A stretch of 42,520 nt of DNA, from positions 1 to 42,520 of the IMG/VR virus record IMGVR_UViG_3300005589_000052; one strand, written 5' to 3'. The position numbers and the translations under genes were made by a program. This DNA is from a virus (Duplodnaviria > Caudoviricetes). Positions 1 to 42,520 of the stretch are shown here, in pieces. A model generated the notes under the pieces. It did not search any database. It had not been told where the DNA came from and saw nothing but the letters and a program-made list of their open reading frames with translations. The first letter of the stretch is position 1. Every line of letters starts with the position of its first letter.

Positions 1-63
1 GTGGTGCTTCTCTTCATTGGGGCGCACACCCGGAAGGCTGGGCCGCTTGTCGTAGTATTCCAT
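1..63 (-). CDS. 5' part of the late gene after the major capsid gene (MEYYDKRPSLPGVRPNEEKHH...), truncated by the window edge
   Basis: ATG at 63 with a GGAGA SD upstream; frame stays open to the window end. Confidence 0.6.
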   Translation of the reverse strand, partial: MEYYDKRPSLPGVRPNEEKHH

Positions 64-84
64 GTTTGATTTCTCCGGTGTGGG

Positions 85-1242
85 TTAGGAAATGGCCGCA
101 GCGGTCGGCGACACGATGAAGTGATCGCGACGGTTGACGCACCACATTTGCATTTTCGACTTGATGCCCTGGTGGTAGTCGTACGGCTTACCAATCGGGG
201 CCAAGGAGACGGGCTTCTCCATGCGCTGGAAGTGACCCTTCTGGCAGAGGAACTTCATCGACTTGAGGTTCACGCCGTAGTAGCGCGGGCCGTCTTCAGC
301 CGCGTTGGCTTCGTTCGCGAGCCCGCCAGAGCCGTCGTCGTACAGCTCCGCCGTGCCGAGGATGTCAATCGGCTTGAACAGGAGCGTGTCCACGCGAACG
401 CCGTAAGGCGTGATCTCCCGCTTGCCCCACTGGGTTTGACCGTTGCGGAGAGCAGCCAAGACCAGCTTGATGCCCCAGTTGGAGCAGAAGATGATGTTGG
501 TCAGCTCGTTGCCCGGGCCGTACTCGGGGTGCTCCGGGATGCCCTCGAACTTCGCACCAAGCCACGCATCCTCAATCGTGCCGATGAGGTCTTCGCCGTT
601 CGCGGCGTTGCCACCGAGAGCCGCGTAGGTGTAACGCTGGTTGTCGTACGCCGGGACCACGGCCTGAGTTGCGTTGTACACGCTCGTCAGGTTGGTGCCG
701 TCAGCTTGGAGGCCGTAGTAACCCTCTTCGCTGATGAGCGTCGGAATCGACACAGGCTTCGTCATGTTCGTGAACATGGCGGCTTGGTCCGGTGCGCCCC
801 AGATCGCTGACTCCCAGGTGTTGGCGTTCGCCAAGTGAACCTCTTGGAGCTTGCCCATCATGGTCGACTTGTAGACAAGCATCTTGCCTTCATCGCCCAT
901 GCCGTCCACCATCTCCGGCTCGACTTCGGTCTCCGACCAAGCGAGATAGTTGTAGTGGTAGGCCATCTCTTGCGTGAGCTTGAAACCCGTGTTCCCGCTC
1001 TCGTTTTGAGTCGTGAAGCCCGCGCCGCCGTGGAACACGCCACGGTTCGTCGGGGCCAGCATCAGCGTGTCACGCAGGGTGTGGCTGAGGTGCATGGCCT
1101 TCTTCATGTCGGAAGGCCAGAGAGTGTTCAGCGAGTAGCGGCGAGCCGATTGAATATCGACATACGCCTTACCCGTCGAAAGCGGCTGTTGAGCCGTGAC
1201 GTTCGAGATTGCGTCCAGGTAGGACGCGGAGAAAGTTGCCAT
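85..1242 (-). CDS. major capsid protein
   Basis: 385 aa; follows terminase-portal-scaffold; size and C-terminal beta-rich pattern fit an HK97-fold coat protein. Confidence 0.75.
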   Translation of the reverse strand: MATFSASYLDAISNVTAQQPLSTGKAYVDIQSARRYSLNTLWPSDMKKAMHLSHTLRDTLMLAPTNRGVFHGGAGFTTQNESGNTGFKLTQEMAYHYNYLAWSETEVEPEMVDGMGDEGKMLVYKSTMMGKLQEVHLANANTWESAIWGAPDQAAMFTNMTKPVSIPTLISEEGYYGLQADGTNLTSVYNATQAVVPAYDNQRYTYAALGGNAANGEDLIGTIEDAWLGAKFEGIPEHPEYGPGNELTNIIFCSNWGIKLVLAALRNGQTQWGKREITPYGVRVDTLLFKPIDILGTAELYDDGSGGLANEANAAEDGPRYYGVNLKSMKFLCQKGHFQRMEKPVSLAPIGKPYDYHQGIKSKMQMWCVNRRDHFIVSPTAAAIS

Positions 1243-1280
1243 TTTAGTTTTGGTGTGAGTGGATCACCCCAAGGCCCGGC

Positions 1281-2234
1281 CTAGCGCATCATGCCCCTGA
1301 GCGTCGAGTCGATGATGTCTTCGAGGTCTTCCGACTTCTCTTTCACCACAACGCGGCGACCAGTTGACGGGCCATCTGGGAGGCGCGGCTTCTTGGGTTG
1401 CGCTTGGCCTTCATGCTTCGCCGTCACCCCGTAGACCGCTTGCGCAGCCATGTGGACCGCCTTGGTTACCGACTCCTCGATGCTCATGCCATCGAAGGCT
1501 TCGGGGTTCTGTTGGCGGATCTGTGACGCGAGACCGAGCAGGCTTTCGCGCTTGTCTGGATTGGAAAGAACTTCGGGCGCTAACCCGAGACCAGCCAGTG
1601 CGGTGTCCGCCGCCTTCACAATCGGAGCAAGCTGGCGGGCTTGGTCTTCCTGATCGAGCCGGGCTTGGAGTGCCGCGTTCTGCGACATGATCGAGCCCAA
1701 AACAGACTTCAATGACTGGGCGGCTTCCTCACTCAGATCCTCAAACACGGGGGTAAGCGTTTTGTCCAGGTCGAGGAGCGGTGCGGCTTGCGATTCGGGC
1801 GTTGCCTTCGCCGTCGTCTCTGCCGGGCTCGTCGCGCTGGGTTGCTCGCCCGTAGCTTTCGTCTCAGAAGATTGACCTTGGGCCTCTTGCCACTCTCGGT
1901 CGCGCTGTCGCCTGCGCGTGTTCAACTCGACCCCGAGAGCAATCAGCTCACCTTCGGACTTCCCCTTGAAGGCTTCGGGTTTGAGGCCAGCCCGCTTGAT
2001 CTCGTCCAGCGCGTCAGCGAGCTTTACGGGATCGAATGGGGCCGGGGTCTCTTCTGCCCCCTCTTGTAGAGACTCAGGCTCGGCCTGTCCAGGCGAAGTG
2101 TCGGATTTCGCTACACTTTTTGCCTCCTCGAATGGGTCGGCCTCCTCTTCGGCCTCGTGAGACATGGAGGCGGCAATCCCCGCCTCGACCATCGCTTCCA
2201 GGCTTTCCGGGTCCAGTTCTGCTTGCTCGCTCAT
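1281..2234 (-). CDS. capsid scaffolding protein
   Basis: 317 aa, acidic and helical with low complexity, between portal and capsid. Confidence 0.7.
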   Translation of the reverse strand: MSEQAELDPESLEAMVEAGIAASMSHEAEEEADPFEEAKSVAKSDTSPGQAEPESLQEGAEETPAPFDPVKLADALDEIKRAGLKPEAFKGKSEGELIALGVELNTRRRQRDREWQEAQGQSSETKATGEQPSATSPAETTAKATPESQAAPLLDLDKTLTPVFEDLSEEAAQSLKSVLGSIMSQNAALQARLDQEDQARQLAPIVKAADTALAGLGLAPEVLSNPDKRESLLGLASQIRQQNPEAFDGMSIEESVTKAVHMAAQAVYGVTAKHEGQAQPKKPRLPDGPSTGRRVVVKEKSEDLEDIIDSTLRGMMR

Positions 2235-4027
2235 TGAATCCTCGCTTGCGCCCCAGCTTCATTGCCCACAACTCCACCGGTAGACGGCGGGGATGCACCA
2301 GCAGGGGCGGTTTGCTGGGAGGGCGTGTTCGGAACATATTTGCCCATGCCGGGCACGTTGAGTTTCTTGGCCGCGTCCTCTGCGAGCCCGCTTGCGTCAA
2401 GGTCTGGCCACATCTGCTTGAGCTGGCCGACCTGCACCATCATCTCGACGAACTGCAACACCCGACGCTGCTGCAAGCCCTCAGACGTGCGCTCCATCGA
2501 CATCGGGGTTAGCTTGATGCGCTTGCCGGAGAAGTCGTACCGGACATCGTCCAGCAAGCTATCGCCGCCGACGTAGGCCACGGCCTCACCGCGCTGCACC
2601 GCTGCGACCGTCTCCTCGCTCAGCTCCATGCCGCTCTCTTGGGCGTGCTCCAGGGCCTTCCTTCCGTAGTCGCTGCCGATCATGCGCATGTAGTTGGCCG
2701 AGTGCTCCATGTGCCACGCCACGACGCGCAAGCTCTGCTCCACGCCCTTGATGATGCCCTCGCGGATCAAGCTGATTCGGGCTGCCGTGGCCTCGCTCGC
2801 AAGCTGCTCCGCCGTCGCCGTCGTGTCGGACTGCGCGATTCCACGCTGCGTGTCTCCAACGGCTCCCGTTCGATCCCGGCCCTGATCCGTCAGGTTCTTG
2901 GCCATCAGCAGTTGGTCGGTCGGCCCGCCCGCCGTGACAGTGTGGATTGCCTTCTCTAGAAACTCCCCAGCGATCTTGACTTCGTGGAAGCCGCCCGACT
3001 GCTTGCCCTTCAGCGCATCAACCACGTCCTTAGTCGCAAAGTTGGCGACGGTGTAGGACTCAATCGCGTCCAGGAGCCCAGAATCGACCCGGGCAGAGTT
3101 CTCCATCTGCGGGTAGATCTGCGCAAGGTGCGCTGCCGAGTGGCGCGAAAACGGCATCGGCATCCCGCGATAGAACTGATAGGGACCGCACTTCGGGCCC
3201 CGGTACAGGCGCGGCTTGCGAATCTCGGTCTCCGCGTTCTCGCCTGCGTAGGTGTACAGGGTCCCCGAGTAGAACCGACTTTCAGGGTCTTCGACGTACT
3301 CATCCTCGCCTGCGGAAGCCTTCAAGTCCCTCATCTCCGCGACTGCACGGTCATCCAGCACGCCGGGGACGAACATCTGCACCATCCACACCAGTCCGTT
3401 CTCGGTCTTGGGCAGCTCGCGGACGGCTTCCAAGATCCAGTCTGAGTCCTCGGCCTCGGCCCACGCGACAACCTCGGCCCGGTCTTGCTGCCATTTGTGC
3501 CCCATATGCCGGGCCTGATCGTCGCGCTGGACGGCAGAGTCGATGAAGCAGTTGCGGGCGTCGAGGTACACGAGGATCGGGACATCGAACTCCTCCTCTT
3601 CAGTGATGGTCTTCTTGGCCCCATCCCAGGTCGTGATCGGTCGCCCGTACGCATAGCGCGGAGCTTTGGACTTGTCGGTCGTCACCATCGTCCAGCCTTC
3701 ATAGACCATCGAGTCCACGGCGGCCTGTGCCCATGTAGACACCCAATCTTGCTCTTCCGCCGTCTCCTGGATGGCAAACTTGAGCCCGATAGACGCAAGA
3801 GCCGGGTCGCCCGGAACCTTGCTATCCACGTCAATGCCCGGGTTCGTGTAGACAAGCTGCGGCAGGAAGTAGCCGATCAGCTCATACCCCGCGTTCGTCA
3901 GCGCACCATTCTCGCCCTTGAGCGCTTCGAGCACTTGATCTGCCCGCTCTCGCCGCTCGCGCTGCGCTTCAAAGTCTTTGCGGATCACGATGCTGCGCTG
4001 GGCAGCATTCTCCATGTAGCGTGTCAT
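2231..4027 (-). CDS. portal protein (P22-like)
   Basis: 598 aa directly after TerL; contains the portal-typical segment GAVGDTQRGIAQSDTTATAEQL. Confidence 0.8.
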   Translation of the reverse strand: MTRYMENAAQRSIVIRKDFEAQRERRERADQVLEALKGENGALTNAGYELIGYFLPQLVYTNPGIDVDSKVPGDPALASIGLKFAIQETAEEQDWVSTWAQAAVDSMVYEGWTMVTTDKSKAPRYAYGRPITTWDGAKKTITEEEEFDVPILVYLDARNCFIDSAVQRDDQARHMGHKWQQDRAEVVAWAEAEDSDWILEAVRELPKTENGLVWMVQMFVPGVLDDRAVAEMRDLKASAGEDEYVEDPESRFYSGTLYTYAGENAETEIRKPRLYRGPKCGPYQFYRGMPMPFSRHSAAHLAQIYPQMENSARVDSGLLDAIESYTVANFATKDVVDALKGKQSGGFHEVKIAGEFLEKAIHTVTAGGPTDQLLMAKNLTDQGRDRTGAVGDTQRGIAQSDTTATAEQLASEATAARISLIREGIIKGVEQSLRVVAWHMEHSANYMRMIGSDYGRKALEHAQESGMELSEETVAAVQRGEAVAYVGGDSLLDDVRYDFSGKRIKLTPMSMERTSEGLQQRRVLQFVEMMVQVGQLKQMWPDLDASGLAEDAAKKLNVPGMGKYVPNTPSQQTAPAGASPPSTGGVVGNEAGAQARIQ

Positions 4028-4029
4028 GC

Positions 4030-5697
4030 CTATCTCCGTCTAAATCGGGGTGTTTCCGCAAGCCCTGCGGCTTCGAGTGCGATCCGGTTCTCTTCGGCGG
4101 GGTCGCCTCGAATGAACAGCGGGTGCAACTCGCGGGGGTCTCGGGGTGGTTGTGGTGCGCGGTGCGTGTTGGACCAGTTGTAGTCCGAGAAGTAGCGCAG
4201 CTCGTCCATGAAGTGGTTGTCGCGGTCGATGGGCAGCTCCTTGTTTTTGCCCGTCTCGACACGCTGGGGGAAGATGTAGCCGTCGAACTCGTTGAGCGGG
4301 TTGGAGGGCACGCGAGCGTCGATCAGCTCTTGATCGGGATCGTTCTCCAGGGCGTTGGCAAAGAAGCGGATGCGCGGCTCCCCGTGGTTGGAGTCCTTGA
4401 GCGCCCAGCGAACCGTCTCGATGCCCGCAAGGATGGATCCCGGCCCCTTCTTCGCCACCATCGCAATCGGATGGCCCAGGTGGTTGAGCTTGTGGCCGAG
4501 CATGTCGTTGAGCTTGGCGACCTTCTCCGGGGGGTGGTCGCAGACAATCGCCCGCACGTCATACTCGTGCTGCCAGTCCACAATGCGCTTGGCCCACTCA
4601 TCGAGGCCGATGTTGGTCTGGTAGTAGCACTTGACGCGGAAGGCGTGCCCGTCGTCGTCCACGGCGTACAGGCCAACGCTCGCGGGGTCCGGCGAAAATC
4701 CCCAGTCCACCGCGATGACAAAGTACGCGACAAGCCGGGCGCTGAAATCCTCGGGCAGACCCGCACTCGATCCAGCCCAAATCTTGCCCGTGACAGGCTC
4801 CAAGCGCCACCGCCCGTAGTCCTCTTTGCGCTTGACGAGTCGCCCGTTGACAACATGGCGCTCGTGCTTGAAACCCGCATAGACTTGCCCGCTTTCGCTA
4901 ACCCACAAGCCGTCGCGCAGGCGCTTCTGGTTGACCGGGCTCATGCGGTCGAGCGTCATGCCGTACATGGCACCTTCGGCAGTCCAGCGCTTCAAACGGG
5001 CATCCCAATACTTCGGGTTGTCCTTGAGCGTGGTCTTGATCCGGTGCATGTTCATCCAGCCCTCGATCTCTTCGGGCGAGTAGTTCAGGATGCTAATCAG
5101 CTCGGGATCGGGCGTGTATGGCTCGTTGGCGCGGACGTTCAGCCAATGCCCAGCGTGCGCCGGGTTCACGTCGGCCACCTGTAGCGACCAAGGACGGCCA
5201 AAGCGGTGGATGTAGAAGCGGCGAAGACGGGAGCCGATCAAGTCCCAAGCGTGCTGGAAACCCTCCGTCGCCTCGATGAAGAACCCCCAATCGTACTGGG
5301 TGGACATGATGCGCTCGGGGCTGTCCATGCCCACAAGGTCCACTTGTGACGATCCCTTGTAGGGACGGCCATCGACAACCGTTTCAGCGTACGGGAAGAT
5401 GTACTCGTCCCGGTGGTTGCGCTTGCGGGGCGGTGTTAGCGCCGGGTGCCCGTGTCCAAGCACCTCGTTTTCAAAGATGTCGATGAATGACGAGTTCAGC
5501 GACTTGCGGGTTTGGCGGATGATGAGCCCGAGCGTCCCGGGATACATCTCGCAAAGCAGGCGGACGTAGAGCGCGAGGCCGAACGTCTTGCCAGTGCCCG
5601 CTGGGCCTTCCCACAAGACTTCCTGCTGCTGCGTCTGGATGAGTCGCCGCAGGTTCTCCGAGATGACGATGGGCGGTTGCTCAATCGTCGCTACCAA
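4030..5697 (-). CDS. terL: terminase large subunit
   Basis: Walker A EGPAGTGKT, Walker B region YDWGFFIEATE, DVNP coupling motif, DNP, nuclease motifs AVDWG / CD / DNHFMDELRY. Confidence 0.92.
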   Translation of the reverse strand: MVATIEQPPIVISENLRRLIQTQQQEVLWEGPAGTGKTFGLALYVRLLCEMYPGTLGLIIRQTRKSLNSSFIDIFENEVLGHGHPALTPPRKRNHRDEYIFPYAETVVDGRPYKGSSQVDLVGMDSPERIMSTQYDWGFFIEATEGFQHAWDLIGSRLRRFYIHRFGRPWSLQVADVNPAHAGHWLNVRANEPYTPDPELISILNYSPEEIEGWMNMHRIKTTLKDNPKYWDARLKRWTAEGAMYGMTLDRMSPVNQKRLRDGLWVSESGQVYAGFKHERHVVNGRLVKRKEDYGRWRLEPVTGKIWAGSSAGLPEDFSARLVAYFVIAVDWGFSPDPASVGLYAVDDDGHAFRVKCYYQTNIGLDEWAKRIVDWQHEYDVRAIVCDHPPEKVAKLNDMLGHKLNHLGHPIAMVAKKGPGSILAGIETVRWALKDSNHGEPRIRFFANALENDPDQELIDARVPSNPLNEFDGYIFPQRVETGKNKELPIDRDNHFMDELRYFSDYNWSNTHRAPQPPRDPRELHPLFIRGDPAEENRIALEAAGLAETPRFRRR

Positions 5698-6028
5698 CCT
5701 CGCCTCCCAGGTTGATGTCCACGTCCTCGACCTCGCCCTTTTCGTTCACGGTGCGGGCCTGAACGCTCGACACGCCGAAGAGGCTTGCGCCAACCTCGCT
5801 GAACACCATGCCGCGCTGCACCCCGAGGTTCACGTCCACGGTTTCAGTCGGCCTGCCCACCGTTTGATCCATGATGTACTTGGCCATCGTGGCGTAGTGC
5901 GGGTGATCCTCGTTCTGCGCCACCGAAATCGCTGTGCGGAACACAATCTCGGCTTGCGTCTGGCGGTCGCCATCGTGCGCCTGCATCCCCGCAATCGCGT
6001 CGAATGCCTTGCGGTAGTTGCTCGCCAT
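5681..6028 (-). CDS. probable terminase small subunit
   Basis: 115 aa overlapping the TerL start; AKYIMDQTVGRPTETV resembles the TerS LDR..GKP motif. Confidence 0.65.
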   Translation of the reverse strand: MASNYRKAFDAIAGMQAHDGDRQTQAEIVFRTAISVAQNEDHPHYATMAKYIMDQTVGRPTETVDVNLGVQRGMVFSEVGASLFGVSSVQARTVNEKGEVEDVDINLGGEVGSDD

Positions 6029-6472
6029 CTAGGCCCCCGTCGTGGGCTGGACGCGGACGATCCACACCAAGATCAAGTTCCCGTAGCTCGACCATTGCGG
6101 ATAAGTCGCGGTCGGGTGCCCAGCGGTCAGCGTCACCTCGACCCGGTAAGTCTTGCCGCCATCAAGGTGATAATCCGCATCCTGCAAGCGGTACATGAAC
6201 GTGTATCCGCCAGCGAAGTCATACCAGTCGTCGTATTGCGGCGTGAGGAACATGCACTCGTTGAACGTCGCACCGGGCGGATTGGCCCCAACGTCCAGCG
6301 TGGCCGAGTGAACCGCTACGGTTGGCGTGCTGCTGGTCTCGTCGTAGACCTTGAGCGAGGCCGCGCTGACCTCGTTGCGCGTCAAAAGGACGTTGTTGCC
6401 GGGGCGTGGGGCGCCAGGAAAGAACGCGTCCTGCCCCTCCACGTGCGACATGTGAGCTACGAACTGCTTCAT
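6029..6472 (-). CDS. beta-rich putative virion protein
   Basis: Start re-called at ATG 6472, just after the upstream stop; Ig/BppU-like strand pattern (GKTYRVEVTLT). Confidence 0.55.
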   Translation of the reverse strand: MKQFVAHMSHVEGQDAFFPGAPRPGNNVLLTRNEVSAASLKVYDETSSTPTVAVHSATLDVGANPPGATFNECMFLTPQYDDWYDFAGGYTFMYRLQDADYHLDGGKTYRVEVTLTAGHPTATYPQWSSYGNLILVWIVRVQPTTGA

Positions 6473-6477
6473 GCTGA

Positions 6478-7842
6478 TCAGCCTGCCGTGCTTCGGCCTG
6501 GGGGGACGAGTGCCTGCCGCCCCGATTGCCGATAAGGCGCGGGGCAGGTGATCGTTTTGGGGGCCGTGCGCCAGATGTCGAGCAGCGCTTCCGTGTCCGC
6601 TGAGTCCGGTGTTTCGCCCGTGTAGGCCGCCATTTGTTCCGTGAACAGGCCCAGGAACTCGCCGTTGTCGCCCACCGTCGGCTCTATGCAATGGCCTTCC
6701 GGGTAGCCGTTCCAGGTCACGATCACCAGCCCGTCTAGCCGCTCGCCCGCATCGTCGATAGCCTGATAGCCGTCAAACTGCCCCTTGATCGTCTCCGTTG
6801 AGCGCGGGATGGCCCTCGTCGCGTTGCCAGCCCCCCACTCAAGAACGTAGTCCTCGAAGCCCGGAGAGAAGTTGCCAAGCCCCACGCGCCCCGAGTTCGC
6901 GGCGACTGCAGGCTCGATGTATGCCGTGTAAGCGTCTTGAGCCCAGTTGCTCGCCTTCTCGCGGATCGTGTCACCGTCCGCATTTAGATAGTCCTGATAG
7001 CGAATCCACGGGAACAGGCCGTCAAGCCAGCTCACGTCATTCGCCCCGTGGTTGCGCCCTACGACAAAGAAGTCGTGGTCTGCCGCCGTGCGCGCCGCCT
7101 CCATCACCCCGCTCCACTCGGCGGTAGAAATCGCCTCCACACCCACGCCAGGGATATTCAGCGTGCCCTCGTACCAGTAGATCACCACGCGCCCATCAAC
7201 CTTGAAGGCCGCTGGGTTGTCCTTGAGCTTGATGACAAGCTGCGAAATGTCGATGGCGACCTGCCCAAGCCGCGAGAGCTTCGACGTGTAGTCGTCCGAA
7301 AAGTAGTTCCAGATGTAATACGCCTCGTAGTTCGCCGTGACGCAGTTGGTGAGGCCCGCCTCGTTCGCCCGTTCCAGCATCTTGTCGAGGTGGCGATACC
7401 GCGTGTCAAGGCCCCGCGTGTATTCCGGGTCGCCCTCCCCGTACCCGTAGTGAGACGTGCCCGCAAGGATCCCCAGCGTGCAGCAGATCGTGTTGATCCT
7501 GCCGCGAGGGTCGCCGTCGCGCGGGATCACGCCAAGCATTCGGTCGATGTGCGCAATGCTCGCGGCATCCTTGCCCGTGTCGCTATAGATGCCCGTGAGG
7601 GGCCGCAGCTTGGAGGCGACCATGCGGTGACCGCCGTTGCAGGCGCTCGCGTCCTGGATCGCGTACGGGATGGGTGTGTACACCTCGGGATTCGAAGCGC
7701 TCCAGGTGGCACCGTCGAGATCCCAGTTGCCATAGTCCTCGTCCGCACCCCCGTCGTCGGTCGGGATCGCATACCAGCCCTGCACAATGAGGGAAACGTG
7801 GTCCGCAGGCCAGTTGTCGGCAAGATCGAAGACGTGAGCCAT
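6478..7842 (-). CDS. GH99/GH71-like glycoside hydrolase domain protein, first gene of the late operon
   Basis: Motifs QGWY, PLTGIYS, FKVDGRVVIYWY, SPGFED and IVTWNGYPEGHCIEP match GH99/GH71 TIM barrels; start re-called at ATG 7842. Confidence 0.7.
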   Translation of the reverse strand: MAHVFDLADNWPADHVSLIVQGWYAIPTDDGGADEDYGNWDLDGATWSASNPEVYTPIPYAIQDASACNGGHRMVASKLRPLTGIYSDTGKDAASIAHIDRMLGVIPRDGDPRGRINTICCTLGILAGTSHYGYGEGDPEYTRGLDTRYRHLDKMLERANEAGLTNCVTANYEAYYIWNYFSDDYTSKLSRLGQVAIDISQLVIKLKDNPAAFKVDGRVVIYWYEGTLNIPGVGVEAISTAEWSGVMEAARTAADHDFFVVGRNHGANDVSWLDGLFPWIRYQDYLNADGDTIREKASNWAQDAYTAYIEPAVAANSGRVGLGNFSPGFEDYVLEWGAGNATRAIPRSTETIKGQFDGYQAIDDAGERLDGLVIVTWNGYPEGHCIEPTVGDNGEFLGLFTEQMAAYTGETPDSADTEALLDIWRTAPKTITCPAPYRQSGRQALVPPGRSTAG

Positions 7843-8051
7843 TGCCCGCCTTATATCGGAGTCGGGGGGTGGCCTCGGGCGGAAAGTGTAGTATTTCGCT
7901 ACACTTTCGGGTGGCCAGAATGGAACAGACTGGAACAAAGTGCGGGTTTTCTCAAGTTTCCCCTTGCGCGCTGTTCGGGTTTGTCCGAAGGTGTACCTGT
8001 GCCGAGCGCGTGCTTGGCGCACCCCAACAACGACTTTCCAGGACTAGAACC
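7843..8051. promoter_or_regulatory. divergent late/early control region
   Basis: Non-coding gap between divergent arms; perfect 10-bp inverted repeat 7882-7908, TGGAACA repeats at 7921 and 7931, hairpin 8000-8019. Confidence 0.65.
7882..7908. repeat. palindrome GAAAGTGTAG-N7-CTACACTTTC, with a second copy at 2096-2118
   Basis: 7884-7906 and 2096-2118 are 21/23 identical. Confidence 0.85.
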
Positions 8052-8366
8052 ATGACCACCGCCCAAGACGCCACCTCTGCAACCGCCGCCCGCATTACCT
8101 TTCTCCTAGCCGACCTTGAAGCGGTGTCCTTCGCCATTGCAAAGCGCGTCTCCGATGTTCGCGCTTTCGTGCCGAGCGACATGATCGCAACGAAGTACCG
8201 CATCGAGCTGTCCATCGCTGACCTCCCCGGTGGGCTTGACGCGCTCCGCACGGCCCGCTTTCACCATCACTACGGCGCTCTCCTGTTTGAACGCGAATGG
8301 GAGCTGACCGAGGAGCTGCAAGCGGCACGGGACTTCTTTGGAATCCAGACCACCGCCACCGCCTAG
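8052..8366 (+). CDS. hypothetical early protein
   Basis: ATG 8052 after CCAGGA; first gene of the early arm. Confidence 0.7.
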   Translation: MTTAQDATSATAARITFLLADLEAVSFAIAKRVSDVRAFVPSDMIATKYRIELSIADLPGGLDALRTARFHHHYGALLFEREWELTEELQAARDFFGIQTTATA

Positions 8367-8486
8367 CCCGCGAACGGGGGCGCGAATCCCCCGGCACCGT
8401 CACCGTGACGGCGAGGCCCCTGTTTGATGGGGCAGGGCGCTCGGCAACGCCACCCCATAACACACTGAACCAGGAGGATGGCCGAT

Positions 8487-8732
8487 ATGGCTACCGAACA
8501 ACGACAGCTCGAGCACGCCAAAGCGGCGGACGAGCTCAGCAAGTTTCTTTGGGAACTCTCGGACACGCTTGACGGCTGGGCTGAGGAGAGCCGTAAGGGT
8601 CGCCGTGGCGCTCAGCAGCTTGAGACGTACCTCACTGCCGCGAGCGAATGCCGCCGCTTTGGAGCGAAAGCCTGGCACCTTGCTACTAAGCTGGGTGCCG
8701 CAAGGACTCCCGGACAGGGCGAGGCCCGCTAA
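8487..8732 (+). CDS. hypothetical protein
   Basis: AGGAGG SD at 8472; TAATG coupling to the next gene. Confidence 0.7.
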   Translation: MATEQRQLEHAKAADELSKFLWELSDTLDGWAEESRKGRRGAQQLETYLTAASECRRFGAKAWHLATKLGAARTPGQGEAR

Positions 8733-9070
8733 TGGCTGCACAAGAGGGACGCGAGGGCGTGAGCCCCACCTACAAGCCCGTGGACCTGTCAAGGCATGAG
8801 GGGCACACCCCGGGGCCGTGGGGCATCGACATCCACGGATGGGCGTGGCTTGAGGCCGATGGTGCATTCAGCGTCGGGGCCAAAGCCGAGTCGTGCAGCG
8901 AGTTCGTCGTTTGCGGTCGGAACGCAATCCCGCTCAAGGCTGCCGAGTCCCAAGCCAACGCCCGCCTGATCGCCGACGCTCCCGCCCTACGGGATGAAGT
9001 CGTGGCGCTGCGGGAAGAGAATGCGCGGTTGCGCCAGGCTCTTGGAGATCTGACGGAGGCCAAGTCATGA
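8732..9070 (+). CDS. phage HTPGPW...ANARLIA-type protein
   Basis: Common phage motifs HTPGPW and ANARLIADAP. Confidence 0.75.
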   Translation: MAAQEGREGVSPTYKPVDLSRHEGHTPGPWGIDIHGWAWLEADGAFSVGAKAESCSEFVVCGRNAIPLKAAESQANARLIADAPALRDEVVALREENARLRQALGDLTEAKS

Positions 9071-9756
9071 GCCCCACACCACACGGAGAGGCGGCGCGAG
9101 CGCTTAGCGGATCAGGCCCAATGCCAGCGGACGTTTTCAGTCGGCATCTGCACACCCTGCTTGCCGAGCATGGGCAGATGGTGGAGCTGCTGTATGACTG
9201 CGCGTGCTGCATGTCGCCCATCTTCCTGCGCACGAAGGTGAAGGCACTCCTCGCCAAGCTCGACGGGGAAGGCGGAGAGGCGGACCCCGAGAAGGCGGAC
9301 CAGGCTGCCATCTGTCCCGAATGCGGCAATGGCGCTCGGATCGCCCCCTGCCCCACCTGCTGCCCGAAGGCGGAGATGGCGCCCATCACCTTTCAAGGGA
9401 TCTTGCCGCCATACTACGTTGCCACACGGACAATCGTGGCTGGCGAGGTTGCGAAGGTGGGGGTGGAGCTTGCGGAGTCCGGACGCGTCCCGGTGCCCGA
9501 CCCCGAGCCGGAACAAAAGATGTGGATTCACGGCACGTTTGACCCGCCGCTTCGATTTGACCAGAACGACAAGCTGCCCGCTGCCCCCAAGGTGGAAGTG
9601 GGCGACCGCAAAGCCCGGCGTGATCGGTTCATGTGTGCGCTGCTCGCTTCGGGGGACTACCGGGATGCCGATGAGGATGAACTGGCCTCGTGGGCCGAGA
9701 AGGCAATCGACGCATCCGACGCGCTTGACGCTGGGGGTGTGCGCCATGACAGCTAG
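9067..9756 (+). CDS. mosaic hypothetical protein with a Cys-rich module
   Basis: ATGA coupling; CPECG...CPTCC module. Confidence 0.65.
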   Translation: MSPTPHGEAARALSGSGPMPADVFSRHLHTLLAEHGQMVELLYDCACCMSPIFLRTKVKALLAKLDGEGGEADPEKADQAAICPECGNGARIAPCPTCCPKAEMAPITFQGILPPYYVATRTIVAGEVAKVGVELAESGRVPVPDPEPEQKMWIHGTFDPPLRFDQNDKLPAAPKVEVGDRKARRDRFMCALLASGDYRDADEDELASWAEKAIDASDALDAGGVRHDS

Positions 9757-10024
9757 AGAGCCCGTGGAGGGGTGGCGGTGGGACGCCGATCGGACCCAAT
9801 GGACCCTTCGCGTGAAAGGCGGTGCGGTCGCATCGGCAAGCGTCGCGGTTGAGCTCCGCAGCGGGCTCTGGGTCGTCGAGCTGCGCGCGCCTTCCATGTA
9901 CGTCGCTCAAACCCATGATGAGTTTGACAGCCTCAAAGCCGCCAAACTCGCCGCCGAAGACTACGCCCGCACCCAACTACAAGCCGCGCTTGACGCGCTG
10001 GAGAACCCCGATGCAACGTCCTGA
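9746..10024 (+). CDS. hypothetical protein, paralog of 18656-18886
   Basis: Start re-called; shares (F/Y)D(S/T)LxxAxLAAEDxAR with 18656-18886. Confidence 0.7.
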   Translation: MTAREPVEGWRWDADRTQWTLRVKGGAVASASVAVELRSGLWVVELRAPSMYVAQTHDEFDSLKAAKLAAEDYARTQLQAALDALENPDATS

Positions 10025-10217
10025 ATACCGAGAGTGTGCCACGGCTCGATGGATGTCGAGCGCCATCGTCGCGCTGAACGAAGTCCAATCGCGAATCGAC
10101 CGGCCTGCCTACGTCCCGGACATTCACCTGCAATGGCTCCTGCCCGACATCCAGACGGTAGAAGCCAAGATCGCGGACATCCGCAAGCGCATGGAGGCCC
10201 GCTATGAAAAGCCATAA
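10011..10217 (+). CDS. hypothetical protein
   Basis: ATG 10011 after GGAGA; overlaps both neighbours. Confidence 0.6.
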   Translation: MQRPEYRECATARWMSSAIVALNEVQSRIDRPAYVPDIHLQWLLPDIQTVEAKIADIRKRMEARYEKP

Positions 10218-10920
10218 CCCCCTACAGTCCCGCTTTGACGCGCTGCTTGAGGCGAGCCGCTGGGTCTTGCACGCGATTAGCGGTGTGAGCCGTGGCGGTG
10301 GTCCAACCCAATCGGGTGAGACGGAAGCCGCACTTGACTCGCTCAAGGCCGCTATCGCAGCCGCAGAGGGCGGGCGAGAGGAGCCCGAATCCCAGCCCGA
10401 CTACTCCAAGGGAGTGCCGCGAAGTGTGGTGCTGGAACGGCAGAAGAAGGCCGAGCCCGGACAGGACTGGGCGGAACTCCGCCCGCTTTCCGGAGGTGGG
10501 TTCGTGCTGGTGGACTCCAACAAAGCCAAAGAGCCCATCGTCTGGTTCGTCTCATGTACACACTGCGACGAGATGTACTACACGAGCCTCATGGGGGAGC
10601 GCTGCAAGCAGGACGACTGCCCCGGCGTGTTCGTCCCGATCATCGACGACCCGGAGCCCAAGTTCTACACGCTCTCGAACGGATCCAAGATCGAAATCGG
10701 AGACGTGGACGAGGCTGATCGCATCATGTCAACGCAGTACGACGCTTGCTGGTTTGCGGACGACCCCTCGATGCGCGTGCGCTCATTCCTGCACTGGTTT
10801 GCAAAACGGCATAAAGGCGCGGATGTGATTGCGTCGATCCATGACCCTGTGAACGAGGACCTGGCAGAACTGCGCGTGTCCGACATTCTCGCCCTGCTTG
10901 AACCGGACACCGAGGCTTGA
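10204..10920 (+). CDS. mosaic protein with a Zn-finger module and a terminase-like fragment
   Basis: CTHC..CKQDDC module; NGSKIEIG...RIMSTQYD segment. Confidence 0.7.
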   Translation: MKSHNPLQSRFDALLEASRWVLHAISGVSRGGGPTQSGETEAALDSLKAAIAAAEGGREEPESQPDYSKGVPRSVVLERQKKAEPGQDWAELRPLSGGGFVLVDSNKAKEPIVWFVSCTHCDEMYYTSLMGERCKQDDCPGVFVPIIDDPEPKFYTLSNGSKIEIGDVDEADRIMSTQYDACWFADDPSMRVRSFLHWFAKRHKGADVIASIHDPVNEDLAELRVSDILALLEPDTEA

Positions 10921-10966
10921 ACGGCCTTGGATTGCTACCCAGAACCCCCTAACCAAACTCTTTGCC

Positions 10967-11278
10967 ATGAACAAGTACCAACAACTTTACGAAGCGCTCG
11001 ACGAGCTGGACCTTTTCCTTCACGGGTTCCCGGCGGTCGGCACGAACTCCGAAGGTCTCCGCGCCTGGGAGTCAAAGTTCCGCTCTTTCCGGGACCTCGA
11101 ATCCGAGCCAGCCCTCTCATCACTCGTACGTCACGCTGGGATTGCCATTCGCCGTATCCGGACGGCCACGACTCAAGGCGAGCGCAACCTTGCCATCTGG
11201 GGCGTTCAGTCCATCATCGACATCGGCATGGCGCACCTGCGCTCGGCTCCGCACAACTGCGGGGAGGTGGAGGCATGA
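10967..11278 (+). CDS. hypothetical protein
   Basis: ATG 10967; ATGA coupling to the next gene. Confidence 0.6.
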   Translation: MNKYQQLYEALDELDLFLHGFPAVGTNSEGLRAWESKFRSFRDLESEPALSSLVRHAGIAIRRIRTATTQGERNLAIWGVQSIIDIGMAHLRSAPHNCGEVEA

Positions 11279-11562
11279 GCCTCAACGAATACCGCCTGTG
11301 CGAGATGCGCGGCGACGACCCCGGCCTGCTCGAACCGAAGTGCGACTTCTGCTGCGATGCCGACGAAGTCTGCACGATCTGCACCTTCGCGCGGAGCCAA
11401 TGCCGATGCCAGTTCACCGACCACCGCGTTCAGAAGTGGTTCGCAGCGCTCGACGACCTCGACGATCCGAAGTTCTACAGCGCGAAGCAGTGGAGTGAGT
11501 ACCTGCTCGACGAGTTCGAGGACCGCTATGGCAGGTGCGGGTACTGCGGAGGTGCCGAATGA
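11275..11562 (+). CDS. Cys-rich putative zinc-binding protein
   Basis: CDFC, CTIC, CRC and CGYC motifs; GGAGG SD. Confidence 0.65.
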   Translation: MSLNEYRLCEMRGDDPGLLEPKCDFCCDADEVCTICTFARSQCRCQFTDHRVQKWFAALDDLDDPKFYSAKQWSEYLLDEFEDRYGRCGYCGGAE

Positions 11563-11711
11563 AGTTCGCCCTCGCCATCATCGGCGCGCTTGTGGCCCTC
11601 GTGTTCACCGTCGTCGTCGGTACACTGTTCGGAGTCGGGCGAATCCCTGGGGTCGTCGAGCCCGGCTATCTTCACCCCGACGACCTCAAGGACCAGGACA
11701 GCAAACCATGA
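11559..11711 (+). CDS. small membrane protein (50 aa, not in the ORF track)
   Basis: MKFALAIIGALVALVFTVVVGTLFG...; ATGA overlaps at both ends. Confidence 0.65.
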   Translation: MKFALAIIGALVALVFTVVVGTLFGVGRIPGVVEPGYLHPDDLKDQDSKP

Positions 11712-11866
11712 ACAGCTACAAGCTCCTTGTTACCACCTACGTCAGCGGCGTTGAAACCGTTGTCGCGATCCGCCTCGACGCGAACCAAAGCGCGGCCTAT
11801 GAGGCGGCGATCCAAGCTGCGGACAACGATCCCGCTCCCGAGGTGAGCGTGGCCATCAACAGCTAG
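11708..11866 (+). CDS. hypothetical protein (52 aa)
   Basis: ATGA coupling; AGGA SD. Confidence 0.6.
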   Translation: MNSYKLLVTTYVSGVETVVAIRLDANQSAAYEAAIQAADNDPAPEVSVAINS

Positions 11867-11873
11867 AGAACCC

Positions 11874-11957
11874 GCGCGGAATGGGTTGGGGGGCCCCGAG
11901 TGGCCATTCCGCGTGCATGGAGACTCAAAGACCACTCGGGGCTTTCCCCAACCTTTT
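11874..11957 (+). promoter_or_regulatory. structured leader / putative attenuator upstream of recE
   Basis: Two long competing stems, the longer followed by TTTT. Confidence 0.55.
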
Positions 11958-11971
11958 ACCAGGAGTCAAAT

Positions 11972-12820
11972 ATGAACCCAACATTCACGGGCATCGTGGA
12001 AGATATGCCCATCGAGGAGTACCACGCGCACCCGCACTTGTCGGCGAGCGGCATCAAAGACCTGCTCACCACGCCAGCGCATTACAAGAAGTACGTGCGC
12101 GACGAGAAGCGCAAGCCAACGGCTGACATGCAGTTCAGTAGCGCGGTGGACATCTTCCTCACCGAGCCGCACAACGCAGACCGCCTTGTCCCACTCGCAC
12201 CTGACTGCGCGAAGCGAAGCAAGGTCGAAAAGGCACTGTGGGCCGAACACAAGCGCAAACTTGTCCCGGGTGCCGTGTCTCTAACACGCGAGGAACGCGC
12301 GGAGGCCCAGCGCTTGGCTGATATCGTTCGCAACGACCCCCTCGTCCAAAACCTTGGCATCCTCAACGGGGCGGCGCAAACGTCCTACTTTGCGAGCATC
12401 GACACGCCAGAAGGCCCGTGCTACGTCCGCTGCCGTCCCGACTTCTACGACGGCGGCAACATCATCTGGGACTTGAAGGCGCTGCGCGATGCTTCCGACC
12501 ACATGGTCAACAAGGCAATCACCGACTACGGCTATCACCGTGCCGCAGCGTGCTACCCGGCTGTGGTGCAGGCGTGTGGCCTTCCCGCTGACCTGTACGT
12601 CCTGGTGATCGTCGAGAAGGAAGGGATCAATGCCGTCCGCGTCATGCCCATCGAGGACCGAGACGTGGAGCAGGGGCGGCGCGAGTTCATGCAAGCCGCA
12701 ACGCTTTGGGCCAAATGCACGCGCACGGGCGAGTGGCCCGGCTATCACAAGGGGTTCAGCTTTGGCGGGCTCCTCAACTACAAACGAGACGACGAAAACC
12801 GCAACTTTATCAAGGAGTAA
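11972..12820 (+). CDS. recE: RecE/exonuclease VIII-like PD-(D/E)XK nuclease (DUF3799-like)
   Basis: EEYHA..LSASGIK, RCRPD, IWDLK, YGYHRAAACY, C..TGEWPGY. Confidence 0.85.
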   Translation: MNPTFTGIVEDMPIEEYHAHPHLSASGIKDLLTTPAHYKKYVRDEKRKPTADMQFSSAVDIFLTEPHNADRLVPLAPDCAKRSKVEKALWAEHKRKLVPGAVSLTREERAEAQRLADIVRNDPLVQNLGILNGAAQTSYFASIDTPEGPCYVRCRPDFYDGGNIIWDLKALRDASDHMVNKAITDYGYHRAAACYPAVVQACGLPADLYVLVIVEKEGINAVRVMPIEDRDVEQGRREFMQAATLWAKCTRTGEWPGYHKGFSFGGLLNYKRDDENRNFIKE

Positions 12821-12828
12821 TCGACACC

Positions 12829-13590
12829 ATGAATAACGAATCCATCGAGGTCTACGAGGCCCGCAAACAAGACCGCTTTACGCTTGCCCGAAAACTCGCC
12901 GAGTCCGAACTCTGCCCTAAGCAGTTTCGAGGAAAGCCCGCAGACATCATGATCGTCATGCGCCAAGCGGAAACGCTCGGGTGCGATCCGCAATCGGCAC
13001 TCGCCAACATGTTTGTGGTCCACGGAACGGCGGGATACTCGTCCAAGTTCTTGATCGCGCTCGCCAACCGTCACGGCGTTTTCGACGGGCCGATCCGCTA
13101 CAAGACCGAGGGTCGCGGCAAGGATGCCGTGGTTACGGCGTGGGCGAAGCTCAAGGACGGGACCGTCGTCGAGGGCATCAGCGTTGACTGGAACATGGCG
13201 AAGGCTTCCGGGTGGACCAAGAACCCGAAGTACAACGAGATGCCCGAACTGATGTACCGCTACCGCTCCGCCGCGTTCCTGATCCGCACGACATGCCCCG
13301 AGACGGCGATGGGGATGCTGTCCCTCGAAGAGATCGAGGACATGCACTATGCCGATGCCCGCGAAGTCCGCCCCGAGCCATCCACCATTGCCCGCCTAGA
13401 GGCCGCGATGAACAAGGACAAGAAGCCCGAAGTCAAGCCCGACATGGACGAGGCCGAGGTTGCCGAGCCCGAAGCCCCAGACGTGGCCATCATGCGCGGA
13501 GAGGATCCAGAAGGGGACGGCTACGAGGGAGCGCCCTGGGAACGTGACGAGCTGTTTGACACCAAGGCGAAAGCGGAGGACCCGGCGTGA
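12829..13590 (+). CDS. recT: RecT-like single-strand annealing protein
   Basis: LAESELCPKQFRGKPAD, MAKASGW.KNPKY..MPELM.RYR.AAF..R..CPE; adjacent to recE. Confidence 0.8.
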   Translation: MNNESIEVYEARKQDRFTLARKLAESELCPKQFRGKPADIMIVMRQAETLGCDPQSALANMFVVHGTAGYSSKFLIALANRHGVFDGPIRYKTEGRGKDAVVTAWAKLKDGTVVEGISVDWNMAKASGWTKNPKYNEMPELMYRYRSAAFLIRTTCPETAMGMLSLEEIEDMHYADAREVRPEPSTIARLEAAMNKDKKPEVKPDMDEAEVAEPEAPDVAIMRGEDPEGDGYEGAPWERDELFDTKAKAEDPA

Positions 13591-13883
13591 GCCTCCCGAC
13601 ACGCGCCAAGCTCATCCACTGCGCACAGGACTACCCCGACAAGCACAACCCACGGGCGAGGTGCGGGGTCAGTGCGGTCACCTGCCCAACCATCCACCGA
13701 TACAAGTTCTCCGGTGGCTTGAGGAGCAAGGACCGATGCTCGCGCTGCAAGGACGCGCTGAGGGCAGAGCGAGAGAGAGGCGAGCCCCCAAAGGCGCGAA
13801 GCCCGCTCGAACGGCAACGGCGGTACTCGGCTGAGATGGCGGCAAAGATCGCCGAGCGGGCGCGCCGCAGCAGCGCAAGCTAG
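13587..13883 (+). CDS. hypothetical Cys/His, basic protein
   Basis: GTGA coupling; GGAGG SD. Confidence 0.55.
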   Translation: MSLPTRAKLIHCAQDYPDKHNPRARCGVSAVTCPTIHRYKFSGGLRSKDRCSRCKDALRAERERGEPPKARSPLERQRRYSAEMAAKIAERARRSSAS

Positions 13884-13889
13884 GCCATG

Positions 13890-13929
13890 AAAAAAGGCGC
13901 GTCCGCCAGTCTTCACCAGCGGACGCGCC
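13890..13929 (-). terminator. intrinsic terminator on the minus strand
   Basis: 11-bp GC stem (13896-13906 with 13919-13929), extended by G-U pairs on the minus strand only, followed by U6. Confidence 0.8.
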
Positions 13930-13966
13930 CCAACAACTAGCCGCCCCAGGAGTCATGAAGGGCAAC
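13890..13966 (-). ncRNA. putative ~77-nt antisense RNA (OOP-like)
   Basis: Bounded by a sigma70-like promoter and the minus-strand terminator. Confidence 0.6.
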
Positions 13967-13972
13967 GACGGC

Positions 13973-14001
13973 ATTCTAGGGCCAGCGCCTTGCGCCTGCA
14001 A
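13973..14001 (-). promoter_or_regulatory. sigma70-like promoter TTGCAG-N17-TAGAAT
   Basis: -35 at 13996-14001, -10 at 13973-13978, 17-bp spacer. Confidence 0.65.
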
Positions 14002-14094
14002 CACGTTTGCCCCACAATGGCGGAGCCCCGAAGGTGCTGTGTTCCTTCGAGGCCCCACTTCCAAAACCACCTTACAGACCAAGGAGGCATCGGC

Positions 14095-14406
14095 ATGGCC
14101 GAGTCTAACACGTCGCGCAGCTCCCTGCGCTTTGAAATCGTCCCTGACCTTTCCGCTCTGATCGAGGTCTTTCCCGCGAACCGCCTGGGGCTGCGCCGAA
14201 ACATCTCTGACCGACGGCTCACTTTCGCAACGGTCTCCGGCTGCCGCGTCGCCATTGCCTATGGGTTCAGGGAAGGCGAACTGCTCATCGTTGACTTGGA
14301 GGACGAAGACGCGCGCCTGTCAGACCCATACGAGCCGGGCGATGCGGACCCGCAGACCGCGCTTGTGCCTGTTCGCGCAATCGTTGCTCGCGGGGTGGCG
14401 CTATGA
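14095..14406 (+). CDS. hypothetical protein coupled to the replication initiator
   Basis: AAGGAGG SD; ATGA overlap. Confidence 0.7.
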   Translation: MAESNTSRSSLRFEIVPDLSALIEVFPANRLGLRRNISDRRLTFATVSGCRVAIAYGFREGELLIVDLEDEDARLSDPYEPGDADPQTALVPVRAIVARGVAL

Positions 14407-15452
14407 CTGCCAAATTCACGCCCAAGCCGTTCGACATCATCAAACTCCCATACATGCCTCTCTATGCGAGGGAGTTCGTCAACCCTCGCGTGCGCCGCAT
14501 GTCCGTCGCACAAGTGGGCATCTTCACTTTGATGCTTTGCCAGTCTTGGATCGACGAGGGCCTTGACCCCGACGAGGAGAACCTTGCCATGATCGCCGGG
14601 CTCGACTTGGACGAGTTCCGCGAGCACTGGACGGCACCGCTATCTACCGCTTGGACACTTAGCGAAGACGGCAAACTGCGAAACCCAAAGCAGGAGTTCG
14701 TCCGCATGGAGTCCGTCGATGGACGCAACAAACACGTTTACGCGGCCTGGAAGCGGCATCACGGCCATGCGGCGCAAGAGGACGCTGATGCGGCGCATGT
14801 GCAACGCACGACCGACGCACCTGCATCGCACTGTAATTCAATTCAAATCAAGTCAAGTCAGACACTACCTAGCGGTAGTGCAGGCGCTCCGCAAGCGGAG
14901 CAGACGCGCCGCCCCAAACGAGCCAACCGGGAGGCCAACATGCTGGAGGCGTGCAAGCAGCTCGACGCTCCCACATGGCTACCCGAAGCCCTCGGGGTCT
15001 ACATGCGGGCTCGAAAGTCCGCCAAGTTCAAGGTCTGGAGCACGGAACTTTGGCTGGACGAGGCCCAACAGGTCTTGAAGCTCGGCGAGGACGCTGGCCG
15101 CAAGCTCTGCCTGCGGGCCTCTAAGAAGCCCTGGTCACGAATCGTGTTCGAGGACTCTTTCGACGCGAACGCGCAGCAGGCGAGCAGCCAGGGGCCTTCA
15201 CGGGGAGGCTACTACCGAGGGCCAGCCCTCAAGGACGTGGAAGCCCGCACGGCGCGCCGGAACATCGCGGATCGCTACCGGGCCTTGACGGGGAACATCC
15301 TCCTGGAAGACGAGGAGGCGTTCGAGATGGCGCGGGCCGACAACGACTGGCACATGCACGATTACGACTGGAAGACGGGCAGGCGCAGCGATGCGCCGCC
15401 GGATCGGCCGCGAAACGGTGCCACCATCGACTTTCCCCAGACCCCTTTCTGA
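14403..15452 (+). CDS. replication initiator (DUF1376/YdaU-like N-terminus)
   Basis: LPYMPLYAREF...MS.AQ.GIF..MLC.SW...L..LA...LRNPK; internal iteron-like repeats. Confidence 0.75.
   Translation: MTAKFTPKPFDIIKLPYMPLYAREFVNPRVRRMSVAQVGIFTLMLCQSWIDEGLDPDEENLAMIAGLDLDEFREHWTAPLSTAWTLSEDGKLRNPKQEFVRMESVDGRNKHVYAAWKRHHGHAAQEDADAAHVQRTTDAPASHCNSIQIKSSQTLPSGSAGAPQAEQTRRPKRANREANMLEACKQLDAPTWLPEALGVYMRARKSAKFKVWSTELWLDEAQQVLKLGEDAGRKLCLRASKKPWSRIVFEDSFDANAQQASSQGPSRGGYYRGPALKDVEARTARRNIADRYRALTGNILLEDEEAFEMARADNDWHMHDYDWKTGRRSDAPPDRPRNGATIDFPQTPF
14767..14880. repeat. putative replication origin within the initiator gene
   Basis: About 11-bp periodic units ending CGCA, then 5-bp tandem units (AATTC/AAATC/AAGTC), then inverted repeat CACTACC-N4-GGTAGTG. 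Confidence 0.55.
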
Positions 15453-15455
15453 GCT

Positions 15456-16070
15456 ATGACGGATCACAAACCAGCACTCGCCGCCCTTGTCGCCCAGGTT
15501 CTTGACCGGCGATACCCAAAGCAGCCGTTCGAGGGCTCCGAGAAAGAGGATTGGCTGCGTTCCGCGATGGAGGGTGACCCGATTGTCTTGCTCGAAGCGG
15601 CGTGGGAGTGGCGCGAGCAGCACAAGGATGGCGGCTTCCGGCCCTATCCAGGCCAGCTTCGCCGCGAGATCTGCGACGGGTGGGTGCGCGACCGAACCCC
15701 GTACATGCCGCTTGAACGGGCGATCACGCGAGTCAAAGCGAACGACCCCATCGAAGGGCTCGACCTGCTGATCAACCGCATGGGCCGGGCTTACTTCGAC
15801 GAGGCGCTTGAGGGTCCGGTCACCGTGACCCATCGGCAGCTTTGGGAGCAGGCTTGCTACGAGCATCGCGTCTACGCCTTCGCCAAGAAGCGCATGACGT
15901 ATCGCGGCACCCCGCCGTGGAACCCAGGAGAATCCAAGGGGCTTGGCTTGCCCAATGGCGCATCGTTTAGCGCCGCACTTGGAACACCCGCAACCCGCGA
16001 GGAGTCGCCCATGTTTAGCCTTGGGTCCAACCTCGCACAATCAAAGCGCCTTGGAAGCGCACCGGAGTAG
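15456..16070 (+). CDS. possible helicase loader-like replication protein
   Basis: Follows the initiator; FRPYPGQLR resembles the F.P.P..IR loader motif. Confidence 0.45.
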   Translation: MTDHKPALAALVAQVLDRRYPKQPFEGSEKEDWLRSAMEGDPIVLLEAAWEWREQHKDGGFRPYPGQLRREICDGWVRDRTPYMPLERAITRVKANDPIEGLDLLINRMGRAYFDEALEGPVTVTHRQLWEQACYEHRVYAFAKKRMTYRGTPPWNPGESKGLGLPNGASFSAALGTPATREESPMFSLGSNLAQSKRLGSAPE

Positions 16071-16076
16071 AAACCC

Positions 16077-16394
16077 ATGTTTGGAAAGAAGAAGCGCAAG
16101 GAAGTCGAGCCCGCCATTCCGCCAAAGCCGGAGCCAACCGAGTGCCCGTGGTGTGGGTCGCATGACATGTACAACGGCGACGGGCCGTGCTTCCTGTGCC
16201 GCCGTGATTTGGAGCGGTGCTTTGAAGTTCAAGACCGCGTAGTCCCTACCCTTGTCGCGAGCGGCATGGGCGTTGACGATGCGTTCAGGAAGGCGCTAGA
16301 GATCGCACTCCACAGGCGGAGGTACGTCTTCGATGCCGTCAAGGCGGAGATCCAGCGGCAGCGAGATGAGCTTCGCCTGGAGTCCAAGCCGTGA
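16077..16394 (+). CDS. hypothetical Zn-ribbon protein
   Basis: CPWC...CFLC. Confidence 0.65.
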   Translation: MFGKKKRKEVEPAIPPKPEPTECPWCGSHDMYNGDGPCFLCRRDLERCFEVQDRVVPTLVASGMGVDDAFRKALEIALHRRRYVFDAVKAEIQRQRDELRLESKP

Positions 16395-16807
16395 CCGAGT
16401 ACCCGCGCACCGAAAAGCTGCTCAAGCGGATCATCCGTGACGGCTCCAAGGGCGTGACCCGAAGGCAGGCCACCGCCGCGCTGGTCGAACTCTGTGAGCC
16501 CCGCTACCACGCCAACCAGCCGCCTCCCGTGGACATGCACCCGGTTCTGATCGCCCTCGTCCAGCTCTGCGAGGAGGAGGGCGGAGACCTCCCGAAGTTC
16601 CGCGACATCTCCGACCGTTGCGGCATCCCCCTTGCCACCGTGCATCGGATGGTCGCGAGGCTGACGCTCATGGGATACCTGCGGAGGCGGCGACCCGGCG
16701 ACGGGCTCATGCAGAACTACTTCCCAGCCAAGCGCAGCGTCGAGTTTGTGCGAACGGGGACATGGCCGGGCGAAGAAGAAGATCCGAAAAACCCGAAAAC
16801 GGACTAG
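16391..16807 (+). CDS. winged-HTH DNA-binding protein
   Basis: PKFRDISDRCGIPLATVHRMVARLTLMGYL. Confidence 0.7.
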   Translation: MTEYPRTEKLLKRIIRDGSKGVTRRQATAALVELCEPRYHANQPPPVDMHPVLIALVQLCEEEGGDLPKFRDISDRCGIPLATVHRMVARLTLMGYLRRRRPGDGLMQNYFPAKRSVEFVRTGTWPGEEEDPKNPKTD

Positions 16808-16852
16808 ACTCCTGTTCGGGATAGCCCTAGACTTCACTCACCGCTTCGGCGG
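16805..16852 (+). promoter_or_regulatory. putative promoter TAGACT-N17-TAGACT with a 5' UUCG hairpin
   Basis: Hexamers at 16805 and 16828; CCGC-TTCG-GCGG at 16841-16852. Confidence 0.5.
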
Positions 16853-16876
16853 ACCAACAACTACCCAGGAGAAAAG

Positions 16877-17380
16877 ATGAAACGCTTAATCGAGATCGCC
16901 CCAGGCGAGTGGCTGAATCCAGACCACGTTGTCGCCGTTCAGGATGCGGGGGACGGAACCGCGATTGTGTGCCTCACGCAGAGGCTCCCGGCAAAGAGCC
17001 CGAAAATGGGCGAGATTGTATATCTGTCAACCCGCACCGTTGCCGAAGTGGTGGCACTCATAAATGGAGACGAGGATGAGCCCGAGCCGCCGCGAGTGGT
17101 GCCCATTTCTGACGCGACGGAGGAGGAGATGCGGATGTTTGCGGGGTTGACCAAAACTGTCTTTCTGCGGCACCTCAACGCGAAGAGGATCTTAGACAAG
17201 GCCCGAGTCATGACTCGCCCCGTTCTGCTTGAAAAGCTTCAAGAGATGGGGATTCAGCTCCCACAGACGCGCTACATCCCAACTATCCTGCCGCGCATGT
17301 GCCGATTTAGTGTGCGCAGCAAGAAGGGTGGAGAGGGGGAACTATACGTTTCGCGCACCGCGATGCCGGAGGCCAAGTAA
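16877..17380 (+). CDS. protein with an FlbD-like N-terminal domain
   Basis: WLNPDHVVAVQ...T.IVCL...TVAEVVALIN pattern. Confidence 0.55.
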   Translation: MKRLIEIAPGEWLNPDHVVAVQDAGDGTAIVCLTQRLPAKSPKMGEIVYLSTRTVAEVVALINGDEDEPEPPRVVPISDATEEEMRMFAGLTKTVFLRHLNAKRILDKARVMTRPVLLEKLQEMGIQLPQTRYIPTILPRMCRFSVRSKKGGEGELYVSRTAMPEAK

Positions 17381-17655
17381 TGCGCAAGCTCCGATTCAGC
17401 AACGACACCACCAGCCTCGCCGCCGCCAAGGCGTGCAAGGCCAAGAGCCACCGATCCATCGTCTTCACCGCACTCAAGCGCAGGTCGAAGGGCTTGACGG
17501 CTGACGAGATCAACGCGCTCACCGGGATTTCCGGCGACTCCATCCGCCCGCGCTTGCTTGAGCTGCAAGAGGCGGGAAGCGTGGTGAAGCTGGAAGCGCA
17601 GCGCAAGACACGGGCCGGGCGTTATGCCCATGTTTACCAAGCGAGGGTTCGCTGA
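17380..17655 (+). CDS. winged-HTH protein
   Basis: GLTADEI...SIRPRLLELQEAG.V...RKTRAGRYA.VY, a common phage wHTH pattern. Confidence 0.75.
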   Translation: MRKLRFSNDTTSLAAAKACKAKSHRSIVFTALKRRSKGLTADEINALTGISGDSIRPRLLELQEAGSVVKLEAQRKTRAGRYAHVYQARVR

Positions 17656-17903
17656 TGGGCCACCTCAACGACCTAGCCAACGCCGAGATCGCCGAACTCA
17701 AGGCCAAGGTGGAAGCGCTGGAAGCGGGCTGGCGAGACACGCTCGAAATCTTTCACATGGACGGCACGCCGGACGGCATTCACGACTGGTGCATGTTTTG
17801 TGATGCGCCGTGGGGCCACGGCCACAATGGTGGATGTGATGTGGGAGAGTCTGAGAATCGCTTCACCGCCCTAGCTGAGCGCGGCAAGCAGGAGGGGGAG
17901 TGA
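17655..17903 (+). CDS. hypothetical protein
   Basis: TGATG coupling; CMFC..H..C. Confidence 0.65.
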   Translation: MGHLNDLANAEIAELKAKVEALEAGWRDTLEIFHMDGTPDGIHDWCMFCDAPWGHGHNGGCDVGESENRFTALAERGKQEGE

Positions 17904-18277
17904 TGGACGATCACAAACTTTTGGAGCGCGTCGCGCAACTGACAGCACATCGAGCATGTTGCGGCACTGAGCACGATCCAGCGAACGGTAAACTGCACGG
18001 GTACTGCGTCGTTTGCGGTGTTCCGTGGCCGTGCGAATACGCGGGAAGCCCACCGCTTGCCGGGTCCGAGTCCCGCAAAGCCGCCGCCTTCGACGAGTTG
18101 TTTGAGGCGGCGCGAGTGGCCCTGCACGACATGGACCACCTGCTGTCGCCGACGCTGGGGCCTAGAGACGTGCGCGAAGAGGGTGCGCTTGAGGCCGTTC
18201 GAGTGGGACTGTCCGCCGCCATCGAGTCCGCCGAGAAGGCCGTGGAGGCTCCCCGTGGGCCGAAGGAGGGAGCGTGA
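17900..18277 (+). CDS. hypothetical mosaic protein
   Basis: CCGTEH...CVVC..PWPC module; GTGA coupling. Confidence 0.65.
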   Translation: MMDDHKLLERVAQLTAHRACCGTEHDPANGKLHGYCVVCGVPWPCEYAGSPPLAGSESRKAAAFDELFEAARVALHDMDHLLSPTLGPRDVREEGALEAVRVGLSAAIESAEKAVEAPRGPKEGA

Positions 18278-18663
18278 TGCGGCGCAAGGACTTGGGCAAA
18301 TGCCAATACTGCGAGAAAGGGCTTTCGATCGTGAGCGGCGAGGTCATTTACGGACCGGGTCGCTACGCGGATCTTCGGTTCTATGCGTGCCTGCCCTGCA
18401 AAGCCTGGGTGGGAACGCACAAGGGGACATTGATCCCATTGGGCACAGTGGCCAACGCCGCTTTGCGGCGCGCGCGAAGTGGCGCGCACGTTGCTTTCGA
18501 CCAACTCTGGCGCGAGGGCCGTACCACGCGAAGTGGAGCTTACCGATGGATGCGAAGGGCGCTCGGGCTCAAGAAGTACGAGGCGCACATAGCTCTCTTC
18601 AACGAGGCGCAGTGCCGGGCACTGATCCAAGAGGTCGAAGCCCTGGAGGCTCCCCGTGGGTAG
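18274..18663 (+). CDS. DUF3268-like zinc-finger protein
   Basis: CQYC...C..C.AWVGTHKGT..PLGT.ANA.LRRAR..AH..FD.LW...HIA.F...QC. Confidence 0.8.
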   Translation: MMRRKDLGKCQYCEKGLSIVSGEVIYGPGRYADLRFYACLPCKAWVGTHKGTLIPLGTVANAALRRARSGAHVAFDQLWREGRTTRSGAYRWMRRALGLKKYEAHIALFNEAQCRALIQEVEALEAPRG

Positions 18664-18886
18664 CCGGGAGCCGAGCGAGCGGTGGGAGCGGGGCGCTCCA
18701 AGCTGGTGGCGGCTTGATCTTCCGTTAGGGGGTCAATTCGTCGTGTGGCTAACCGGGAGCGGCAGATTCGCATTCGATGGGCGCGCATACGACACCCTCG
18801 TCGAAGCCCAACTTGCCGCCGAGGACCACGCAAGACACCACATACATGAGGCGCTGCGAGCGCTGGGAGATACGAGCCATGAGTGA
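18656..18886 (+). CDS. hypothetical protein, paralog of 9746-10024
   Basis: GTG start inside the 17-bp junction repeat; LAAEDHAR motif. Confidence 0.65.
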   Translation: MGSREPSERWERGAPSWWRLDLPLGGQFVVWLTGSGRFAFDGRAYDTLVEAQLAAEDHARHHIHEALRALGDTSHE

Positions 18887-19193
18887 CGAGAAACGAGAAG
18901 GAGCGCTTGATCGGGTGCGGGCTACGCTGTCCTACCTGAGCGAGTGTGATCCCGACATCGCCTGGATGGGCGGCATGACGCTCGCCGACCTCCGCGCCAC
19001 CCTCGCCACCCTGGATGCGGTGACGCGGGAGCGGGACGCGGCGAGGGAGGCTTTGCGAGAGGCGGATCGCGTGCTCGACCTTGTGTGGCACCGGGGCTAT
19101 TGCGACGGTCCGGTATACGGCGCGGTCGCGTCAGCATCCGAGGCCGTGAAGGCCGCGCTCTCCCCCGAAGCGCAGGAGCCGGGCAATGAGTAG
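18879..19193 (+). CDS. hypothetical coiled-coil protein
   Basis: Start re-called at ATG 18879 after GGAGA. Confidence 0.65.
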   Translation: MSDEKREGALDRVRATLSYLSECDPDIAWMGGMTLADLRATLATLDAVTRERDAAREALREADRVLDLVWHRGYCDGPVYGAVASASEAVKAALSPEAQEPGNE

Positions 19194-19656
19194 GTACGCC
19201 GCAAATACGAGCGTTTCGGTTGCGAAGTCGAAGGGCGAGATCGAGGACTTGCTCCAGCGCTACGGCGCGAGCCAGTTTGTTTCTGGCTGGGACGGTGACA
19301 CCGCCGTCGTGGGGTTCGTGTTCAACGATCGCCACATCCGTTTCGATATCGCGCTCCCCTCCCGCAGCGACAAAGAGTTCACGCGCACCGAGACCGGGCG
19401 CGTGCGCTCAGACAAGCAGGCGCACGCTGCATGGGAACAAGCGAACCGCGCTCGATGGCGCGCTCTGCTCTTGGTGATCAAGGCGAAGTTGGAAGCCGTC
19501 GAGTGCGGCATCTCCACGATTGAGCTTGAGTTTATGGCGTGGACCGTCGTGCCGGGAACGAACCGAACCATCGCCGAGTTCATAGAGCCGCAAATGGCGA
19601 AGGCCATCGAAACGGGGCGTCCGCCGCAACTCCTTCTTGGTCCGGGCAATGTCTGA
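19186..19656 (+). CDS. conserved phage protein of unknown function
   Basis: YA..TSV...KS..EIE.LL.RYGA.QF...RWRALLLVIKAKLEAVECGI family pattern. Confidence 0.8.
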   Translation: MSRYAANTSVSVAKSKGEIEDLLQRYGASQFVSGWDGDTAVVGFVFNDRHIRFDIALPSRSDKEFTRTETGRVRSDKQAHAAWEQANRARWRALLLVIKAKLEAVECGISTIELEFMAWTVVPGTNRTIAEFIEPQMAKAIETGRPPQLLLGPGNV

Positions 19657-19939
19657 CCCAATCGACTGGGCAGCCTTCGGGATGCCAGAGGGCGTGGAGG
19701 TGCATCGGCAGCGGTGCGCCGACGGGTGGCGGTTTCACCTCGAACGGCGGCACGGGGCTCCGATGTGGCTGAATGCCCGGACTGCTAGCTCGCCCGCCGA
19801 GGCTTGGGTGGACTTCGACGGCGGCACGTTGACAACATCTGGTCTCTCTACCCGCATCCTCGAAGCCTTCCTGCGCGCCGCTCGCGCCATCGAGGCGGGA
19901 GAGGTGGAGCTGAACCCGGAGGACTCCGACGATGAGTGA
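19649..19939 (+). CDS. hypothetical protein
   Basis: Overlapping coupling at both ends. Confidence 0.6.
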   Translation: MSDPIDWAAFGMPEGVEVHRQRCADGWRFHLERRHGAPMWLNARTASSPAEAWVDFDGGTLTTSGLSTRILEAFLRAARAIEAGEVELNPEDSDDE

Positions 19940-20282
19940 CGAGATCCCAGACTTCTTGCCGACCTTTGGCGAGTCGGAGGTGCGACTAGAGAGCTGGTGC
20001 CCACACGCAGATCTCATGCTTCACGTATCCATGCGCACGGTCACGTGCAGGATGTGCAGGCGGGCAGTGGACCCGTTCGATGCCTTGCTCAAGCAGGCGA
20101 GGAAGGAGCGGTACGTCGAGGACACCGGAGCGCGCCTGAAAGAGCTGCACGCGCAACTCGCCGAACTTCACGCCGAGGAGGAGCGCCACCACCGCGCGGC
20201 CTACAAAGCGCAAGAGGTCAAAAAGCTTGCCGAGTCGATCCTGCGAAACCTGCAAACCCCACCGGAGGACTCCGATGCCTAG
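19932..20282 (+). CDS. Zn-binding plus coiled-coil phage protein
   Basis: CPH...RTVTCRMC...VDPFDAL. Confidence 0.7.
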   Translation: MSDEIPDFLPTFGESEVRLESWCPHADLMLHVSMRTVTCRMCRRAVDPFDALLKQARKERYVEDTGARLKELHAQLAELHAEEERHHRAAYKAQEVKKLAESILRNLQTPPEDSDA

Positions 20283-20634
20283 CTTCCCGAAGCCCGCAAC
20301 CCCGAACCCCGTGAACCCAATGACTGACCAACCCCAACCCGTAGACCTCTCGCTCAGTGAGGGGCACACCGAACCGCTCACCCGCGATCGCGTACTCCAA
20401 GCCTGCCTGGATCCGTTCACGGAGCAGGACTTGACCGACATGACTCTAGTCCTCGACGCCCCCGCCATGCGGGCAGAGATCGTGCGGCTCAGGAAACTGC
20501 TTGGACTGGTTTTGCGGCACGACCGTGATGGGGAGGTCATTGACTGTCTTGTTCCAGATCAGCGCCCCGAGCAGGAGTGGTCGTCTCTCGGCGACATGAT
20601 CCGCGCCGCTCTCTCCCAGGAGGTGAGCGAGTGA
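20275..20634 (+). CDS. hypothetical protein, paralog of 8732-9070
   Basis: Shares PVDLSxxEGHT and DAPA(M/L)RxE with 8732-9070. Confidence 0.65.
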   Translation: MPSFPKPATPNPVNPMTDQPQPVDLSLSEGHTEPLTRDRVLQACLDPFTEQDLTDMTLVLDAPAMRAEIVRLRKLLGLVLRHDRDGEVIDCLVPDQRPEQEWSSLGDMIRAALSQEVSE

Positions 20635-20777
20635 AGTGCGAAGAGTGTGGGCACGTCTTTGCGCTGGGGTGGACGCTCGAAAACGCGCCGCATATGCAGT
20701 GCCCAGCGTGCGACGGCGTCAATACGGTGGACCTTTTCCCAGACGGAGCCATTGAGGAGGTGAGCCGTGGGGAGTGA
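20631..20777 (+). CDS. small Zn-ribbon protein
   Basis: MKCEECGHVF...CPAC; AGGAGGT SD. Confidence 0.7.
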   Translation: MKCEECGHVFALGWTLENAPHMQCPACDGVNTVDLFPDGAIEEVSRGE

Positions 20778-21300
20778 TGAGTGGATCTTTGGACTCGCGC
20801 GAGGCGTGGGGCACACCGAGGCCGCGATCAAATCCGGCGCAACCGTGGTCGTAGCCCACGAGCACGCGGCGAACGACGTGCGGAGGCGCGGCGGCAAAGC
20901 GATCACGCTTGCTGATGCGCGAAGGGGCCGAACGCTTGCGCGGCGCGAACCGCTGGCAATCGACCCGGAGGCGGTGAAAGCCATGCTCTCTAATCTCCAC
21001 CAGCGGGTCATCGTCCTCGAAGCCGAGCGAGACGCGAAGCAGCCGTGCGGCCACCCGGTCGCGTGCATCGAGGGCGAGACGACCATGCACTGCTCCATGT
21101 GCGCCGTGATCGCCGAGCGAGACGCGGCCCTTGCGCGCCTGAAGGCTTACGAATCTCCCCGTCCACTGACGGGCCCCAAGAAAGGAGAGCTGCACAGGCG
21201 TGCGGACCAAGGCGACTGGGTGGCCAAGGAGGTGATCGCCCTTCGGGAGCGCGTGCGGGAGCTGACCGAGTGGCGACCGATGGAGCCAGAAACCAAATGA
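20767..21300 (+). CDS. mosaic protein: degenerate P-loop-like N-terminus, Zn module, coiled coil
   Basis: ARGVGHT...PLAID; CGH..C...HCSMC. Confidence 0.6.
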   Translation: MGSDEWIFGLARGVGHTEAAIKSGATVVVAHEHAANDVRRRGGKAITLADARRGRTLARREPLAIDPEAVKAMLSNLHQRVIVLEAERDAKQPCGHPVACIEGETTMHCSMCAVIAERDAALARLKAYESPRPLTGPKKGELHRRADQGDWVAKEVIALRERVRELTEWRPMEPETK

Positions 21301-21536
21301 CACACACACCGACCAAGAAGCAGGCGGAACTCCTGCAAGCGCTCCAAGACGCGACCCTTCGAGGTACACCGCCCACACTTGCTACGCTGGGTGAACGCCT
21401 CGGCGTGGCCAAGTCCACGATCCATGAGCGCTTGTCCGTACTTGCCCGTGAAGGGCTTGTGACGGCAGGCGTGAAGCACTGCACCCGAAACTACCGACTC
21501 ACCAAGCGCGGCAAGCGCCACACGACCACACCATGA
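21297..21536 (+). CDS. stand-alone LexA-type N-terminal DNA-binding domain protein
   Basis: TKKQAELL...PPTLATLGERLGVAKSTIHERLSVLAREGLV; no peptidase domain. Confidence 0.75.
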   Translation: MTHTPTKKQAELLQALQDATLRGTPPTLATLGERLGVAKSTIHERLSVLAREGLVTAGVKHCTRNYRLTKRGKRHTTTP

Positions 21537-22744
21537 AAGACCTCACGAACCTGACCCCGGACGAGCTTGTCTTTGAAGCCGTCGCCGAAAGCGGGCGCGT
21601 TGACGCAGCGCAATCGCGTGTCGGCAAGATCGTCCAGGAGCTACACCGCCGCATCCCGAAGGACGAAGCGCCGCCCGTCGTCGTTGAACCTCCGGTGATC
21701 GAGCCGCCCGTCGTGATCCCGCCCACGCCCGACCTCGACCACAACGGGATCATCGGCTTCGTGATGAACGCGGTGCCGACCGAGGAGGGGCTTCGCGCAG
21801 AGATGGGCGAGCTGACCAAGATGGCGGCTGTTGCGGACTACGGAAACGGGTGGCCGCAAGACTGGAGGGTCGCGGATGGGGAGGCGCACGTCCGCAAGCT
21901 GTGGGACGGGAGCTACACCAACCCGAACTTTGAGACGGCGGGGCACATGGTCGTTCATGGATCCGGAGGGTCATACGGACACATCGACTCGCTGACCTTC
22001 GAGCATTGCGAGTGGGTGAACGTGTGCCGCTGGGCCATGCGCCTTCACGGGATTCGCTCGGGCTTCAAGCTGTCGAAGTCGATCATCCGGGACGTGCGGA
22101 AGGAACATGGCAACTACCTGTCCCTTTGCGGAGGCGGGAGCGGCCCGGCGGTTCAAATCTCGGACGTGCTCTACCGCAACATCGGCAGCCAGTCCGTCCA
22201 GTTCGTGCAGCGCGACAAGTTCTCGGACAACTTCCAACCCAAGTTCCTGCTCGAAACGCCGAACCCCGATGCCGACTTCGTGCCCGGTGGCGACATCCTT
22301 ATCAACCGAGTCGCTGTGCTGGACGGCGCGAAGGAAGAGGGCGACCGAGAGAGCTTCGACTTTAGCTTCTTCCGTTCGCGCAACAGTGTCTACATGGAGG
22401 ACATCCTCATTGACGACCGCGTGCAGCCCGTGTCTCGCGGCTTCCTCATGGCGCAGGGCTATCGCGGCCTCGACGACCCGTTCGAGCGCGACCTTCGTGC
22501 AGCTCGCTTCGTGTGGCGCTCCGGCAAGTCGCTGCAAGAGGCGGCGAGCCTCCAGGGCATGAGCGGGGTGGCCCTCATTGACGGCGTGATCGACGTGCCC
22601 GAGGGGCAAGGCGCTGTGCTGCGCTACAAGGGCTGCTCGGACGCGATCTGGATCCGGAACGTCACCAGCCTCAACGCCAAGGTGCGCGTGGAGATCGACG
22701 GTGTTGACGCGGGCTTTGTCGATGAGTGGGATGGGTATCGGTAA
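21533..22744 (+). CDS. putative right-handed beta-helix (pectate-lyase-like) protein with a Pro-rich linker
   Basis: Repeating rungs LTFEHCEWVN / FKLSKSIIRD / VQISDVLYRN / VYMEDILID, plus EHGNYLS. Confidence 0.55.
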   Translation: MKDLTNLTPDELVFEAVAESGRVDAAQSRVGKIVQELHRRIPKDEAPPVVVEPPVIEPPVVIPPTPDLDHNGIIGFVMNAVPTEEGLRAEMGELTKMAAVADYGNGWPQDWRVADGEAHVRKLWDGSYTNPNFETAGHMVVHGSGGSYGHIDSLTFEHCEWVNVCRWAMRLHGIRSGFKLSKSIIRDVRKEHGNYLSLCGGGSGPAVQISDVLYRNIGSQSVQFVQRDKFSDNFQPKFLLETPNPDADFVPGGDILINRVAVLDGAKEEGDRESFDFSFFRSRNSVYMEDILIDDRVQPVSRGFLMAQGYRGLDDPFERDLRAARFVWRSGKSLQEAASLQGMSGVALIDGVIDVPEGQGAVLRYKGCSDAIWIRNVTSLNAKVRVEIDGVDAGFVDEWDGYR

Positions 22745-22980
22745 TGGTCTCCTCCATCGATAGTGTGGAACAGGCTGCACAGGCCGCTCGATCCGTATCC
22801 ACCTGCACGCTACGCACGTTCGCCAAGATTCAGGCTGAAGACGGCGTGGCCCTTGAGCCCGCTGCGCTTGCTATGGGTCACATGGTTTCCGTCGTGGAGA
22901 GGGACCGGGAAAGGGTCTTGATGCTCACCGTCGCCGGGCTCCCCTTGCGGATCGCCGAGCTTGAGGGAGGTGCGAAGTGA
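22744..22980 (+). CDS. hypothetical protein
   Basis: TAATG coupling. Confidence 0.55.
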   Translation: MVSSIDSVEQAAQAARSVSTCTLRTFAKIQAEDGVALEPAALAMGHMVSVVERDRERVLMLTVAGLPLRIAELEGGAK

Positions 22981-23114
22981 AGCGCTCAGACCGGGGCTCG
23001 TGGAAACGGTTCGCATGCGACTTCGCGATCATTTGCGTACTGGGGACAATCCTTGGAATACCATTCGTCGTCGGCGTGTTCATCCTGCTTGAAGCGGGAG
23101 GCTTCCTTGGGTAG
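22977..23114 (+). CDS. small membrane protein (45 aa, not in the ORF track)
   Basis: GTGA coupling; GGAGG SD; hydrophobic FAIICVLGTILGIPFVVGVFILL. Confidence 0.6.
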   Translation: MKRSDRGSWKRFACDFAIICVLGTILGIPFVVGVFILLEAGGFLG

Positions 23115-23463
23115 CGCGGTGATCGAGTACCGGGGGGAGCGTCCGCCTGGGCTGAACAGGCTCAAGCGGATGCACCACCGGGACTACGCCAAGCTCCGCG
23201 ACCGATGGCAGATGCTCTTGCGGTCCAAGTACGGAGCGACGGTGGAGATCCCGCAGCCAAGCCGCGCCACGCTCACCGTGTTCGCCTCTCTGGACATGGA
23301 CTGGGACAACTGCGCGGCAGTCGGCAAGATCCCGCTCGACGTAATGCAGCGCCTTGGGTGGCTCTCCGACGACGGCCCCAAGGTGATCCTCTCGCTCAAG
23401 GTCGAGCAGGAGAAGTGCCCGCGCAAGGACGTTGGCTTTCGGTTGGAGTTTGTCGAAGCGTGA
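23107..23463 (+). CDS. RusA-like Holliday junction resolvase
   Basis: PPGLN...DWDN...K..LD...G.L.DD catalytic pattern. Confidence 0.75.
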   Translation: MGSAVIEYRGERPPGLNRLKRMHHRDYAKLRDRWQMLLRSKYGATVEIPQPSRATLTVFASLDMDWDNCAAVGKIPLDVMQRLGWLSDDGPKVILSLKVEQEKCPRKDVGFRLEFVEA

Positions 23464-23774
23464 TCTACCCCACACCAGAACAGTGGCTCAAGAGCGTGGC
23501 ACCTCCGGCGATTGCCCAGGCATTCGAGGCGTTCGCCGAGTTCAGGGACTTGCGGGAGCGCACCGCCCGGTGGCACGCGGCCCATCCCGGAGTCTTCTAC
23601 TGGACTGACTTCGCGGGGGCCAAGCGGCTCCGTGCCAGCGGAACCCCACTTGATCGAATCATGGTCCCGGACCCCGACGGCGAACGCCCCACTCCCGTCT
23701 TTGGCCTAACCCACGTTGGCGACCTAGAAGACCGCGAGGGGTGGGTCAGCTATGCGGAGTTTGTCGAAGCGTGA
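23460..23774 (+). CDS. hypothetical protein flanked by a 19-bp direct repeat
   Basis: GTGA coupling at both ends. Confidence 0.65.
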   Translation: MIYPTPEQWLKSVAPPAIAQAFEAFAEFRDLRERTARWHAAHPGVFYWTDFAGAKRLRASGTPLDRIMVPDPDGERPTPVFGLTHVGDLEDREGWVSYAEFVEA

Positions 23775-24082
23775 AGCGTTCAGAGTTATACACGGACGAC
23801 TCTCCACGGATGGCAATGAGCGAAGCGCTGCGATGCCGCGCCTGGTTGGCACGGTCGTCATACCGAGCGGGGGGCAACGGACTCTTTCTCGCCCTCTCGC
23901 GCATACCGATCCCGGACGGGACGCGCTTCTACGGCATCAAGGCTGGACTCATCTCTGCGCCATCGCCGCGTCAAGCGTGGAAGTCCAAGCGGCACCATGA
24001 GCGCCGGGAGCAGTGGATCCGAGACCTCGCCAAGTTCTGGGGTCAGGAGGGCGCGGACCGGATCGCGTATTGGCTCCGATGA
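23771..24082 (+). CDS. hypothetical protein
   Basis: GTGA and ATGA coupling. Confidence 0.6.
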   Translation: MKRSELYTDDSPRMAMSEALRCRAWLARSSYRAGGNGLFLALSRIPIPDGTRFYGIKAGLISAPSPRQAWKSKRHHERREQWIRDLAKFWGQEGADRIAYWLR

Positions 24083-24420
24083 AGCGCACCCCCCTCCAAC
24101 GCAAGACGAAGCTCAAGCCCGGCAAGTCCACGCTCCCACGCTCACGGATGAAGCGGGTGGGCAAGCGCAAGGAGCGCGAGCTTGGCGCGATCAAGGCTTT
24201 CTCGGCGGCGGTCCTCAAGCGCGATCCCGTGTGCGTCCGCTGCTCTGAGCGCAAGTCCACCGAGGCGCATCACCTTGTTCGCAAGTCAAAAGCCGTGGGC
24301 CACAAGAGCGCTCACCACCCCGGCAACGGCGTGGGCCTCTGCTTCGCGTGCCACTCCTACGTCCACGACCACCCTAACCCTGAGTGGATCAAGCCGCTCT
24401 CTTACCTCGACACCCTATGA
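24079..24420 (+). CDS. HNH endonuclease
   Basis: CVRC...EAHH...N.V.LCFACH...H. Confidence 0.85.
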   Translation: MKRTPLQRKTKLKPGKSTLPRSRMKRVGKRKERELGAIKAFSAAVLKRDPVCVRCSERKSTEAHHLVRKSKAVGHKSAHHPGNGVGLCFACHSYVHDHPNPEWIKPLSYLDTL

Positions 24421-24512
24421 AGAAACGCAACCCCACCACCACCGTCCTCCTGCTCCTGATCGGAGCTGCCGCGCTTGCCGTCGGGCTCTTGAAGCTCGGG
24501 GGTGCAGCGTGA
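24417..24512 (+). CDS. 31-aa membrane peptide (not in the ORF track)
   Basis: MKKRNPTTTVLLLLIGAAALAVGLLKLGGAA; 4-bp overlaps at both ends. Confidence 0.55.
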   Translation: MKKRNPTTTVLLLLIGAAALAVGLLKLGGAA

Positions 24513-24883
24513 GCAGCTTCATCGCAGAAATCACCTCCTCGGATGTTTACTGGGTCATGCAGGCGGACTCCTTCAAGGCCCTGTTTATCGGGGCGAGCGT
24601 TGTGATTGGGCTTTCTGCTGCCTGGTGCTGGGCGATAGTCTTCTCGCGGATGGAGTTCAATGACGCTCAGGGCGGAATGCCGCGCGTGGCCACGCTTACG
24701 ACAATGGCCCTGATCTTGGTTGCCATCGCGTGCGCGTTCACCCCAAGCACTCGCTCCCTTGCAGCGATCCACGTTGTGCCCGCGCTCGCAAACAGCCAGG
24801 CCGTCAAAACCGAAGTCCCAGAGCTTTACGAGCTGGCCAAAGAGGCGCTGCGTGGAGCCATTGAAACAGGAGGTCAGAAATGA
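24509..24883 (+). CDS. membrane protein (2 TM segments)
   Basis: YWVMQAD...two hydrophobic segments...PST..LAAI..VP, a phage family pattern. Confidence 0.65.
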   Translation: MSSFIAEITSSDVYWVMQADSFKALFIGASVVIGLSAAWCWAIVFSRMEFNDAQGGMPRVATLTTMALILVAIACAFTPSTRSLAAIHVVPALANSQAVKTEVPELYELAKEALRGAIETGGQK

Positions 24884-25320
24884 GCAGCTTCAACAAGGTG
24901 ATCCTCATGGGTCGGCTGACCCGCGATCCCGAGGTGCGCTTCACCCAAGGCGGCATGGCGATCTGCGGCTTGTCCATCGCCGTCAATGAGCGGTTCAAGG
25001 GCAGCGACGGTGATTGGCAGGACCGGGCCACGTTCGTTGACGTGACGATCTTCGGCAAGCGAGGCGAGGCGTTCGCGGCCTATCACAAGTCCGGGTCGGC
25101 AGCGTTCATCGAAGGCAAGCTGCGCCTCGACCAGTGGGACGACAAGCAGTCGGGCGCAAAGCGCTCCAAGCTCTTTGTAGTGGCCGATTCCTTCGAGTTC
25201 GTGAATGGAGCCGAGAAGAAGGAGAAGTCTTCTCAGGGCGGCGCAGAGGACGACTACGGGCCGGATAGCTGGAGCGCGCCCGCGCACGACCAGGGCAACT
25301 TTGACAACTCCCCGTTTTGA
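24880..25320 (+). CDS. ssb: single-stranded DNA-binding protein
   Basis: FNKVILMGRLTRDPE...IEGKL...acidic tail ending in PF. Confidence 0.95.
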   Translation: MSSFNKVILMGRLTRDPEVRFTQGGMAICGLSIAVNERFKGSDGDWQDRATFVDVTIFGKRGEAFAAYHKSGSAAFIEGKLRLDQWDDKQSGAKRSKLFVVADSFEFVNGAEKKEKSSQGGAEDDYGPDSWSAPAHDQGNFDNSPF

Positions 25321-25589
25321 AGCGGCGCAAGAAGAGACGCGGGCTAACGCTCGCCGAGATCCCCATCCGTGACCACGGGGTCTGTCAGAACCCCGAGTGC
25401 GGTAAGATCCTCCCCGATGTCGTCAAGGTCGATGGGCGTTGGCGGCGGGCACCGATGAAGTCCCACTGCAACAAACGCTGCCAGGGCGCGGCGCGGGCCG
25501 TTGGCACCATGCTCTGGATCAAGAAGCAAAAGCCGTGGGCTCTCGAAATGCTGGCAGACGTGTTGAGCACTCCGCACGTCTCTAGCTAG
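25317..25589 (+). CDS. Zn-binding hypothetical protein
   Basis: CQNPEC...CNKRC. Confidence 0.55.
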   Translation: MKRRKKRRGLTLAEIPIRDHGVCQNPECGKILPDVVKVDGRWRRAPMKSHCNKRCQGAARAVGTMLWIKKQKPWALEMLADVLSTPHVSS

Positions 25590-25599
25590 AGCCTCCCGC

Positions 25600-26058
25600 C
25601 TACTCCTCCGGTGGTCGAGGCTCGGCCCGCTCAAGTTTCCCGGCCAGGGGCTTGGGCGGGTCTTTCTTTTTGAACACCGCGAGGATGCCGTTCTTGATGC
25701 GCCTCGCCGGGCTCGGGAAGAGCCAGACCAAGACGGTGTAGCCGATGAGCCACACCAGGAACTGATTCACGAAATAGGTGAGCTGGTCGAGCAGGCCGAC
25801 CGGGTTGCCGTTCGCGTTCCCCGTCGTGATCTTCTCGAAGAGGTTGTCTTTCTTCTCGCGCTCGACTTGCCCATCCACGGCTTGAGCCACCGCGCTGCCG
25901 ATAAGCCCTCCGAAGAATGCGCCGATGGGGCCGAAGACCATCACGCCAATGGTTGCCCCGCTCGCAGCCGGAAGCGCCCTCTCGCTCACGCTGTAGACAC
26001 CCTTGAGCATCGTGCATGAGGCGAGGAGGCAGAGCGCTAGAGCGGCAAGCCTACGCAT
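25600..26058 (-). CDS. lipoprotein with glycine zipper and C-terminal TM segment (unimolecular-spanin-like topology)
   Basis: Start re-called at ATG 26058; lipobox LASC; GxxxG zipper; TM FLVWLIGYTVLVWLF. Confidence 0.6.
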   Translation of the reverse strand: MRRLAALALCLLASCTMLKGVYSVSERALPAASGATIGVMVFGPIGAFFGGLIGSAVAQAVDGQVEREKKDNLFEKITTGNANGNPVGLLDQLTYFVNQFLVWLIGYTVLVWLFPSPARRIKNGILAVFKKKDPPKPLAGKLERAEPRPPEE

Positions 26059-26272
26059 CACGCTCAGGGATCTCGTCAAGCCACCGCTTGAGCCGGGGGA
26101 TGCCGATCCAGGCAGAGAGGCCGATGGCCAAGATCGTGCAGACCGCGCCAACCAAGCGCATCCACGCCGGGACGAACTCTGCCTGGGCAAGCCCCGCGCC
26201 AGCGAGGGCGACGGTGCCGAGCGTGCCGAAGATCGTTTTGTTGCGGGGGCCGCGCTTGTTCTTGTTCATCAC
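26051..26272 (-). CDS. holin-like small membrane protein
   Basis: 73 aa, two TM segments, charged ends. Confidence 0.5.
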   Translation of the reverse strand: MMNKNKRGPRNKTIFGTLGTVALAGAGLAQAEFVPAWMRLVGAVCTILAIGLSAWIGIPRLKRWLDEIPERDA

Positions 26273-26424
26273 GGGTCCGGGGGGAAGTCGATTTGCATGG
26301 ACGCGATCATCGAGTTATGGCGCTGCCGCCAAGACGCTTCGCTTTCACCGGAGTTGCGCCCGGTCTCCACGAAGTATGTCTCGCCGCCGCTTTTCCATTC
26401 GTAATAAAGGGGGACTTCTGGCAC
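26269..26424 (-). CDS. 51-aa protein MPEVPLYYEWKSGG... (not in the ORF track)
   Basis: GTG start overlaps the upstream TAG; GTGA overlap downstream; fills the gap exactly. Confidence 0.65.
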   Translation of the reverse strand: MPEVPLYYEWKSGGETYFVETGRNSGESEASWRQRHNSMIASMQIDFPPDP

Positions 26425-26672
26425 TACTCTTGGGCCTCCGCGATCTCAATGGCCTCCTTGAGACGCTCCTTGAAATCCTCTGCGCTCTCTCCCACCATGC
26501 GGTCGACTTTCGCCGTCGCACCATTGGAGAGCTTCTTTCCGATTGATTGCCCTGTGAACTCGACAGATGGTTCCATTGCTTTTTGCCTGCTAGAGACTTG
26601 GAGGAGGAGGATGACGATCACCACGAGTACGATGAGCGTGGCGATTTGAAGGATTTCGGCGCGAGCCCTCAT
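26424..26672 (-). CDS. membrane-anchored small protein
   Basis: Start re-called at ATG 26672; one N-terminal TM segment. Confidence 0.65.
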   Translation of the reverse strand: MRARAEILQIATLIVLVVIVILLLQVSSRQKAMEPSVEFTGQSIGKKLSNGATAKVDRMVGESAEDFKERLKEAIEIAEAQE

Positions 26673-26676
26673 GGTT

Positions 26677-26994
26677 CTAGGGGCGCTCCTCCAGGCGGTC
26701 AAGGCGCTTCAGGATTGCCTGGATGTGGGTCATTACCGTCTCGTTTGGCGGGCGGCCTGCGAGGTCGTCGATGCGCTTGTCCATGCTGCGAAGGTCGTCG
26801 CGCAAGTCGCTCACGTCTTCGGTCACCCCGTCGATTCCCATCTGGAGGGGCTTGAGCTGCATCGAGGACATCCACCCGACGAGAGGGACGACGAGCAGGA
26901 GCAGGCCGACTTGAACGCCGGGGAGGATTGAGTCCGTCGTGAACCGGCGCGGCTCTGGCTCGGGCCCTTCGTCTGCTTGTGTTTTATGTGTCAT
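26677..26994 (-). CDS. TM plus coiled-coil protein (lysis-cluster-like)
   Basis: One TM segment followed by heptad repeats; ATGA coupling to the polyvalent gene. Confidence 0.65.
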   Translation of the reverse strand: MTHKTQADEGPEPEPRRFTTDSILPGVQVGLLLLVVPLVGWMSSMQLKPLQMGIDGVTEDVSDLRDDLRSMDKRIDDLAGRPPNETVMTHIQAILKRLDRLEERP

Positions 26995-29900
26995 TGGTCG
27001 GACTTGGCTTCCTGGAACGTGCGGTTGAAGGCGCGGATCTCAGCATACAACTCGACTTCAAGCCGCGCACGCTCATCGTCGTCAGTCGTCGCGGCGATTT
27101 CTTTTTGCATCTGCTTGCGAATCTTCTCCAAGAGCTTGACTTCGCCAGCAAGGTCGATTACCGGGCCGACCTCCGCGTAGAGTTCTGCGGCCTTCAGGTC
27201 GTGCCCGGGCTCCTCAGAGGCGAGGTAGTTTTCGTAGAGATCGGCCTGCACCAGCACATCTTGGCTGTTCGCGTAGTAGTCGTAGTAGCCCTTTCGCGCG
27301 CTCTCCTCTCGGAACAGGTGCCGGACGAACGGGGCGCGCGCGGCGGCGGCGGACATGTCGCCCTTGGTTGCGAGGGAGCCCGCGTCGAGCGCGTTGTTGA
27401 ACACCCGCGCGGTACCCCCCAGGCCGACCCCGAAGATGTAGCGCAAGGTTTCAGGGTGTATGTCAACGCCGCCTGACGAGAACTTGTCGCCCCCAGTCGC
27501 GGAGTTCATCAGGCGCGCAGCGTCCTTCCAAACATCAGCCGTGTAGTCGCGGCCCGATTCGGAGCGCGGGCCAGGCGTGCGGTCGAAGTCCGAGGCTCCC
27601 GAATAGATCTTGGAGCCCTTCCAGTCCTGGTTGACGGCCAGCTCGACAAGCGGGTCTGTGATCGTCGGCGAGAGTAGCCGGAGGGCCGACTGGTAAGAAA
27701 CATCGTGGGCATCGCCTACCGGGGAAAAGCTCGACATCGCCGACGATGCCATGTTGGCGAACCCTTCGAGCGCGCCCGTCTCGCCGCGCCCCGCCGACGT
27801 TCGGGCCATCGCCGACATCGTGCGCCCTGCCGTGGCAAAGAACGAGTAGCCGTAAGGCATCGGGACGGAGAGGTACCCGCTTTCTCCCATGCCCGTATAG
27901 ATCTGCAAGTACCGATCCTTTTCGTGCTCGGGATTCGCGTCCCACCGACTGCGCCCGTCGTCGTCGTCGCCGGAGAGCCAGTAGTTGAGCTGGTCGAGCA
28001 TCGCGGCAAAGAGCATGATCGAGGCGGCGATCTTGCGCCCGCGCTTTGTCGTGACGGTGGATGCCATCATGCGAGCGGTGCCCTGGATGCCCGCGTTTGC
28101 GAACATGTACATACCCGAAAGCCAGCGCTGTTCACCCCGCGTGTTGAAGTCGATGGTGAGCGTCTTCGCAAGCTCGGCAGCCTGGGTGTCGCTCATGCCA
28201 AGCTCCTCAACGGCGTACCGGAACGCGGACAAGCGCACGCCGTTCTCAACGGCCTCGTTCAACTCGGTGATGAACTCCAGCACCTTGGCGGCGTAGTCAA
28301 TCCCCTTCCGCAGACCTTCGGGGCTGTCCATCGCCTTTCGGATGGCCTTCTCCATGTCCGCCTGGATCTCTTCGACCCCGCGCGCGTGGAAGTATCCCGT
28401 CTTCCCGCCAGCCGCGCGCAACCGATCCCACCACGGGGTCCACTCGCTGTCCTTCCCGCGCTGCGAACGGTAGATGCCGCGCACGGCAGACGGGGCCCGC
28501 TTCGAGATGTCCTTTGCGGCCTTCCAGCCCTGGCCTTCACCAAGCACAAGCCCGGCAGTCTGCAAGTCCTTCACGAAGTTGGTGAAGACGAACTCAAGGT
28601 TCAAGCTCGTGTTGATCGCGGACTGATACCGAACGTAGGCGCGCATCGCCTTCATGATCGCGCCCGACTCCTCGACGTTGCCGCCCTTGAATGCGCGGGA
28701 TAGGGCCTGGGCCTTGTCGTTGAAGACGATGACCTTGGCCTTTCGCCCCTTGCCCTCGCCATCGTAGAACTGAATCGCGTCCTCGCGCCAATCCTCGCGC
28801 ATCTCCCAATGCTCGCGCATGATGCCATCTTGGTCCATCTTGACCTTGACGGGCACATCGTAGATGTTCCAGAAGTTCTTGTCGGGGAAGGCTTCGATCA
28901 GCTTGCGCAGCGTGTCCACCACGCGCTTCTTCTCCGCCTTGAAGATCGCGTCCTCAACGGCTCGCACCGTGTTCAGGACCACGTTGTCCGGCGCAGACTT
29001 CCGCCCGCCACGCCGCTTGATCCCTGGACCCGTGGACTGGAAGCCCTTGGCCATCCCCATCTTGGGCTTGCCGCGCCGCTTCATCTCGTGGACGAGTGGG
29101 ACGTAATGCTTGAAGCCCGTCTTGGCGATGGCTTCTTCAAGGGCCGGGCTCATCTCGCCCGACTCCCGCAGGATCTTGATGCGCTTGCGGGACTGACGGC
29201 GTAGGAACGCATCTAAGCGCTTGTAGCGATCCGCCAACGGACCAGACTCAAGATCGCGCACGAGTTTGGTAGCGACGCTTGAGCGCACGCTAGAGGCCGG
29301 GTTTGACTCGGGATGCCAAAGGATCGCCTCTTGACCGCCACCCTTCTTCTTGCGCATCCAGTCCGCGTCGGGTGCCGCAGGCTTGCGACCGGGCTTTGAT
29401 GGACGTTCACGGCGAACCGCGATACCATCGGCCACGTCTTTGTTGTACGCATCCCACTTGCGCTTGGCTTCCTTCCACGCCTCAAGCGCGTCGTGCGCCT
29501 TTTGCGCCTCGACTCCCTGCTTGTAGATGTAGGCGTTCGCCTCGGGCGCGTGCTTCGCTAGGGCATAGTCGTGGGCTTCCTCCAGGGTGATGTCTTTGCC
29601 CAGGATGCTCGAAAGCTCCTTCTCAACCTTCTCGCGGTTTGCGTTTAGCGCCTCGTCGAGCTTGCCGTAGTAAAGCCGCTGGGCTCGGCTCACGTTCATC
29701 TCGTCCGGCATCTCCGCGCCCGCCTCTTCCTCAAGGGCTTTTTGGAGTTGGCGCACGGGCAAGAAGAAATCCTGGAACGCACGGCGAGCCTGATCGAAGC
29801 GGCTTAGGCGATCAAACTGAATCGAGCGCATCGAGTCCTCGCCCTCTTGCGCAACGTCCGCTAGGTCACCCTCTTGGGGTGCCGTGGCCCTACGGATGTC

Positions 29901-32900
29901 TGGGTCTGAGGGGGAGAACGTGCCCTGGTTTCCCGTGGCGGATTTGATCTGGGTCGGAGAGAAGGCGACGTAAACCGTGCCGATTCGGTCTTCCACTGGA
30001 TCGTCATGCACATTCTCGAACACCTGCCCGTCACGGCCTGCGGACTGCGCCGCTTTCAGCTCTGAATGCAAGCGGCCTTCGTCCCACATCTCCCCTTTGA
30101 AGTTGAAGGATCTCGGGTCTTGGATCGAAAGGTATACGGGAAGAATGTTTGAACCGAGAGGTGTCTTCCGCTTCGGCTCTTCTTCTAGCTCGATGCGCTC
30201 ATACTCCTCGACGGCGGCAGCATTTGCATCCCAATCGCTCGCCTTGCCCGTCTGGCGCGCCTTCGCCTCCGTCTCTTCGACAGCCCGTTGCGCTTCGCGC
30301 GCATCTCGGCTCCCAAAGGCTTCCGCATATTCTCCAGCAACATCAGCCCGATCAATGAAGAAGAATCCTTCCTTTGCGCTTTCCGCCTTGGTGATCGCTC
30401 CGCGCATCGACTTAGAGAAAGCATAGAACTCTCCCGTCGTCCCGTGGTAAACCACCAACGGCCTGCCCTGCTCGTCCACGACCTTGCTCTCGCCAAACCA
30501 CCTGTAGAACGCCCTCAGCGCTTCGTCCGTTCCTGCAATGGGCCTGCCTTCCGAGTTCAGGCGCGGGCGCTCCGTGCCGTCTACTTCGATGGTCGGGGAG
30601 GTGGCGAAGCGGATGTCGTCTCCACTGCGCTTGCTCTTGCGGGCAGCCTTTTCGAGCGCGTTCGCTCTCGCCTCCGTTCCACTATAGGCGGTTACGGGAA
30701 CACCTGCTCGCTCAAGTATGGCAATAGAAGCTGCGTCGCCTTTTGGGACGAGGGCTGCCTTGAACTCTGAAATAGCAACGGCCCTTTGCGGCTTTGCCTC
30801 AAAGTATTCAGACGGTGCGGCAAGAATGGCTTCACCAAGGCGAACGCCCGCCTCGACACCGCGCTCGATATCGCCTGCAAAATCGTTTCGCCGAAGTGCT
30901 CGGCGAAGTTTCGCCGGAACAACTTTCCCGCGAGACACTGAACTAGCCAGCGCCTTCATCGACCCATCTAGCGCGTCAAACGTGCTGTCCCACTTATATG
31001 CAGGGAGGACCGCTTCGTGGTACGCATCCATCAGCGGCTTCTGAACCGTCTCTTCGTACTCACTAAATGAATTGGTCAGGCGCGAAGCTGCGGCGCGAAT
31101 ATCCTGAATGGATCCAAACTCACGTGCCACCGCTGCTCGGACTTTGCCGGGCCCGTACGTCGCGGACTCCTCCTTGGCTTTTCCAGAGTTCGCAAGCATT
31201 GCGTCAACTACGGCGCTGAGGCTATAGGGCACCTTGCGCCGCCCCATCTCGATGTATGGATCGCGCCATATGCGGTCGAGAAGCGACATGTACCAGTTTC
31301 GGTACGCTTCCTCGCCCGTTTTTCGCTCGGCTGCCTTTACGCGGCGCGTCCAGTCAGGCGTCCGCCCCTCACGCAGGGCACCAGCCGCCCGCTCATAGCC
31401 ACCAAGGCTCCCAAAGTATATCAGCCCATCTTCATTGAACGTGTCCGGCCAATCCGACCGACTTGACATGTCGGACGGGTAGATACGGGCAACGGCAGCG
31501 GCTACTTCATCGCTCAAGCGCAGATGCGCTTGGCTTTCAAAATCAATCTGGCCGCGCACTTCGCGTTCCAAATATTTTAGAAGGTCAGCGTCTTCGCCAG
31601 CCAAGACCCCCCCTATCGGCGGAGACTTCATAAACGGGCGAACGGGTTTCCCAATGGACTCGGCGAAAGCGAGCCTCCACCGAGAATTGCGCCGCGTAAA
31701 GACGGATTCCGCCTCGTCCCGACCCTTGTTCCAGCCGACATTTTCTGCGCGAAGGTTATCGAACGCACCCCAAGTCGTCATGCCTGCCGCTTCCAAGTGC
31801 GGCTTCAACTCATCTACGACGGCTTGCGCAGCTTTGTCATCGCGGCGAAACTTCATGCGAGGGTGGCGCACGGTCCAAGCGTCTGACTCAGCGACCGGAA
31901 CGCCCCGTTCTGGGTCCACCATGTCCCGATCAGCAATCAGTGTAATCCGGCCAAAGCCATCGACCGGACCATGAGACACCTTGCGAATGGCGAGACTCGG
32001 CAACGCTATGCCCCCGATCTCCTCCGCATGTGCGAGATTTTCAGCGGAAAGGTTGTGGAGCGCCACAAGGCTGTCGTCTCCGGGAACGACCGCCCAACGG
32101 TCAATCCCCCGCTCGTAGTCCTCGATGGCGGCTTCTGCTGCGGTGGGGCCCGCATCGCGGCGGTAGGTGCGTTCCGGGCCGCGCTCGGAAGCTGGGCGGG
32201 GAACTTCCCCACGTTCCGCACGCAGCCTCTTCGCATCACGATTGCGCTTTTGCTTGAGCCGTTTGCGCTGGGCAGGGGTTAGCTTCTCGTCGATCTCGGG
32301 CGCAACCGCTTTTGCTTTGGGCTTGACTTCCTTGGCCTTGGCCGCGTCTTCGGCGGCTTTCTTTTTGGCCTCGGCTTGCTTTTCCTTCGGGGTCTTCGGC
32401 AGGGGCTCGGCAGCGGCTTCGGCCTCTTGGTCCATCTGCGCGGCCTCGTCGGCCATCGCTTGGTCTTCCTCGGTCGGCAGCGCTTCAAACGTCAGCGTGG
32501 ATTCCCACCATTGCGGCGTGCCCTTCTGCGGTGCGGCGGGCAGCGTCTCGATCTTCGCCTCGCGCATGATGCGGGCCAGCTCTTTCGCCATCGCCACGAC
32601 TTCATCGGGCTTAGCGCCTGCCTTGGTCGTGCGGCCTGCTTGTTCCTTGAGGATCGAGTCCAGGTTCGCAAGGGCTTGCGTGCGCTTCGCCGGGCTGATC
32701 CGTCCACGGGTGAGCTTCGAGACGGCATCCTTGAGCCAAGCCGCGATGCGCTGCAACACGCCCTTGAACTCGGCCACGTCGCTGGGCTTGATGGATTCCG
32801 GGTTCTGGACAAGCGAGTCCACGAGGCGGGACATGTTCTGCGCGCCCCACGCAAAGCCTTCCTCGACAAGCAGGGCTGTGCGCTCGGGGCCATCGGGGAG

Positions 32901-34454
32901 CGCCGCGAAAGGCTTGCGACCGTTCGACGCGGTGAACTCCTGTTCGTAGATCGCCGCCATCCGCAGCGTCAGCGCCGGGAAAGACTGCTTCGCCTCCTCG
33001 ACCAAGCGGCCAAACTCTTCCGAGCCCGCGCGCGCCTTCGAGTGCAGGATCTCGTGCAGCGCGACACCCGCAAGCATCTCATCCTGGAACTGCTTGTTGA
33101 CGATGACCACGCCGTCCACATAAGCACCCGGTGCCGCGTTCGCATCGTCAATCGTCACGATGGGCGGCAACTCTCCACCGCTTCCCACGATGTTGCTCAG
33201 CTTGGCGTGCAGGTCCAGCTCGCCCGTGGGGATGCTGTCCTGATCTGTGGCCATCTGGTCCGGGTCCACGACTTCAAAGGCAAGCTCGCCCTCGATGCCG
33301 GAACTCTTGGCGAATCGCGATACGGCCTCCTCCGGGCTCGCCTGAACGCGCTGCTCTCCGGTCGAGTCCTTGGCCGGGTCGAGCCCCTTCGACACCTCAG
33401 CGGCGCTGTCAAGCACCGTGCGGCCAACGTCCGCCTCGATGGAGTTCGCGATGGACTTCATCCGGGCGCGCTCGCCGACCTGCTCGAACGTCATGCCCAT
33501 CTGGGCGAGACCCGAGCCGACGATGCCGCCGATCATTGCGTTTCGCCCAACCTCGGACGCGATTGCCTCCCACTCTTCGGGCTCGGCGTACTGGAGGATC
33601 TGCTGCGCGATCATCTTCTCAGAGAAGGTTTGCGCGCCTTCCTGTGCGGCTTCCTGAAGCCCCTCAGCCGCAACGGTGGGGAATGCCTGCGCCACCTTCT
33701 TGAGTGCGCCCCCGCTCCGCTTGTCGATGTTCGCGAGCGCCTGCCCGATCTTGCCGAGCTGGCCCGTGCCGCCGATGGCCAAGCCTTCCGAAGCGCCGAC
33801 CGCAGACCCGAGCGCGAACGCCGCCCATTGGGTTGCCGTGTCCGCACCGTTTGCCTCAGCGTCACGGAACTGGGATTGCGCCTGAACAAGCGCGCCGATC
33901 CGAGCCGCGTGCTGGGCGACCGTCGTGCCGAGCCCGATGTCCACGGCCTTCGCCGCGCGCCCCGCCTGACCGAGCGCCTTGCCCGCTGTTCCGAACGTCC
34001 TCGATCCCGCGCCCATGATGAGCCCGCCGCCGATCATCGCCGCCGCAGACCCCGCGCCGCTCGCGAGCTCGGAGCCAAAGCCCGGCTGGACAAGGCGCTG
34101 ACCGTCAGAGGCGAGCATCGCATCCTCGTTGACCGCAGGCAGGTCGCGAATCCCTTGCGCAGCGCGGCGCAGCGTGTCGCTGCCCGTGGCCATTCCGGCA
34201 ACCTCGACCGGGGCCGCGACGACCTCCATCGCGCCCTCAGAGAATGAGCGCGTGGCGTTGTAGACGTTGGCTAGCGCCCGCTGCGCCCCCGTCATGCTGT
34301 CGCGCTCGACCTCAGCCGGGATCGGCTTGGACTCGAAGCCCGCGCCTTTCAGCCGTTCACGCAGCGCAGCCGCAGCGCCCTCGGGCACCTTCGGCTTGTC
34401 CTCTTTGGCAAGCGCCGCGAACTTGGAGCGGATGTCGCTCAAGACCCGCCCCAT
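26991..34454 (-). CDS. large polyvalent ejection protein: zincin metallopeptidase, two ART-like domains, LPD38-like C-terminus
   Basis: 2487 aa; HEILH...EE; LVALHNL...PSLAI; WFGESKVVDEQGRPLVVYHGT...SPTQIKSATGNQGTF; AKTLTIDFNTRG...LSVPMPYGY. Confidence 0.8.
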   Translation of the reverse strand: MGRVLSDIRSKFAALAKEDKPKVPEGAAAALRERLKGAGFESKPIPAEVERDSMTGAQRALANVYNATRSFSEGAMEVVAAPVEVAGMATGSDTLRRAAQGIRDLPAVNEDAMLASDGQRLVQPGFGSELASGAGSAAAMIGGGLIMGAGSRTFGTAGKALGQAGRAAKAVDIGLGTTVAQHAARIGALVQAQSQFRDAEANGADTATQWAAFALGSAVGASEGLAIGGTGQLGKIGQALANIDKRSGGALKKVAQAFPTVAAEGLQEAAQEGAQTFSEKMIAQQILQYAEPEEWEAIASEVGRNAMIGGIVGSGLAQMGMTFEQVGERARMKSIANSIEADVGRTVLDSAAEVSKGLDPAKDSTGEQRVQASPEEAVSRFAKSSGIEGELAFEVVDPDQMATDQDSIPTGELDLHAKLSNIVGSGGELPPIVTIDDANAAPGAYVDGVVIVNKQFQDEMLAGVALHEILHSKARAGSEEFGRLVEEAKQSFPALTLRMAAIYEQEFTASNGRKPFAALPDGPERTALLVEEGFAWGAQNMSRLVDSLVQNPESIKPSDVAEFKGVLQRIAAWLKDAVSKLTRGRISPAKRTQALANLDSILKEQAGRTTKAGAKPDEVVAMAKELARIMREAKIETLPAAPQKGTPQWWESTLTFEALPTEEDQAMADEAAQMDQEAEAAAEPLPKTPKEKQAEAKKKAAEDAAKAKEVKPKAKAVAPEIDEKLTPAQRKRLKQKRNRDAKRLRAERGEVPRPASERGPERTYRRDAGPTAAEAAIEDYERGIDRWAVVPGDDSLVALHNLSAENLAHAEEIGGIALPSLAIRKVSHGPVDGFGRITLIADRDMVDPERGVPVAESDAWTVRHPRMKFRRDDKAAQAVVDELKPHLEAAGMTTWGAFDNLRAENVGWNKGRDEAESVFTRRNSRWRLAFAESIGKPVRPFMKSPPIGGVLAGEDADLLKYLEREVRGQIDFESQAHLRLSDEVAAAVARIYPSDMSSRSDWPDTFNEDGLIYFGSLGGYERAAGALREGRTPDWTRRVKAAERKTGEEAYRNWYMSLLDRIWRDPYIEMGRRKVPYSLSAVVDAMLANSGKAKEESATYGPGKVRAAVAREFGSIQDIRAAASRLTNSFSEYEETVQKPLMDAYHEAVLPAYKWDSTFDALDGSMKALASSVSRGKVVPAKLRRALRRNDFAGDIERGVEAGVRLGEAILAAPSEYFEAKPQRAVAISEFKAALVPKGDAASIAILERAGVPVTAYSGTEARANALEKAARKSKRSGDDIRFATSPTIEVDGTERPRLNSEGRPIAGTDEALRAFYRWFGESKVVDEQGRPLVVYHGTTGEFYAFSKSMRGAITKAESAKEGFFFIDRADVAGEYAEAFGSRDAREAQRAVEETEAKARQTGKASDWDANAAAVEEYERIELEEEPKRKTPLGSNILPVYLSIQDPRSFNFKGEMWDEGRLHSELKAAQSAGRDGQVFENVHDDPVEDRIGTVYVAFSPTQIKSATGNQGTFSPSDPDIRRATAPQEGDLADVAQEGEDSMRSIQFDRLSRFDQARRAFQDFFLPVRQLQKALEEEAGAEMPDEMNVSRAQRLYYGKLDEALNANREKVEKELSSILGKDITLEEAHDYALAKHAPEANAYIYKQGVEAQKAHDALEAWKEAKRKWDAYNKDVADGIAVRRERPSKPGRKPAAPDADWMRKKKGGGQEAILWHPESNPASSVRSSVATKLVRDLESGPLADRYKRLDAFLRRQSRKRIKILRESGEMSPALEEAIAKTGFKHYVPLVHEMKRRGKPKMGMAKGFQSTGPGIKRRGGRKSAPDNVVLNTVRAVEDAIFKAEKKRVVDTLRKLIEAFPDKNFWNIYDVPVKVKMDQDGIMREHWEMREDWREDAIQFYDGEGKGRKAKVIVFNDKAQALSRAFKGGNVEESGAIMKAMRAYVRYQSAINTSLNLEFVFTNFVKDLQTAGLVLGEGQGWKAAKDISKRAPSAVRGIYRSQRGKDSEWTPWWDRLRAAGGKTGYFHARGVEEIQADMEKAIRKAMDSPEGLRKGIDYAAKVLEFITELNEAVENGVRLSAFRYAVEELGMSDTQAAELAKTLTIDFNTRGEQRWLSGMYMFANAGIQGTARMMASTVTTKRGRKIAASIMLFAAMLDQLNYWLSGDDDDGRSRWDANPEHEKDRYLQIYTGMGESGYLSVPMPYGYSFFATAGRTMSAMARTSAGRGETGALEGFANMASSAMSSFSPVGDAHDVSYQSALRLLSPTITDPLVELAVNQDWKGSKIYSGASDFDRTPGPRSESGRDYTADVWKDAARLMNSATGGDKFSSGGVDIHPETLRYIFGVGLGGTARVFNNALDAGSLATKGDMSAAAARAPFVRHLFREESARKGYYDYYANSQDVLVQADLYENYLASEEPGHDLKAAELYAEVGPVIDLAGEVKLLEKIRKQMQKEIAATTDDDERARLEVELYAEIRAFNRTFQEAKSDQ

Positions 34455-35944
34455 GCAGCGCTGCCCATGTCGTCGTCATAGCGCGGCTTCGAGTCACGCT
34501 TTTTCTTCTCCGCCTTGGCCGTCTTCGCCTCCTCCGCCATGTCGATCATGCGGACGATGCGCCCGGCAAGAAGCTGGGCGTACTGCGGGTCTTCGGCTTG
34601 GATCTGCTCGATGATCCCGAACACGTGGTCTGCCCAAGCCTCTTGCTCGGTGCCGCCCTCGGGGATCTCGATCTCCACGGGTCCACCGCTCAGGCTCTCA
34701 GCAAGCGCGCCAAGCTGATCGGTCAAGCGCGAATCCACTTGCTCCGCGTCCATGCCCGAGAAGTTCACGCCGTCAAGCTGCCCAATGACCTGCCGCTTGG
34801 CCTCGATCGCTTGCACCTCTTCCGGGGTCTTGCCCTCCATCGAGCGGTCGTTCGCCGTCTCGACTTCGGGCTCGCCAGCTACAGGGGATGCGTGCTCCGG
34901 ACTCGCCGCACCTTGCATCGACTTGGGGGCCGGGATGTCCACCCCGTACTCGTCGTTGAGCGCCTTGAGCATTTCGGCACTGCGGGACCGCAGCGTCGGG
35001 TCGGTCAGGATCTGCTCGCGCGCATCGTAGTAGCTGCGCATCCGCATGTTCTCCTGTTCCATGCGTTGCTTCTGGTACGGGTTGAGTCGGTGCTTCACGT
35101 CGGCGACACGCTCGTAAGCAGCGTCAAAGTCGAAGTCGTCAAGGCCAAACTCAAGCGCGGCCTGAATCTCGCTGATCGTGTCCGCCATGTCGCCCGCCTG
35201 ACTGTTCAGCCACGCGGATTCGTCGGGGTCGTTCGTCTGCTGCGCCGACTGCGCGAAGTTCGCTTGGTTGATCGCGGCTTGCTCCAAGAAGCGGGTGGCC
35301 CGGCCAAGGTTCACCTTCTCCTTGACCTTCTCTTCCTTGCGCTCGCGGATCGCCGTGTAGAGGTCTGCAATGTCGCCTTGCCCCTGCGCGATCTCCGCAC
35401 CCATCGCAAGGAACTCTTGGATCTCGCTCTGGTCAAACGCGCCCGTCTTCTCCGCCGTTGAGAGTTGGTCGTTGACCTTCCGGACAAGGATCTGGCGCTG
35501 CAACACGTCAAGCTGCTGCGCGTACGCCTGCCCCATCGCCTCAATGGCTCGCGGGTCCTTCATCGACCGGAGGGACTGCGCGAACTGCCCGGCAAGCGTG
35601 TCGAGCTGCGCGCGTTCCGGGCTGGGTTCCGGGCGCATGTAGCCGGGAGCCCCGGTGATCTCTGGTGCGATTGGCGGACCCTGCACGCCGGGAGCGAGCT
35701 GCCCGTGGCCGGGGACGGGTTCGGGGCCTTGAAGAGCAGGATCGTTCGGAATCTGCCCCTCAAGCGCTCGCAGCTTGGGCTCGACCATCGCGGTCTGAAC
35801 GGCCTTCAGCTCGTCCGCAAGGGCCTGCTTCTCCTCCTCCGCCCGCTTGAGCCTCTGCGCCGTGTCGATGCCCTCGTTAAGCCCTTTGCCGAGGCCCGCG
35901 CCGAACTGCGCTGCGCCCCCGCCTGTGATGATTTGAACGCCCAT
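34439..35944 (-). CDS. putative DNA ejection (internal virion) protein
   Basis: Gly-rich N-terminus, helical and A/Q/E-rich; lies before the polyvalent protein. Confidence 0.6.
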   Translation of the reverse strand: MGVQIITGGGAAQFGAGLGKGLNEGIDTAQRLKRAEEEKQALADELKAVQTAMVEPKLRALEGQIPNDPALQGPEPVPGHGQLAPGVQGPPIAPEITGAPGYMRPEPSPERAQLDTLAGQFAQSLRSMKDPRAIEAMGQAYAQQLDVLQRQILVRKVNDQLSTAEKTGAFDQSEIQEFLAMGAEIAQGQGDIADLYTAIRERKEEKVKEKVNLGRATRFLEQAAINQANFAQSAQQTNDPDESAWLNSQAGDMADTISEIQAALEFGLDDFDFDAAYERVADVKHRLNPYQKQRMEQENMRMRSYYDAREQILTDPTLRSRSAEMLKALNDEYGVDIPAPKSMQGAASPEHASPVAGEPEVETANDRSMEGKTPEEVQAIEAKRQVIGQLDGVNFSGMDAEQVDSRLTDQLGALAESLSGGPVEIEIPEGGTEQEAWADHVFGIIEQIQAEDPQYAQLLAGRIVRMIDMAEEAKTAKAEKKKRDSKPRYDDDMGSAAWGGS

Positions 35945-36511
35945 CTACTTGCCCCCAGGTAGGAAACCTGCTGCCCAGGAGCCGAGTCCCTTGCCAAGCG
36001 TTTCGCCAAGGCCAGAGAGGACCCCGCCACCCTGCGGGACGTACTGCGCGGCCACCGCATTCGCCGTGCTCGCCTTGTTCAAAGCCCAGTTGGCAATCGT
36101 GCTTGCGCCGGAGAACTTCGCGTTGGCGTGTTGCATGTCGAGGTTCGCGTTCTGCGCCCCGAGCGCTTCACCGAGCTGGCCGAGAGCTTGATTGGTTTGG
36201 GTTGCGACCTGCCCCGGAAGCTGCGCGGCAATCGTTCCGGAAAAGCCAGAGTCGGTCAGCGCTTGCTGTCCTGCGGCTAGGGCTTGCTTGCCCTGCCCCA
36301 TGATCTGCATCGTCGCTGTCTCGCCCGCTTTGCCGAGGTTGGCTTTGGCGTTGGCATACCCCGTGTCAATCCCCGCGAGATGCTGCATGAGCAGAGACTC
36401 GCCCAGGCTCGCGGAAGCGCTGTACTGCCCCTTGAGCCAAGCGTTCTCAGCCTTGTTGGCCTTCGCCGCCGACCCGAAGCCACCGTCAAGGAAGTTTGAA
36501 AAAATGCTCAT
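35945..36511 (-). CDS. putative DNA ejection/pilot protein (P22 gp7-like position)
   Basis: G/A/Q-rich with Gly-rich amphipathic ends. Confidence 0.6.
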   Translation of the reverse strand: MSIFSNFLDGGFGSAAKANKAENAWLKGQYSASASLGESLLMQHLAGIDTGYANAKANLGKAGETATMQIMGQGKQALAAGQQALTDSGFSGTIAAQLPGQVATQTNQALGQLGEALGAQNANLDMQHANAKFSGASTIANWALNKASTANAVAAQYVPQGGGVLSGLGETLGKGLGSWAAGFLPGGK

Positions 36512-36759
36512 CCGTTGCTCTCCGATTCGGCCTGTGCCTGCTTGATAGTTTCCAGTTCTGCCTTGAGGGCTTCAACATCCGATTGGGATGCTAGGCCAAG
36601 TTGGTCGGCCCGAAGTCGCAGCCGCCTCTGCGGGTCCGTCGTGAACTCGCCACCAAGCTCGGCTTGCGATCCAAGCACGCCAGCCCTACGGCGACGCACA
36701 TCGTCAATCTGTCGGCCCTGGTCGCCCACGCCGCGCAGCCGTTCCTTGCGAATGCTCAT
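36508..36759 (-). CDS. small tail-associated protein
   Basis: Start re-called at ATG 36759; ATGA overlaps at both ends. Confidence 0.6.
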   Translation of the reverse strand: MSIRKERLRGVGDQGRQIDDVRRRRAGVLGSQAELGGEFTTDPQRRLRLRADQLGLASQSDVEALKAELETIKQAQAESESNG

Positions 36760-38285
36760 GCTCTGCTTCTCCGTGGTCCGCTTGCCATGAGGTCCGCGCG
36801 AATCTCCTCGACGGCGAATCCCGAGTTCTGTTTGTTGTTGCGCAGTCGAAGCCACAGATACGACCCTCGCGCCCGTGCCGAAATGCGCGGGTTCTGCCCA
36901 GGCTCGAACGACCCCGATGCAACAAGGCTCGCGTACGCCAACGGGTCATTCCCATCAGCCAAGGACGGGGCATCGGTCGAGAAGATCTCGAAGCTGCACC
37001 CGCCCTCCTCGTTCGCCAAGATCGCTTTGATCCGGCCAATCGCTACGTCGTAGTCCCCGCCGCTCTGGATCGGGCCAATCGTCACATAGGCATCAATCGG
37101 TACCTCGTCGTCGTTCTTGACAAGATCGCTCAGTGAACGAACGTATCCGTCCTGGCACCCAAAGATCAGCTTGCGGTCCGCCACTTGGTCGCCGTCCGCT
37201 GCCCAAGACGAGAACGGAATCAGCGAAGTCGAGCCCACGCGGTCAGGCCACCAAGCGTTCATCTTCCGCGACCACCGCCAGGCACGGGTGATCGTCAGGC
37301 TCTCAGCGTTGTACGGGATCTGCGAGACCACAAGCTCGTCGTGGCTGTAGTCCCATTCGAGTTCCAAGCGGTAGTCGCGTTGGTCAATCGCCTCGAAGTC
37401 AGCCTGGACCGTCACGTCCTGGTTGCCAGCCGCGTCCGAAATGGACTCGGGCAAGCTGCCGGGGTTCATGCGGTAGACCCCGCCTTTCGACGCGAAGAAG
37501 TAGATCGTCCCGTTCTGGTCCTTTGCCCACGAGTTGCCGAACGCCATGCCGACCTCATCGGAAACCGTGTCGATCTCGCCGCCAGCAAGCGGGTCGCCGC
37601 GCATGAGCAAGATCGAGCCCGAGCAGCCAAGATAGAGGTAGTCGTCCTGCCCAGGGATCAGGGCTTGGATGATGTCGCCAGAGAACTTCGCCACCGTCGA
37701 ATCGGCCACCGCGTCCGTTACCGTGGGGACCGTTGGGAAATACTCCCAATCGTGCGGGTCATTGGCCGCGCTCATGTACCACTTCGTGCCCCCCGCCAAG
37801 ACAAGGCGCTTGCGGTATGCGCACGCGAGACGGCACTTCTGTGGAACCTCGCCCGCCCCAATCGCCTCGAACTTCGCAAGTGTGCCCTTCTTCGGGTCAT
37901 ACACGACTTCGCTCAAGCCGTCGCCAATGTAGACCTTGCCCGCGACCTCGACGTACCAGTACGCCGTAGAGTCCGACGAAAGCTGCGGGTCTGCCGCATC
38001 GTCGAACGCCACCCACCCCAGCACGCCTTGAACGTGAACGATGCCGCCCGAAACGCCGATGAGCGTGCGCAACCGACCCTGCCCGTTCGCTGCGTTGGTC
38101 GCCTCCGCGATGCGGTACTTGTGCAGGCTCTCTTGGTCGCTAGCCTGGGACTCGTTGCTGTCCGCCTCCGTCGCAACGTAGATGAACTCCGGCCTCGGTG
38201 TCACGCCCAGGCTGAAGTCCACGGCAGAGCCCAGGGAGATGACCCCCGAGCTTGCTGGTTGGTTGAGGAGGAAGAGGAGGGTCAC
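36756..38285 (-). CDS. tail nozzle / P22 gp10-like protein (C-terminal portion)
   Basis: AYRKRLVLAG, WYMS..DP.DW, GDIIQAL, LIFGCQDGYV, DAYVTIGP, ARG...LRL motifs. Confidence 0.75.
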   Translation of the reverse strand: MTLLFLLNQPASSGVISLGSAVDFSLGVTPRPEFIYVATEADSNESQASDQESLHKYRIAEATNAANGQGRLRTLIGVSGGIVHVQGVLGWVAFDDAADPQLSSDSTAYWYVEVAGKVYIGDGLSEVVYDPKKGTLAKFEAIGAGEVPQKCRLACAYRKRLVLAGGTKWYMSAANDPHDWEYFPTVPTVTDAVADSTVAKFSGDIIQALIPGQDDYLYLGCSGSILLMRGDPLAGGEIDTVSDEVGMAFGNSWAKDQNGTIYFFASKGGVYRMNPGSLPESISDAAGNQDVTVQADFEAIDQRDYRLELEWDYSHDELVVSQIPYNAESLTITRAWRWSRKMNAWWPDRVGSTSLIPFSSWAADGDQVADRKLIFGCQDGYVRSLSDLVKNDDEVPIDAYVTIGPIQSGGDYDVAIGRIKAILANEEGGCSFEIFSTDAPSLADGNDPLAYASLVASGSFEPGQNPRISARARGSYLWLRLRNNKQNSGFAVEEIRADLMASGPRRSRA

Positions 38286-38746
38286 TTGGCGAAGAGAATG
38301 ATGGTGCAGGCGGAAGCGCCGCCCTCAGCCGTCTTGACCTTGGCCTTGATCGACGAGACAGCGGAATCAACTTGCGCGATCCCCTCTCCCGTCACCTCAC
38401 AGCTCAAGGCCACATAGTTGGTGTCGTCAACAGAGCCCAAGACTTCGACCACGTGTGTCGTGTGAGCGCCCGTAGAGCCGACGACTTGCACGCCAATACG
38501 CCCGGCCTGCGACACGTCGAGCGCTGCGGTGATTGAAGCCGTATCGTTCGTGTCCACACTCGCGGTGGAGAGCGAAACGAACGAGTTTGCCACCGACGCG
38601 ACGGGCATGGGGGTCGCGGTGTCGATGTAGTTCGTGACTCCGCTGCCACCCCAGACGGGCTTGACACCGGGGAAGATCTTGGACGAGACCTCTTCGACGG
38701 CGTGCAGCTCGCCCGTCGCGGGCAGGGTTACGGTGATCCAGGACAT
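38282..38746 (-). CDS. beta-rich tail-associated protein
   Basis: VKPVWGGSG...TPMPV motif and VLGSVDDTNY jelly-roll-like pattern. Confidence 0.6.
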   Translation of the reverse strand: MSWITVTLPATGELHAVEEVSSKIFPGVKPVWGGSGVTNYIDTATPMPVASVANSFVSLSTASVDTNDTASITAALDVSQAGRIGVQVVGSTGAHTTHVVEVLGSVDDTNYVALSCEVTGEGIAQVDSAVSSIKAKVKTAEGGASACTIILFAK

Positions 38747-38747
38747 G

Positions 38748-41700
38748 TCAGTCGCTCACGTTGTAGTCAGGGGTCGAGTTCGGAAAGGCCACGGCGTAAG
38801 CGTTCTGATAGCTGGCGCTGCCGTGGTTGAGAGTCGTCAGGCGAAACAGAATGTCGCCGTCAGGGTTGTAGGCGCGGACCGCGTCCTTGGCCGGGTTGTT
38901 CAGGTACACAGACCCAGGAGGGAACGGCACGTAGAAGTTGCCAAACACGTCCGTCGTGCATCGGATCGTGACATCCGCCGTGAAGTTCGCCTTGTTCGTG
39001 TCGGGAGGGTAGGGCAACGCTTGGTGATACCAGCCAATGCTGCGGAGGCTCGGAGATGCTGAGGTTGTCGGGGAGTCGATGATCCGCCCCATGCAGAACT
39101 GCGAGCCACCAGAAGCCGAGCTGCCCGGACCGACAACGAACACATCACCATCAAGGCCAACAGCCACGCCGCTTGTTGCGGGCGCATCGGTGAACCCAGT
39201 GACCCCGCCCGTCCCGTTCAAGTCTTCCGAGAACAGGTCTCCGCCCGTCCCCGCGCCGTAGACGTTCGCAGCCAGCAGGCACCAAAGCATTCGCCCAGAG
39301 GCATCGTGTTTGGCAAGTAGCGCTTCCGGCGTGCGCAGTCGCGGCGGCCACGCTTGCCCGGATGATGGGAACTCCGAGGTCAGCGGGACATCGTGCGCCT
39401 TGCCCGCTGAGGTGCCCGCGCCGTTGCCCGGATAGTGCGGGTGCGGGTAGCTCGCGGTCGTGGATTGCAGCTTGTTCTGCAAGCCCGCCTTGTGCATTAG
39501 GTACCCCTCAACCTTCTCCATCTCGGTTGAAGTGAAGTTGTTGGCCGTGCTTGTCCAAGACTGGTCCGCCACCGTGTCAAGAGCCGCGTGCGAGTTCGCC
39601 GCATACTTCGGATGCGTCATCACCGTTGGGTATGGGTAATACGTCTCACCGCCCAGCTCGATGCCGCCCTCTGGTCCAGTGCGGTTTCCGATCACGAGGA
39701 TTTCTTTGATCTCGCCCACGTACGGCTTGACCTTGCCGAGCGCCCACGGGATGCCGAGGCCCGTCGCCTGAAGGTCCACGTTGTAATCGAGTTCACGGTC
39801 GGCCACCGTTGGAGTCGTGCCCACATCGCTCGGGCCCGTGTACGCAGTCGGCAAGCCCTCCCATCGGTCGATTGGCTCGCCGTTGATTCGCCACACGCAG
39901 CGCGAGTGCAGGTTTCGGTCAAAGACGGCTTGGACCGTGTACTCGCCATTCGTCACGGGGGTCCCAAGCGCGAGCGTGCCGCCGTTGCCCTTCGTACCGC
40001 TGACCGTCCCGCCGTTGATGTAGAGCGTGCAGGCCGTGGCGTTTGGGATGCCCGGTAGCCAAGTCGAGTCGTCCGGCGTGAACAGGTTTGTCCCCGTGAC
40101 CGTGCCCGTGACCTCATAGCACTCGTTCAGCCCGCCGTCATATTGTAGCGTCATCACGCACCAGCCCTGGCTTTCGACGTTCGAGGTCAGGTCCGCGTAC
40201 TGCCCCTCTTTCGGCCAGCCGTAGAGACCCGCGCCACGGTTGACGGGCATCCCCGGCCAATCAAAGTCCGACGTGCCGACTGTCCACGCGCCCGCAGCAT
40301 AACCGTCGCTGTCGTGCGCCCCCGTGAACCGATATCCAGAGCTTGGAGTGTACGGACGCGCATAGCCAGGAGCCGACGCGCCTGCGATTGAGTCCGAACG
40401 CCCCCAGCAAAACAGATCGTCGTCCGTGTCTGGAACGCCTGCCGAAGTCGAGTTGACGATGATTCCCGTGCAGAACGCTCGCGTGTCCGACGAATCGAAG
40501 TAAGCGTTCGCCGTCCCGCCATACTTGCGATGGTGGAACTGGTTGATGAGGAACCGGCGCTCGTTGATCGGCTTCCCGTCCGCATCCTTCTCGGTCGGGT
40601 CGGTCGCGGTCGATGGGCGGCACAAGATGAACATCGTCCAAGCCGCTTCCCCGTGGTTCGGCAACGCGCTCAAGCACGAGTCACGATCCGCAAAGATGCC
40701 ACCACCCGGCTTCGAGAATAAGCCCTGCTTGCCGTTGAAGCTAAGAGTTGCGCCCTCGATGCTGGACTTCTTGTTGAGCGTGGGGCCGGGGCGAGTTACG
40801 CCTGCTCCCTGCTCCGGAATGCCAAGCCCCCAATCGCGACCGTTGCCAGATCGGTCCTCCCAGACCTTGACCTCCGATCCATGATCCAGGTACCCCGCCA
40901 AGTCGTCGGCATCCCACCAACCCCAGACGCGGTCCTCGAAGTTGTCCATCTCGTAGGGAGTCCACGACTCAAGCGGAATCCCCACCCCAGGCTTGCCGGG
41001 TGTCGTGTTGCGGTTCTCAAAGTACGGGTGTCCCGTGTACGTGGAGCCGTCTGCCGCGACATCCATGCACGTTGACGGATAGGGCACCGGGTAGCTCGCC
41101 GTGAGCTGAGGGGCCGCGAGGGGCAGGCTCCCGAAGGTCCAGACGTAGCTGCGCCGCTTCGCGTCGAACTGCACCAGCGCTTTCAGCTCCGCGCCGTCCA
41201 TCTTGAGTTCGCGCACCCAGCCATCGACCCGGTATTCCCACTCAAGGACGGGCTCGGTGTTGCCCTCAATGTCGATCTGCTTTTGGCGGACACGGTAGAT
41301 CGCGGCACCGCTCGCGCCAGATGCGCCGCCGTCCACCGCCACATGGATAGCTTCGTCGGGCCCAAGCGCCATCGGGGACAGCCGGAACGCCTTGTTCGCC
41401 AAGCTGATCGAGAACGACCACTGCACCACGCCGGACGCGTTGCGCTTCTCGATCACGTTGCCCGAGAGGTTGTAGACGTTGCCCGAGATGGGCGCTACCG
41501 CGACGTTGCGCGTGTCCTTCTTCTGGCTCGTGAACTTCTTCCACACCAGCGTGTGCTTGGTGCGCCCGTCGCCGTTCGATTCAAGCTCGTCCTCGGTCGC
41601 CTCGTAGGTCACGGACTTGTTTGCCGTCAGCACCGTCGCAATCACCTGGACCGGGCCGGGCATCGCGTACGGGTAGTGCTTCTCCATGCCGGGGCGCTGC

Positions 41701-41837
41701 GTGATGCGAAGCCGCTTGTCGCCACCGACCGAGCGCACGTTCTCCGCGTCCGGCGTGGTGTCGCGCCGCTGCTTGCTCTTCGCTTGAGTCTTATCGACCC
41801 CACGCAAGGGCATCGGGATTTCGGTGTCTTCCGGCAT
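38748..41837 (-). CDS. large tail protein: nozzle-like N-terminus, beta-propeller, inserted LamG/concanavalin-like domain
   Basis: Start re-called at ATG 41837 (TGATG overlap); PLRGVD...TTPDAENVR...QRPG; WWDADD...WEDRSGNG...GEIKEILV...VEGYL. Confidence 0.7.
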   Translation of the reverse strand: MPEDTEIPMPLRGVDKTQAKSKQRRDTTPDAENVRSVGGDKRLRITQRPGMEKHYPYAMPGPVQVIATVLTANKSVTYEATEDELESNGDGRTKHTLVWKKFTSQKKDTRNVAVAPISGNVYNLSGNVIEKRNASGVVQWSFSISLANKAFRLSPMALGPDEAIHVAVDGGASGASGAAIYRVRQKQIDIEGNTEPVLEWEYRVDGWVRELKMDGAELKALVQFDAKRRSYVWTFGSLPLAAPQLTASYPVPYPSTCMDVAADGSTYTGHPYFENRNTTPGKPGVGIPLESWTPYEMDNFEDRVWGWWDADDLAGYLDHGSEVKVWEDRSGNGRDWGLGIPEQGAGVTRPGPTLNKKSSIEGATLSFNGKQGLFSKPGGGIFADRDSCLSALPNHGEAAWTMFILCRPSTATDPTEKDADGKPINERRFLINQFHHRKYGGTANAYFDSSDTRAFCTGIIVNSTSAGVPDTDDDLFCWGRSDSIAGASAPGYARPYTPSSGYRFTGAHDSDGYAAGAWTVGTSDFDWPGMPVNRGAGLYGWPKEGQYADLTSNVESQGWCVMTLQYDGGLNECYEVTGTVTGTNLFTPDDSTWLPGIPNATACTLYINGGTVSGTKGNGGTLALGTPVTNGEYTVQAVFDRNLHSRCVWRINGEPIDRWEGLPTAYTGPSDVGTTPTVADRELDYNVDLQATGLGIPWALGKVKPYVGEIKEILVIGNRTGPEGGIELGGETYYPYPTVMTHPKYAANSHAALDTVADQSWTSTANNFTSTEMEKVEGYLMHKAGLQNKLQSTTASYPHPHYPGNGAGTSAGKAHDVPLTSEFPSSGQAWPPRLRTPEALLAKHDASGRMLWCLLAANVYGAGTGGDLFSEDLNGTGGVTGFTDAPATSGVAVGLDGDVFVVGPGSSASGGSQFCMGRIIDSPTTSASPSLRSIGWYHQALPYPPDTNKANFTADVTIRCTTDVFGNFYVPFPPGSVYLNNPAKDAVRAYNPDGDILFRLTTLNHGSASYQNAYAVAFPNSTPDYNVSD

Positions 41838-42196
41838 CAGGTCACCCGCGCAAACTGCACGCACCAAAGGTCAGTCGCCGAAGCCACGCCCGGGAACTCG
41901 ATGTACCAGTTGCCCCGAAGCTCAATCCCTTCGCCTGCGTCCCATTTCAACTCGCGGTTTAGGCTGCTCGCGACGATAGTCGTCGTGAACGCCAGCGTGC
42001 CGTCCTCGTGGTAGAACTCGATAGGGAGCGCCCCCGAGGCCGTGTCAGGCACGATCAAGCGCCGCAGCTCCGTCGTCTTGAAGTCCAGCACAAACGAGTT
42101 CGTAGCCGTAGCCGTCCACGCGCCCGCACCGTTTTCAGGGTAGTAGGGCGTGGTCGCGGTCTGCGTCGAATCGAACTGGATGTGCGGCAGCGGCAT
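41837..42196 (-). CDS. small beta-rich virion protein
   Basis: 119 aa in the late arm; similar to its upstream neighbour. Confidence 0.65.
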   Translation of the reverse strand: MPLPHIQFDSTQTATTPYYPENGAGAWTATATNSFVLDFKTTELRRLIVPDTASGALPIEFYHEDGTLAFTTTIVASSLNRELKWDAGEGIELRGNWYIEFPGVASATDLWCVQFARVT

Positions 42197-42199
42197 CGG

Positions 42200-42520
42200 T
42201 TAGAACGCGTGCTCTTGGATGCGAAATACGACCGTCCCGCCGATCAGGGACGACACAAACGTGAAGCCGTTGGGGAAAGCCATGTTCACCGTGTGCGATC
42301 CAGGCGGGAAGTAGAAGACCTTTGCCGTGGCGAGGCACGCCAGCCCGATAACAGCCGAAGTGTTCGCGTTTGGAGCTGCGATCACTTTCTCCACAAGCAC
42401 CTCGAAAGTGCCCGACGCATGGCCGTTTTGAGTCCAAATCGCATCGCCCGCTGTCGTGCTCCCGGTTCCCTTGCCGTCAGAGGGGTACGTGGGGGTGGCG
42501 ATTGCTGTGGCGGTCGTATA
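42200..42520 (-). CDS. small virion protein, 5'-truncated by the window edge
   Basis: Frame open to 42520 (YTTATAIATPTYPSDGKG...). Confidence 0.65.
   Translation of the reverse strand, partial: YTTATAIATPTYPSDGKGTGSTTAGDAIWTQNGHASGTFEVLVEKVIAAPNANTSAVIGLACLATAKVFYFPPGSHTVNMAFPNGFTFVSSLIGGTVVFRIQEHAF

Follow-up and report, generated by a model that had tools for sequence, protein, structure and literature searches.

A repeat-flanked fragment of a large-terminase ATPase inside a cassette-shuffled accessory gene of an uncultured tailed phage

Phage accessory proteins derived from terminases are already known. PMC13601566 describes T4 vs.8, an accessory protein homologous to the ATPase of the large terminase subunit (TerL) and located outside the packaging module, which comprises an ATPase-like domain of 167–216 aa with both Walker motifs, A and B, and is toxic together with EcAvs2, that is, acts as an activator. 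Two small phage accessory proteins that are no terminases yet activate Avs2, Ksap1 and Ksap2 (PMC11564622, PMC13601566), are ATPase-like in fold only, with a 4–6-stranded sheet of their own, and trigger the sensor, whereas the gene reported here is known by its sequence homology; they would offer a functional model for this gene if it indeed imitates a terminase in front of such a sensor. Recombination by Rad52-like proteins (Red-beta, RecT, Erf) is a described source of phage mosaicism, in published assays (PMC3945230) that involve homologies much longer than 8 bp and swaps of homologous regions.

The gene described here resembles vs.8 in that an accessory gene located away from the packaging genes is homologous to the TerL ATPase but, as read from its sequence, carries an internal cassette of 35 residues that lacks Walker A and appears to come from a non-self donor; new here is a terminase-derived element that is much shorter, internal, probably non-self and repeat-flanked. 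The homology covers the NG hairpin, the Walker B strand and what lies between them in the TerL ATPase domain of the Terminase_3/PBSX-like family (PF04466, phrog_2; named relatives in Thermobifida phage P1312 and Streptomyces phages Dagobah and Mischief19). Compared with this domain, the fragment is missing Walker A, a significant coupling motif, the lid and the nuclease, has Asp in place of the catalytic Glu, and is embedded in an unrelated accessory protein encoded in an oppositely transcribed gene block. As in the mosaicism systems, the phage encodes a RecT, together with exonuclease VIII, but here a piece of an essential late gene lies inside an unrelated gene.

The stretch of DNA analysed in full, hereafter the window, is a 42.5-kb record of an uncultured tailed phage, estimated to be 97% complete and present in two marine-sediment runs that are possibly its source. 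The packaging and structural genes occupy the minus strand, and a plus-strand block at about 8.4–26 kb contains exonuclease VIII, RecT, replication and SSB genes along with many small unknown genes. Inside this block, transcribed oppositely to the TerL gene, lies the gene under study (P0001; 10204–10920, plus strand; 238-aa open reading frame), a patchwork accessory gene that matched no Pfam, PHROG, NCBIfam or PADLOC family. Direct reading of the sequence places a GGAGG motif resembling a ribosome-binding site at 10193–10197 (plus strand), 6 nt before the ATG; matches in a promoter scan were no better than those in shuffled sequence. The earlier note had called the gene early, a timing suggested by its position beside the exonuclease VIII, RecT and replication genes. 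The exonuclease VIII and RecT-like annealase genes (11900–13590, plus strand; phrog_412, E 4e-49, and phrog_561, E 1.5e-52) are candidate agents of the cassette shuffling discussed below. In both assemblies, which possibly represent the source samples, the region of the gene lies on a single contig at a depth of 21–26, with no variant letters or joints. Elsewhere in the window, a polyvalent protein of 2,487 aa (26991–34454, minus strand), whose domains are PBECR5 nuclease-like, ART-PolyVal ADP-ribosyltransferase and LPD38, is likely an injected host-manipulation protein, and a 514-aa gene resembling glycoside hydrolase family 71 (6478–8022, minus strand; Pfam E 4e-4, under the cut-off) lies upstream of the terminase genes, with 74% DNA identity over 1.3 kb to a copy in the relative G005, where it is located about 20 kb from TerL.

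On the evidence of sequence homology, the gene contains a genuine TerL fragment. A 78-row profile matches residues 151–185 (10654–10758, plus strand) with E 1.6e-7 at profile positions 95–129 of 454, that is, 35 residues from the middle of the large-terminase ATPase. The complete comparison set consisted of 108 TerL proteins, or 107 without the phage's own, and the profile of these 107 matches the gene with E 8.3e-7 among the 910 frames of the window (runner-up 3.8). The short motif shared with the phage's own TerL, discussed below, does not carry the match: a profile of 74 TerLs containing neither STQYD nor RIMS still yields E 6.3e-6 among the same 910 frames, with the runner-up at 1.3, confirming the terminase fragment that the earlier note had reported. 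A database search with the segment alone had been expected to return terminases. In a tblastn search of the last 106 residues of the gene against annotated phages, six records were found at E 0.8–5, three of which are terminases aligned at the fragment, and the three phages concerned recur in the group of the six best relatives found for the phage's own TerL; the 40–44-residue segment matched no Pfam, PHROG, NCBIfam or PADLOC family (one NCBIfam TPR row, E 0.077, was under the cut-off), and no PDB sequence match was found for it. When the phage's own TerL is modelled with AlphaFold2 (pLDDT 92.9), the nearest structures are those of D6E (5OE8), the closest solved relative, and Sf6 gp2 (4IDH). 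In this model, the stretch matching the fragment covers the strand of the NG hairpin and the one after it, then a short helix and, by way of a loop, the strand of Walker B.

The remainder of a terminase has no significant match in the gene. The profile match is confined to positions 95–129 of 454, and the fragment contains no Walker A P-loop; ATPases require Walker A to bind and hydrolyse ATP, so the fragment would do neither. At the catalytic glutamate of Walker B, where the 107 TerLs have Glu (94%) or Gln (6%), the fragment has Asp. Nothing in the gene matches TerL profiles outside positions 95–130, the C-terminal RNase H-like nuclease included, and the collinear continuation after Walker B, where the helix and the coupling motif (ADxNP) would be expected, scores like shuffled sequence; it belongs to a further 45 residues without significant likeness to TerL. 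An HW..R stretch further downstream is weakly TerL-like (p about 0.02–0.14, depending on profile and null), and 60 of 194 TerLs place their best local match on it, more than in any of 30 shuffles. The interpretation of the whole 80-residue insert as a mini-terminase thus finds no support other than this hint.

The fragment is bracketed by direct repeats. Copies of GACGACCC at 10645–10652 and 10759–10766 (both plus strand) lie 114 bp apart and in frame, as had been reported before; each encodes Asp-Asp-Pro (DDP). At the first copy, the DD is also present in the homologue P0002, and at the second, TerL has Glu-Ala-Thr, each codon being one base away from a common TerL codon. The profile match runs from the first whole codon after repeat 1 to the base before repeat 2, and when segments are placed arbitrarily in the early region, an 8-mer pair that is in frame and flanks both ends as closely occurs at 0.2–1.4% of positions (tolerance 6–15 nt). 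The boundaries of the profile are soft, and repeat 2 could also represent drifted Glu-Ala-Thr codons of the terminase. No allele was found in which the site is empty and a single repeat copy links the two flanks: the two known homologues lack the module together with its downstream flank, and neither assembly shows a joint. Further copies of GACGACCC are present at 11314 and 22472 and, on the opposite strand, at 9870 and 11650. The copy at 11314–11321, in the next-but-one gene, again encodes DDP, with EPK a few residues on, and may be another linker used in shuffling. Overall, we consider it highly probable that a TerL piece with clear-cut limits was indeed captured.

The phage's own large terminase (4030–5697, minus strand; 555 aa; phrog_2, E 2e-25) shares with the fragment the octamer RIMSTQYD, located at 10720–10743 (plus strand) in the gene and at 5313–5290 (minus strand) in TerL, an identity that the earlier note had pointed out and that we confirm. 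The codons agree at 21 of 24 bases, and the three differences are all at third positions; the observation that they are only synonymous is correct for the bases but circular, being automatic for an identical peptide, and is silent on selection. The octamer occurs exactly in 10 of the 108 TerLs, the phage's own included (6 of the long-hairpin and 4 of the short-hairpin type), and, over all six frames of the window, there are nine cases of an exact 8-residue repeat.

The donor was likely the TerL of another phage and not that of this phage, judging from the comparison of the sequences. The phage's own TerL carries a 12-residue hairpin insertion at the NG turn and ranks 58th of 108 by similarity to the fragment (local score 59, compared with 96 for the short-type P0036); for these reasons it is an improbable donor, and the origin from a related, non-self terminase that had been proposed is supported. 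Among the 108 TerLs, the NG turn is long in 27 and short in 81, and the NGS turn of the fragment fits the short-hairpin type. A close donor was not found among 22 TerL segments (best DNA identity 59/99), and the core of the fragment is identical at 25 of 27 nt to the long-type TerL of G005, the latter counting against a simple short-type donor. The hairpin insertion at the NG turn, found in 27 of the 108 TerLs including the phage's own (P0005–P0035), might itself alter the pore or recognition by sensors.

The gene has two detectable homologues, P0002 and a 326-aa gene of the syntenic relative G005, both without the fragment; no homologue with the fragment was found. The three genes share a PDYS.GVPRSVV segment and a four-cysteine cassette, after which they continue into three different tails. 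In the gene under study, the PDYSKGVPRSVV cassette, common to P0002 and the G005 gene, is located at 10396–10440 (plus strand; 84% identity to G005 over 45 nt), and the four-cysteine cassette, presumably zinc-finger-like and ending in GVFVPI, at 10555–10641 (plus strand; 89% over 44 nt at 10599–10641), with the homology to G005 stopping at 10641. From there, the G005 gene proceeds to a different cysteine-rich tail. P0002, which shares the N-terminal part as well as the four-cysteine cassette, reads FVPILDD and then almost directly PDTEA, the end that it has in common with our gene (10903–10917, plus strand), and so lacks about 80 residues, which include a second insert (10767–10902, plus strand) in which only the HW..R stretch is weakly TerL-like. 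The earlier delimitation of a 38-aa module is therefore upheld in that the homology fits the repeats and the homologues diverge here, but the stretch missing from P0002 is about 80 residues, not just 38. Since both homologues have the upstream cassette in common with the gene but part from it where the fragment starts, the gene is cassette-shuffled. More broadly, the early genes of this phage have short, near-identical blocks in common with the relative and switch partners at them.

Several neighboring observations concern the same family of cassettes. The G005 homologue (1369–2349 of locus L099) contains several cysteine-rich cassettes, one of them DnaJ-zinc-finger-like (NCBIfam E 0.11), and no terminase piece. 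A second early gene of the phage, at 17900–18277, has an N-terminal helical cassette in common with 10204–10370 (E 0.0065), and a G005 gene carries the same cassette, a further sign of shuffling. The small genes at 9746–10024 and 18656–18886 and at 890–1372 of L099 have in common a terminal helix, AxLAAExxAxxQL/HIxxALxAL; both of the former match the G005 gene located directly upstream of the homologue of the gene under study.

For the role of the fragment, the reading we favor, at a probability of about 0.5, is that it is a tolerated, drifting passenger of a cassette-shuffled gene. Under this scenario, a 35-residue piece of a TerL ATPase would have come to lie in frame between the two 8-base repeats of an accessory gene, from a donor that was probably a TerL of the short-hairpin type and the same family, encountered during co-infection or in a prophage. 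Entry may have occurred through short-homology recombination mediated by the exonuclease VIII/RecT pair or through illegitimate joining at the DDP linker. As the 8-bp match is far below the minimal pairing length of 31–34 bp quoted in PMC3945230, this route of recombination is conjectural. After capture, the piece would have drifted as a tolerated passenger that binds no ATP and probably lacks a selected role, in a gene family that would serve as a mixing pot of short cassettes, with the terminase piece as raw material that kept the frame open. The exact fit of the homology between the repeats, the probable non-self donor and the three different tails after shared cassettes all favor the passenger reading.

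Divergence from the terminases points in the same direction. The fragment scores 36.3 bits on the segment profile, lower than all but 1 of the 108 TerLs, and its best identity to any TerL is 52%, compared with a median of 79% between nearest neighbors among the TerLs. Five of its residues occur in none of the 108 TerLs, where 65 of the 108 have no such private residues in the segment and one has five. A Gly conserved at 99% and the Walker B Glu conserved at 94% have both become Asp; a single base separates four of the five private residues from a TerL codon, and four of the private changes add acidic residues. Selection could be analysed in a single carrier of the fragment. The TerL consensus is kept in 13 of 19 well-conserved columns and in 1 of 14 variable columns, and in 3–9% of matched draws (p 0.03–0.09) such a skew arises by uniform drift when a random TerL is the starting point; this borderline hint of constraint counts against a pure passenger, but the test is weak, being confounded by the way in which the segment was discovered, through its conserved columns, and by a donor outside the sample. 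Also weighing against the passenger reading, the reading frame has stayed open throughout this divergence, and the DRIMSTQYD loop, which by motif alignment is touched by EcAvs2, is intact.

Searches of protein, IMG/VR, metagenome and genome collections revealed no second carrier of the fragment, as would be expected of a passenger. In phmmer with the last 106 residues against 1.84 billion representatives, the only hits were the protein itself and two repeat proteins, which we rejected because their scores are sums of many 2–8-bit stretches; a 44-residue word search returned, among 2 candidates, only the protein itself. Blastn of the module against phage genomes gave five records at E 4, a chance level, and tblastn against plasmids gave none. 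In IMG/VR, the pattern RIM.TQYD occurs in 14 stretches, 6 in TerL frames (one from a near-identical phage) and 8 unrelated, and none of the 18 stretches with the pattern NG.KIEIG matches the module profile. A metagenome scan yielded only an identical copy of the gene, and all five matches of a genome scan were unrelated chance hits, with no host identified. The fragment was not found outside TerL in any of 36 related records or among 20,388 frames in 1.04 Mb of loci. Second profile matches were present in four of the 36 records: two are parts of the records' own TerLs (G001, G005), and the other two, in frames of 599 and 684 codons (G002:C1:14054-14155, E 1e-4, and G023:C1:35906-36082, E 0.0014), cover the Walker A region and probably belong to other P-loop ATPases. 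The clade is barely sampled, with two partial homologues of the gene, and so the absence of a second carrier is weak evidence. None of 18 core proteins tested was represented by another fragment among 181 early frames, giving no sign of a decoy array; a row for gene 6032 (E 0.0015, 47-codon frame) was set aside as chance.

The earlier note had proposed that the gene titrates terminase-sensing defenses or disturbs a competitor's packaging motor, and such a decoy or motor-poison role might exist. The former version is a tentative possibility of limited weight: produced ahead of TerL, the fusion protein would present a helix–loop–Walker B surface that either partly occupies the C-terminal sensor of Avs2 or Avs3, or threads its strands into Upx, in both cases leaving activation incomplete. 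According to PMC13601566, EcAvs2 forms a salt bridge with Arg154 of the PhiV-1 terminase, which, as counted in the supplementary sequence of that source, is two residues ahead of the Asp that opens the Walker B strand. By motif, Arg154 aligns with the Gln of STQYD, a surface kept in the DRIMSTQYD loop of the fragment, and this position falls in the sole block of the fragment that private residues have left untouched (chance 0.18); the aligned residue is, however, Gln and not Arg. The skew toward conserved columns (p 0.03–0.09) is in accord with a look-alike, and changes that remove catalysis would be irrelevant to a mimic. For Upx, the model is one in which unfolded ATPase beta-strands are bound by beta-augmentation (PMC13601566), and a short, strand-rich piece could imitate these, but the recognition is described as sequence-independent, which would not explain the exact octamer.

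Other published features of these sensors speak against mimicry by so small a piece. EcAvs2 buries 2,834 square angstroms of folded ATPase, with bridging ATP and redundant contacts (PMC13601566); Trp179 is part of the next helix, for which no significant match exists in the fragment, and the ATP site is also absent from the fragment. Avs sensors are further described as enveloping the core folds of monomers (PMC13581612), and the non-terminase binders listed in PMC13601566 (Ksap1, Ksap2 and T4 vs.8) have 4–6-stranded folds and activate Avs2. That EcAvs2 reads the whole folded ATPase, and that non-terminase binders activate it, argues against a 35-residue Avs decoy, as does the single carrier. 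Literature searches by title and start of abstract, with subscription papers mostly outside their coverage, found no published description of a terminase-fragment decoy or of fragment capture by microhomology. The more general proposition, which we consider unlikely, is that phages graft short linear epitopes of the TerL ATPase, from the hairpin to the Walker B strand, on shuffled early proteins that pre-occupy Avs2, Avs3 or Upx without firing them, the present gene being one such inhibitor caught in a snapshot, with a foreign terminase as its source and crossover at an 8-bp repeat as the route.

Reuse of the hairpin–strand–helix piece for folding with neighboring cassettes, with a function unrelated to its likeness to terminases, is distinctly unlikely. 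The retained hydrophobic and turn positions, the four acidic private changes and the column skew would be compatible with such reuse, but no confident fold emerged: a single-sequence AlphaFold2 model of the gene product was uninformative (pLDDT 35.6), the Atlas model had pTM 0.27, and structure searches gave no match above the bar. Moreover, the homologues manage without the fragment.

Interference with packaging, in which the fragment would act at the inter-subunit face, either by binding a competing phage's TerL as ring or monomer or by masking the phage's own TerL, is highly unlikely. The captured span includes the loop between alpha2 and beta3, where the trans-arginine finger R139 of P74-26 resides, and probably the L2 tunnel loop of D6E (PMC5727402; mapped by position relative to Walker B), and the probable non-self donor also speaks for this reading. 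In D6E, however, the trans finger R158 comes after Walker B and thus outside the fragment (PMC5727402, PMC5389665), the conserved GG(M/L)D loop is altered in the fragment, and the phage's own TerL, having the same octamer, would be at risk.

That no foreign piece was captured at all, the likeness being due to chance, to an assembly chimera or to an old copy of the phage's own TerL minus its hairpin insertion, is very improbable: the 25 of 27 nt shared with the long-hairpin TerL of G005, the nine exact 8-residue repeats and the lack of any library profile match to the fragment would agree with it, but a profile free of the shared motif finds the fragment all the same, both assemblies, possibly of the source samples, are contiguous and without variants there, the NGS turn fits the short type, and four short-type TerLs also carry RIMSTQYD.

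The locus thus appears to offer a clean snapshot of how part of another phage's essential late gene enters an accessory gene, and the junctions can still be seen. If the fragment is a passenger, it exemplifies the raw material from which new phage genes may be made and cautions against calling every fragment of a core gene a decoy. If, instead, it binds a sensor without triggering it, bacterial immune receptors that read folds would be jammable by a short copy of their own trigger.
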